From UHGV virus genome UHGV-0195847: a stretch of DNA of 39,909 bases. One strand, written 5' to 3'. Below, piece by piece: positions 1-39,909 of the stretch. The number at the start of each line of letters is the position of its first letter. Within the stretch, counting starts at the first letter, position 1. The notes below the pieces were generated by a model. The model searched no databases, had not been told where the DNA came from, and saw nothing but the letters and a program-made list of their open reading frames with translations. Source of the DNA: a virus. Made by a program: the position numbers and the translations under genes.

Positions 1-345
1 ATGAGAACATTGGTGATTTATGACAGTACAGGCCGTATCTGGACCATTGTACACGGGGCGGAGGAATTACCACAGGGCCTTACCTGTATGTGGGTGGATA
101 TTCCAGATGGTGCACAGCTGGACCATATTAATGTGACAGATGCCAGCAATCCACAGCCTGTCTTTGCGTATCTGCCTGAGTCCGATATTGGACGTCTGCA
201 GGGACAGGTGGTAAGTCTGGGTGACCAGCTTACAGAGGCACAGTTGGCGCTCACAGAACAGTATGAGGCCAATCTGGCATTGGCCGAAGAGATAACCAAT
301 ACCCAGCTGGCCCTGACAGAAATTTACGAGGGAATGGAGGTGTAA
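1..345 (+). CDS. Hypothetical coiled-coil protein at end of tail-fibre module (XkdW-like position)
   Basis: 114-aa ORF starting at base 1. Heptad-like repeat TEAQLALTEQYEANLALAEEITNTQLALTEIYEG. Sits between tail-fibre genes (if circular) and the XkdX-like/holin genes. Confidence 0.5.
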   Translation: MRTLVIYDSTGRIWTIVHGAEELPQGLTCMWVDIPDGAQLDHINVTDASNPQPVFAYLPESDIGRLQGQVVSLGDQLTEAQLALTEQYEANLALAEEITNTQLALTEIYEGMEV

Positions 346-348
346 AGA

Positions 349-462
349 ATGGCAGACTATATGGCAATTGTATATGCGGACCTTATTCACAAGGGCAAGA
401 AAACGATTGAACAGGTCCCGGAGAAGTTAAGGGCGGAAGTCGAGGCGGTACTTAATGCTTAG
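349..462 (+). CDS. Small phage protein, XkdX-like (37 aa), copy 1
   Basis: MADYMAIVYADLIHKGKKTIEQVPEKLRAEVEAVLNA. Paralog of next ORF. Lies immediately upstream of holin, as XkdX-family genes do. Confidence 0.45.
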   Translation: MADYMAIVYADLIHKGKKTIEQVPEKLRAEVEAVLNA

Positions 463-502
463 ACTGCTGCTCTTTTTATTATTGAGGAAGGAGGTAGATA
501 CC

Positions 503-631
503 ATGGCAATCATTTATGCAACCCTGATTGTAAAGGGGAGGAAGACATTCGGGCAGGTCCCGGATAAAATTAAGGACCAGGTGCGCCAGGTACTGGTTGA
601 TCTGGAATGTGAAGAGCTAATTACAGAGTAG
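503..631 (+). CDS. Small phage protein, XkdX-like (42 aa), copy 2
   Basis: MAIIYATLIVKGRKTFGQVPDKIKDQVRQVLVDLECEELITE. Tandem paralog of 349..462. RBS GGAAGGAGG upstream. Confidence 0.45.
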   Translation: MAIIYATLIVKGRKTFGQVPDKIKDQVRQVLVDLECEELITE

Positions 632-640
632 GTGAGGTAT

Positions 641-1069
641 ATGAAAATGAAGAAAGATATTATATGCGCCATTGCAGGTATGGCCGCAGCGGCGGGAGTA
701 AAGCTTTTTGGCGGCTGGACCCCGACATTGAGTATCGTGCTCATACTTATGGGTCTGGACCTGTTGGCGGGATTCTTAGTGGCAGTGGTGTTTAAAAAGT
801 CACCAAAATCAGAGAGCGGTGCTGCCAGTTCAAACGCCATGCTTAAAGGGTTGTGCAAAAAATTTATGATGGTGTGCCTTCTGGCGGTAGCTCATCAGCT
901 TGATGTGGCCTTGGGAGTAGATTATATTATGCTGGCAGCCACATATGGATTTATCGCAAATGAGTCATTGTCTATCGTGGAGAATGCCGGACTCATGGGT
1001 ATCGTGAAATCCGATGTAATAGTGAATGCCATTGAAGTGTTAAAGGGCAAATCACAGAAAATAGAGTAG
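641..1069 (+). CDS. Holin (phage_holin_4_1 / TcdE-like family)
   Basis: About 142 aa with three hydrophobic helices and a charged C-terminus. Located directly upstream of endolysin. ORF track starts at GTG 632; ATG 641/647 has a better RBS (GGTGAGG). Confidence 0.75.
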   Translation: MKMKKDIICAIAGMAAAAGVKLFGGWTPTLSIVLILMGLDLLAGFLVAVVFKKSPKSESGAASSNAMLKGLCKKFMMVCLLAVAHQLDVALGVDYIMLAATYGFIANESLSIVENAGLMGIVKSDVIVNAIEVLKGKSQKIE

Positions 1070-1084
1070 TTGCGATATCGCAAC
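1069..1084. repeat. Perfect 16-bp palindrome GTTGCGATATCGCAAC, copy 1 (18 bp with A/T flanks)
   Basis: Read directly. Immediately after the holin stop. Followed by a second palindrome TTGTGA-AG-TCACAA (1085-1098). Confidence 0.95.
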
Positions 1085-1106
1085 TTGTGAAGTCACAACT
1101 TTTCAT

Positions 1107-1138
1107 GGCTCAGGGATGCCCCTGGGCCTTATTTTTTT
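1107..1138 (+). terminator. Rho-independent terminator-like hairpin between holin and endolysin
   Basis: GGCTCAGGG-ATGC-CCCTGGGCC: 9-bp stem with one G.U, then TTATTTTTTT. Abuts the endolysin RBS. Confidence 0.6.
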
Positions 1139-1155
1139 GATTGGAGGAAAACACT

Positions 1156-1929
1156 ATGAGTAAAACAGCAACAGGATTAATTCAGCACTGCAAGGACAAG
1201 CTGGGCACCCCTTACGTCTACGGCGCCAAGGGCGAGGTCCTTACCCAGGCCATCCTGGACCGCCTCGCCCGGGAGAACCCAGGCACATACACATCCACCT
1301 ACAAAGCCAAGGCGGCCAGATACATAGGCCAGCGCTGCACGGACTGTTCCGGCCTCATCAGCTGGTACACTGGGCGCATCCGCGGCAGTTACAACTACCA
1401 CGACACAGCAGCAAAGCGCGTGAGTATTGGCCATCTGGACGAGTCCATGGTCGGCTGGGCGCTCTGGAAGCCAGGCCACATCGGGGTATACATAGGTGAT
1501 GGTTGGTGTATTGAGGCCAAGGGCATCAACTACGGGACTATCAAGTCCAGAGTGACCGCCACACCCTGGCAGAAGGCCCTCAAGCTCTGCGACATCGACT
1601 ATACCCCGGTCCCAGTGACATACACCCAGGGCTTTCAGCCGGCCGCAGACGGCCAGCGCTGGCGGTATCAGTTTACAGACGGCAGCTATGCGGCCAATGG
1701 CTGGTACTGGCTCCGGGAGGCCACGGACGGTACCTGCGGCTGGTATCTGTTTGACAGCGAGGGCTACATGCTGACCGGCTACCAGGTGGACCCTGCCGGT
1801 GAGGCATTTTTACTCTGTCCAGTCAAGGGCAGCGACGAGGGCAAGTGCATGATTACGGATGCCAGGGGAGCGCTGCGGATTGCGGAGGAGTACGATATGG
1901 TGAATAGAAGGTATGTGTTTGAGTGGTAA
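1156..1929 (+). CDS. Endolysin: NlpC/P60 (CHAP-like) peptidase with C-terminal cell-wall-binding repeats
   Basis: DCSGLISW catalytic Cys motif and GHIGVYIGDG His motif. C-terminal GWYWL.../GWYLFDSEGYMLTGYQ repeats resemble CW_binding_1. RBS GGAGGAAA before ATG 1156. GC-rich third codon positions differ from neighbouring genes. Confidence 0.85.
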   Translation: MSKTATGLIQHCKDKLGTPYVYGAKGEVLTQAILDRLARENPGTYTSTYKAKAARYIGQRCTDCSGLISWYTGRIRGSYNYHDTAAKRVSIGHLDESMVGWALWKPGHIGVYIGDGWCIEAKGINYGTIKSRVTATPWQKALKLCDIDYTPVPVTYTQGFQPAADGQRWRYQFTDGSYAANGWYWLREATDGTCGWYLFDSEGYMLTGYQVDPAGEAFLLCPVKGSDEGKCMITDARGALRIAEEYDMVNRRYVFEW

Positions 1930-2002
1930 AAATACAAGCGACAGAATTTTTCTGCCGCAGTGGATTATTATGATGTAGCATGGATTTAATAACATCGTGA
2001 GT

Positions 2003-3478
2003 TTAACGAGTCAAATAGTTATATTCCACACAACCTTCGCCTGGATTATATCGGAATTCCACAACCGGATGCCCGAAATCCAGTTGTTCGTAATCATTTG
2101 TGAAAAACAAGTCTTTGTCTGTATAAAGTTTTGCATAGTACTGCATATATTCTTCAGAATTATTAATACAATGGTATTCAGGCATATAAATGTTAGTCCC
2201 ATCATCGAAATTTTGTATCGCACCAGAGCTCATCAGATTGTTGAAGGCAATGTATCGTTCTGTCTGTACCTTTAGCATATTTCCAATTCCCGAGTTAAAC
2301 GCTCCGGTAGCCAACGAAATGGCAAATACGCAACTGCATAAGAACATTCGGATTGTTCTTTTATAATGAAAAAGAGAACATATCCAAACTGCACATAATA
2401 CACCTGCCAATACCATGAAAAACCAGGAGTAAAAGCTTGTTAAATATCCGAAGGTCTTTTCATTACACCAATTGATATATTTGCTGGTAACACACAATGG
2501 TAAATTGGGTAAGAACATACCCATAATACTAATGATTATAATCTTTAAATATTTACCTTTCCAAATAATTCTTTTGATAAAATACCCAAAAAGAAAAGTG
2601 GTTAATCCTGCGATTAAATATATATCATAGGAAGCTTGTAGGAAGAAAGTGATGAGTTCACCATTGTATATGGTATAGAGCATCGGTATCAAGGGAAATG
2701 CTGCGATAGAATACATAAAAAGACACCAAATGCTTCCTACAGGGTCGCCAAAGAAAAAAGAAGCACCATCATAAGTGATAGGATATATTTTCCTCCAAGC
2801 AAAATAGACAAATAAAAATACTAGAACCACACTGATGTGATAGGACATAGAGAGTAATGCTCTCTTCATATTTTTTTCATAAAAAAGGCTTATTATCACA
2901 AACAGTAAAATGTATGCAACAGCACTTTCATAAATTATTATACTGAACATATAGAATATGCTGCTCCATAATAACTTTTTCTTACATTGAGGTTTTTGTA
3001 GATATTGCAAATAAAAATAAATAGAGCATAGAATTAATCCAATAATAATCTGGTGCGAAAAAACATATGCAAGAAAGAGGCTGTGCCAATTAGATATAAC
3101 AGCTAATCCCCAAAAAAGTGTTATGACAGTCTTTGCAATGTCTTTATCGATGAAATCACTAACAAGTCGATACAATACATATACATCAAACAGTATGGTA
3201 CCATAAGAAAACAATTTATAAATCCACAGCTGGTCTGCCATCATAGGAATACCTAACATCAGGGTACTCATGAACTGTGTAATTCTTCCCGACTTTGTAA
3301 GATGGACCGCCCAACGAAACAAATCACCATGACGAACAATTGTATAGGTTAAAATATCATCATCTACAGCAAAATAGACAGGATAGATTTTGATGAGAAA
3401 AAGCGTCATCAGGCCCCCTATTAAAAACCATTCCAAAAATGTGGTCTTTTTAATATCAATGTTTTTATTGCTGTTCAA
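2003..3478 (-). CDS. Polytopic membrane protein, GT-C-fold glycosyltransferase-like (moron)
   Basis: 491 aa with at least 10 hydrophobic helices. Acidic DDD motif in first predicted loop (YFAVDDDILTY), as in PMT/ArnT-type GT-C enzymes. AT-rich (~30% GC). TTG start preceded by AGGAGG. Confidence 0.55.
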   Translation of the reverse strand: MNSNKNIDIKKTTFLEWFLIGGLMTLFLIKIYPVYFAVDDDILTYTIVRHGDLFRWAVHLTKSGRITQFMSTLMLGIPMMADQLWIYKLFSYGTILFDVYVLYRLVSDFIDKDIAKTVITLFWGLAVISNWHSLFLAYVFSHQIIIGLILCSIYFYLQYLQKPQCKKKLLWSSIFYMFSIIIYESAVAYILLFVIISLFYEKNMKRALLSMSYHISVVLVFLFVYFAWRKIYPITYDGASFFFGDPVGSIWCLFMYSIAAFPLIPMLYTIYNGELITFFLQASYDIYLIAGLTTFLFGYFIKRIIWKGKYLKIIIISIMGMFLPNLPLCVTSKYINWCNEKTFGYLTSFYSWFFMVLAGVLCAVWICSLFHYKRTIRMFLCSCVFAISLATGAFNSGIGNMLKVQTERYIAFNNLMSSGAIQNFDDGTNIYMPEYHCINNSEEYMQYYAKLYTDKDLFFTNDYEQLDFGHPVVEFRYNPGEGCVEYNYLTR

Positions 3479-3953
3479 CTTTAACCTCCTAATAACTCTG
3501 TCAAAATAGTATATGCATTTATTTCTTGACGCCTGTTAGTTAGTTTACCACATTCTTGATTGGTTGGCTAGATATTACAAGGGTTCATAATTTTAGTAAC
3601 AGTTTTGGTCAATGTTTTTATTATCATTGAGTGGTACTGGATGAATCGGGCCCGCCTATTTGGTAGGCAGTGACTACAATTTGCCTACCCTGTACAAGTT
3701 TTGGTAAATGATAGTATAGGTTTGTGTGTGCCAATATGTGAAAGTATTTCTCTTTATTCCCTTTAAATAAAGGTTGTTTTATGGTACTATGTGCAAAAAT
3801 ATGTTAGTATGTTTTTATGTGTTAACAAACGGGGAATGTCGAAACCGTCGTGGAACTATCACGCAAAATCAAGGATTGACGGACTATCTGACATCTTTAT
3901 TGGTTGCCCTGCCTACCTCTTGCCTACGCTTTTTTGAGTGGTAGGCAAGGTTG
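3479..3953. other. attP-like non-coding region with integrase arm-type repeats
   Basis: GGTAGGCA at 3662-3669 and 3940-3947. TGCCTACC at 3682-3689 and 3910-3917. TGCCTAC at 3921-3927. Inverted pairs flank short spacers. Located between the moron and the integrase 3' end. Confidence 0.5.
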
Positions 3954-5159
3954 CTATGATATAGCATCTGCCAGGATTACAATGGCATCGTTCTGCATTT
4001 TTTCCGTGTTAAACACATAACGGTCCATGGTGGTCTTGATGTCCTTGTGGCCCAGACGCTCCATGACGGTCTTGGGCTGGGCGCCATTTTCCGCCAACAA
4101 CGTGCCGTGAGTATGACGTAGGCAATGACTGTGGAACAGAGGATTTCCCAATTCTTCATGAATGACCTTGGCACAGTACTTGAAAGAGTATGGCGTCAAC
4201 AGCTCGCCGTTTTCTTTGGCGCTTATTGGCATTATTTCCTTGCCAACAATTTTGACGTTGGAAGGAGCCTGAAAGATTAAGCCATCGTCCATTTGATACG
4301 TCTTTGTAAAGTACTGGCCGTACCGGAGCATGTTCTTTTTGCGGTTATGGATTTCTGTTTTCAGAACTTTTTCATATTCCGGGAGTATTTTTATAGTCCG
4401 GACAGAATCATATTTTGGCGGCCGGTAATACCACTTTCCGCCCTCATTGGCAAGCTGGTGCTGGATGGTTATGGTGTGGCGCTCGAAATCTACGTCATGC
4501 AGCAAGTCAATGCCGTAAGCCTCTCCCAGGCGCGTGCCACAATGGTATCCGGTCATGAGCGGTATGTAAAAATTACTGTCCGGCCCAAAACGCTCAATGA
4601 TGGCCGCAAAGTCCTCTTTGACACAGATATATTCTGTGTGTGCCTTGGCCTCATCAGACATAACTATCTTCGGTATTCTGGCATAATCACAGGGGTTGTA
4701 CTTGATGTATTTACAGGGATATACCGCATATCCCAGGGCACCAGACAGGCAGGATAAGGTATTTTTAACCATGCTCCTGGAATAGCCTTGACGCTTCATT
4801 CCGTCAATCCATTTTTGGATAACATCTGTCTCCAATGATGCCAGCCGGTATTTTCCGAATGCCGGTTTTAGATGCACACGGATTTTCTTTTCATAATCCT
4901 TTTGTGTATTGTAGCTGAGATTGGTTTTGACATAATTATCATACCAATAATCCAGATAATCAGATACGCTGATGTCCGAAGGGGTAAACCTGCGGCCAGC
5001 AGAGTCATATTCCGCCTTAGCTTGGGTGCCGGCAGTGATGGCCTCGGCCTTGGTACGGTATCCTCCCTGACTGATTGGGTTGCGCTTACCGTTGATTTTA
5101 GCCCCTTCAAAGGACCATTCCCAAGTGGAGCCGCGTTTCCTTGTGCGTAGTTGTCCCAT
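3954..5159 (-). CDS. int: Tyrosine integrase (phage integrase family with N-terminal arm-binding domain)
   Basis: 401 aa. C-terminal HCLRHTHGT...LGH..TT.DRY catalytic signature (R, HxxR, Y). N-terminal WEWSFEG...GGYRTKAEA arm-type DNA-binding domain. RBS AAGGAGGAA. Confidence 0.9.
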   Translation of the reverse strand: MGQLRTRKRGSTWEWSFEGAKINGKRNPISQGGYRTKAEAITAGTQAKAEYDSAGRRFTPSDISVSDYLDYWYDNYVKTNLSYNTQKDYEKKIRVHLKPAFGKYRLASLETDVIQKWIDGMKRQGYSRSMVKNTLSCLSGALGYAVYPCKYIKYNPCDYARIPKIVMSDEAKAHTEYICVKEDFAAIIERFGPDSNFYIPLMTGYHCGTRLGEAYGIDLLHDVDFERHTITIQHQLANEGGKWYYRPPKYDSVRTIKILPEYEKVLKTEIHNRKKNMLRYGQYFTKTYQMDDGLIFQAPSNVKIVGKEIMPISAKENGELLTPYSFKYCAKVIHEELGNPLFHSHCLRHTHGTLLAENGAQPKTVMERLGHKDIKTTMDRYVFNTEKMQNDAIVILADAIS

Positions 5160-5179
5160 ATACCATTCCTCCTTGTGCT

Positions 5180-5195
5180 GTTGCGATATCGCAAC
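5180..5195. repeat. Perfect 16-bp palindrome GTTGCGATATCGCAAC, copy 2
   Basis: Read directly. On the int strand it lies 5 nt upstream of the int RBS and just after a weak hairpin/T-run. Confidence 0.95.
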
Positions 5196-5348
5196 AAAAT
5201 TTGGGTATAAAAAATACGCCCTCTTGCCAGGACGCTCCAGGAATGATATAATCAGATTGTTCAGAACTGATGATATCTTCCGGAGCAGTCCGGCAAGAGA
5301 AATCTATGTGAAAAGCTTCTGTGTTACCAGCACAGGGGCTTTTTCATA

Positions 5349-6089
5349 TTATGAATTTAATAACTGTTTTTTCTTAGTTTCAAACTCTTCTTCGGATATG
5401 GCTCCCATATCCAATAATTCTTTCAGAGCTTTAATTCCCTTGAGGGCATCTGTGGTATTTTTAGATACTTCGGCAACTGATTGTTCTTCTTTGATTTGGA
5501 AACACCTTATTTGAGCATCTATTTCAGTAGTGCAGGCTATGGAAATAGGAAATGTCATTCCATCATCAATGCGCCGAAGTTTCAAAACCGCGGTTCCGGC
5601 TTGCTCAATATGCTGTGTCATTTGCCTGGAGTTAGATGACATATTTCCCTGTGTAGTAGATTTACCTTTACTTCCGGCACCGATTGCTGCCCCTACTGCG
5701 GTTCCGATTCCAGGCATCAATAAAGTACCTACGACAGCCCCCGCTGTCATTTTTCCGGCCTTTCCTTTTTTGACTGTCTGACTGCTACTGATTCCGGTGG
5801 TTTGTGTATTCGTCATGGAGCCATAAAGAGGTCCGTCCCAAGAATAATCTAGCAATTCATAAAGTCTATTTTCATCAACTCCAAAATAAACCAAGCCGTC
5901 TTCCTGGCGTTGTCGGATGGTGCAGGATCCGTTCATGCCAGCAGGCCCATTTTTAACAGTGATGAACGCGCTGACCTGGCTTTGTCTTCTGGTAGCCAGC
6001 TGTCTTTCTGAATCCTTCTTTGCTAATTCATTCTTTACCAAACCCGTTGCACCATCGGCGGCGCTTTTCATCAAATCTTTAAGTCCCAT
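5349..6089 (-). CDS. Glycine-zipper membrane segment plus C-terminal SHOCT-domain protein
   Basis: C-terminus ALKGIKALKELLDMGAISEEEFETKKKQLL matches the SHOCT pattern. Central AGAVVGTLLMPGIGTAVGAAIGAG glycine zipper. RBS GAGGAGG. Co-oriented with repressor/ImmA/int. Confidence 0.65.
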   Translation of the reverse strand: MGLKDLMKSAADGATGLVKNELAKKDSERQLATRRQSQVSAFITVKNGPAGMNGSCTIRQRQEDGLVYFGVDENRLYELLDYSWDGPLYGSMTNTQTTGISSSQTVKKGKAGKMTAGAVVGTLLMPGIGTAVGAAIGAGSKGKSTTQGNMSSNSRQMTQHIEQAGTAVLKLRRIDDGMTFPISIACTTEIDAQIRCFQIKEEQSVAEVSKNTTDALKGIKALKELLDMGAISEEEFETKKKQLLNS

Positions 6090-6116
6090 AACGAAACCTC
6101 CTCAATGTATATACTA

Positions 6117-6827
6117 TTACAATGACTGTGCCCTCAAAGAATCCAGAATTATTCTCGTTGGTGACAGCAAATCATTAAATGGATATGGTTCCTGACTGGC
6201 CTTAGCATCGCATATAGGACAGATACAGTCACCAGGTCGGTTATAAAAAGTTCGTCCACAGTAGAAACATTCGGTCTCAGCACAAATAAACTTTTTAGAC
6301 TCGGATTTATAAAAGTAGCTATACATTTCCCAATCAACCGGATACATTTTATGTGTGGCTCTGCGATACCATCTGCGGTAAGCGGCAAAGGCATTATGAG
6401 CAGCTTCGTCCGACAATCCGAAATGTCTATGCACATCCCAAGCGCTTTCACAATGGCAATAATGGATTACCATACTGGGAGCCAATACGTAGCTTGCAAA
6501 ACAATTGGCCTCTTTCTCATAATAGTCTGCCTTGTACGGATGCTCAAGCACTATATGCCCCAACTCATGGGCCAGTGAGAAGATAATCCTATCTAATGGC
6601 TTTTCCTCATTGTAAGCAACTGTCCTGCTAAATGGTTCAGTGTATGCCTCGTCAGAACAGGAAGCACATAATTCATATACTTCTGGATTCTTTTCTTTCA
6701 ATTCGCTGTATGTATAGACATGATATCCATACTTTTTTATGGCTGAAATACAGTCAAATGGAAATTTCTTAAATTCACAAAAGATATATGTTTCTAGTAC
6801 TTTTTTCAGTATAAAATCGTGATTCAA
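6117..6827 (-). CDS. ImmA/IrrE-family zinc metallopeptidase with C-terminal Cys4 extension
   Basis: HELGHIVLEH HExxH motif. Immediately downstream of the XRE repressor with a TTG start 6 nt after the repressor stop (ImmR/ImmA-like arrangement). C-terminal CxxC...CxxC. Confidence 0.75.
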   Translation of the reverse strand: MNHDFILKKVLETYIFCEFKKFPFDCISAIKKYGYHVYTYSELKEKNPEVYELCASCSDEAYTEPFSRTVAYNEEKPLDRIIFSLAHELGHIVLEHPYKADYYEKEANCFASYVLAPSMVIHYCHCESAWDVHRHFGLSDEAAHNAFAAYRRWYRRATHKMYPVDWEMYSYFYKSESKKFICAETECFYCGRTFYNRPGDCICPICDAKASQEPYPFNDLLSPTRIILDSLRAQSL

Positions 6828-6832
6828 TCAAA

Positions 6833-7156
6833 TCAGTCCTCATTATTTATTTCGGACAGTAGTTTGATTAGACGCATTTTCTGTTCAACAGACATCTGCT
6901 TACCATTTCTTGCCACAAGGCGTTCCACATCCGCATAAGTGGGTTCTGGAACCACCTTCTTTTCTCTATCATCAAAGTCATCAAGCGACAACCCAAGAAC
7001 ATGAGCGATAGACTTAAGCGTTTCAAGTTTTGGGTCTTTTGTGGCACCGCTTAATATCTTATTCAACGTTCCCAAAGGGACTCCAGATTTTTCAGATAAT
7101 TCCTCCGTGGTCAATCCTAACTTTTTTTTGTACTCTGCAATTTTCTCCAGTCCCAT
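6833..7156 (-). CDS. XRE-family HTH transcriptional repressor (CI-like)
   Basis: 107 aa. HTH LTTEELSEKSGVPLGTLNKILSG. Divergent from the cro-like gene. RBS GGAGGG. Confidence 0.85.
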   Translation of the reverse strand: MGLEKIAEYKKKLGLTTEELSEKSGVPLGTLNKILSGATKDPKLETLKSIAHVLGLSLDDFDDREKKVVPEPTYADVERLVARNGKQMSVEQKMRLIKLLSEINNED

Positions 7157-7170
7157 CCTTAATCCCTCCT

Positions 7171-7310
7171 ACGGTAATATTTTACCGCCAAACGGTTTTT
7201 AAGTCAAGCGAATTTTACCGTTAACGGAAAGAAAACGTAAAAAACGGGTTGACTTTTACCGTTAATGGATATATACTTTCAATAAATAACCGTCAACGGA
7301 TAGAAAGGAG
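7171..7310. promoter_or_regulatory. Divergent early promoters with repeated ACCGTTAACGG-type operators
   Basis: Plus strand: TTGACT (7249-7254), 17-nt spacer, TATACT (7272-7277). Minus strand: TTGACT (plus 7202-7207), 17-nt spacer, TAAAAT (plus 7179-7184). Operator-like sites at 7184-7196, 7217-7227, 7258-7268, 7299-7309, plus a TTACCGT half-site at 7171-7177. Confidence 0.7.
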
Positions 7311-7316
7311 GATAAC

Positions 7317-7526
7317 ATGTACTACCGTTTGAAGTTTGAAATTAGCAAAAGGGGATTTACAATAGAAAAATTCTCACTTTTGCTTAATATTTCAGAAAAA
7401 TCATTGCGGAATAAAATTAAGGGGTCAACAGAGTTTTCCTGGTCGGAAGTACTAAGAATTCGGGATTTGATTGACCCTACAATGTCCTTAGAGGAATTAT
7501 TTAAAAAAGAGGACAAAATTGCCTAA
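7317..7526 (+). CDS. Cro-like small DNA-binding regulator
   Basis: 69 aa. First gene of the rightward early operon. RBS AAAGGAGG. Helix-rich, basic. Confidence 0.5.
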   Translation: MYYRLKFEISKRGFTIEKFSLLLNISEKSLRNKIKGSTEFSWSEVLRIRDLIDPTMSLEELFKKEDKIA

Positions 7527-7614
7527 ACAAACACATGTTCGATAGAGACAACTATACCACTATCATATGCGTGTGTCAATGGGAAGGGGTGGAAAAGGAA
7601 GGTGGATATAGATA

Positions 7615-7827
7615 ATGGTAGAACCATACAAACCGTTGTACACGGTGGAGGAAACAGCAACCGTACTTATGACGAACACGGATACCGTGTATAGCCTGAT
7701 TAGGAAAGGGAGCCTGCGAGCATTAAAACTGGGGCGGATAAAGATTCGGGGAAGCGATTTGGAGCAATTCATTGAAGATTACCCAGTATTCCAAGGGGAG
7801 GGACAAGCCAATGACAAAAGTAACTGA
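7615..7827 (+). CDS. xis: Excisionase / HTH_17 (MerR-like) DNA-binding protein
   Basis: YTVEETATVL...NTDTVYSLIRKGSLRALKLGRIKIR..DLEQFI matches the excisionase-family HTH. Confidence 0.65.
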   Translation: MVEPYKPLYTVEETATVLMTNTDTVYSLIRKGSLRALKLGRIKIRGSDLEQFIEDYPVFQGEGQANDKSN

Positions 7828-8077
7828 GTTAGCCATCCGCGCCAAAGCTGCGGTCCGGTATCCCGGCTGGCGTGTGGATTTTGTTGGACCGGCCACCATA
7901 GCACTGACCCATGTTATGGGCAGGGAGCGGGTGATTGAGGTGCGGCGGCGCAGGAGACGCCGGGACGGCCCAATCATGAGGGCAGCTAAATGGATTGTAC
8001 CGGCGGTTATCTGGCTGCTGGGGATGTGGATGGTATCTATCGTGGTCATGGCGGCGGCCATGGGCGTGAGACTGTGA
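7811..8077 (+). CDS. Hypothetical protein with poly-Arg tract and C-terminal TM helix
   Basis: Start chosen at ATG 7811 after RBS GGGGAGGGA. RRRRRRR tract. Hydrophobic C-terminus. Confidence 0.4.
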   Translation: MTKVTELAIRAKAAVRYPGWRVDFVGPATIALTHVMGRERVIEVRRRRRRRDGPIMRAAKWIVPAVIWLLGMWMVSIVVMAAAMGVRL

Positions 8078-8086
8078 GAGGAGGAT

Positions 8087-8314
8087 ATGAGGATGAAAAC
8101 ATATAAAGTGTTTTTAACAAGGAGTAGGGAAGCGTCCAGCCTTCTGGCAGATGCTCTTTGGGAACAGTATAAGCAGAATGAAGGATGTTCAAGTGGCTTT
8201 GGTTGTGCTGATAATGATGACCGGATTCCTGTATTGTATTACAACTGTGGTTATTTTTACGCGATGGTCGAGTATGAGAGTGAAAGACCAAAGTATGAGC
8301 TGATATTTGCATAG
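8087..8314 (+). CDS. Hypothetical early protein
   Basis: 75 aa. RBS GAGAGGAGGA. Confidence 0.45.
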   Translation: MRMKTYKVFLTRSREASSLLADALWEQYKQNEGCSSGFGCADNDDRIPVLYYNCGYFYAMVEYESERPKYELIFA

Positions 8315-8331
8315 AAGGGAGGTGAGGAGAA

Positions 8332-8517
8332 ATGTTTGGAGACATAAAGAGCATTGCGGAGCTGGCGGTCAGGGATTGGTGCCGTTCCATCGGACTGGAC
8401 ATGCATTATATCAAGCTGGGCATGGATGGCAACGAGGCCATGATAGAGGACGATATCGGCAACACGCTGCGGCTGGTATATGACAACGATACCAAGTCTG
8501 TCTATGTCAAAGAGTAA
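8332..8517 (+). CDS. Hypothetical early protein
   Basis: 61 aa. RBS GAAGGGAGGTGAGG. Confidence 0.45.
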   Translation: MFGDIKSIAELAVRDWCRSIGLDMHYIKLGMDGNEAMIEDDIGNTLRLVYDNDTKSVYVKE

Positions 8518-8530
8518 GGAGGTGGCAGCC

Positions 8531-8656
8531 ATGGAGCCAGTGACATGCCGGAGCTGCCGGCGGCGGAATAAGTGTCCGGAGTACAGCCGAATGATGCTGT
8601 GCCGGTCATACAAAAAATGGACCCCAGACGGGTGGAGCCGTCCGAAGGTCCGGTAA
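8531..8656 (+). CDS. Small Cys-rich hypothetical protein (41 aa)
   Basis: MEPVTCRSCRRRNKCPEY..., RBS GTAAGGAGGTGG. Not in ORF track (<60 aa). Confidence 0.3.
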   Translation: MEPVTCRSCRRRNKCPEYSRMMLCRSYKKWTPDGWSRPKVR

Positions 8657-8708
8657 TAAAAAAAATCTAATCACCCTCAGTATAAGGGATTTAAAAGGAG
8701 ATTGCAAG

Positions 8709-9065
8709 ATGATAAAAGGAATAATCAGTCATGATTTTGAAGGGAGCCTGGAGGAAATCCGGATTAGTGAAAGCAATGCGGTGTTTGTTATTGCGGCGAA
8801 ACAGACGGAGGAATCGCTGATTGGTACGGAATACTGCATACAAAACATTTCTCTTGCTGATAAGATGAGCCGCCGGGACGCTGTGACTATACTGGCCCGG
8901 TCCGTCAAGGATATGTTAATCAAACTGCATGGTGAGCAGCCGAAGGGGGCTTGTAAGGCCATGGGGAAATTCATGGAAGCCTTCCGGGATGGGGCGAACA
9001 CATACATGCTGGAACATATTGATGAGATTATGGCCGGGAAGGAGGATGAAAAACATGTTCATTAA
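8709..9065 (+). CDS. Hypothetical early protein
   Basis: 118 aa. RBS AAAAGGAG. Confidence 0.5.
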   Translation: MIKGIISHDFEGSLEEIRISESNAVFVIAAKQTEESLIGTEYCIQNISLADKMSRRDAVTILARSVKDMLIKLHGEQPKGACKAMGKFMEAFRDGANTYMLEHIDEIMAGKEDEKHVH

Positions 9066-9690
9066 CAGCACTCAGTTAAAGAAGCTGATGAAGCGGGATT
9101 TTAAAGAAGTAAGGCTTACAATCGGGAATTTGGATGGTGGTTATTCTGTCCTGGGAAGTACCTGGGCGGTACATATCATGCATGATGGGATGCCGAATAT
9201 CGTGAAATCACTCATCATCGAGTTGGCCGGAATCCTTCCTGCTGAAGGGGAAATCCTCACGATTTCCAAGGAGAACCCAAGCCCACAGTATGAGATGGAT
9301 ACCGGAGAAGGCCGTAGCATCCATCTGATCCAGCGGTACCGGATATCCGGGCGTCCGGCCTTCTGGACCAATGTCTATGAGAAACGGAACGATGAACTGT
9401 ATGGCCTGATACAGTCTAACCTTAACGGGGAACTCTGCCATATCAGGAAGGAACTTCTGGACCTGATTGACCTGGAGGCCATCAACCATGACCAGGAGGA
9501 TCTGCCCGGGAACCCCTGCTATAAGGAGGACATGTCTGGTGGCCTCATCTGGCATAACGGGACAACCACGATGCTCCTATTGCCAAGCCGCCAGGATGAC
9601 AGAGTGGCGAATGCTCTTAAGCAGGTCATATTTGACCCGTATCTGGACGGATTTTTAGAAGATGAGGAGGACGAAGATGAAGATAGATGA
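9055..9690 (+). CDS. Hypothetical protein with acidic C-terminal tail
   Basis: 211 aa from ATG 9055 (RBS GGAAGGAGGA). C-terminus EDEEDEDEDR. Confidence 0.5.
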   Translation: MFINSTQLKKLMKRDFKEVRLTIGNLDGGYSVLGSTWAVHIMHDGMPNIVKSLIIELAGILPAEGEILTISKENPSPQYEMDTGEGRSIHLIQRYRISGRPAFWTNVYEKRNDELYGLIQSNLNGELCHIRKELLDLIDLEAINHDQEDLPGNPCYKEDMSGGLIWHNGTTTMLLLPSRQDDRVANALKQVIFDPYLDGFLEDEEDEDEDR

Positions 9691-10300
9691 GACCATGATG
9701 GAAGAGGAGGCCCTGGCCCTGCAGGAACAGGAGTGGGATGTGGTTGTATCCGAGGAGATGGAGAAGACTGCCGCAGCGGACGATGGACAGGAAGCGCCAC
9801 AAGAGAAGAAAGCCTTTGTGATTGATGATGACAATAAGGCAGACTGGGCTATCCGGAAAATAGATGAGGAAAAGCAGGAGTTTAACCGTATCCGGGAGCT
9901 GGCCGAAGAACAGACAGCCAGGATTGAACAGAAGGTTGAGGCGGCAGAGCGGCGTTTCAACCAGAGAACCTCCTATCTGCGTTCCCTCCTTGGCAGCTAT
10001 TTCATGCAGGTTCCCCACCGTAAGACAAAGACACAGGAAAGTTACCGCCTGCTGTCCGGGTCGCTGGTCCTGAAACTGCCGAAGGTCAGGCCTGTCTATG
10101 AAGAGGATGAACTGGTGGAATACTTAAAGGAAAGCGGGATGCCGGATTACATCAAGACGGAGGAAAAAGCAAGGTGGGGAGAATTAAAGAAGCTTCTGGA
10201 CCTGTCCCAGGGAAAACATCCGGTTATCAAGGATACTGGAGAGCTGGTGGAGTGCATCCGGATGGAGGAGACGCCGGCGGAATTCAAGGTGGAGGTGTAG
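9677..10300 (+). CDS. Siphovirus Gp157-like protein (recombination-module accessory)
   Basis: Coiled-coil ADWAIRKIDEEKQEFNRIRELAEEQTARIEQKVEAAERRF pattern. Position directly upstream of the Sak4-like ATPase. Confidence 0.45.
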   Translation: MKIDETMMEEEALALQEQEWDVVVSEEMEKTAAADDGQEAPQEKKAFVIDDDNKADWAIRKIDEEKQEFNRIRELAEEQTARIEQKVEAAERRFNQRTSYLRSLLGSYFMQVPHRKTKTQESYRLLSGSLVLKLPKVRPVYEEDELVEYLKESGMPDYIKTEEKARWGELKKLLDLSQGKHPVIKDTGELVECIRMEETPAEFKVEV

Positions 10301-10303
10301 CGT

Positions 10304-11224
10304 ATGGGAAATTTTCAGGAAGTTGTACGTGCGAAAAGCAAGCTCCGGATGGCGCTCACCGGCGTATCCGGTGCAGGGAAAACCCTGGGCGCCCTGTATA
10401 TAGCATACGGGCTTACCGGGGACTGGAGCAGGATTGCCGTTATTGATACGGAACATGAAAGGGCGCGGATGTATGCGAACAGGATGGACCTTGGGACGGG
10501 AAAGTTCCTGTACTGCCCCCTTTATCCCCCCTATACAGCGGAGCGGTATACGTCTCTGGTGAAGGAGGCCGCGTCTCTTGTCGGACCGGATGGAGCCGTG
10601 ATAGTGGACAGCTTCTCACACGCCTGGAACAACGAGGGAGGTGTACTGGATGTGAAGGACCGGATTGCCGCCCAGGCAGGCAAGAACAGCTATACGGCAT
10701 GGAATGAAGCCGGGAAGGTTCAGAACAGCCTGGTCAACACCATCCTTGCCGTGGGGTGCCACACCATTGTGACCATGCGTTCCAAAATGGATTATGTGAT
10801 GCAGGAGAATGAGCGCGGGAAGACCCAGCCGGTGAAGGTAGGCCTGGCCCCTGTACAGAGGGATGACACAGAGTATGAGTTTGACATCGTCCTGGACATT
10901 GCCAGGAGCCACATTGCTACGGCCAGTAAGGATGTGACCTTCCTGGACAAGTTTGGGGAGATTATCACCCCGGAGCTGGGGCGCCAGCTCAAGGCCTGGC
11001 TGGATGACGGGGTAGACCCGGCACAGTTGCAGGGAGAGAAGCCAATCACGAAGGAACAGTGGACAGAACTGTCAAAACCATACAGGGAGCTCCCGGAAAC
11101 CCTGCAGGCCGCGTATAAGGCCTTTGGATATAACAACCCATCTGAAATACGCCAGAAGGATATAGAACCCATCAAGGCTAAGGCGGCGGAATATGTGGCT
11201 GCAGGAGGTGCTCCCTATGCTTAA
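10304..11224 (+). CDS. Sak4-like AAA_24 family ATPase (RecA-fold recombination protein)
   Basis: Walker A GVSGAGKT. Size and context (Gp157 upstream, RusA/DUF669 downstream) typical of Sak4. Confidence 0.75.
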   Translation: MGNFQEVVRAKSKLRMALTGVSGAGKTLGALYIAYGLTGDWSRIAVIDTEHERARMYANRMDLGTGKFLYCPLYPPYTAERYTSLVKEAASLVGPDGAVIVDSFSHAWNNEGGVLDVKDRIAAQAGKNSYTAWNEAGKVQNSLVNTILAVGCHTIVTMRSKMDYVMQENERGKTQPVKVGLAPVQRDDTEYEFDIVLDIARSHIATASKDVTFLDKFGEIITPELGRQLKAWLDDGVDPAQLQGEKPITKEQWTELSKPYRELPETLQAAYKAFGYNNPSEIRQKDIEPIKAKAAEYVAAGGAPYA

Positions 11225-11663
11225 TGTCATATCGTTTGAAATTCCAGGCCCGGTCCGGGGAAAGGCGCGCCCGCGGGTCACCCATGCAGGGATTACCTAT
11301 ACGCCGAAGGAAACCGTCCAGTATGAGAACCTGGTAAAGCTGTGCTTCCGGGAGGCGGCCGCCTCAGGCACCGTGGATTTGTTCGACAAGCCGGTACGGG
11401 CCCAGCTGGAAGTGTATCATGAGATACCCAAGAGCACCAGCAAAAGCAGGCAGGGCGCCATGCTTCTGGACCGCATCTATCCGACCAAAAAACCGGACGC
11501 GGACAACATTGCCAAGATTGTCCTGGACAGTTTGAACGGAATAGCCTATAAGGATGATTCCCAGGTGGTGGAGCTGATTGTGAATAAGACATACAGCAAG
11601 AGGGGACAGCCATACGTGTTTGTCAGACTCTCCGCCATGCCGGAAGGGAGGCTGGAACCGTGA
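11217..11663 (+). CDS. rusA: RusA-family Holliday junction resolvase
   Basis: KPDADNIAKIVLDSLNGIAYKDDSQV catalytic acidic motif. 148 aa. Confidence 0.8.
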   Translation: MLNVISFEIPGPVRGKARPRVTHAGITYTPKETVQYENLVKLCFREAAASGTVDLFDKPVRAQLEVYHEIPKSTSKSRQGAMLLDRIYPTKKPDADNIAKIVLDSLNGIAYKDDSQVVELIVNKTYSKRGQPYVFVRLSAMPEGRLEP

Positions 11664-13069
11664 GGATAACCGTGGACAGCGTGATTTGCATGGAACAGCC
11701 GCCGCAGGAGTTCATCACCTGGTGCAACGACCATCTGGTCATGGCCAACCCAGCCTATGCAAAGCTGCTGAACATGGGACACCGTCCATGGAGCATACCG
11801 GCCAGCATCGTATTCTATTCATGGTATGACGGGAGGTTAATCCTGCCCCGGGGACTGCTTAAGGATGTGTGGGACATGTATCCGGACCTGCGCCTGTATG
11901 AACACCGCATGAATAAATGCAGCCCGGTACCGTTCCGGTCGGATATCAGGCTGCGTCCATACCAGGCCCCGGCCATTCAGGCCGTCCGGACTGGAAAACA
12001 GGGAATCATTGTGATGCCCTGCGGGGCCGGGAAGACGGAGACCGCACTGCAGGTGATTGCGGAGCTGGGACAGCCGGCCCTGTGGATCACCCATACCAAT
12101 GACCTGCTAAACCAGTCACTGGAACGGGCCCGGGGAAAGCTGCATCTGCAGGAAGGGGAGTACGGCATCATTGGCGGAGGGAAGTATACCATCGGCAGCC
12201 ACATCACCTTCTCCACGGTCCAGAGCCTTAAGGGTAAGGACCTGGACAGTATCGGCCGCCGGTTTGGGACCGTGGTGGTGGATGAATGCCACCGAGCATT
12301 TATGAGCGATTCCAAACTAGGCATGTTTGAGCATGTGCTGGAGCATCTTCCGGCACTGTACCGGATTGGCGTCACAGCCTCTGAACACCGCTCAGACGGA
12401 CTTATCAAAGGGATGTATTATCTGTTGGGAAAGAAACTGTATGAAGTCAACCAGGAAGAACTGAACCAGGCCGGGAACGTGATTGCGCCAGAAGTGATAG
12501 CAGTCCCGACCGGATACCGGTACCAGGGAGACACAACGCTGGAGTTTGGCGCTATGTTGAGCGATATGGTGGACGCGCCGGAGCGGAATCTGGCCATTAT
12601 GGAATATCTGGCCAATGAAAAACGGCCGGCGCTTGTACTGGGGGACCGCCTGGAGCAGCTGCAGCGCCTGGCCGGGGAGCTGGACGGAATGATGGACGGT
12701 GTAGAGTATATCTGCGGGCAGAGCAGCCGGAAAGCCCGGCAGGCAGCGCTGGAACGCATGAAAGCAGGAGAGTCCCGCGTCCTGTTCGCTACATACTCAC
12801 TGGCTAAGGAAGGGCTTGACATTCCCAGGCTGGAGCAGCTGTACCTGCTGACTCCTCACCGGGACAAGGTGGCCATACAGCAGGCTGTGGGGCGTATCAT
12901 GCGCCCCGCAGAAGGGAAAGGAAAGCCTGTCGTATATGATTTTGTGGACGAACAGGAAGGGCTGTGCATGAGCCAGTACCGGAGCAGGAAAGCTGTATAC
13001 CGGAAGCTGGGGTGCACGATTGATGAAAGCAGGCTTAAGGCATATCAAGTAAAAATAAAAGGAGCGTAA
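11660..13069 (+). CDS. SF2 DEAD/DEAH-box (ResIII-type) DNA helicase
   Basis: Walker A MPCGAGKT, DEAH box VVDECH, motif VI QQAVGRIMR. Confidence 0.85.
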   Translation: MRITVDSVICMEQPPQEFITWCNDHLVMANPAYAKLLNMGHRPWSIPASIVFYSWYDGRLILPRGLLKDVWDMYPDLRLYEHRMNKCSPVPFRSDIRLRPYQAPAIQAVRTGKQGIIVMPCGAGKTETALQVIAELGQPALWITHTNDLLNQSLERARGKLHLQEGEYGIIGGGKYTIGSHITFSTVQSLKGKDLDSIGRRFGTVVVDECHRAFMSDSKLGMFEHVLEHLPALYRIGVTASEHRSDGLIKGMYYLLGKKLYEVNQEELNQAGNVIAPEVIAVPTGYRYQGDTTLEFGAMLSDMVDAPERNLAIMEYLANEKRPALVLGDRLEQLQRLAGELDGMMDGVEYICGQSSRKARQAALERMKAGESRVLFATYSLAKEGLDIPRLEQLYLLTPHRDKVAIQQAVGRIMRPAEGKGKPVVYDFVDEQEGLCMSQYRSRKAVYRKLGCTIDESRLKAYQVKIKGA

Positions 13070-13073
13070 TGAT

Positions 13074-13544
13074 ATGAAAGTAGATTATAACAACACGGAA
13101 CCTGGAAGGATAGCACCAGGACAGTATGAGGTAACCGTTGCGGCGTTTGATGTAGTGACCAGCACCAATGGAAACCAGCAGGTAGCACTGGACTATGAGA
13201 TACGTAAGGATGTGCAGCAGGAGTCCCAGGGGATGCGCATCCGGTTTGACCGGTTCACGTTTACAGACAATGCGGCATGGAAGATAAACTTGATTGCAAA
13301 GGCAACGGGTGTGCCGGATGGCTATGACTTCCCGTCCCCGGAGTGGTTCGGCAAGGTGATGATGCATCGGAGCTTTCTGGCCACGGTAGAGGAACGGACC
13401 TATAACGGGAAGACATTTCCCAATGTGACGCGGTTCGACCCATCCAGGCAGCCGGCAGCCCAGCCGGAACTGCCCGTGGATGTCGGGGGAGGGTTCACCC
13501 ATATCCCGGATAAGGTACAGGACGAGGGCCTGCCATTTAATTAA
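13074..13544 (+). CDS. DUF669-like phage protein (putative ssDNA-binding partner of Sak4)
   Basis: 156 aa. Position and size as DUF669 in Sak4 modules. Confidence 0.45.
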   Translation: MKVDYNNTEPGRIAPGQYEVTVAAFDVVTSTNGNQQVALDYEIRKDVQQESQGMRIRFDRFTFTDNAAWKINLIAKATGVPDGYDFPSPEWFGKVMMHRSFLATVEERTYNGKTFPNVTRFDPSRQPAAQPELPVDVGGGFTHIPDKVQDEGLPFN

Positions 13545-13583
13545 TACTCAGGCCGGGAACCCGGCCATCAGGAGCAGAGCGGA

Positions 13584-15359
13584 ATGAATAAAACCATATT
13601 TGACAACATGATACGGACAGAGCCGGGTGAGGACCGCCTGCTTTTCATCAACGATGATGTGACACTGTGCGGACAGATTATCGCCGCCGGCCGGAAGGCG
13701 GTATTCATTGGAAGGGACCAGATGACGGAGCAGTACTTTACCCTGGAAAGTTTCCGGAAGTACATGGAGGAGAAGGCCAACACGGGAACCTGTATGTGTG
13801 ATTATACATACGTGCTGGCCTGTTACCGCAAAGGGGTAAACGAAGAAATCAGGGAACTTCTCCGGCGCGTAGGCGGCATCACATACCAAGAGGATGGCTG
13901 GAAGCTGTTCCGCGGAAAGGAATATCTGTCCCTTCCGGAAAACCTGGAGGAGCTGAAGGAGTGCCTGCAGCGGTATGCGCAGCGCCTCACCGGCCCGGGC
14001 AGTGAGGTTCAGTTTAAACGCCAGTTCCATCAGCTGGACAAATACGGCAACCCCAGGCGCGTCATTGACAAGGCCGTGGTGGATTACCTGATGCAGGAAA
14101 TGGACATGTTCGCCATGAACGGGGTTCTGTACCTTTATGAGTGCGGGGTGTTCCGCGAGGACCGGGACGGGACGCGCATCAAGAATCGGATACAGGAACT
14201 GCTGTACACGGAATTTATTAAGTCAACTGCGCTGAATCAGATATTCAACCTGCTGCTGATTCAGGAGGACATCCAGCGGGAGTTTACGGACCTGAACCGG
14301 TACCCGGTTACATGGATTAATTTTAAAAACGGCATGTATGATGTGGTGGAGCATAAGCTCCGGCCGCACAGGAAGGAATATTTCTCCATCAATCAGATCC
14401 CTCATGAGATTTATCCGGACCTGGATTTGGAAAACGAATGGCGGTTTACAGACCGGTTCCTGACAGAGATATCTGCGGGGCCGGATGACCGCCGGATGCT
14501 GCTGCAGTATCTTGGCTACTGCATGACCCGGGATACCAGGCAGCAGAAGTTTATGATCATCAAGGGTACCGGCGGTACGGGTAAGAGCCGTATTATCAAC
14601 CTGTTTGAGACAATCATAGGAGGGGACAACTGTTCCAACATCCCGCTGCAGGACCTCAACAAAAGGTTCTACGCGACCAATCTGTACTGCCAGCTTTTAA
14701 ATTCATGCGCGGATATTCCTTCCAGCGCCATGGACAGTATTGATGTGATTAAGAAGGCCACAGGCGAGGACGCGCTGATGTATGAAAAAAAGGGACGTGA
14801 CCCGGTGACCTTCCGCAGCTACGCAAAGCTGCTTTTCTCCGCGAACAAGATACCGCTCAATCTGGACGAGAAGTCAGATGCGTATTACCGGCGCCTTCTC
14901 ATCTTTGAGATGAACAAGAAGCCGCAGAAGAAAGACTATGGACTGGACGAGAAGCTGGCAGCGGAGGTGGGCTGTACGATTCTGGCAGCGGTGAACGCCC
15001 TGGGAGAGATGTACACAAGTGAGAATGGTGAACTGAAGGCATCAAGGAACAGTGAACGGCTGGTGAATGAATTATACAAGGAGGCGGACAGCGGGAAGGC
15101 ATTCCTGGAGGACTGCCTTCAGAAGACGCCGGGGGGAAGGATTAAGCGGAGCGACCTGTTTGAGGAATACAGGCGGTACTGCGAGGAAAATGAGCGCGTC
15201 ATCTATAAGAAGAATATATTCTTTTCAAATCTGCGGGAAAAGGGGTTTGAGGAAGTGAAAGTCAAAGGGATCATGTATTTTGTTGGGATTGAACTGAAAA
15301 GCGATTTTATCCAGGTGGATGAAAATGAACAGCAGACGCTCCCATTCCCTCAAATGTAG
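13584..15359 (+). CDS. Phage/plasmid P4-family primase C-terminal domain / D5-like NTPase
   Basis: Walker A KGTGGTGKS, Walker B LLIFEMNK. 591 aa. Replication-module context. Confidence 0.8.
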   Translation: MNKTIFDNMIRTEPGEDRLLFINDDVTLCGQIIAAGRKAVFIGRDQMTEQYFTLESFRKYMEEKANTGTCMCDYTYVLACYRKGVNEEIRELLRRVGGITYQEDGWKLFRGKEYLSLPENLEELKECLQRYAQRLTGPGSEVQFKRQFHQLDKYGNPRRVIDKAVVDYLMQEMDMFAMNGVLYLYECGVFREDRDGTRIKNRIQELLYTEFIKSTALNQIFNLLLIQEDIQREFTDLNRYPVTWINFKNGMYDVVEHKLRPHRKEYFSINQIPHEIYPDLDLENEWRFTDRFLTEISAGPDDRRMLLQYLGYCMTRDTRQQKFMIIKGTGGTGKSRIINLFETIIGGDNCSNIPLQDLNKRFYATNLYCQLLNSCADIPSSAMDSIDVIKKATGEDALMYEKKGRDPVTFRSYAKLLFSANKIPLNLDEKSDAYYRRLLIFEMNKKPQKKDYGLDEKLAAEVGCTILAAVNALGEMYTSENGELKASRNSERLVNELYKEADSGKAFLEDCLQKTPGGRIKRSDLFEEYRRYCEENERVIYKKNIFFSNLREKGFEEVKVKGIMYFVGIELKSDFIQVDENEQQTLPFPQM

Positions 15360-15647
15360 GAAGGGGGCAGCAGGGGGCAATTAGGGGGCAGTAAAGGGGG
15401 CAAAAACAGGAATGCTCTGTTAGCCTGCAAAGCCTTGTATTTACATACTTTTTTAAAGATAGGGGGCAAAAGGGGCAGTATATATTCTTTCGGTTTAAAA
15501 AATCAATAAATATATAATAAATATAGAATAACTTTTCTTTTGCCCCTTTTGCCCCCCCAATGCAGAAACTCCTTGTAAATACGTTGTTTTTGGGGGGGCA
15601 TTTTTAATTCCCGTTTTTGCCCCACATACCTTGAAAGGAGTGTTTTG
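15360..15647. repeat. Iteron array plus AT-rich core: putative phage replication origin
   Basis: GGGGGCA direct repeats at 15363, 15373, 15384, 15396, 15462 (spacing 10-12 bp). AT-rich 15481-15540. Inverted TGCCCC/TGCCCCCCC copies at 15541, 15550, 15618, and GGGGGGGCA at 15592. Confidence 0.6.
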
Positions 15648-16238
15648 ATGATTTTATCAGACCAGTTGAAAGAAGTCAAGCGTCTGGATCAGATACGGAT
15701 GAAAAACGAACAGATGGTGCCCAGAGAGGAGCTGCAGGGGAAGTACCGGGAGCCTTATGAAAAGCTTCTGAATCATCTGTCCAACCAGAATAAGAAAGCC
15801 GTTGCGTACTGCAGGCAGGTATTTGGCAGGGCTATTGAATGTTTGGAGCGGGGAATGGGAATGTACAACCCCGATGAACTGTATGAAATGATGAGGGAAT
15901 ACTACGAACCCGGCTCCGGTGATCCATTTGAAGCAGGGGTGTTGAAAGCAGTGTATGAGGCACTGGAGGACAGGGACCGGGAAGACGATGGAGGATACGC
16001 GGTAAGCCACGAAATAAGCAAAAGAGGAATGTGCGGATATTGCGGAAAGAAGGAAGCCACCCAGTTATGCGATATGCCGAAGCATACGATAGCTGTGGGG
16101 ATACGAAGAAGCTATGTAAAGACCTGTGACAACCCTATGTGTTCAGACTGCGCAACAAGGTTTAGGGGATTTGAGCTTTGCCCGGACTGTGTGAAGGAAC
16201 TGGAGGTAAGCCTGCGGCAGGAGGAAGAAAACCAATGA
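15648..16238 (+). CDS. Hypothetical protein with C-terminal Cys-rich zinc-ribbon region
   Basis: 196 aa. CGYCGKK...CDNPMCSDC...CPDC. RBS GAAAGGAG. Confidence 0.5.
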   Translation: MILSDQLKEVKRLDQIRMKNEQMVPREELQGKYREPYEKLLNHLSNQNKKAVAYCRQVFGRAIECLERGMGMYNPDELYEMMREYYEPGSGDPFEAGVLKAVYEALEDRDREDDGGYAVSHEISKRGMCGYCGKKEATQLCDMPKHTIAVGIRRSYVKTCDNPMCSDCATRFRGFELCPDCVKELEVSLRQEEENQ

Positions 16239-16402
16239 TAAGGATTATATGTGATACGAAAAGTGAGAAGCAGAAAATAAGCAGGATCCTACGGTTAGGG
16301 GAGGCTGTGTTACTGTCGGTAGATTGTATTATTAAGCAGGAAATATGGGAAGGAAACAAAAAGGGATTAATCCAGTGGGAGGTTAGGAATGATGAAAGTT
16401 AG
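16235..16402 (+). CDS. Small hypothetical protein (55 aa)
   Basis: ATG after GCAGGAGGAAG. Overlaps the stop of the previous gene. Confidence 0.3.
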   Translation: MIRIICDTKSEKQKISRILRLGEAVLLSVDCIIKQEIWEGNKKGLIQWEVRNDES

Positions 16403-16940
16403 GATATCAATGCCAGGAGCATATATGGTGATGGACATGGATGAGGGCCAGGCGAGGACGGCGTTCCGCAAATTGGCAGAATCACTGTGGCTGATTGGGA
16501 GCAGGGGACAGAAGCTGCAGGAAGGCGTGGCTGTGGCACCGGTTCAGGAATCGACAGAAACAGTCTATCCAGGTCAGGAAAGACAGGAGGCTGAGACAGT
16601 GGTGGAAGCAGCAGGGATTCCGGAAAAGGAAGGCGGAGAACCGGCGCCTAACATCATCTCCGCAGGGTATGGCGGGTATCTGTACATGAAATGCCCTGCC
16701 TGTGGAAAGACCAGGGGATTCTGTGCCAAGACACGGCTGAATCATTACCGGTGCGAATGCGGGGCCGTGACAAGGATGGAGCGTATGGTTCCGCTGTACA
16801 TGAAATGTGAATGCGGCCGGCAGGCCAGGTATCTGACCAACATGACAGAGACTGAATTTGACGTGGACTGCTATGACTGCGGGGCGCCGGTGGCTGTTGC
16901 GTGGAATGAGAAGAAGTGGATATATGAGACGATGAAGTAG
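16392..16940 (+). CDS. Hypothetical protein with duplicated zinc-ribbon motifs
   Basis: Repeats LYMKCPACGK / LYMKCECGRQ plus CYDCG. RBS GGGAGG. Confidence 0.5.
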   Translation: MKVRISMPGAYMVMDMDEGQARTAFRKLAESLWLIGSRGQKLQEGVAVAPVQESTETVYPGQERQEAETVVEAAGIPEKEGGEPAPNIISAGYGGYLYMKCPACGKTRGFCAKTRLNHYRCECGAVTRMERMVPLYMKCECGRQARYLTNMTETEFDVDCYDCGAPVAVAWNEKKWIYETMK

Positions 16941-16950
16941 GAGGGCCGCG

Positions 16951-18987
16951 ATGAATGAAGTAATGCAATGGTATGAACGTGACATGACCCTGGCACAGGC
17001 CATGGATGGAATAGAAACCAATATGTGGGCCTCAGTCAGGAATTACATAGCGGTTGGGTTTTATCTTAAGGCCATCCGGGACAGAAAACTCTTCCAGGAG
17101 GCCGGATATCAGAATTTTGAGGAATTCGTCCGTGACAAATACGACCGGGATAAGGGCTGGGCCAGCCGGTGCATCAAGGTCAATGATCAGTTGAGTAAGG
17201 ACGGGAACAGCCCGGTGCTGGCGGAGGAGTATAGGGAGTATAAGGTCTCCCAGCTGGTGGAGCTGGCTTACCTGACGGAAGAACAGCGGACCCTGGCTAA
17301 TCCGGATATGACAGTGAAGCAGCTGCAGGCTATCCGGAAGCCGGAACCTCAGCTGGAAAAAGAAGTTGTGACATTACAACCAGAGCTGAAGGAACATGAG
17401 GGAGAGCTGAGCGGGAAAGTTGTAACATCGCAACTGGATGAAGGAGCTGAAAGAGAGCCGGAGGTAATACATTTCACAGCCGGAAACAGGACAATTGACA
17501 ATGCCTATGGCGCTACAATTGCCGCAGTCGTAAGAGCATATCTGGATGCCGGGTATTCCAGGCCCGAAAAAGAGTGTGAAGTGACAACTTTTGGGTTGGT
17601 GTATAAAGTGCTTAAACGGCAGGATGTTACAGTTTTCTACACGGATTCGGGCCGGACAGTTTTTGATATCGAAAATGCCCGCCTGGAGGAAGAGTATCAG
17701 TACTGGCATGGAACTAAGGCGGAGCCGGAACTTGTGACGTCACAAGTTGAACCGGAGCCGGGCCCCCAGGATGAAGAACCGGAGCCTGAGCCGGAACTAC
17801 CAAAGTCAGAACAGGCTCATCCAGAGAAGTCCGGGAAGTGCATCCACCGGCCAGAATTTGACTGTACCCTGGAGGAGGCCCATAAGCTCATCCCGGGAAC
17901 CGGGGAGGACTGCAGCCGGGTGTGCTGCTGGGAATGCGTCAGGCGCGGTGACTGCGAGTTGGAATGTTATAGTTCGCAGCGGCGCCCGGAGCATCTGAAA
18001 ACCTCAAAGGCAGAGCCGGATTGTCCGCCGCTGGAAGCCGCGGATACGCACCGGGAGGAAACGGCCATCCCTTCCCAGGAGGAATGTGTTCTGGACTTCT
18101 ATCAGCATCACATGTCCAAGCCGTGTGCGCAGGCCGCCAATGACGGGAACGCAAAACTGCTGAGGCAGGAGCTGATAATCAATCACGGAGAACCCCATAA
18201 CAGCGGGTCAACGGAGTACGGCTTTTATCAATGCGGCCCGGAACGGATTCATTTCCAGGATAATATGTGCGAGACATTTCTGAGCTTGACCTGGGGGAAG
18301 TACGTAAAGGAATTACTCAGCCTCTTGGGAAGTGCTGAGGACGAGGCATCAGAACATGAAAACGATGTTCCTGGTATGCCAGAATCCCAGGATACCGTGA
18401 TTGATGGTGAATTCACGGAGATTTCAGAAACGGAGGAGGACATCCGGGCCCCGGAGGAACCCATGACCGAGCTGCAGATTGCCCAGGATGAACTGGAGCG
18501 TGCCAAAAAGCTGCTTAATGATGGGCTAAAATGTGATGTGGATGAAAATGACATACATATCCGCCGGCTGAAAATAAAGGTTTGCGCCCTGGCCAGCTAT
18601 GTGTGCGATTTGGATGACATCGTGAATCCGCCCAAGCCAGAACAGCCGGAGCTTCCCTTGCTGAAAAACAATGACCAACGGGCTGCCTTTGTGGATGCAT
18701 ATGAGACGTGGCCGTTATGGATTGAGACGAAACAGACCGGGGAACGGTACTACCGGTATGACCTGGAGGACGGCACCAGCATGGTGGTCAAGGTGTATCA
18801 CGCAATGATATTCGATGGATATGCGCCAGGAAGCTATGAGGCCAAATATCATGATGGTTACGGCCGGCATGAGTACTATCTGCTGCGGGATGGGAAGTTC
18901 TTCCGGGATTGCGATACGAACCGGTCGTTGCTGATTGAGAAACTGAAAGAGATTCAGAAGGTGAAAAAAGGCTGTAACCAGAATTAG
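16951..18987 (+). CDS. Large multidomain protein: N-terminal DUF3102-like DNA-binding region, acidic PE repeats, Cys-rich centre
   Basis: 678 aa. N-terminus NYIAVGFYLKAIRDRKLFQEAGYQNFEEFV resembles DUF3102-type HTH. EPEPGPQDEEPEPEPELP low-complexity tract. CIHRPEFDC...CSRVCCWECVRRGDCELEC. Contains a cluster of palindromic DNA sites. Confidence 0.6.
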   Translation: MNEVMQWYERDMTLAQAMDGIETNMWASVRNYIAVGFYLKAIRDRKLFQEAGYQNFEEFVRDKYDRDKGWASRCIKVNDQLSKDGNSPVLAEEYREYKVSQLVELAYLTEEQRTLANPDMTVKQLQAIRKPEPQLEKEVVTLQPELKEHEGELSGKVVTSQLDEGAEREPEVIHFTAGNRTIDNAYGATIAAVVRAYLDAGYSRPEKECEVTTFGLVYKVLKRQDVTVFYTDSGRTVFDIENARLEEEYQYWHGTKAEPELVTSQVEPEPGPQDEEPEPEPELPKSEQAHPEKSGKCIHRPEFDCTLEEAHKLIPGTGEDCSRVCCWECVRRGDCELECYSSQRRPEHLKTSKAEPDCPPLEAADTHREETAIPSQEECVLDFYQHHMSKPCAQAANDGNAKLLRQELIINHGEPHNSGSTEYGFYQCGPERIHFQDNMCETFLSLTWGKYVKELLSLLGSAEDEASEHENDVPGMPESQDTVIDGEFTEISETEEDIRAPEEPMTELQIAQDELERAKKLLNDGLKCDVDENDIHIRRLKIKVCALASYVCDLDDIVNPPKPEQPELPLLKNNDQRAAFVDAYETWPLWIETKQTGERYYRYDLEDGTSMVVKVYHAMIFDGYAPGSYEAKYHDGYGRHEYYLLRDGKFFRDCDTNRSLLIEKLKEIQKVKKGCNQN

Positions 18988-19019
18988 GATTTCTGGGAGA
19001 ACCGGAGAAAGGAGCCTGG

Positions 19020-19379
19020 ATGGAAAGAGATTTTGAAAAAGACATCATAGAGCTGGATGCTGCAATAAAGTCCAACGCGGAACGGGATAATACTTTTACG
19101 TTGTCGGTACTGCAACGGGTGAAGGCAATCATGCTGCAACAGAAAGAAAAGCTGAAAGCCTATGAGGATACCGGCCTGACGCCAGGAGAAGTCCAGTATT
19201 TAAAAGACAAAAGCGAGCCGAGAATGGTGGTGTGGACACCAGCATATCAATCATATTATTCAGCTGGTGATGAAGCAGAGTGCCTCTGTCCGGTATGTGA
19301 TTCAGATGTGGTTGAGGATGATGATTATTTCTGTCCAACTTGCGGCCAGGCATTGAAATATCATGATGAACCAAACTGA
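19020..19379 (+). CDS. Hypothetical protein with C-terminal zinc ribbon
   Basis: CPVCDS...CPTCGQ. RBS AAAGGAG. Confidence 0.5.
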   Translation: MERDFEKDIIELDAAIKSNAERDNTFTLSVLQRVKAIMLQQKEKLKAYEDTGLTPGEVQYLKDKSEPRMVVWTPAYQSYYSAGDEAECLCPVCDSDVVEDDDYFCPTCGQALKYHDEPN

Positions 19380-19407
19380 AACTTTGATACGAAAGGAGAA
19401 TCAGGAG

Positions 19408-19548
19408 ATGTGCAAGGAGTGTATTAAAAAGGTACTTGAATGGTACAGCTTTGGCATCATCGTAGGAGCAGGATTTTATATAGGACTGAATCTTGCAGTA
19501 CAGCTCCTAAAGGTGGTAACAGACGTAATGAGGCAGTGGTGTCTATGA
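19408..19548 (+). CDS. Small membrane protein (46 aa)
   Basis: ATG 19408 after GAAAGGAGAATCAGGAG. One hydrophobic helix. Confidence 0.35.
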   Translation: MCKECIKKVLEWYSFGIIVGAGFYIGLNLAVQLLKVVTDVMRQWCL

Positions 19549-19754
19549 GAAAGAAAGGCAGTAAGCAGTCCAAGGTTAGCCGCATCGACCGCAGCAAGGC
19601 CCTGGCCGCTCAGGCCGACGAGGCCATCAAGGAGCGCATCCGGACGGCGCCGGCCTATATGTACACCAGCCTGTGCCCGGTTCCGGAGCTGCGGGAGCCG
19701 CCGAAGGGAGTGATTGTACGTGGCATCAAGACCCGTGTACTACGACCTGTATGA
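19545..19754 (+). CDS. Hypothetical basic protein
   Basis: ATGA overlap with previous stop (coupled). 69 aa. Confidence 0.35.
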   Translation: MRKKGSKQSKVSRIDRSKALAAQADEAIKERIRTAPAYMYTSLCPVPELREPPKGVIVRGIKTRVLRPV

Positions 19755-20013
19755 TTGTGGCCAATACGACGGCCGGTACAGAGCAGCGGAACTGATGGTA
19801 ATGCTGGGCATCCGGCACCGGCAGCAGATAGAGCATTACAGTGACGTGGGTATCCTGTACCAAAAGCGATATACCTTTGTCAGGGCGGAGGATGGGAACG
19901 CGCCAGAACTGGCCGATGAATGGGACAGGGTGACGCAAGTATTGAAGGGATGCGGGCACGATTTGGGCAGGATACCGATTGTGGTATCTAGGGATAAGCG
20001 GAAGAGGAGGTGA
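19720..20013 (+). CDS. Hypothetical protein (possibly one gene with 19545..19754 via frameshift)
   Basis: Overlaps previous ORF in another frame. Candidate GTG 19720 after AAGGGAG. Stop overlaps the ATG of the late activator (TGATG). Confidence 0.3.
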   Translation: MASRPVYYDLYDCGQYDGRYRAAELMVMLGIRHRQQIEHYSDVGILYQKRYTFVRAEDGNAPELADEWDRVTQVLKGCGHDLGRIPIVVSRDKRKRR

Positions 20014-20471
20014 TGCCGGTGGATAAGGAGGTGCTGATACAGTATTGCGAGATGAAAGAGGAGATAAAGGACATAAGGCGACGGATTCAGAAGCTGGACA
20101 GGTTCCTGGAGGAGCCGCACCAGGTATCAGATACGGTGAAGGGTACAAGGCGGGATGGGACGATAGGAAGCATTAAGGTCACGGGATACCCCGTGCCGGA
20201 GCATTACCGGAAGCAGCGGCTGAGGGAGCGGTACAGGCAGCTTCTGGCGCGTAAGGAGGCGGAACTGCTGGAGCTGACCTGCCAGGCGGAGGAATATATA
20301 CAGGGCATACCAAAGAGCGAGGTGCGGACCATGTTCCGTCTGTATTACATAGATGGCCTGCCTTGGTGGAAGGTGGCACAGGCCATGAACCGGATGTTTC
20401 CTAAGAGGCGGGTTAAGTTTACGGAGGACAGCTGTTGGCAGCGAAATAAAAGATTTTTTGAGGAAAATTGA
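20013..20471 (+). CDS. Putative late-gene transcriptional activator, sigma-70 region-4-like (DUF1492/ArpU/RinA-like)
   Basis: C-terminus GIPKSEVRTMFRLYYIDGLPWWKVAQAMN resembles a sigma region-4 HTH. Position upstream of the packaging genes. Confidence 0.5.
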   Translation: MPVDKEVLIQYCEMKEEIKDIRRRIQKLDRFLEEPHQVSDTVKGTRRDGTIGSIKVTGYPVPEHYRKQRLRERYRQLLARKEAELLELTCQAEEYIQGIPKSEVRTMFRLYYIDGLPWWKVAQAMNRMFPKRRVKFTEDSCWQRNKRFFEEN

Positions 20472-20732
20472 AAATGTCGGTTCATGTTGGGATGAAAAGT
20501 GCTAATATGCTATCATGCGGAAGCCAGAGGGCGGAAGCACCCTCCCCATTTAAGCAACGGCCGCCAGGTATCACACCCTGGTGGCTGACTAACCGGTATT
20601 GTGTAATCTCTCATAAGACAGACCTGTACATTAACGGACAATGCCGCAGGGTACACAACCGGTGAGGTATCTGGTTTTATCCCCCATGACGTTTTCCAGA
20701 TACATAGACAGATTTTCTCCTTTGGATGAGTC

Positions 20733-20765
20733 CCTGCCAGTGCGGCGGGGGCTTTTCTTTTGTCA
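20733..20765 (+). terminator. Terminator-like hairpin upstream of moron
   Basis: CCCTGCC-AGTGC-GGCGGGG (one G.U) followed by GCTTTTCTTTTG. Confidence 0.45.
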
Positions 20766-20806
20766 GATTTTGGTGTATGATAAAAAGAACTAAGGAGGGA
20801 AACAAG

Positions 20807-21493
20807 GTGGATCAGGAAAATGATGTGAGGAGTGTTCTAATTGAAAAAAAATATGATGCGCGTAAATGGAAAAAAATTATGGACACTACACAAAGTAATT
20901 ATGCGAATATGATAAAACGTTTAGATAGGAGGAACAAGGTATCAAATTATGTATTAATTTACTATAGTATATTTTTAATTGCCATAACATTAACTGGGAA
21001 GTATTTTCCAAAATATTTCAGCACTATTTTAGGGGAATATTTTGGTATTTTACTTTCAATAATTATGCTGGCATATTCTCTTGTAAATAACAGTGCAAAT
21101 TATTCTGTTAGAATTTCAAAAATTGAAGAAGCATTAAATAAATTAAAGACAATAAAAAGAGAAGTTAATGATGAGAATATAGATACATATAAAGAAAAAT
21201 ATTATGCTATAACAGATACTACCGAGCGTCGGGAGGATGTTGATTTTTTTGTTACTGTAAAACATTTATGCAAAGAGTATAATATAAACGTGATAACAAA
21301 AAAATCTAAAGATAAAGATCATATAGGGCTTGATGAACAAGAAAAAGTCGTAAACGATTATGTTAGCGAAATTAATATTTACTTGGAAGAAAGTAAAATT
21401 ATTTTTGAATACCTTTGGTATGGGTTATTGTTTTTTACTCCAATGCTAATTTTTGCTTTATGTTTTATTGTAAAAATACGTGGAGGTGTATAA
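20807..21493 (+). CDS. AT-rich moron: 3-TM membrane protein with SLATT-like N-terminal 2TM topology (candidate defence/abortive-infection effector)
   Basis: 228 aa. GTG start after AAGGAGGG. Helices YVLIYYSIFLIAITLTG, ILGEYFGILLSIIMLAYSLV, and C-terminal YGLLFFTPMLIFALCFIV. ~27% GC versus ~50% flanks. TGTATGAT extended -10 at 20774-20781. Own terminator downstream. Confidence 0.55.
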   Translation: MDQENDVRSVLIEKKYDARKWKKIMDTTQSNYANMIKRLDRRNKVSNYVLIYYSIFLIAITLTGKYFPKYFSTILGEYFGILLSIIMLAYSLVNNSANYSVRISKIEEALNKLKTIKREVNDENIDTYKEKYYAITDTTERREDVDFFVTVKHLCKEYNINVITKKSKDKDHIGLDEQEKVVNDYVSEINIYLEESKIIFEYLWYGLLFFTPMLIFALCFIVKIRGGV

Positions 21494-21596
21494 AATTACT
21501 TCGGGGTGGAACGACTCTATTACTGAAATAAGCAAAAGAAAAAGACAGCCTATTTGGCTACCTCATCCCTGCAAAACTCATACAGCGTAATACCTA

Positions 21597-21630
21597 GGCA
21601 CCTGTCAATCCAACAGGTGCTATTTTATTG
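21597..21630 (+). terminator. Rho-independent terminator after moron, abutting terS RBS
   Basis: GCACCTGT-CAATCCA-ACAGGTGC 8-bp stem followed by TATTTTATT. Confidence 0.7.
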
Positions 21631-21650
21631 CATGAAAGTAGGGGAGTCAG

Positions 21651-22229
21651 ATGGCATTAACGCCAAAACAGAAGATATTTGCAGATGAATACCTAATTGA
21701 CCTTAATGCCACCAGGGCTTACAAGGTGGCGTATCCGAGCTGCAAAAAGGATGATACGGCAGCAGTCAACGGAAGCAGGATGCTAAGAAATGCTAAGGTT
21801 GCGGAATATATACAAGAGCGCATGAAAGAACGGGAGAAGCGTACTGAGATTACGCAGGACTGGGTATTGGAGGAACTGCGCAAGATTGCCAGCGTAAACG
21901 GAACCGATTTTGCACAGGTTGTGCGAGAGCCGGTCATCCGTAATAACTCTTATGTGGTGGATCCCGATACTGGCCAGGTGCGGACAAGGGATGTGGTCAG
22001 GATAATCCCGACAGCGGAACTGACAGAAGAAAAACGGGCGGCTATCTCCGCAATCAAGGAAACAAAGTTTGGAATAAATGTGGAAACCTATGACAGGTTA
22101 AGAGCCTTGGAGCTCCTGGGACGCCATCTGGGGATGTTTAAGGACAAGATGGAGCTGTCTGGTGGCCTGGATACCGAAAAGACCAAGCTGGATGACTTGC
22201 TCCAGCAGATGCGCGGTGGTGGCCAATGA
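21651..22229 (+). CDS. terS: Terminase small subunit (Terminase_2 family)
   Basis: LTPKQKIFADEYLIDLNATRAY... matches the conserved N-terminus of terminase small subunits. Precedes TerL. Confidence 0.85.
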   Translation: MALTPKQKIFADEYLIDLNATRAYKVAYPSCKKDDTAAVNGSRMLRNAKVAEYIQERMKEREKRTEITQDWVLEELRKIASVNGTDFAQVVREPVIRNNSYVVDPDTGQVRTRDVVRIIPTAELTEEKRAAISAIKETKFGINVETYDRLRALELLGRHLGMFKDKMELSGGLDTEKTKLDDLLQQMRGGGQ

Positions 22230-23575
22230 GTGCAGAGAGATTATTACTATCAGATAAGTACAAGGCGTTCCTGCATTGTGATGCGCCGGTGGAGTTCCTG
22301 GAGGGTACCACGGCAGCCGGAAAGACCACGGTAGGCCTGTTCAAGTTCATGCTCAAAGTGGCGGAGTCACCCAAAAAGCTTCACATCCTGGCAGCGGATG
22401 ACACCGGCGCCGCAGAGAAAAATATCATCCAGAAGGACCTGGGTATCCTGGATGACTTCGGCGTACTGGTGGAGTACAAAGGTAACGGCGGAGGTGGTTA
22501 TAACATGCCCCACATCCTCTTCCACACATCCGGCGGCGATAAGATAATCTTTGTTGTCGGCTATGGCAACAAGCGCAAGTGGAAGGATGCCTTGGGCGGC
22601 CAGTACGGATGCCTGTACATTGATGAGATTAACACGGCCGACATAGAGTTTGTGCGTGAGGCCGCCATGCGGAGTGATTACCTGATGGCCACGCTCAATC
22701 CGGATGACCCTGGCCTGGATGTCTACAAGGAGTATATCAACTGTTCCAGGCCGCTGCCGGAATGGGCGGATGAGACGCCAAAAGAGATAATGGACGAATT
22801 ACAGGAAGAACCAAAACCCGGTTGGGTACATTGGTTCTTTTCTTTTGTCCATAACCTGGGCCTGAGCAAGGAAAAACTGGAACAGATAATGACCAATACC
22901 CCGAAAGGGACGAAAATCTGGAAGAATAAGATTCAGGGACTGCGTGGTAAGGCAACCGGACTGATATTCTCCAACTTTGAGCGGTCTAAGCATGTCATCA
23001 CAGTCCAGCAGGCCAAGGCACTGAAATTCAAAAAGTTCACGGCGGCTTTGGACACATCCTACTCTTCCAAGTCCCCGGATACCATAGCCATGATATTCCA
23101 GGGAATCACGGAGGACAGGAAGCTTATCACCCTGGCCGAAAAAGTCTATAACAATTCCAAGCTTGACATCCCCCTGGCGCCCAGTGACACAGCAGTCAAG
23201 TTTGTGGCCTTCCTGGAACAGTGTCGGAAGGATTGGGGATTTGTCAAGGATGTGTACATAGACAATGCGGACCAGGCGACCATCACGGAGTTGCGCAAGT
23301 ACAAGCGGCTTAAAGGCTGCCTGCATAATTTTTATGATTCCTACAAACGGCCAGAGATTTTGGACCGTATCAACCTACAGCTGGGCTGGATACAGCAGGG
23401 ATGTTACCTGGTGGTGGATACCTGTGCGGAGCACCTGTCCGAGTTAGACCGGTACTCGTGGGATGACGAGAAGGATAAGCCAGAGGACAGGAACGACCAT
23501 ACCATTAATGCCAATCAGTATGCGTGGATACCATACCGGAACCTGATTGGATTTGAGGAGGCTGAGAAGAAATGA
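22226..23575 (+). CDS. terL: Terminase large subunit, PBSX/XtmB family
   Basis: Walker A GTTAAGKT. 449 aa. Nuclease-domain acidic residues. Followed by portal. Confidence 0.9.
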   Translation: MSAERLLLSDKYKAFLHCDAPVEFLEGTTAAGKTTVGLFKFMLKVAESPKKLHILAADDTGAAEKNIIQKDLGILDDFGVLVEYKGNGGGGYNMPHILFHTSGGDKIIFVVGYGNKRKWKDALGGQYGCLYIDEINTADIEFVREAAMRSDYLMATLNPDDPGLDVYKEYINCSRPLPEWADETPKEIMDELQEEPKPGWVHWFFSFVHNLGLSKEKLEQIMTNTPKGTKIWKNKIQGLRGKATGLIFSNFERSKHVITVQQAKALKFKKFTAALDTSYSSKSPDTIAMIFQGITEDRKLITLAEKVYNNSKLDIPLAPSDTAVKFVAFLEQCRKDWGFVKDVYIDNADQATITELRKYKRLKGCLHNFYDSYKRPEILDRINLQLGWIQQGCYLVVDTCAEHLSELDRYSWDDEKDKPEDRNDHTINANQYAWIPYRNLIGFEEAEKK

Positions 23576-25164
23576 GGTGGCTGAATAACATGAATGAGAC
23601 AATCAAGCGGGGCATTTGTACCTGGCTGAATGTGGTGCCGGCCAGCGGGAACTGCATTCAGATTAACGAGATACTGGACTTTGAGGCTAACGCCATCCGG
23701 AACCGCATATGGTACCGTGGCGATGGTAACGAGCTGGAGCAGATGTACCAGCAGGCCCCGGAGTATGCGGATAAATATAAGTTCTGGGCCAGCAAATGCA
23801 CCCCGGGTATGGAGATGCGCAAGATACATACCGGTCTGCCTGGGCTGATTATCCGCATACTCTCAGGCATTGTCCTGGATGATATGAATGACTTTGACTT
23901 TGCGGATAATGACCGGCAGCGGCAGCTGTGGGAGGACATTGCAAAAGATAATAAGTTCACTCGTAAAATGGAGAAGGCTTTGAAGGAGGTCCTGTACATC
24001 GGGGATGGAGCCTTTAAGGTCACGATTGATACGACTGTCAGCGAGTACCCTATTCTTGAATGGTATCCAGGGGAGCGAATTGAGATTGTCCGGAACCGGG
24101 ACCGGGTGAAGGAAGTTGTGTTTAAGACTCCATATAAGGCGAACCGCGGGAAGTACATCCTGTATGAGCATTATGGATACGGCTACATCCATAATGAGTT
24201 GTATAAGGGCGACGTGCCAGTACCCCTCAATGCCATCGACGACACCAAGGGCATCAAGGACACGAAGTTTGATGATAATGTCATCCTGGCAGTACCCTTG
24301 CAGGTGTATGAGTCCACCAAATATGAAGGACGCGGCGGCAGCATCTTTGATGGTAAGCTGGACAGCTTTGACGCCTTTGACGAGGCCTGGTCCCAGTGGA
24401 TGGATGCCCTGAGGGCTGGAAGGGCCAAGACATACATACCTGAGTGCCTGATACCGCACGACCCAGCGACCGGGCAGATTATTCGCCCCAATTCTTTTGA
24501 TAATCAGTATTTTGCCTCTGATAACGACATGTCAGAAAGTGCGGATAACAAGGTCAACGTGGTGCAGCCGGCAATACCCCATGACAGTTATCTTGCATCT
24601 TACTGTACAGCTCTGGACCTTTGTCTGCAGGGGGTCATAAGTCCCAGCACTTTGGGCATTGATGTCAAGAAGCTGGATAATGCTGAGGCTCAGCGTGAGA
24701 AAGAAAAAGCTACCCTGTATACCCGGAACGCCATCGTGGAGGCGCTGCAGGAAACCCTGCCTGAGCTGGTGGAGGCAACCATCAACGCATATAACTTCCT
24801 GCATGGAAAGGCTGCGGAGGAGGTTAAGGTGGACATCCCATTTGGTGAGTATGCAAACCCATCCTTTGAGAGTCAGGTGGAGACTTTGGCCAAGGCCCGG
24901 CCCGGCGTCCCCATGATGAGCATTGAGGCCCAGGTAGAAGAGCTGTATGGGGACAGCAAGGATGATGCATGGAAACAAGAGGAGATAGCGCGGCTGAAGG
25001 CAGAGCAGGGCATTGCGGAAGTGGAGGAACCCGGAATCAATGAGGCTGCCGGCGGTTTCCAACTGAACATGGAGGGAGGAAAGGCAGATGAAGGTCAAGG
25101 TAATGAACCGTCTGTACCAGATGAACCAGAAGGAGTACCAGGGGCTGCTGCAGGTGGCAAGTGA
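23572..25164 (+). CDS. Portal protein (SPP1 gp6-like)
   Basis: 530 aa. Immediately after TerL. Gly/acidic C-terminal tail. Confidence 0.8.
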   Translation: MRWLNNMNETIKRGICTWLNVVPASGNCIQINEILDFEANAIRNRIWYRGDGNELEQMYQQAPEYADKYKFWASKCTPGMEMRKIHTGLPGLIIRILSGIVLDDMNDFDFADNDRQRQLWEDIAKDNKFTRKMEKALKEVLYIGDGAFKVTIDTTVSEYPILEWYPGERIEIVRNRDRVKEVVFKTPYKANRGKYILYEHYGYGYIHNELYKGDVPVPLNAIDDTKGIKDTKFDDNVILAVPLQVYESTKYEGRGGSIFDGKLDSFDAFDEAWSQWMDALRAGRAKTYIPECLIPHDPATGQIIRPNSFDNQYFASDNDMSESADNKVNVVQPAIPHDSYLASYCTALDLCLQGVISPSTLGIDVKKLDNAEAQREKEKATLYTRNAIVEALQETLPELVEATINAYNFLHGKAAEEVKVDIPFGEYANPSFESQVETLAKARPGVPMMSIEAQVEELYGDSKDDAWKQEEIARLKAEQGIAEVEEPGINEAAGGFQLNMEGGKADEGQGNEPSVPDEPEGVPGAAAGGK

Positions 25165-25309
25165 GCAGGTGCCGTTCGGGATATACGCCATTGAAAAGCA
25201 GGGATATGCAGAGCTGCGCTGTGATAAGTGTAGCAGCGTCACACAGCTTAAGAGTCTCACACGGCAGTTTAAGGCGCAAGGGTTTAAGGTACATGCAAAT
25301 GGGAGGTGA
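25088..25309 (+). CDS. Small hypothetical protein overlapping portal 3' end
   Basis: 73 aa. Strong RBS GGAGGGAGGAAAGG. Stop overlaps the MuF start. Confidence 0.35.
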   Translation: MKVKVMNRLYQMNQKEYQGLLQVASEQVPFGIYAIEKQGYAELRCDKCSSVTQLKSLTRQFKAQGFKVHANGR

Positions 25310-26949
25310 TGTCGTTGACAGAGTACGATATCGGCGGCGCCTTCAAAGCCATAGAGGATGAGCTGATTGCCTCCATGATTCGCAACATGGACCGGCACCG
25401 GGCCGAAGAGACCAAAGAAGGCATTGAGTGGTCCATGTGGCAGGCTGAGCAGTTGAAAGCCCTGGAGAAGTACAAGAGGGACAACCAGAAGCGCTTTAAG
25501 GGCCGATTCCAGGACCTCAACAAAGAAATGGGGGAACTGATACGGATATCCAGGCAGCGCGGTAATATGCAGCAGGAAGTCAAGATACTCGATGCCATTC
25601 GGAAAGGTTTTCCTGCTAAGAAAATCAGTCAAGGCGTCACGGCAGAGTTTTTCCGGCTCAATGACCGAAAATTGGAGGCCTTGATTAAGGCAACCACCAA
25701 TGATATGCAGCAGGCAGAAACAGCCGTCCTTCGCATGGCCAACGACCAGTATCGGAAGGCCATCTTTAATGCCCAGGTATACGCCAATTCCGGCGCCGGC
25801 ACCTACGAGAAAGCCGTTGATATGGCTACCAAGGACATGCTTTCCCGGGGGCTTAACTGTGTGGAGTATGTCAATGGTGCCCGTCATACCCTGGCGGATT
25901 ATGCCGACATGGCCATCCGGACGGCATCCAAGCGGGCTTACCTACAGGGCGAGGGGGAGAAAAGGCGGGAATGGGGGATTACCACGGTCATCATGGCTAA
26001 GCGCGGCAACCCATGTCCTAAGTGTCTGCCCTTTGTCGGTAAAGTCCTGATTGACGACGTCTGGTCCGGCGGAAAGAAATCCGATGGGCCGTATCCCCTC
26101 ATGAGTAAGGCCATAGCATCCGGACTGTATCACCCCAGATGCAAGGACAGCCACACAACATACTTCCCTGGCTTCTCCACTGCAGACGATACCTGGACTA
26201 GGAAGGAACTGGAGGCGGTCGGTCAGGCCAATAAGCAGGAGGCCTGGCAGCAGTATGCGGCAAGACAGTCTGAGAAGTATGGACGATTGGCGGAATATTC
26301 GTTGTCACCAGAAAATCAGAAGCAGTATAAACAGAAATCTGAAAAATGGGAGGGGGAGGCAGAAAAGAGATACGCGGTCTCAGATGAGATAAAGGTGCAT
26401 CGGGATGATACTCCAGTCAAGATGGTTGACCTGGTAGATAAATATACTAACGATGAGTTTGTTGTCCTCAATGAAACGTCTGAACATGCATTTGCTTATG
26501 ACCCTGATACGGATACAATCAGAATCAATACGACACATCCGCAGTATCCATATCAAGATTACAAAGAAGTCATGCTCCATGAGCTGGCGCACAGAATTGA
26601 CCAGAATGAGTTTGGGAGTCCTATGAATGCAGAGTTTTCAAATGCAATCATAGAAGCGGAAAAACATCTAATGGAAAACGCAGAACGATATAGGAAAATG
26701 TTTGAACCGGGCGGAGAATTAGAGTATAATAACCTTATCAGCGACATGATGGGATGCATTACGGATAATTCAATTGTCGGTGGGGCTTCTCATGCTTCGC
26801 AATATATTAGCGTTCCGGGATACACAGAACTGGAGGTATTTGCCGATATCTTCTCAGCGTTGTATCAGGGGGATGATAATACTGTTAGATTCATAAAAGA
26901 CGAGTTTCCAGATATACACAAAGCTTTTCTGGGGATTATAGGAGGATGA
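25306..26949 (+). CDS. Head morphogenesis protein (MuF / SPP1 gp7 family) fused to C-terminal HExxH-containing domain
   Basis: N-terminal ~280 aa with IRTASKRAYLQGE...GNPCPKCLPFVGKV typical of gp7/MuF. ~270-aa C-terminal extension with MLHELAHR and a downward GC shift from ~26380. Confidence 0.8.
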   Translation: MMSLTEYDIGGAFKAIEDELIASMIRNMDRHRAEETKEGIEWSMWQAEQLKALEKYKRDNQKRFKGRFQDLNKEMGELIRISRQRGNMQQEVKILDAIRKGFPAKKISQGVTAEFFRLNDRKLEALIKATTNDMQQAETAVLRMANDQYRKAIFNAQVYANSGAGTYEKAVDMATKDMLSRGLNCVEYVNGARHTLADYADMAIRTASKRAYLQGEGEKRREWGITTVIMAKRGNPCPKCLPFVGKVLIDDVWSGGKKSDGPYPLMSKAIASGLYHPRCKDSHTTYFPGFSTADDTWTRKELEAVGQANKQEAWQQYAARQSEKYGRLAEYSLSPENQKQYKQKSEKWEGEAEKRYAVSDEIKVHRDDTPVKMVDLVDKYTNDEFVVLNETSEHAFAYDPDTDTIRINTTHPQYPYQDYKEVMLHELAHRIDQNEFGSPMNAEFSNAIIEAEKHLMENAERYRKMFEPGGELEYNNLISDMMGCITDNSIVGGASHASQYISVPGYTELEVFADIFSALYQGDDNTVRFIKDEFPDIHKAFLGIIGG

Positions 26950-26956
26950 TTGATTC

Positions 26957-27145
26957 ATGCTTAAGAAAGAGTTTGTTGATATGATGAGAAACGATGAGGA
27001 ATTGCAGGAATTGCGTCGCAAAGTATATTCGATTACTGGACAGCTTAAAGACATATCATTCTGTATCGGAGCAAAGTACACTTATGAAGAGTGGAAAGAG
27101 CAGCTGAGAAAAATTGTAGAAGAACACGAAACCACCAGTCAGTAA
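26957..27145 (+). CDS. Small hypothetical protein downstream of MuF fusion (candidate immunity/partner)
   Basis: 62 aa. RBS GGAGGA 10 nt upstream. Followed by terminator. Confidence 0.4.
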   Translation: MLKKEFVDMMRNDEELQELRRKVYSITGQLKDISFCIGAKYTYEEWKEQLRKIVEEHETTSQ

Positions 27146-27165
27146 CGGCCGGTGGTATTTTATTT
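27131..27165 (+). terminator. Rho-independent terminator
   Basis: ACCACC...GGTGGT stem followed by ATTTTATTT. Directly followed by the 16-bp palindrome. Confidence 0.6.
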
Positions 27166-27181
27166 GTTGCGATATCGCAAC
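27166..27181. repeat. Perfect 16-bp palindrome GTTGCGATATCGCAAC, copy 3
   Basis: Read directly. Immediately 3' of the terminator at 27131-27165, upstream of the scaffold/capsid operon. Confidence 0.95.
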
Positions 27182-27416
27182 GGAAAAGGGGTGATAACAT
27201 AACGCCGGCAGTGCAGATAACAGCAATCATTTGTCTGACAATTATCATATTGTGTTGGAATGGAAAGAAGAAATGAGTGAAGCACGCGGGACTATCCCGG
27301 GTGTTATTTTTACGCCCAAACACGAGCATGGCTTAAAACTGCTGCGTGGCCAGCGACACTGATGACAATGGATGCAATAAAAATTACAGGGTGACACCCT
27401 TAAAATGGAGGTATGG

Positions 27417-28040
27417 ATGATGAAACGTATGAACTTACAGTTATTTGCTGAGCCCGCAGGTGGAGCAGAGCCGCCGGCAGGAGGTCAGAATCAGCAGCAG
27501 ACACAAACTCAAACAGGACAGCAGGCATCCCCGGCAATTGATTATGCTAAAATCCAGCAAATGCTGGAAGGAACTCTGGCCGCTAAGGAGGACACGGCCT
27601 TGAAAGCCTACTTCAAGCAGCAGGGGCTCAGCCAGGAAGAAATGGAACAGGCAATTGCCACATTTAAGCAGCAGAAGGCGGCCCAGCAGCCAGATGTAGG
27701 TGCAATCCAGCAGCAGCTCACCCAGGCTCAGGCAGTGGCTCAGAAGGCCATGATTGACAGTGCAGCCACCATGGCGGCAGTATCACTGGGGATTGATGCC
27801 AAAACAATTCCTTACGTCCTTAAGATGGCCGACTTAAGTCAGGTCATGGGGCAGGATGGGAAAATCAACGATGAGGCGCTTAAGGCGGCTCTAAACAAGG
27901 TACTTGAGGACGTGCCGGCGCTGAACCCCCAGGCATTAGGCTCCACCGGATTCATCCAGGTGGGAGCAGCCAGTGGGCAGCAGACACAGCAGACCGTGGA
28001 TACGGAACTTGACCGCATCTTCGGGGTAAAGAAAAAATAG
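27417..28040 (+). CDS. Scaffolding protein
   Basis: Gln/Ala-rich helical protein directly upstream of the major capsid gene. RBS GGAGGT. Confidence 0.65.
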   Translation: MMKRMNLQLFAEPAGGAEPPAGGQNQQQTQTQTGQQASPAIDYAKIQQMLEGTLAAKEDTALKAYFKQQGLSQEEMEQAIATFKQQKAAQQPDVGAIQQQLTQAQAVAQKAMIDSAATMAAVSLGIDAKTIPYVLKMADLSQVMGQDGKINDEALKAALNKVLEDVPALNPQALGSTGFIQVGAASGQQTQQTVDTELDRIFGVKKK

Positions 28041-28054
28041 GAGGTTAGACAATT

Positions 28055-28957
28055 ATGGCAGTATTAAGTTATGTTACACAGTTCCACACAAGAATCCTTG
28101 ATATGTATGGACATGAGCTGATTTCGGACCCGTTGTATCACACCAATGAGGATATCAAGATTATTGGGGCAAAGGATATTAAGCTCCCGCGTCTGTCCGT
28201 GAGCGGGTACAAAGACCATGACCGCAACACGTTGGGATACAACAGCGGAAATTATTCCAATGATTTTGAGACCAAGTCCCTTGACCACGACCGTGACATA
28301 GAGTTCTTTGTTGACCCTATGGACGTGGACGAGACCAACCAGATTGTTGCGATTGCCAACATCCAGGCGCGGTTTGAGAAAAGGCAGGCTATACCAGAGC
28401 TGGACTGCTATACATTTTCTAAACTGTATACAGAAGCATCCAGGGTGGGGGCCACCATTAGGACAACACCTATCACAACGTCTAATATACTGGCAGACTT
28501 TGATGACAACTGCGAGGTGTTTGAGGACCTGGGAGTTCCGCTGTCCCGCTGTATCCTGTTCTGCACCGCTGCTTACCGCAAGACGCTTAAAAATGCGGAG
28601 GGCATCCAGCGTGTGATGGCAGTGAATGGGGGCAGCAACGGAATTGACCGCCGAGTGCACTCCATGGATGACCTGGGGGAAATCAGAACAGTACCGCTGG
28701 AGCGTTTTAAGACCGCGTATGACTTCACAGAAGGCTATAAGGCGGATTCCACGGGCAAGCAGATTAACTACATCCTGGTAGACCCGGAGGCCCAGGTATC
28801 CCGCGTGAAGTATGCGTACATCAACACATATACGCCCGGCCATGATTCCAGGACGGCCGATAACTACTTGTACCAGAATAGGCGTTATAATGGCACGTTT
28901 GCTCTCGACCAGGAGCTCAAGCAGGCGTGTATCATCAATGTGGAGGCAGGTGAGTAA
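28055..28957 (+). CDS. Major capsid protein
   Basis: 300 aa. Position after scaffold. RBS AGGAGG. Confidence 0.7.
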   Translation: MAVLSYVTQFHTRILDMYGHELISDPLYHTNEDIKIIGAKDIKLPRLSVSGYKDHDRNTLGYNSGNYSNDFETKSLDHDRDIEFFVDPMDVDETNQIVAIANIQARFEKRQAIPELDCYTFSKLYTEASRVGATIRTTPITTSNILADFDDNCEVFEDLGVPLSRCILFCTAAYRKTLKNAEGIQRVMAVNGGSNGIDRRVHSMDDLGEIRTVPLERFKTAYDFTEGYKADSTGKQINYILVDPEAQVSRVKYAYINTYTPGHDSRTADNYLYQNRRYNGTFALDQELKQACIINVEAGE

Positions 28958-29255
28958 GATGAAGGCAAAGAAGGAAAATAAGGTATACTCAATTAATACC
29001 GAGCAGGAAGCGCAGCGTTATCTGAAGGATGGTTACGACATCTACGATGATGACGGAAACGTGCGGGAGTATTCTCCGAAAAAAAAGATTGCCTTTAGCG
29101 AATACATGAAGGCAGTTAAAGAGATTGAGCGGCTGCAGGACTTAGCGGCTGAAAGATATGCTGAAAACGAAGCATTGAAAGCAGAGATTGCTTCACTTCG
29201 GGTCGCAAAGCAGGAACCGGTAAAGAAAGCGGAGAGCAAAAAGGCAGGTGAGTAA
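28958..29255 (+). CDS. Hypothetical head-associated protein
   Basis: About 98 aa from ATG 28958 after GGAGGCAGGTGAG. Confidence 0.45.
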
Positions 29256-29256
29256 C

Positions 29257-29643
29257 ATGCCCTATGAACCCTATGTCACCTATGAGTACTACTGTGATGC
29301 ATACAAGGGAGATGTAATCCCCATGGACGAGCTGGACAAGGCCCTTAAGCAGGCCGGCCGGCACATTGATTCCCTGACCTACAACCGTATTGTGGGCCGG
29401 GGATTTTCTAATCTGACAGCCTTCCAGCAAGATGTTATCCAAGAAGTGGTCTGCCAGCAGGCGGACTTTGAATGGGAGAACGCAGACGAGATTAACACCA
29501 TCCTGCAGGGCTACAGCATCAACGGGGTGTCGGCACAGTTTGGCAGCAGCTGGAACGTATTTACAGACAAGGGCGTGGCTATGAAGCGTGATGTGTATGC
29601 CCTGCTGTCCCAGACAGGCTTGTGCTGCCGGTTAGCGAGGTGA
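29257..29643 (+). CDS. Head-tail connector / gp6-like adaptor protein
   Basis: YVTYEYYCDAYKGDVIP... N-terminus typical of Phage_connect_1. Position. Confidence 0.55.
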   Translation: MPYEPYVTYEYYCDAYKGDVIPMDELDKALKQAGRHIDSLTYNRIVGRGFSNLTAFQQDVIQEVVCQQADFEWENADEINTILQGYSINGVSAQFGSSWNVFTDKGVAMKRDVYALLSQTGLCCRLAR

Positions 29644-29646
29644 ACC

Positions 29647-29985
29647 ATGAAATATCCATGCTTAGTTCCAAAACGGCTCTGCAAGACCGATATCCACGTC
29701 CATCTGGAATCTGAGGACACCGACAACCACGGACAACCGGAGAAGGCGCTGGACCTGGAATTGAAATGCAACTTCCAGGACCGGGCCAAGACCATTCTGA
29801 CCACAGAAAAGAAGCTGGTGCAGATAACCGGTACGGTCTTGTTTCCTGGGGACATTGCCCCGGACTTCCCAACCTTAAGCGGGGGTACCGTTACAATATT
29901 CGGGGAAGAACGGAGGATAGAGCAGGGGATGAAGGCCAGAAACCCGGACGGGACGGTTAACTATTGTCAGTTGGAGGTGGTCTGA
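29647..29985 (+). CDS. Head closure protein (hypothetical)
   Basis: Position in the head-tail joining block. Confidence 0.4.
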   Translation: MKYPCLVPKRLCKTDIHVHLESEDTDNHGQPEKALDLELKCNFQDRAKTILTTEKKLVQITGTVLFPGDIAPDFPTLSGGTVTIFGEERRIEQGMKARNPDGTVNYCQLEVV

Positions 29986-30365
29986 TGCAGGTTAAATCAA
30001 CTGTGAAGATGAATTTCCCGCGGATTAAACAGTTGACACAGGCGGCAGTGACTGCCTTGGAGATGACAGCGGAGGCACTACACACGGAGGTTGTCCAGGC
30101 CCAGGTGATGCCTTTTGACACAGGCCACCTGGAGGAAGACAGCTTTTTTGCGGATTACAAAGAATGTGGTCAAGGGAAAGCAACGCTGGTGGTAAACACG
30201 CCCTATGCGCGGCGTCTGTATTTTCATCCGGAATACAATTTCCAGACGGATGAGAACCCGTTTGCTGGCGGTGAATGGTACGAACCGTGGTTACCTGGTG
30301 GAGTAAGCCAGGATTTTGCCAGGAATGCATTTAAGCGGTTTTACAAGAAAGTAGGTGGTGTATGA
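29985..30365 (+). CDS. HK97 gp10-like tail-completion/minor capsid protein (hypothetical)
   Basis: ATG 29985 overlapping previous stop. Size ~126 aa. Confidence 0.4.
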   Translation: MQVKSTVKMNFPRIKQLTQAAVTALEMTAEALHTEVVQAQVMPFDTGHLEEDSFFADYKECGQGKATLVVNTPYARRLYFHPEYNFQTDENPFAGGEWYEPWLPGGVSQDFARNAFKRFYKKVGGV

Positions 30366-30769
30366 TGCTGACCTTGGATGACATCCGGGGATACATAGGA
30401 GGCCTGGGAATTACGGCTGACAGGAATGTCTATATCGGGAAGCTGAATAGCAAGAAGGACCATTCCATTGGTGTATATCACCGGCAGGGCAGCGGTCCTC
30501 CCGTGATGGCCCTGGGGGGACATGATTATAGCAGCTACGACATCCGGCGCATCTCCCTGCTGGTCCATTGGGACAGGGATGTACAGGCATCAGAGCGGGC
30601 CGCCTATGAGCTGTATGAGAAACTTAAAAACGTATCCAGCCTGTCCATAGGGGGTACACCCATTAATTGTATCATCCTCCAGGTACCGGAACCGGTTGAC
30701 GTGGGAACGGATGAAAAAGGTGTATATGAATATGTGATATGGCTGGATTTTGTGTATCAGAGAAAGTGA
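30362..30769 (+). CDS. Tail terminator-like protein (hypothetical)
   Basis: Precedes major tail protein. 135 aa. Confidence 0.4.
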   Translation: MMLTLDDIRGYIGGLGITADRNVYIGKLNSKKDHSIGVYHRQGSGPPVMALGGHDYSSYDIRRISLLVHWDRDVQASERAAYELYEKLKNVSSLSIGGTPINCIILQVPEPVDVGTDEKGVYEYVIWLDFVYQRK

Positions 30770-30779
30770 GGAATGAGAT

Positions 30780-31241
30780 ATGGCAGATGCAGCAGGAAGA
30801 GTTTATCCGGTGCATAACAATGTGTTTAAGTTTGGCATAAAAGGCCTTGAAAGCACAGAGGAGAATATGGCTGTACCGTTAGATTTGGAGAATTTCGCTC
30901 CGTCCATTGACGGTACCGTAGAGGAATGGTATGCCATGGATGCGAAGGGCTGGGCAAAAGCAGCCATGACAGGAAAGAAGCTGGGATTTTCCTTCAAAGG
31001 AAAGAGGTCAGTAGGTGACCCGGCCAATGACTATATTGCCGGCCTGGCCTGGAAGTTCGGACAGGACGTCATGACGAAGTTTGAGTGGACCATGGTATCC
31101 GGCGCAAAGCTGGCCTGTGACGTGGTTGTGAATGTGACCACTCCGGGCGGCGGTGATACAACCAACATTGACACCCTGGAATTTGAAGTGACGGGATATG
31201 GCGCCCCGACATTTACACCGGCACCCACACCAGGAGCATAA
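30780..31241 (+). CDS. Major tail protein (siphovirus type)
   Basis: 153 aa. Immediately upstream of the chaperone pair and the tape measure gene. Confidence 0.6.
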   Translation: MADAAGRVYPVHNNVFKFGIKGLESTEENMAVPLDLENFAPSIDGTVEEWYAMDAKGWAKAAMTGKKLGFSFKGKRSVGDPANDYIAGLAWKFGQDVMTKFEWTMVSGAKLACDVVVNVTTPGGGDTTNIDTLEFEVTGYGAPTFTPAPTPGA

Positions 31242-31254
31242 GGAGGAATAACGA

Positions 31255-31557
31255 ATGGCAAGGAAAGTTGATATCACAGATAAATTGAGTTTTGAAGGGA
31301 ATCCATCCCTGGTAATCAAGGGAAAGGCCATAGAAGTGAATGCGGATGCCCCGACCATGCTTAAGGTCATGGGACTGATGTCGGCTAATGACCCTGGTGC
31401 ACAGGAAATTCTGGAGGCCTACGACATGATGTTCCCAGAAAAGTCCAAGAAAGAGATAGAGAGGATGAAACTGGGATTCAATGACTTGATTATTGTAGTG
31501 CAGGAAGCGGTCCAGCTCATTTCCGGCATGGAGGAACCTGCCGGGGGAGAGCAGTGA
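31255..31557 (+). CDS. Tail assembly chaperone (gpG-like)
   Basis: 100 aa between major tail and TMP genes. Acidic. Confidence 0.6.
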   Translation: MARKVDITDKLSFEGNPSLVIKGKAIEVNADAPTMLKVMGLMSANDPGAQEILEAYDMMFPEKSKKEIERMKLGFNDLIIVVQEAVQLISGMEEPAGGEQ

Positions 31558-31891
31558 CCCGTACTACGATATGTTTGAGGACTGGGACCTGATAGTCTCC
31601 AGCTTCCTGTCGCAGTACGGGTTGCGTATACGAACGAAAGAATTTGAAACAGTCTCCTGGGACGAATTCAAGGCACTGATTGCCGGCCTGTCCCCAGAGA
31701 CTGCATTAGGCCGTGTGGTAGCCATCCGGTCCGAAACGGATAAGGATATCATCAAGAATTATACAAAGGACCAGCGCCGGATATATGATGACTGGCGTAA
31801 CCGGGAAATGAAAGAGATGGATGAGAAAACCTTCGAGAAGGAAATGGCCGGCCTGGAGAAGATGTTTGCGGCTATGTGCGGAGGTGGTTAA
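31499..31891 (+). CDS. Tail assembly chaperone gpT-like frame (probable +1 frameshift extension of 31255..31557)
   Basis: +1 frame is open from 31499 and overlaps the end of the G-like ORF. Its internal ATG 31571 has no RBS. Confidence 0.45.
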   Translation, partial: CRKRSSSFPAWRNLPGESSDPYYDMFEDWDLIVSSFLSQYGLRIRTKEFETVSWDEFKALIAGLSPETALGRVVAIRSETDKDIIKNYTKDQRRIYDDWRNREMKEMDEKTFEKEMAGLEKMFAAMCGGG

Positions 31892-32036
31892 GATTGAGAA
31901 AATAAGATGTGTAAGATGTGGACAGACCCTTCTCCTGGCGGAATACGTTAAAGGGGAAATTAAATGTCCCAGATGTAAAACCATAAACAGGTTGGATATA
32001 AAAATGACAGAGCCTAGAGCCGCACCAAAGGAGTAG
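31883..32036 (+). CDS. Small zinc-ribbon ORF between chaperones and TMP
   Basis: CVRCGQ...CPRCK. Only GTG 31883 is available as a start, with no clear RBS. Confidence 0.25.
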
Positions 32037-32078
32037 CGAGCCAGAGCCTGCTTTTGAATTAAAAGGCAGGTGATATGT

Positions 32079-35000
32079 ATGGCAGCTAACAGCGTAGGCC
32101 AGATTGGCCTTGACCTTGTGGTCAACCAGAATCAATTTAAACAGCAGATGGCCGGAATACAGGGGCTGGCTAAAAAGGCGGGAGCTGCTCTGGCGGCGGC
32201 GTTTGCAGTAAAGAAAATCATAGACTTCGGCGCACAGTGTATTGAATTGGGGTCCGACCTGGCGGAAGTCCAGAATGTGGTGGATGTCACGTTCCCACGT
32301 ATGTCCAAACAGGTGGACGACTTTGCCAAGAACGCCATAACTTCCTTTGGCCTGTCCGAGACCATGGCTAAGAGGTTTACTGGCACCTTCGGCGCAATGG
32401 CTAAAGCATTCGGTTTTGGTGAACAAGCAGCCTATGAGATGTCCACGACCTTGACTGGTCTGGCTGGGGACGTGGCGTCCTTCTACAACATTAGCCAGGA
32501 CGAGGCCTATACAAAGCTGAAATCCGTGTTCACGGGTGAAACAGAGACTCTTAAGGACCTTGGCATTGTCATGACCCAGAGCGCCCTTGACAGCTATGCC
32601 CTGGCCAATGGCTATGGTAAGGTGACGGCAAAGATGTCTGAGGCTGAGAAGGTGGCGCTGCGGTATAAGTTTGTGCAGGACCAGCTGTCCCTGGCATCCG
32701 GGGACTTCATCCGGACGGCGGATGGCTGGGCAAACCAGGTGCGTGTCCTGAAGCTGCAGTTTGACAGCCTTAAAGCCACAATCGGACAAGGACTCATTAA
32801 TGTACTGACACCGGTCATCCAGGTAATCAACCGCATCATCAGTAAGCTGATGAGCCTGGCCAATGCCTTCAAGGCATTCACGGAGATGGTAACCGGGAAG
32901 AAGGGCGGGGGAGGTGCATCTGCAGCCACGGCCGGTATGGATGCGATGGCCCAGTCAGCCGATAAGGCGGGAGCAGCTGCAGGGGGAGCCGGCGGGGCTG
33001 CTAAGAAGGCCGCTAAAGACATGAAAAGTGTCAGCACAGGCATTGATGAGCTTAATATCATTAATCCTGATACTGATTCCGGAGGCGGTGGTTCCGGAGG
33101 TGGAACTGATGGTGGGTATTCTGCGGATGAGTTCGATATGGGTGAGCTTGATACCTCGCTTATTGATGAGGTAGACAGCAAATATCAAGGATTATTAGAT
33201 AGAGCGACCCAGCTAAAGGGCATATTTTTAGCCGGGTTTAAGATTGGTTTTGGTGATACCAGCGTTCTGGATAGCATGAAGGAATCCATCCAGAGCATCA
33301 AGGATAGCCTGACGGAGATATTCACATCTCCGGAGGTGCAGCAGGCCGCCAACCGGTTTGCCAATATCCTGGCCATCAATCTGGGCAAGATAGCAGGTTC
33401 TGTCGTCAGTATAGGGGCATCCATTGCGGATAATCTGTTGGGTGGAATCAGCCTGTTTTTACAGCAGAATAAAGACCGTATAAAGGAATATATCGTTGCC
33501 ATGTTTGACATTGGCTCACGTATTGCTGAAATAGAAGGTAAAGTAGCAAAAGCGTGGTCAACGGTTTTTTCGTCCCTTCGCAGTGACAGTGCAAAGCAGA
33601 TTAATGCCGATATTATTGGGATATTTTCCGAAGCCTTCATGGGTGGTACGGAACTAGCAGGGACTTTTGCGGCGGATGTATTGGATACAATTACGGCTCC
33701 CTTCATCGAAAATGCGGATTACATCAGGACAACCCTGGAAGATACATTCAGCGCGGTTGAACCTGTTTTTTCTACAATCAAAGATTTAGCTGCGGAAACT
33801 TTTGAAAAGATAGGTACCACATATGATGAGCATGTAGCCCCCATGCTGGCAACTTTCAGACAAGGGTTTACGGAAATTGGTACTTTGTGGCTTAATCTGT
33901 ACAATGCCCATATCCTTCCGGTATTACAGAATTTGTCAACGCGGTTTGTGGAATTTAAAGACCAGTATCTCAGCTCGCTGATTGATAAATTCTTGGAATT
34001 TGGTGGAAAAGTAGCAGATGCGGTCACAAAATTATGGACCGGAGCTCTACAGCCATTCATTGAATGGTTTATGTCCAATGTGGCACCGGTCATAGCTTCA
34101 TGCCTACAAGCCGCCATTGATACATTCTTTGGTTTCTGGGAATCCGTTTCGGGTATCATAGAAGGATTGCTCACAGCACTTGGCGGTGTAATTGACTTCG
34201 TTGTTGGTGTGTTTACTGGTGACTGGAGTCTTGCCTGGGAAGGAATCAAGGAAATATTCTCCGGTATTTGGGAAGCCTTGAAGGAACTTGTATCTGGTGC
34301 TGTAACATTCATCCAAAACGTTGTTAACCTGGCGTGGACTGCTATATCTGGAGCAACCAGTACCATCTGGAACGGAATCAAGACACTCTTGAATACTCTT
34401 TGGAATTGGCTTAAGTCTCTGGCCAATACATTATTCAATGCTATCAAGACATCCATCAGCACGGCCTGGGAGAATGTCAAGAGTAAGACATCAGAAATAT
34501 GGGAATCCATTAAGGAATTCGTATCAAATCTGTGGGATACAATCAAGACTGCAGTGGATGAGAAGTTCACGGCCATGAAAGATGCTATTGCCGGGGTCTG
34601 GGATACGGTGAGAACAAAGACAAAAGAAACCTGGGACGGTATCTGGGCAGATATAAAGGGTATCATCAACATGATTATCAATGGTGTAGAAAGCATGGCC
34701 AACAGGGTTATTGATGCAATTAATGCCATGATAGACGCCGTAAATGAGGTGGCGGATAAGGTACCAGGCATCGGCGCTGATTTTATCCCGAATATACCAA
34801 ACATCCATCTTCCGCGTCTGGCCCAAGGCGGTTTTGTCCGCGCCAACACCCCGCAGCTGGCCATGATAGGTGATAACAGGCACTATGGCGAGATTGTAGC
34901 GCCTGAGGATAAGATGCAGGCCATGGTGGACCGGGCGGTGGCCTTGGCGTCCCAGCAGAGTAATGGTGGAATGAGTGAGTATTATCTGGGCATGATGGTG

Positions 35001-35129
35001 GAACTGCTAAGAAATATCATCGACCTGATTGAACGGATGGACCTGACGGTTAACATTGACATCCGGGAAATCAGGAAGAAGCTGGTGGAGCTGGATAAGC
35101 GCAGTGGTTATTCATTTGGCAGCACATAA
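32079..35129 (+). CDS. Tail tape measure protein
   Basis: 1019 aa, helical. Internal Gly-rich tract, Trp-rich periodic C-terminal region. Canonical position. Confidence 0.9.
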   Translation: MAANSVGQIGLDLVVNQNQFKQQMAGIQGLAKKAGAALAAAFAVKKIIDFGAQCIELGSDLAEVQNVVDVTFPRMSKQVDDFAKNAITSFGLSETMAKRFTGTFGAMAKAFGFGEQAAYEMSTTLTGLAGDVASFYNISQDEAYTKLKSVFTGETETLKDLGIVMTQSALDSYALANGYGKVTAKMSEAEKVALRYKFVQDQLSLASGDFIRTADGWANQVRVLKLQFDSLKATIGQGLINVLTPVIQVINRIISKLMSLANAFKAFTEMVTGKKGGGGASAATAGMDAMAQSADKAGAAAGGAGGAAKKAAKDMKSVSTGIDELNIINPDTDSGGGGSGGGTDGGYSADEFDMGELDTSLIDEVDSKYQGLLDRATQLKGIFLAGFKIGFGDTSVLDSMKESIQSIKDSLTEIFTSPEVQQAANRFANILAINLGKIAGSVVSIGASIADNLLGGISLFLQQNKDRIKEYIVAMFDIGSRIAEIEGKVAKAWSTVFSSLRSDSAKQINADIIGIFSEAFMGGTELAGTFAADVLDTITAPFIENADYIRTTLEDTFSAVEPVFSTIKDLAAETFEKIGTTYDEHVAPMLATFRQGFTEIGTLWLNLYNAHILPVLQNLSTRFVEFKDQYLSSLIDKFLEFGGKVADAVTKLWTGALQPFIEWFMSNVAPVIASCLQAAIDTFFGFWESVSGIIEGLLTALGGVIDFVVGVFTGDWSLAWEGIKEIFSGIWEALKELVSGAVTFIQNVVNLAWTAISGATSTIWNGIKTLLNTLWNWLKSLANTLFNAIKTSISTAWENVKSKTSEIWESIKEFVSNLWDTIKTAVDEKFTAMKDAIAGVWDTVRTKTKETWDGIWADIKGIINMIINGVESMANRVIDAINAMIDAVNEVADKVPGIGADFIPNIPNIHLPRLAQGGFVRANTPQLAMIGDNRHYGEIVAPEDKMQAMVDRAVALASQQSNGGMSEYYLGMMVELLRNIIDLIERMDLTVNIDIREIRKKLVELDKRSGYSFGST

Positions 35130-35146
35130 GGAGGCGGTTTTTATAC

Positions 35147-35524
35147 ATGGCGATAATCACAATCAATGGTCGAACGTTCCCGGGCCCTGATGTGGGTGGG
35201 AAGCTAACCGTGGCTACGAATGTATCCCAGGGCAAGAATGCCTTGGGGGAGTTCGTTGGACAAAAGGTAGGGCGGGACCAGTACAAGTTTGACAGCCTTC
35301 AGTGGAAACAGTTGGACGCAAAGACCTGGTCTGATATGTTGAAGGAGTTTGAGAAGTTTGTGGTCATAGCCCGGATACCGGATATGGTTAATAATGATTG
35401 GATGACTCTTAAGATGTATCCTGGGAACCGGACAGCGGAGCCGATTGCGTTTGATGCGGACGGACTTCCAACCTTATATCAGAACTGTAAAGTAAACATC
35501 GTAGATTGTGGGGTGATTGAGTAA
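35147..35524 (+). CDS. Small distal tail protein (gpM-like position)
   Basis: 125 aa immediately after TMP. Confidence 0.45.
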   Translation: MAIITINGRTFPGPDVGGKLTVATNVSQGKNALGEFVGQKVGRDQYKFDSLQWKQLDAKTWSDMLKEFEKFVVIARIPDMVNNDWMTLKMYPGNRTAEPIAFDADGLPTLYQNCKVNIVDCGVIE

Positions 35525-37755
35525 TGCAAAAGGCATCGAAGGAATATAGGCAGTCAATGGATTCAGTACCCCGTAACCAATCCTATATGGTAGTCACGAT
35601 TGGTATTATTAATCAGGTAGCCCAAAAGGATTCGACTGTGGTGCCGGAGCATGGCGCCGAATACAGCTACCTGTCTAATTTTACCCGGCTCCTGGACAAT
35701 TACGAAGTGGAACTGGAGTATGTCACCATGGAGCATAACTGGTTTAAGGCGGATGGCTCCATGGTATTTCCACCGCGGACAGATTCTGCGGATTACCTGT
35801 ATAATAACGGTGTCATTTCAAAGGATTTACTGGGACCCGTCTGTTTAAAGTTTGGGGCGGCCTATGATATCCGTGGACTGACCGTCAACTGGGGCAGGAA
35901 TTACCCGGTGGATTTTACAGTCAGTAATGGTACTAAGACTGTGGAATACACCGGAAATACCTTAAGCTATTGGACCATGGACGATATATTTGATGGGACT
36001 GAGTATCTGATAATTACGCCCACCAGGATGGTCAATGGCCAGGGGCGGCTGCGAATATACAAAATCCTTATGGGAATCGGCATCAGCTTTGAGAATAAGA
36101 AAATCCAGAAGGCCATAAAGACAGAATACATCAGCCCAGTGGCTGGAGAGTTATCAACGGTAGATTTTTCCTTGCAGATTGAGAACTACAACCGCATGTT
36201 TGATGTGGAGAACAAAGCCAGCGTTATTCATTATCTGGAGGTGGGCCAGGAAGTTACGGTCCGTTATGGCTATGATGTCCGGGACGGGAAAACCATATGG
36301 ATGGACGGCTGTGTTACCTATCTGTCTGATTGGGAAGCAGATGATACCATGATGAGTTTTAACAGTAAGGATAAGATAGATGACCTAAGTGACGTATATT
36401 ATCGGGGCCTATACCGGTCAGAAGGTATTACGCTGTATGACCTGGCGTTAGATGTCTTTAAAGATGCAGGGTTGGATGAAAGGGCCTATGAATTGGATGA
36501 GTACCTGAGAAAGGTCACCGTATACAACCCGTTGCCATGTGTGACTCATAAGGAATGCCTGCAGATTATAGCCAATGCCGGCCGGTGCAGACTGTACCAG
36601 GACCGCAAGGGAATCATTCGTATCCAGGCAGCCTTCGTGACGGTCATATCCCCGGAACGCATGATTGTACAGTCAGAGGATGCCACACCATGGAGTAACC
36701 TCCCGTCCGTGGTCAACAGCGCCACCAAGTATGAGTACGCAACCATGTCAAGGGACCATTGGAGGGTAGACGGGACCATGTACTTCCTGCCGCGGTCCGG
36801 GCAGTATCTGGCGGCCGGGTTTGTATCTGCACAGGTTGCGGATGCAGCCGGGAACTTCCAGGGCAACCCAAGGTTAACCATCATTTTGGAGGCAGCCATG
36901 GTCTACTACAGTCTGTGTCTTAATTTTTCCAGCAACCCAGCCCATGGTGTAACCATCCATACCTACTTTGAAGGGACACTGCAGGAGAGCTATGCAGTTC
37001 CGGGACCTTTTGGTGTTGAGAACATGATAAAGCATGAGTTTTCTCAGTTTGATACAATAGAGTTTGAGTTTACCCAAGGTCAGCCAAACAGTCGCGTATT
37101 TGTGGATTCCGTGGTATTCGGGGATGTGACGGACTATAACATGGATTACCGTGTTATGACCAAGACACCAGTTGGACGGCAGGAGGAGAAAGTTGGCCGG
37201 GTGGATATAGTACGGAATATCTATAGTGAGACAGATGAGGTCAAGAATATCTTTCAGGAAACGTTGGATGTGACAGGCTACAACTCCTATACCTTTTATT
37301 TTACAGAAGCATCCTATGATATATCGGCGGCGGCTGGTGGGGTGCTTCTTACTATTACAGGTAGCAGCAACTATTATGCGACTGTGGATGTATCTGGCTT
37401 AGTCGGGGAGTATGAGTTTGTGGTAGATGGTAAAGCTTATGCGGTGACCAGCAAGTTGTATTCCAAGGTCATCAACACGACTGGGACCGTGGAGGAGTGG
37501 AGCAACCCACTCATAAGCGAGGAGTCACTGGCGCAGCTGCAGGCGGACTGGTTGGGAAATTATTTCAGGAATAATATTGAATATGATATTACTTATCGTG
37601 GAGAACCAAGGCTGGATGCTGGAGACATCCTGTTCTTAGAGAATAAATATGTGGAAGGACTACAGATACAGATATGTGAGCACAAACTAAACTTTAACGG
37701 CGGCTCATTGTCTGGTACGGTCAAAGCAAGACGGGCTGTGGGACAGGAGGGATAA
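35524..37755 (+). CDS. Tail tip / baseplate protein (prophage tail endopeptidase-like)
   Basis: 743 aa. Position after the TMP/distal tail protein. Confidence 0.55.
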   Translation: MQKASKEYRQSMDSVPRNQSYMVVTIGIINQVAQKDSTVVPEHGAEYSYLSNFTRLLDNYEVELEYVTMEHNWFKADGSMVFPPRTDSADYLYNNGVISKDLLGPVCLKFGAAYDIRGLTVNWGRNYPVDFTVSNGTKTVEYTGNTLSYWTMDDIFDGTEYLIITPTRMVNGQGRLRIYKILMGIGISFENKKIQKAIKTEYISPVAGELSTVDFSLQIENYNRMFDVENKASVIHYLEVGQEVTVRYGYDVRDGKTIWMDGCVTYLSDWEADDTMMSFNSKDKIDDLSDVYYRGLYRSEGITLYDLALDVFKDAGLDERAYELDEYLRKVTVYNPLPCVTHKECLQIIANAGRCRLYQDRKGIIRIQAAFVTVISPERMIVQSEDATPWSNLPSVVNSATKYEYATMSRDHWRVDGTMYFLPRSGQYLAAGFVSAQVADAAGNFQGNPRLTIILEAAMVYYSLCLNFSSNPAHGVTIHTYFEGTLQESYAVPGPFGVENMIKHEFSQFDTIEFEFTQGQPNSRVFVDSVVFGDVTDYNMDYRVMTKTPVGRQEEKVGRVDIVRNIYSETDEVKNIFQETLDVTGYNSYTFYFTEASYDISAAAGGVLLTITGSSNYYATVDVSGLVGEYEFVVDGKAYAVTSKLYSKVINTTGTVEEWSNPLISEESLAQLQADWLGNYFRNNIEYDITYRGEPRLDAGDILFLENKYVEGLQIQICEHKLNFNGGSLSGTVKARRAVGQEG

Positions 37756-37756
37756 G

Positions 37757-38305
37757 TTGGCCAGAGAAGAGAATGCGAGTTATGAAGGGAAGGGGCAGAG
37801 AGGATTGTCAAGGGCGGGCCTGATAAACACTATATACCCAGTCGGTTCAATTTACATGTCTATTAATCCCACAAATCCATCGGAGTATTTCGGGGGTTCC
37901 TGGACACTTTTTGCACCAGGACGAACCTTGGTGTGTGTGGATACATCTCAAGCAGAATTTAATGTGGTGGAAAAACCTGGTGGCAGTAAGACTATAAACC
38001 TAAACCATACACATGCGACTGCAAACCATGCGTTAACTACTGAAGAAATGCCTTCTCATTCTCATGTAGGAGTAACCACTCATAATGAGAATAATTCGGC
38101 TTCTGGTCAGGGTTTTTCTGCTAATGATACGCATAGGGGGTTCCAGACAACGGATAGAGGAGGGCAGAACACAATGTGGGGAAGCATATCATATACGGGA
38201 AGCAATTGGGGGCATAACCATGGGAATACTGGTGCTAACCTTTCGTCAGCTCAGTCTATATTACAGCCTTATATGACATGCTACATGTGGAAACGGACCG
38301 CGTAA
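37757..38305 (+). CDS. Phage tail collar domain protein (MdpB-like receptor-binding component)
   Basis: YPVGSIYMSINPTNPSEYFGGSWT...GRTLVCVD...LTTEEMPSHSH matches the tail-collar domain signature. TTG start after GGAGGG. Confidence 0.7.
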   Translation: MAREENASYEGKGQRGLSRAGLINTIYPVGSIYMSINPTNPSEYFGGSWTLFAPGRTLVCVDTSQAEFNVVEKPGGSKTINLNHTHATANHALTTEEMPSHSHVGVTTHNENNSASGQGFSANDTHRGFQTTDRGGQNTMWGSISYTGSNWGHNHGNTGANLSSAQSILQPYMTCYMWKRTA

Positions 38306-38328
38306 TTAAAAAGAGGAGTGATAATTAT

Positions 38329-38727
38329 ATGTCCTGGAAGACACCTAAAACAGACTGGAAACATACAGATAATGTCAACATAGAAGATTATAACCGTTGG
38401 ATAGGAAATATTGCTTATCTAAAGGAATCATCCTTAGAGGTCTATAAGGCTTATACGTTGGTTTCGATGGGGGAGGAAAAGGGTTATGCAGACTATGTCT
38501 ATGCGGATGAAATAAATGCCATTGAGGCGAATTTGGCGGCCATATGTGCCAATACATACCCGTTTCCAGTTGGCAGTCAGCAAACCTATTATCCGAATCA
38601 ACCCACGCCAGATTACAAGGAGTTTAATCGAATTGAATCAGCATGTTTGTTGATATACAACAATTTGATAGGACAAATTAATGGTCGAAAGAGGCTGACA
38701 TTTACACTTGGAGGTGAAAGATTTTGA
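38329..38727 (+). CDS. XkdV-like tail-fibre N-terminal domain protein, copy 1
   Basis: MSWKTPKTDWKHTDNVNIEDYNRWIGNI. RBS AAGAGGAG. Confidence 0.5.
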   Translation: MSWKTPKTDWKHTDNVNIEDYNRWIGNIAYLKESSLEVYKAYTLVSMGEEKGYADYVYADEINAIEANLAAICANTYPFPVGSQQTYYPNQPTPDYKEFNRIESACLLIYNNLIGQINGRKRLTFTLGGERF

Positions 38728-39170
38728 AAACTGATTGGAAAGACGACATTTTTGAAGGAGAACACCGATTGTATAGCATTACTGATGCACCGGATGGCAG
38801 CGGTAAATATATCGAGGATATAACGCCCTATACGCAGCGAGGGGATGCTTTTGGTGGTTTACAGTTGCAACAGATAGGGGAGGAGGTAAACCGTATTCAG
38901 GGTTGCAGCAACATTATACTCACCGCCGCAGGGTGGACCGGAAGTTCAGCTCCTTATGAACAGGTTATTTCCATAGAAGGGATAACGGCCAATGATGTAC
39001 CTGGCGTGGGCATCGTGTATCCCAGCGGTTGTACCCGCCAGGAACAGAAGGCTATAAATAAGGCGGTAAGCTACATCTATGACATTGAGACTGGATCTGG
39101 TAGCGTGACGGTGAGGGCCACTGTAAAACCGACTGTCAATATTACGCTTGGCTTGAAAGGAGTAATGTAA
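38724..39170 (+). CDS. XkdV-like tail-fibre protein, copy 2
   Basis: MKTDWKDDIFEG...VNRIQG. Tandem paralog of previous. Confidence 0.5.
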   Translation: MKTDWKDDIFEGEHRLYSITDAPDGSGKYIEDITPYTQRGDAFGGLQLQQIGEEVNRIQGCSNIILTAAGWTGSSAPYEQVISIEGITANDVPGVGIVYPSGCTRQEQKAINKAVSYIYDIETGSGSVTVRATVKPTVNITLGLKGVM

Positions 39171-39171
39171 A

Positions 39172-39891
39172 ATGGCACATATACCGTTGATGATGGGGGG
39201 AGATGGAGGGGCGGACCTTGACTTAATTACGATTGTGTCAGCAGATGTACGTAAAGGCAAGACGTATGTGGATACCGATGGAAATGCTCAGAAGGGAACT
39301 ATGGCTGAAAAAGGGGCTGCAACCTACTACGGGCAGAACTATGACCAGGTAATAGCCGCCAACCAGTATCTGACCGGAAACCAGACAATCTTTGGCGATG
39401 GAAATTTACAGCCTTGGAATATTAGAAAAGGGGTGTCAATTTTTGGACGCGCCGGTACATTTCAAGGATGGGTAGATGGGGACTATAATATATTTTTGGA
39501 TGGGAATGTTTCTGGAACACGTTTTAATGGACAGTATACAAATTATGTAAATGTTGGCAGTACTATATCTTTTGCAACAAATGAACTCCAGCCAAGCGCT
39601 AAAGGCGTATACTTTACCTCTCCCGTTTCTCTTAGCGGTTATGGAAAACTATTTGTCCGTTATTCGACTGATTCGGCACCCTTAAGCGTTGGGGTGATTA
39701 GAGCCGGCGGAGGGTATGGGGACTGGGAAGTATCCAGCGGTAATAGATATTCAATCAATGGTAGTACTTATGAAATCGCCCTTGATATATATAGTGTATC
39801 AAGACAGGCAATGATTTTTATAGGAACAAACGGTTATAGCACTGGATGTAATGCGGCTATTCACCGAATTATCTTAGGTAGACCAGCATAG
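39172..39891 (+). CDS. Tail fibre / receptor-binding protein (hypothetical)
   Basis: 239 aa, Gly/Asn-rich. Last gene before the wrap-around to base 1. Confidence 0.5.
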   Translation: MAHIPLMMGGDGGADLDLITIVSADVRKGKTYVDTDGNAQKGTMAEKGAATYYGQNYDQVIAANQYLTGNQTIFGDGNLQPWNIRKGVSIFGRAGTFQGWVDGDYNIFLDGNVSGTRFNGQYTNYVNVGSTISFATNELQPSAKGVYFTSPVSLSGYGKLFVRYSTDSAPLSVGVIRAGGGYGDWEVSSGNRYSINGSTYEIALDIYSVSRQAMIFIGTNGYSTGCNAAIHRIILGRPA

Positions 39892-39909
39892 AAAGGAGAA
39901 ACAAGATTT

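Follow-up and report, generated by a model that had tools for sequence, protein, structure and literature searches.

Does the short, repeat-rich gap behind a helicase gene mark the place at which this temperate phage begins to replicate? The stretch of DNA analysed here, 39.9 kb long and called the window below, encodes integrase, repressor, TerS, TerL, portal, scaffold, major head and tape-measure proteins. The phage is a temperate siphophage, complete in its genes and integrated in the genome of an Enterocloster-like Lachnospiraceae host. An initial annotation had placed a candidate origin of the iteron type at positions 15360-15647, immediately downstream of a gene described as a primase. 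These positions prove to be exactly an intergenic gap, of 288 bp, the stop codon of the upstream ORF ending at 15359. On the sequence comparisons set out here we consider it likely that the gap is the lytic (theta-type) origin of the phage, with the SF3 helicase encoded directly before it as initiator.

Repeats and symmetry in the gap

Over both strands of the window GGGGGCA occurs ten times, for a chance expectation of 9.9. Seven of these copies fall within 15363-15600, as do 10 of the window's 26 copies of the shorter GGGGCA within 15364-15623, and the resulting cluster is the strongest of any 7-mer in the window: 7 copies in 300 bp, compared with a maximum of 3-5 in 30 Markov-1 randomisations. 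The clustering of GGGGGCA, together with the AT-rich core, is far above chance. The features of the gap and its borders are as follows.

13584-15359, + strand: candidate initiator gene, encoding a 591-aa P4/D5-family SF3 helicase ("primase" being the family label), assigned by Pfam, TIGR01613, PDB and Foldseek
15117-15299, + strand: part of this gene coding for the predicted winged-helix DNA-binding domain (residues ~512-572, S1-H2-H3-wing)
15363-15402, + strand: left outer array of four direct (A)GGGGGCA iterons, starting at 15363, 15373, 15384 and 15396 (spacing 10/11/12 bp; TRF period 11)
15403-15461, no strand: left spacer, with CCTTGTATTTACATACTTTTT at 15433-15453, a direct repeat of the right-spacer element
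15462-15477, + strand: left inner iteron pair GGGGGCAAAAGGGGCA, cores 9 bp apart and directed at the AT core
15478-15540, no strand: AT-rich core, presumed DNA-unwinding element, 63 bp, 85.7% AT
15541-15558, - strand: right inner iteron pair, inverted, TGCCCCTTTTGCCCC(CCC), cores 9 bp apart, with a terminal C7 tract
15559-15592, no strand: right spacer, with CCTTGTAAATACGTTGTTTTT at 15571-15591, direct-repeat partner of 15433-15453
15593-15600, + strand: right '+' iteron G7CA (GGGGGGGCA = 15593-15601), its core starting 45 bp past the last inverted inner core
15607-15623, - strand: 17-nt arm ATTCCCGTTTTTGCCCC, pairing with 15397-15413 and containing the right outer '-' iteron TGCCCC (15618-15623)
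15634-16238, + strand: RBS AAAGGAG (15634-15640) and a 196-aa gene of unknown function with its ATG at 15648; right boundary, outside the origin module

The first iteron thus begins 4 nt past the helicase stop codon, and the order from there is four direct iterons, spacer, inner pair, AT core, inverted inner pair, spacer and convergent +/- pair. The GGGGCA cores number ten, six preceding the AT core and four following it, the inner ones lying at 15463 and 15472 on the + strand and at 15541 and 15550 on the - strand. The inner pairs form a perfect 16-nt inverted repeat (15462-15477 with 15541-15556); a 17-nt inverted repeat further out matches at 94% (15397-15413 with 15607-15623); and a single dyad centre, at about 15509.5, is common to all the inverted repeats in the gap. 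The outer iteron sets of the window are without mirror symmetry, the left side lacking a '-' copy that is present in two relatives (L017 and L008).

Most of what the initial annotation had reported of the repeats is confirmed. Its 60-bp core of more than 85% AT is found at 15479-15538, which at 86.7% AT ranks first among all 60-bp segments of the window; the core also holds an AT-rich 11-mer in tandem, AATAAATATAG x2.5, at 15505-15531. The inverted TGCCCC copies and the G7 and C7 tracts are present too: TGCCCC at 15541-15546 and TGCCCCCCC at 15550-15558, which are the two members of the right inner pair, TGCCCC again at 15618-15623, and G7CA at 15593-15600. The claim of at least five GGGGGCA copies at 10-12-bp phasing needs correction, in that four are so phased (15363-15402) and the fifth, at 15462, lies 66 bp further on and is paired with a GGGGCA 9 bp downstream.

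Both spacers carry CCTTGTA(T/A)(T/A)TAC as a direct repeat which, in contrast to the iterons, is not mirrored. Two ORFs on the - strand were rejected as genes, one of 51 aa (15225-15380) and one of 58 aa (15503-15679), the latter because one-base C/G-tract indels among relatives of at least 95% identity would break its frame. An Rfam search of the region returned nothing at the gathering score, and matches to CyaR and miRNA were set aside as chance products of the palindromic AT-rich stretch. GC skew rises monotonically along the window with no inflection at 15.5 kb; since it simply tracks the direction of transcription, it is uninformative as to the origin.

The upstream helicase as candidate initiator

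The protein encoded upstream of the gap comprises, in order, an N-terminal domain of unassigned class (residues 1-135), D5_N, a DUF5906 ATPase and a predicted C-terminal winged helix. Its Pfam matches are DUF5906, D5_N and Pox_D5, with a weak match to RFX_DNA_binding, and it scores 146.9 bits with TIGR01613 ("phage/plasmid primase, P4 family"; cut-off 108.7). The description of the gene as a primase is therefore apt as a P4-family label, but no primase catalytic domain was identified: residues 1-160 are without Pfam, NCBIfam or PDB-profile match, and the N-terminal domain is modelled as a confidently folded alpha/beta domain (pLDDT 80-92). The sole PDB match by sequence (phmmer) is 7OLA, PriRep5 of SaPI5 (E 1.5e-7, residues 183-549), which is also the top Foldseek match (E 4.9e-14, TMt 0.64); identity to PriRep5 at the protein level is only ~18%.

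In the AlphaFold model the C-terminal domain has the order H1-S1-H2-H3-S2-S3, with a core pLDDT of 76-83. Compared with the PDB, this fold comes closest to 1DP7, an RFX DNA-binding domain (TMt 0.71, rmsd 2.5 A), and next to the C-terminal domain of ASFV PrimPol; on this model the winged helix is the presumed reader of the iterons. The wing and H3 are variable, at 1.8-2.0 bits of entropy versus 0.93 for the ATPase, and the N-terminal domain is equally so. No code relating winged-helix residues to iteron sequence could be derived; one relative, L111, uses GGGGCA despite a very different wing.

For binding, melting, double-hexamer loading, bidirectionality and primer source we infer a scheme of the following kind. 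The RFX-like winged helix would read the GGGGCA iterons, and the inner pairs, facing each other across the 63-bp, 86% AT core, would nucleate two oppositely oriented oligomers, upon which the core would melt. Helicase rings could then load themselves onto the single strands, as has been described for SaPI Rep/PriRep, with neither DnaA nor a separate loader, and forks would depart from the origin both ways. Local initiator occupancy or cooperativity would be raised by two further features, the convergent +/- pair of the right side and the outer array, in which a spacing of 10-12 bp puts all four copies on the same helical face. It is unlikely, in our estimation, that the origin has a further layer in which the direct repeats of the 42-45-bp spacers, together with the adjoining convergent pair (22-24 bp), bind a second factor, from the host or among the phage's own replication proteins (AAA_24, DUF669, SNF2), that would lend direction or regulatory input to an otherwise symmetric origin; in this reading the displaced strand could also fold its G5 iterons into a G-quadruplex, and changes of one base in the G/C tracts could tune firing.

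Comparison with known origins

The SaPI/PICI origin, as characterized in passages of two papers, consists of 6-12 short iterons directly 3' of rep with an AT-rich centre, each side having at least two iterons, in opposite orientation (PMC9371898; PMC6092414); SaPIbov1, SaPI1 and SaPI5, the last with PriRep5, are pri-rep-ori replicons of this sort (Ubeda et al. 2007, 2012, as cited in a passage of PMC9371898). The phage gap resembles them in lying directly 3' of the initiator ORF, in having short iterons, here ten, in two sets of opposed orientation around an AT-rich centre, and in being without DnaA boxes. The initiator of SaPI and PICI elements is an SF3 helicase that loads itself and has a winged helix at its C-terminus; the phage helicase is homologous to it by sequence and by predicted fold. 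In that class the initiator also binds its own iterons specifically and melts the origin without ATP, and the rep-ori segment drives autonomous replication; specific binding of this kind by the phage helicase may be reflected in the change of iteron sequence with helicase lineage. The gap is very probably an origin, similar in construction to those of staphylococcal pathogenicity islands, and very probably of the SaPI/PICI type that serves a self-loading helicase. The proposal of an iteron-type origin downstream of a replication gene is upheld as far as sequence can tell, through the PriRep5-like helicase, the agreement with the SaPI/PICI definition and the geometry kept in relatives (below).

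There are differences nonetheless. The iteron of the phage is GGGGCA or GGGGGCA; its putative origin carries, besides, an outer array of phased iterons and, at fixed distances, a convergent +/- pair; and where PriRep5 has an AEP primase domain the phage helicase has an unrecognisable N-terminal domain of ~135 aa. The SaPI carrier is a ~15-kb satellite (~10-15 kb for the PICI class) of staphylococci, and here it is a complete siphophage of Lachnospiraceae; the virion structural genes make the element a phage, not a PICI, with the origin type alone in common. A phage counterpart has been proposed before, in Enterococcus phage Abitsa, where iterons around an AT-rich region form a putative origin accompanied by a PriRep5-like helicase (PMC13517437). 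Seven repeats of 10 bp are present in Abitsa, a lytic Efquatrovirus unrelated in sequence and host to the phage studied here, and the Abitsa origin was likewise deduced from sequence, an equally computational result (PMC13517437). The present candidate is well supported yet ordinary in kind: it is a new example of a known origin type, and leaves present understanding of how such origins work unchanged.

The alpha protein of satellite phage P4 belongs to the same family, TIGR01613, as the phage helicase. In P4 a further cluster of repeats, crr, is needed at a distance of several kb from ori; the 39.9-kb window, past which the prophage may extend, has no such second GGGGGCA cluster, the three copies outside the gap being isolated singletons. 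In alpha the C-terminal winged helix binds the origin repeats, and unwinding and priming follow (PMC4234260); the protein has a Toprim-type primase domain (PMC4234260), of which no trace was detectable in residues 1-160 of the phage helicase by Pfam, NCBIfam or PDB profile. In ORF904, a multifunctional replication protein of the archaeal plasmid pRN1, an SF3 helicase is likewise combined with a winged helix at the C-terminus; the origin lies just 3' of the ORF904 gene, and the authors remarked that gene and origin are arranged in the same way in some bacteriophages (PMC4234260). One difference is the prim-pol domain of ORF904; another is the pRN1 origin, a ~100-nt stem-loop without iterons, whereas here long-range inverted repeats surround a 63-bp core. 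A cruciform or stem-loop origin of the pRN1 kind was rejected for the gap: the single strand folds only slightly better than shuffles do (z = -2.15), and the main "loop" would span 63 nt. Symmetric binding sites for protein are the better reading of the inverted repeats.

Short initiator-site repeats beside an AT-rich unwinding element are found as well in the origins of iteron plasmids, lambda, SV40 and papillomaviruses. The initiators of the plasmids and of lambda are not helicases and depend on DnaA and DnaB-type loading, and their origins usually lie inside or upstream of the rep gene. Origins that depend on DnaA in this way (plasmid or oriC-like) contain DnaA boxes, whereas 15360-15647 has no match to TTATCCACA with up to one mismatch allowed. 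In SV40 and papillomaviruses the initiator is an SF3 helicase that forms two hexamers on inverted short repeats; these viruses are eukaryotic and the origin-binding fold is a different one.

Geometry among relatives and alternative readings

Conservation of the repeats in relatives had been set as a test of the origin, and the outcome divides into two parts. Across 11 lineages including the window, with helicases of 41-99% protein identity, the geometry of the putative origin is conserved while the sequence of the iterons differs from one lineage to another. Spacing within the inner pairs is exactly 9 bp wherever both copies were found; on the left both are present at that distance in 10 of the 11 lineages, L008 having one copy. 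Inner + and inner - copies are separated in most lineages by 66-72 bp (59-83 bp overall), the AT core is 62-66 bp long in 8 of the 11, and its composition is 78-90% AT in 10. A '+' copy stands 42-45 bp past the inverted pair in seven (the window, L092, L094, L096, L098, L017 and L008), and in all seven the right outer '-' copy follows 22-24 bp later; in L005 the '+' copy is found at 56 bp and in L015 it is missing, and the spacing to the right outer '-' copy is 20 bp in L005 and L031.

The iterons themselves run through AGGGGGCA, GTGGGGCA, GGGCAAAAA, GGTGC, GGGGAAT (in L015), GTGGCAG, GTGACAG, ATGACAG, AACTGTAAAA, CTGTTAA and GTGCAAA, shifting with the helicase lineage. At closer range they are the better kept: in an alignment of nine relatives, 58% of iteron columns and 65% of AT-core columns are invariant compared with 28% in the spacers (Fisher p = 7e-5 for iterons and 1e-6 for the AT core, each against spacers), so that spacers diverge faster than iterons, and the left inner pair, 15462-15477, is invariant in 9 of 9 relatives at 77-100% protein identity. 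A universal spacer motif (GGAAACC, GTATTTA and similar) was sought and rejected, enrichment being weak, at best 7/42 versus 1/42 dereplicated origins.

Among the 7-kb loci of 83 relatives, 41 have no 300-bp segment that beats the one following the helicase stop codon for copies of a single 7-mer; three of these 41 are weak, with 3-4 copies only. A clear 7-mer cluster behind the helicase gene is missing from roughly half of the remoter relatives, those around 40% identity, in which the iterons may be more degenerate or the origin may lie elsewhere. The gene downstream of the origin varies between lineages, being SSB in L005, L008 and L017. In L003 it has been replaced and the iterons kept, with the breakpoint just past G7CA, which suggests that the module travels with the helicase; by these comparisons the element is co-inherited with the helicase gene.

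Helicase gene and gap together offer a testable origin and initiator pair of ~2.1 kb (13584-15647) for an Enterocloster-like Lachnospiraceae prophage, from an abundant gut group with few replicons and genetic tools. With a geometry so tight (9-bp inner pairs, a ~63-bp core, 42-45-bp spacers) and iteron specificity diversified into many classes, the relatives supply a ready-made set of initiator/origin pairs that are probably orthogonal to one another and could be used for studying how RFX-like winged helices read DNA.

The same data bear on the possibility that the repeats are operators of a phage transcription factor for the downstream genes, in a middle/late control region, which we regard as distinctly improbable. 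Short direct or inverted repeat arrays between co-oriented gene blocks can be operators, but a 63-bp, 86% AT core between inverted pairs at fixed distances is atypical of them. The gap does separate the replication genes from a block of unknown genes; yet the gene downstream changes with lineage, the repeats of L003 stay with the helicase despite the new neighbour, and iteron sequence follows the helicase. Promoters and origins often overlap, but no sigma-70-like promoter was seen on the + strand of the gap, nor a terminator after the helicase gene, and phrog_36, the candidate late-gene regulator, sits away from the gap at 20010-20468, beside the packaging genes.

Very little likelihood attaches to a function of the G-runs as such, whether as a + strand G-quadruplex (15363-15400) or as a phase-variable switch operated by G7/C7 slippage. 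Neither strand of the window has a second canonical G3+N1-7 x4 motif, but the quadruplex motif is already gone in a relative of 86% identity, where one loop exceeds 7 nt, and the same architecture occurs in lineages whose iterons are free of G-runs (ATGACAG, CTGTTAA, AACTGTAAAA). Slippage-prone tracts had been pointed out at the start, and tract lengths do vary among relatives of at least 95% identity (G5/G6 at 15462, C6/C7 at 15553, G6/G7 at 15593); the variation is of one base, flanking a conserved GGGGCA core, with no sign of a switch, and as the tracts are intergenic no reading frame would be switched. Both the G-quadruplex motif and the homopolymer tracts look incidental.

Packaging sites (pac/cos), partition centromeres and recombinase arm sites are also clusters of short repeats, sometimes with AT-rich segments, but that the gap is one of these is highly unlikely: TerS and TerL lie 6 kb off (21651-23575), no ParA or ParB genes were seen in the window, the integrase is 10 kb away with a separate repeat cluster of its own (GTAGGCA x5 at 3661-3947), and none of the three would explain strict adjacency to the helicase across many lineages.

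Among 50,697 phage records blastn found no match to the segment of helicase and gap, and tblastn recovered relatives of at most 33% identity only, no cultured phage exceeding ~33% at the protein level. A relative with 95% protein identity, L012, is carried by [Clostridium] clostridioforme AGR2157. A pattern search of metagenomes for the palindromic core yielded 14 loci: in nine a D5-family gene ends directly beside the core, and the remaining five are on short contigs or at contig ends.

Composition of the repeat element

The stretch 15360-15647, put forward in the initial annotation as an iteron-type origin, coincides exactly with the intergenic gap separating two + strand genes, the upstream stop ending at 15359 and the downstream ATG lying at 15648. 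Very probably it serves as the phage's origin, with the 591-aa helicase encoded just upstream as its initiator: its anatomy, the homology of the presumed initiator and the pattern among relatives, all shown computationally, support this reading, function itself being assigned by analogy with Rep of the staphylococcal pathogenicity islands (SaPI). The parts are as follows.

Features of the element and its borders
13584-15359, + strand: 591-aa ORF, stop codon TAG at 15357-15359
Starts 15363, 15373, 15384, 15396, + strand: outer array, four direct (A)GGGGGCA, spacing 10/11/12 bp
Between outer array and left inner pair: left spacer, 59 bp
15462-15477: left inner pair GGGGGCAAAAGGGGCA, cores 9 bp apart
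Between the two inner pairs: AT core, 63 bp
15541-15558: right inner pair TGCCCCTTTTGCCCC(CCC), inverted
Between inverted pair and G7CA: right spacer, 34 bp
15593-15600, + strand: '+' copy, G7CA
15618-15623, - strand: '-' copy, TGCCCC, 23 bp from G7CA, start to start
15634-15640, + strand: RBS AAAGGAG of the downstream gene (ATG 15648)

Across the window GGGGGCA is not over-represented (10 copies observed, 9.9 expected); seven of the 10 lie within 15363-15600, and the 26 GGGGCA cores include 10 within 15364-15623. The gap has the strongest 7-mer density, equalled for no 7-mer by any other 300-bp stretch of the window: seven copies per 300 bp, whereas 30 Markov-1 randomisations peaked at 3-5. 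The 60-bp core of more than 85% AT described at the outset is found at 15479-15538, where AT content, at 86.7%, is the highest of all 60-bp stretches in the window; within this AT-rich segment an 11-mer, AATAAATATAG, is repeated 2.5 times in tandem (15505-15531). All inverted repeats of the element share one dyad centre, at ~15509.5. Left and right inner pairs form a perfect inverted repeat of 16 nt, and the TGCCCC at 15618-15623 belongs to a 17-nt arm with 94% complementarity to 15397-15413; the inverted copies of the initial annotation are this site and the 15541-15558 pair. Its array of five copies phased at 10-12 bp contains only four, the fifth belonging to an inner pair, so its description is correct save on that point.

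The spacers also carry a direct, non-mirrored 21-nt repeat, CCTTGTATTTACATACTTTTT (15433-15453) and CCTTGTAAATACGTTGTTTTT (15571-15591), 76% identical. Comparable repeats are seen in relatives with other iterons: CAGTATTTATGCGGGTTT twice in loci L017 and L008, an inverted copy in the spacer of L005, and CCCTTGTATTTCC and CCCTTGATTTTGC in those of L015. A second factor might bind at these repeats; enrichment in a simple test was weak, GTATTTA occurring in 7 of 42 dereplicated origins and 1 of 42 in the control.

Conserved geometry, changing iterons and linkage to the helicase gene

Protein searches brought up relatives on 11 viral contigs and in 80 genome loci, plus four further loci at intermediate identity. 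When 300-bp stretches were scanned along the ~7.7-kb loci, the stretch starting at the helicase stop codon was unequalled in 7-mer count in 41 of 83 scannable loci, three of them weak (3-4 copies each). The initial annotation looked to conservation of the repeats in relatives: it is their geometry that is kept, while the iteron sequence differs from lineage to lineage.

Iterons of relatives, with protein identity (L, loci; P, helicase proteins)
L001-L004, L012: 95-99% to the window; AGGGGGCA
P0002: 86%; GTGGGGCA
P0004: 82%; TGGGGCA
P0005: 77%; GGGCAAAAA
P0007: 60%; (A/G)GGTGC
L015: 54%; GGGGAAT
L014: 53%; GGGGCAAAA
L017: 47%; GTGGCAG
L008: 47%; GTGACAG / GTGTCAG
L005, L020, L021, L031, L047: 41-46%; ATGACAG
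L009, L011, L069-L071: more distant; AACTGTAAAA, CTGTTAA, GTGCAAA

Among the 11 lineages measured, inner pair spacing is 9 bp wherever both copies were found. The distance from inner '+' to inner '-' is 66-72 bp in most (exceptions 59, 75 and 83 bp), with a core between the pairs of 62-66 bp in most and an AT content of 78-90% in all but L005 (58%). Seven of the 11 have a '+' copy 42-45 bp after the inverted pair and a '-' copy 22-24 bp beyond; the first distance is longer in L005 and L031, and the right side of L015 has inverted copies only. Outer arrays have a period of 10-12 bp or 21-22 bp, and the 10/11/12 spacing of the window recurs in L015 with a different iteron. The origins of L017 and L008 are fully symmetric, possessing the left '-' copy that the window lacks. 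These two loci encode near-identical winged helices, the wing differing only as KDRT vs RDKK, and their iterons differ by one base (GTGGCAG vs GTGACAG/GTGTCAG); they are possibly a natural minimal pair for wing-base recognition.

The G-runs might themselves be functional, as a G-quadruplex or through phase variation: the window's sole canonical G4 motif lies at 15363-15400, and close relatives show one-base differences in tract length. However, the motif is missing in the 86% relative and other lineages have iterons without G-runs, and we therefore regard motif and tracts as by-products of this lineage's iteron.

In a gap alignment of nine relatives (77-100% protein identity), 58% of iteron-core columns and 65% of AT-core columns are invariant, against 28% in the spacers (Fisher p = 7e-5 and 1e-6, respectively); as blocks, the inner pairs, the central AAATATATAA-AAATATA and both copies on the right are conserved. 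The element travels with the helicase gene. In L003, whose last '-' iteron is TACCCCC, a recombination breakpoint directly after G7CA (~5020-5066; window ~15602-15647) leads into a different downstream gene; since the element is kept nonetheless, the origin is part of the helicase module and not of the downstream gene, and the breakpoint marks the module's right edge. In L013, a 77% relative in an uncultured Clostridium MAG, the helicase gene is cut short (product P0008, 432 aa) and only the right half of the element persists (4640-4870: the inverted pair, the + and - copies and some of the AT core); the prophage seems to be decaying, a single deletion having apparently taken the gene's 3' end together with the origin's left half. 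We disfavour an operator array: the repeats stay with the helicase gene and not with its neighbour, the gap has no + strand promoter-like site and no terminator, and the candidate late regulator lies 4.5 kb downstream, adjoining the packaging genes. Given the surrounding genes, a packaging, partition or integrase site is a poor fit.

In the viral collection, only the four contigs with a close helicase carry the exact inner-core sequence. Metagenomes searched with a degenerate version of the palindromic core (GGGCAAAARGGGCA, 55-75 nt, TGCCCYTTTTGCCC) gave 14 loci; in eight of them the element directly adjoins the end of a gene homologous to the window's helicase (35-100% identity across the aligned portion). 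In L116 (element 183-281) a distant D5_N/PriCT_2/DUF5906 gene ends 33 bp away; the others are mostly short contigs or have the element at the contig end. By tblastn, the contigs of L103, L104, L113, L109 and L112 carry no homologue of the window's helicase; in L112 the element (420-503) is mid-contig, directly after an ORF of unknown identity. Non-gut metagenomes also hold palindromic GGGCAAAA(A/G)GGGCA ... TGCCC(C/T)TTTTGCCC elements flanked by GGGCA-type arrays (L103, a TARA ocean contig, 90-190; L104, 272-367; L113, 354-449; L109, 630-731; also L112 and L116), with GTTGGGGGCAAA arrays on both sides in L104 and L113.

The upstream protein and known origins

The 591-aa protein matches DUF5906, D5_N and Pox_D5 in Pfam and scores 146.9 bits, above the NCBIfam cut-off of 108.7, for 'phage/plasmid primase, P4 family'. 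Its sole PDB sequence match is 7OLA (E 1.5e-7, residues 183-549), PriRep5 of SaPI5 (PMC9371898), also the best Foldseek match (E 4.9e-14, TMt 0.64) of an AlphaFold model built with 34 homologues (mean pLDDT 78), followed by ASFV PrimPol, MPXV E5 and vaccinia D5. Modelled separately, the C-terminal 122 residues adopt the order H1-S1-H2-H3-S2-S3 (core pLDDT 76-83); among known folds, 1DP7, the DNA-binding domain of RFX, comes closest to this predicted domain (TMt 0.71, rmsd 2.5 Å), ahead of RFX5 and ASFV PrimPol's C-terminal domain. Residues 1-160 (window 13584-14063) are modelled with confidence as an alpha/beta domain (pLDDT 80-92) and match nothing in Pfam, NCBIfam or PDB profile searches. 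The 'primase' of the initial annotation therefore stands as a P4-family label, not as a demonstrated activity; no separate primase gene was seen in the replication module.

SaPI origins comprise 6-12 penta- or hexanucleotide iterons directly 3' of the rep ORF, at least two per side in opposite orientations about a central AT-rich region; the winged helix of the Rep C-terminal domain reads the iterons, and Rep is self-loading, ATP being unnecessary for binding or melting (PMC9371898). Phage-inducible chromosomal islands (PICIs) of Gram-negative bacteria share the layout, and their pri-rep-ori segment replicates autonomously (PMC6092414). All sequence-level features of this published definition are present in the window's element. 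By analogy with SaPI Rep, the winged helix would bind GGGGCA, the convergent inner pairs seating two oppositely oriented oligomers; the 63-bp AT core would then melt and the rings self-load on single strands and separate. Outer arrays would add cooperative occupancy, and primers would come from the uncharacterised N-terminal domain or the host primase.

The kind of origin is already known, P4 alpha being another instance and pRN1-like systems likewise having the origin downstream of their own SF3-helicase gene (PMC4234260); this example comes from a host group in which no relative has been cultured. Recently, an origin in Enterococcus phage Abitsa was inferred in the same way (PMC13517437). 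Relative to the literature consulted, two modest advances can be named: a layout called unique to PICIs (PMC6092414) is widespread in complete Lachnospiraceae prophages, and its spacing rules are tightly kept while iteron specificity has diversified. No Rfam family reached threshold, the gap has no DnaA box, and GC skew is uninformative on origin position.

The surrounding phage genome

The window is a complete temperate siphophage. Its nearest genome match is a prophage of [Clostridium] clostridioforme AGR2157 (95% protein identity), with further relatives in Lachnospiraceae genomes and MAGs.

Gene blocks
3954-5159, - strand: integrase, in a lysogeny block with ImmA-like peptidase and XRE-type repressor
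Early block, + strand: Gam, AAA_24, RusA, SNF2/ResIII helicase, DUF669 SSB-like protein, then the 591-aa protein
After the 591-aa protein: genes of unknown function, then phrog_36 regulator
Structural genes: TerS, TerL, portal, scaffold, major head, tape measure

Left of the integrase, a 34% GC stretch holds a 491-aa ORF (2003-3478, - strand) with no Pfam or PHROG match. Directly past the integrase 3' end, GTAGGCA/TGCCTAC occurs five times in 300 bp (3661-3947), the second-strongest 7-mer cluster of the window; these repeats may be arm-type integrase sites at the attachment region. The window has no tRNA gene. A SLATT_5-domain gene (SMODS- and SLOG-associating 2TM effector; 20726-21493), flanked by the phrog_36 regulator and the small terminase gene, is a candidate moron or defence gene; the region is a low-GC island (36.5% GC at 21001-22000).

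Follow-up and report, generated by a model that had tools for sequence, protein, structure and literature searches.

A mobile single-gene SLATT_5 cassette ahead of terS in a temperate gut phage of Clostridia type

The window analysed here, a 39,909-nt stretch of viral DNA (UHGV virus genome UHGV-0195847), carries just before the small terminase gene terS a mobile, AT-rich cassette with a single gene, whose product is an orphan SLATT_5 protein. As a prophage, the window has genes for an integrase, replication, packaging, head, tail and a holin (Phage_holin_4_1); its carrier is a temperate, siphophage-like gut phage of Clostridia type. The genomic context favours a defence or exclusion cargo over the packaging timer that a sequence-only reading had proposed as well. 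In the full account that we prefer, and to which we give middling confidence, the gene is a moron expressed in the lysogen that aborts or excludes superinfecting phage.

The cassette, its gene and its product

The sequence-only reading had described an AT-rich unit with a GTG start, flanked on both sides by terminators and placed just before terS, and all of these points held. The coding sequence has a GC content of 26.8% and the unit as a whole (20745-21638) of 30.0%, against 48.3% for the window. The reading frame is open across 20726-21493, and public gene callers choose an in-frame ATG at 20777 instead (P0001, 238 aa). That ATG has no ribosome binding site (RBS) and falls inside the -10 element. 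The GTG is preceded by AGGAGG, as it also is in contigs L001 and L002, and the short and variable N-termini in an alignment of 43 homologues are compatible with this start. The dN/dS ratio places the gene under purifying selection: it is 0.21 relative to a 91%-identical copy in L001, and 0.05-0.23 relative to more distant copies, for which dS is saturated.

Features of the window around the SLATT_5 cassette (all on the + strand)
Feature	Coordinates	Basis or remarks
Late-activator-type transcription regulator-like protein, 153 aa, last gene of the early region	20010..20471	PHROG phrog_36 'transcriptional regulator', E 1.1e-15
Backbone leader	20472..20727	Promoter-like element, then strongly structured untranslated RNA
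Backbone intrinsic terminator	20728..20762	Stem 20728-20754, then T-run; -22.9 kcal/mol, z -4.0
Mobile cassette: 3' half of terminator, T-run, promoter, RBS, SLATT_5 gene, 3' UTR, own terminator	20745..21638	blastn
Junction module CTTTTCTTTTGTCAGATTTTGGTGTATGAT, 30 nt	20752..20781	Conserved before varied AT-rich ORFs
RBS AGGAGG	20794..20799	Sequence inspection; 7 nt upstream of GTG 20807; same in L001, L002
Orphan SLATT_5 coding sequence, 228 aa, GTG start, TAA stop	20807..21493	Pfam, NCBIfam, PADLOC matches
Two-TM hairpin (SLATT core): TM1 45-63, external loop of 7-13 residues, TM2 ~71-93	20939..21085	Hydropathy
Predicted cytoplasmic helical domain, residues 96-199	21092..21403	Alignments of 43 clade members and of RT-linked SLATT_5
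C-terminal TM helix, ~residues 203-225	21413..21481	Hydropathy; AlphaFold2 helix 191-224
Intrinsic terminator of the cassette	21597..21631	Stem 21597-21621, then T-run; -14.2 kcal/mol, z -3.3
terS, small terminase	21651..22229	Pfam Terminase_2, E 6.2e-37; PHROG phrog_51, E 5e-48

The product had been called SLATT-like. Family profiles confirm that it is a true SLATT_5 member, which goes beyond mere resemblance: Pfam PF18160 matches with 49.7 bits (cut-off 29.5) over profile positions 13-191 of 192, and NCBIfam NF033631 with 81.6 bits (cut-off 60). Three PADLOC models of SLATT proteins associated with reverse transcriptases (RTs) are matched as well, the best being RTasSLATT (E 1.7e-18). The subfamily definitions used here are those of Pfam, NCBIfam and later papers, and NCBI already names the homologues 'SLATT domain-containing protein'. 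We found 80 homologues at E <= 0.001, all of them SLATT_5, with 37-99% identity over the aligned full-length members. A HMMER search of 1.84 billion cluster representatives returned only 320 matches at E <= 1e-3 and thus indicates a small family. The 70 representatives at E <= 1e-30 with the clade profile are taken to belong mostly to the orphan clade.

The topology proposed earlier, a basic N-terminus, two close transmembrane (TM) helices, a long charged helix and a C-terminal TM helix, agrees with both hydropathy and the AlphaFold2 model. Twelve of the first 44 residues are Lys or Arg. Three hydrophobic segments follow (residues 45-63, ~71-93 and ~203-225), with a charged helical stretch of ~105 aa between the second and the third. 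The first two are the closely spaced pair expected of SLATT_5. The model, for which 43 homologues were used, consists of helices throughout (mean pLDDT 85.8), and its helices at residues 18-66 and 73-97 have pLDDT values above 90. Across the 43 aligned clade members 26 residues are invariant. The predicted cytoplasmic domain contains the invariant motif TDxTExRxDxDFF (E140, R142, D146 and F147) and, at about residues 155-185, a clade-specific insertion of ~25-30 aa. P212, in the C-terminal TM helix, is invariant in both the clade alignment and that of the RT-linked proteins. Compared with the PDB by Foldseek, the model resembled nothing but generic proteins with long helices (E >= 0.45), which was uninformative.

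The cassette is nearly identical in a different phage. Positions 20745-21638 align with L002, L003 and L004 at 98.55% identity over 898 nt (blastn), whereas the flanks are unrelated; these three contigs come from a phage with a Terminase_4/TerL_ATPase packaging module and different early genes. On the left, identity breaks off inside the upstream terminator, in the 3' half of its stem, and on the right in the T-run of the downstream terminator, at the end shared with L002. Thus the unit moves as a terminator-to-terminator cassette. A repeat search found no terminal direct or inverted repeats, and the cassette holds a single ORF; a transposon or insertion sequence was therefore rejected. One identical protein, P0009, is shared by three phages whose packaging modules all differ. 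In L001, two cargo genes lie in tandem, each preceded by its own copy of the terminator-promoter module. Cassette exchange would use this module and the T-runs of the terminators as recombination anchors. The features by which a moron is recognised are present: two terminators, a conserved -10 module, a GC content of 27% against 48%, and absence from 69 relatives. Megablast of 19000-23600 against GenBank phages gave no match.

A hypervariable slot between the leader terminator and terS

The activator gene upstream of the cassette served as the anchor for a comparison set of 69 IMG/VR phages that encode the same activator (63-99% identity). None of the 69 has the SLATT cassette, including those whose terL is 85-94% identical. 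Enough downstream sequence was available in 65 of them to be informative. In 23 of these 65 the slot holds no AT-rich cargo, and in several of the cargo-free phages, such as L032, L038 and L059, terS comes directly after the leader terminator; the insertion polymorphism that had been suggested as a check is therefore present. In the remaining 42, the slot is occupied by other AT-rich ORFs (26-39% GC), grouped into ~43 sequence clusters. Since relatives hold either nothing or some of these many different cargoes, the slot qualifies as a hypervariable hotspot. A second SLATT-like orphan of 188 aa (phmmer E 3.9e-22 against the window protein) follows the same junction module in five IMG/VR contigs (L115, L118, L120, L121 and L124), one of which, L121, also has the same leader, with terS and terL downstream. 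Orphan SLATT genes are therefore recurrent cargo at this site.

The hotspot cargo is almost wholly unannotated. Pfam recognised only DUF3825, DUF6731, AAA_31/CbiA, DUF4062, NACHT and a tail-collar domain, and PADLOC matched 0 of 42 cargo representatives at 1e-5, so that the label of defence hotspot is one of analogy, backed by a few domains. The closest analogy is with the antiviral hotspots of P2-like phages and P4-like satellites (Rousset et al. 2022, PMC9122126), which likewise occupy a fixed slot between conserved phage genes and hold many alternative, mostly AT-rich cargoes that vary among close relatives. The present slot differs in lying between the late-leader terminator and terS of siphophage-like gut phages of Clostridia type, in its shared 30-nt terminator-promoter module, and in a cargo whose defence role is putative, none of the 42 clusters being recognised by PADLOC. 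The literature searched contains no description of this hotspot or of its junction module.

The two terminators differ in origin. The upstream one bounds the hotspot on the left, and the part of it that moves with the cassette is the 3' half, beginning at 20745. This terminator also stands directly 5' of the terS RBS in insert-free relatives (e.g. L032 and L059), where the same '...ttttctcctttggat..gtccctgc..gcgggggcttttcttttg' is found right before that RBS. It is therefore an element of the phage backbone, and the unit is not self-contained in the full sense that had been claimed. The backbone leader that precedes it contains a conserved promoter-like element (TTGGGA-18-TGcTATCAT, 20487-20516), and a minimum free energy of -93.4 kcal/mol (z -4.1) was obtained for the 250 nt from 20517 to 20766, terminator included. 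The first 120-270 nt of the leader are kept in most relatives regardless of what lies downstream. Rfam gave only chance-level matches, both for the whole window at the gathering threshold and for 20300-21700 at E <= 10, and a tRNA scan of the window found none.

The cassette has an apparent promoter of its own. A TATGAT -10 element lies at 20776-20781 inside the junction module, with TG (20774-20775) immediately adjacent. The extended -10 reported earlier is thus present in part: the module is conserved, but the TG departs by one base from the canonical TGnTATAAT spacing, a -35 is lacking, and a generic sigma-70 scan did not list the element. Copies of the module precede about ten different types of AT-rich cargo ORF in other phages. 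With at most six substitutions, they stand before unrelated ORFs of 72, 272, 189, 136, 136 and 248 aa and of 128, 138 and 188 aa, and in L075 no ORF was called after the module. A perfect TGnTATAAT is found 30-38 nt upstream of the start of many other cargo genes in this slot. By this comparison the -10 of the cassette would act as a promoter in the lysogen.

Downstream, the start codon of terS lies only 28 nt beyond the cassette terminator, and terL begins at 22226. This leaves no room for a separate terS promoter, and transcription of the late genes must therefore pass through the cassette. Its probable start is the promoter-like site 20487-20516, from which it would run through both terminators. 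The cassette would thus be insulated by terminators and yet lie inside the late transcription unit; the claim of self-containment applies to lysogenic expression only.

Relationship to SLATT proteins linked to reverse transcriptases

The sequence-only reading held that the gene stands alone, and we agree. The SLATT superfamily is defined by its genomic association with signal-generating neighbours (SMODS, SLOG, TIR or RT genes); none of these was found among the 50 ORFs of the window (Pfam and PADLOC scan), and neither an RT nor any other recurrent partner was found beside clade members in more than 25 genomic contexts. In ~13 phage backbones the clade gene is alone, directly or one to two small ORFs before the packaging genes, which are of the Terminase_2, _3, _4, _5, _6N or T7 type; L107, where it lies between terL and the portal gene, is an exception. 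Other copies stand alone in chromosomal islands, beside transposases, an integrase, an Mrr-type nuclease or DUF6119. The phages that bear the cassette range from 28% to 50% GC, which suggests many hosts.

The three relatives just outside the clade that we compared (P0152, P0155 and P0164; 25-34% identity) all begin 8-17 nt downstream of an RVT_1 gene. The same RT-SLATT arrangement is known for UG17/DRT10 (PMC9226505, PMC12632851, bioRxiv 10.64898/2026.04.29.721553), where defence requires the SLATT protein, proposed to be a toxic membrane effector (PMC12632851; bioRxiv 10.64898/2026.04.29.721553; PMC9226505). Its control by cDNA has been proposed (PMC12632851; bioRxiv 10.64898/2026.04.29.721553), and how it is switched on is described as a central open question for that system (bioRxiv 10.64898/2026.04.29.721553). 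Because these next-nearest relatives each follow an RT of UG17/DRT10 type, the orphan clade is best described as an effector-only relative of the DRT10 SLATT. The sequence-only reading had thought of CBASS-like systems; the nearest sensor-linked relatives are instead RT-coupled (DRT10).

The orphan and DRT10 proteins share the Pfam and NCBIfam family, above the curated cut-offs, and the same architecture of a two-TM hairpin, a cytoplasmic helical domain and a C-terminal TM helix. Twelve residues are invariant in both: R38, Y52, Y53, S54, L62, F67, Y99, R102, K114, E140, D146 (both in the ExRxDxDF motif) and P212. The orphan clade differs by the 25-30 aa inserted after the ExRxDxDF motif and by the lack of ~10 aa earlier in the sequence. 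It also differs in gene organisation, being a single-gene moron before terS without an adjacent RT. No UG17 RT adjoins the window gene, which is followed by a terminator and terS, and no RVT_1 gene occurs in the window. Nor is there room for a structured ncRNA of ~137 nt: the 5' part of the cassette has 62 nt and the 3' UTR 103 nt, the latter weakly structured (z -1.95 with the terminator included) and not shared with L001. No Rfam match for a DRT10-type ncRNA was found in 20300-21700, although Rfam may lack such a model. The upstream leader was considered as such an RNA and rejected, being phage backbone that is kept across most relatives.

SLATT proteins also occur in other pairs, with TIR in Firmicute phages and with a CD-NTase in type I CBASS (PMC9503650, PMC11381338). 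These are similarly two-TM proteins borne by phages or plasmids and predicted to control membrane permeability (PMC9503650; PMC11381338). They form two-gene units with a signal-producing enzyme, whereas the window gene has no partner, and the CBASS example at least belongs to another SLATT subfamily (PF18186). The SLATT family, the phage TIR+SLATT pairs and the RT+SLATT systems are thus already known. The literature searched does not describe a SLATT_5 clade that lacks an RT and travels as a single-gene cassette ahead of terS.

Possible functions of the orphan SLATT gene

Abortive infection or exclusion is suggested by the role of SLATT in DRT10, the moron architecture and the defence-island-like neighbours of the chromosomal copies. 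In the preferred account, the gene's own TG-adjacent -10 would drive its transcription in the lysogen, with a terminator on either side as insulation. The gene product would insert with its N-terminus inside, as a two-TM hairpin followed by the ~105-aa cytoplasmic helical domain and a C-terminal TM anchor, and would stay closed. Upon superinfection, a phage-derived cue would act on the cytoplasmic domain with its invariant ExRxDxDFF; this cue could be a phage protein or, if the part proposed for cDNA in DRT10 is a guide, a nucleic acid. The SLATT_5 protein would then oligomerise and permeabilise or depolarise the membrane, the incoming phage would be aborted or excluded, and the prophage would gain. 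During the late phase of the carrier itself, the gene would also be crossed by transcripts bound for terS, and since it lies within the late transcription unit it could conceivably play a part in the phage's own lytic cycle. The non-canonical TG spacing and missing -35 of its promoter speak against the preferred account. An unregulated pore former would moreover be toxic and would require a control step, of which there is no sign. We know of no sensing mechanism for any SLATT protein.

Membrane proteins such as lambda RexB and the Sie-type proteins are the classical prophage-encoded agents of exclusion or abortive infection, RexB requiring RexA. The window gene resembles such morons as a single small membrane protein with an apparent promoter and terminator of its own, deviant composition and a place in the late operon, but bears no sequence relationship to them. 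A narrower and distinctly less probable version of defence is a one-gene immune system, in which the ExRxDxDFF domain would itself sense an invader product, for instance ssDNA or replication intermediates, and open the pore. If so, the invader product would replace the self-made cDNA proposed to act on the DRT10 SLATT.

The gene may alternatively encode a spare effector that works in trans, plugging into a sensor of the host or of another element (a UG17-type RT with its ncRNA, a TIR or a CD-NTase) and so widening or backing up that system. SLATT proteins are often exchanged between systems as accessory or replacement effectors (PMC9226505), the window protein keeps the residues common to RT-linked SLATT_5, including the ExRxDxDF motif, and UG17-C systems are largely confined to Bacillota. 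We nevertheless regard such a role as unlikely: the GC range of the carriers suggests many hosts, the chromosomal copies have no recurrent neighbour, the clade is set apart by its own insertion and by the ~10 aa that it lacks, and the tight co-evolution reported for RT and SLATT in DRT10 (PMC12632851) makes promiscuous pairing less probable. The same retention of the conserved core, with a modified cytoplasmic domain, in a phage-borne gene that the late-operon transcripts must cross because terS has no separate promoter, would suit a counter-defence decoy that co-assembles with a host DRT10-type SLATT, or competes for its ligand, and blocks the pore to protect the phage. This is more doubtful still. 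Clade members also occur outside phages, in chromosomal islands with nucleases and transposases; a promoter between terminators, common to many cargo genes, fits expression from the prophage; late expression would come too late against an abortive-infection system; and there is no precedent for such a decoy.

A small multi-TM protein whose gene heads the late operon, with a weak match to the PHROG holin family phrog_1296 (E 0.071), might suggest a late-expressed holin- or antiholin-like protein, or a timer of lysis or packaging. That match is nevertheless the best to any holin, and neither a holin nor a structural family was hit convincingly. A holin was rejected on this E value, on the separate Phage_holin_4_1 gene in the window and on the location before terS. 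The packaging timer put forward by the sequence-only reading is unlikely, given that the gene is missing from 69 phages that share the activator and leader. With the same cassette in phages that have unrelated packaging modules, and with homologues outside phages, we consider any such role in the life cycle very improbable. Least credible of all is a functionless, decaying remnant of a DRT10 system that has lost its RT. The RT coupling of the three nearest relatives examined outside the clade and a copy in L104 broken into two ORFs could be read in that way. Yet a dN/dS of ~0.2, ~70 cluster representatives at E <= 1e-30, 26 invariant residues, solitary copies in ~13 phage backbones and the intact promoter, RBS and terminator of the cassette all argue the opposite: the orphan clade is not a degraded copy of the DRT10 SLATT.

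The interest of the clade is that it has neither RT nor ncRNA, and yet is under purifying selection and has spread among phages that are not related. This makes it a test case with a single gene: a SLATT_5 protein either works alone or reveals a partner in trans. The ~43 cargo clusters found in the 65 related phages, which seem to be swapped behind a terminator-promoter module that they share, can also be mined for candidate prophage defence or exclusion genes. Should the one-gene immune system prove correct, the orphan protein would be a minimal natural system for the gating of SLATT effectors, and the slot ahead of terS in gut Clostridia phages would be a large reservoir of unknown defence genes, swapped by way of the shared junction module.

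SLATT homologues and exchangeable cargo

The SLATT_5 protein of the window is encoded by a cassette inserted just before terS, and some of its homologues are found in other settings (see table). In the Lachnospiraceae locus L096 the SLATT homologue begins in a 4-nt overlap with the stop of the gene for a 968-aa protein. The latter has no match in Pfam and is possibly a coupled partner of the SLATT homologue; this is the only SLATT context seen with such a potential partner. In L107 the homologue lies further along the packaging genes rather than before terS. The split homologue of L104 probably reflects either a frameshift in that copy or an error in sequencing.

Other cargo occupies the same slot in related phages. 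A second shared promoter/5′-UTR block, TGTGATATAATTAAGAAAAACGTCGAAtGGGGGA, precedes first ORFs which differ between loci (280-660 aa); often, another ORF of about 200 aa comes next. The units headed by this block seem to make up a further family of exchangeable cassettes within this hotspot. Within the 3′ UTR of the SLATT cassette, the 63 nt spanning the minus-strand hairpin (21526-21588) share 79% identity with a sequence in L024 and L028, where it lies 3′ of another cargo gene, one of 226 aa.

Features of the window and of loci from other phages or genomes (L-numbers)
Feature	Locus	Position	Strand	Remark
968-aa protein	L096	2059-4965		Lachnospiraceae genome
SLATT homologue	L096	4962-5618		Follows 968-aa protein
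SLATT homologue, two ORFs	L104	719-1502		198 + 65 aa
SLATT homologue	L107	3965-4642		Between terL and portal gene
TGTGATATAATTAAGAAAAACGTCGAAtGGGGGA block	L014, L019, L031, L033, L049, L070, L071, L080	~40 nt 5′ of first cargo ORF
tRNA-like sequences	L017, L027, L032, L059, L048, L066	Leader region		Read by eye
tRNA-like sequences	L005-L008	Downstream of SLATT		Read by eye
tRNA-like sequences	L001	Upstream of SLATT		Read by eye
491-aa ORF	Window	2003-3478	-	34% GC; adjoins integrase gene
Integrase gene	Window	3954-5159	-
Peptidase_M78 (ImmA/IrrE-like) and neighbouring HTH proteins	Window	5349-6827	-
Backbone leader	Window	20472-20766		Between activator gene and terS
Terminator-like hairpin and T-run	Window	21542-21564	-	Inside SLATT cassette 3′ UTR

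Other genes of the window

The 491-aa ORF, without a match in Pfam or PADLOC, is a candidate for a second AT-rich cargo, at the prophage end. The Peptidase_M78 protein and its HTH neighbour are matched by the PADLOC capP and capH models (E values of 5.6e-09 and 2.4e-07). A CBASS regulator is disfavoured because the window contains no CD-NTase, and the two genes most likely form an ordinary prophage repressor/antirepressor pair.

The leader RNA before terS

tRNA-like sequences were noticed by eye in many related phages, within the leader or adjoining the cargo slot; in several of them the anticodon loop reads CAT (Met type). The corresponding leader position in the window is a non-tRNA hairpin; ARAGORN, applied to the window only, detected no tRNA at all.

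The leader starts with a conserved promoter-like sequence, AAAGTGCTAATATGCTATCAT, and has no match in Rfam. Its RNA of about 250 nt is strongly structured (MFE of -93.4 kcal/mol, z of -4.1) and is closed by a strong terminator, which in insert-free relatives lies directly 5′ of terS. This arrangement suggests that the packaging operon is under antitermination or attenuation control.
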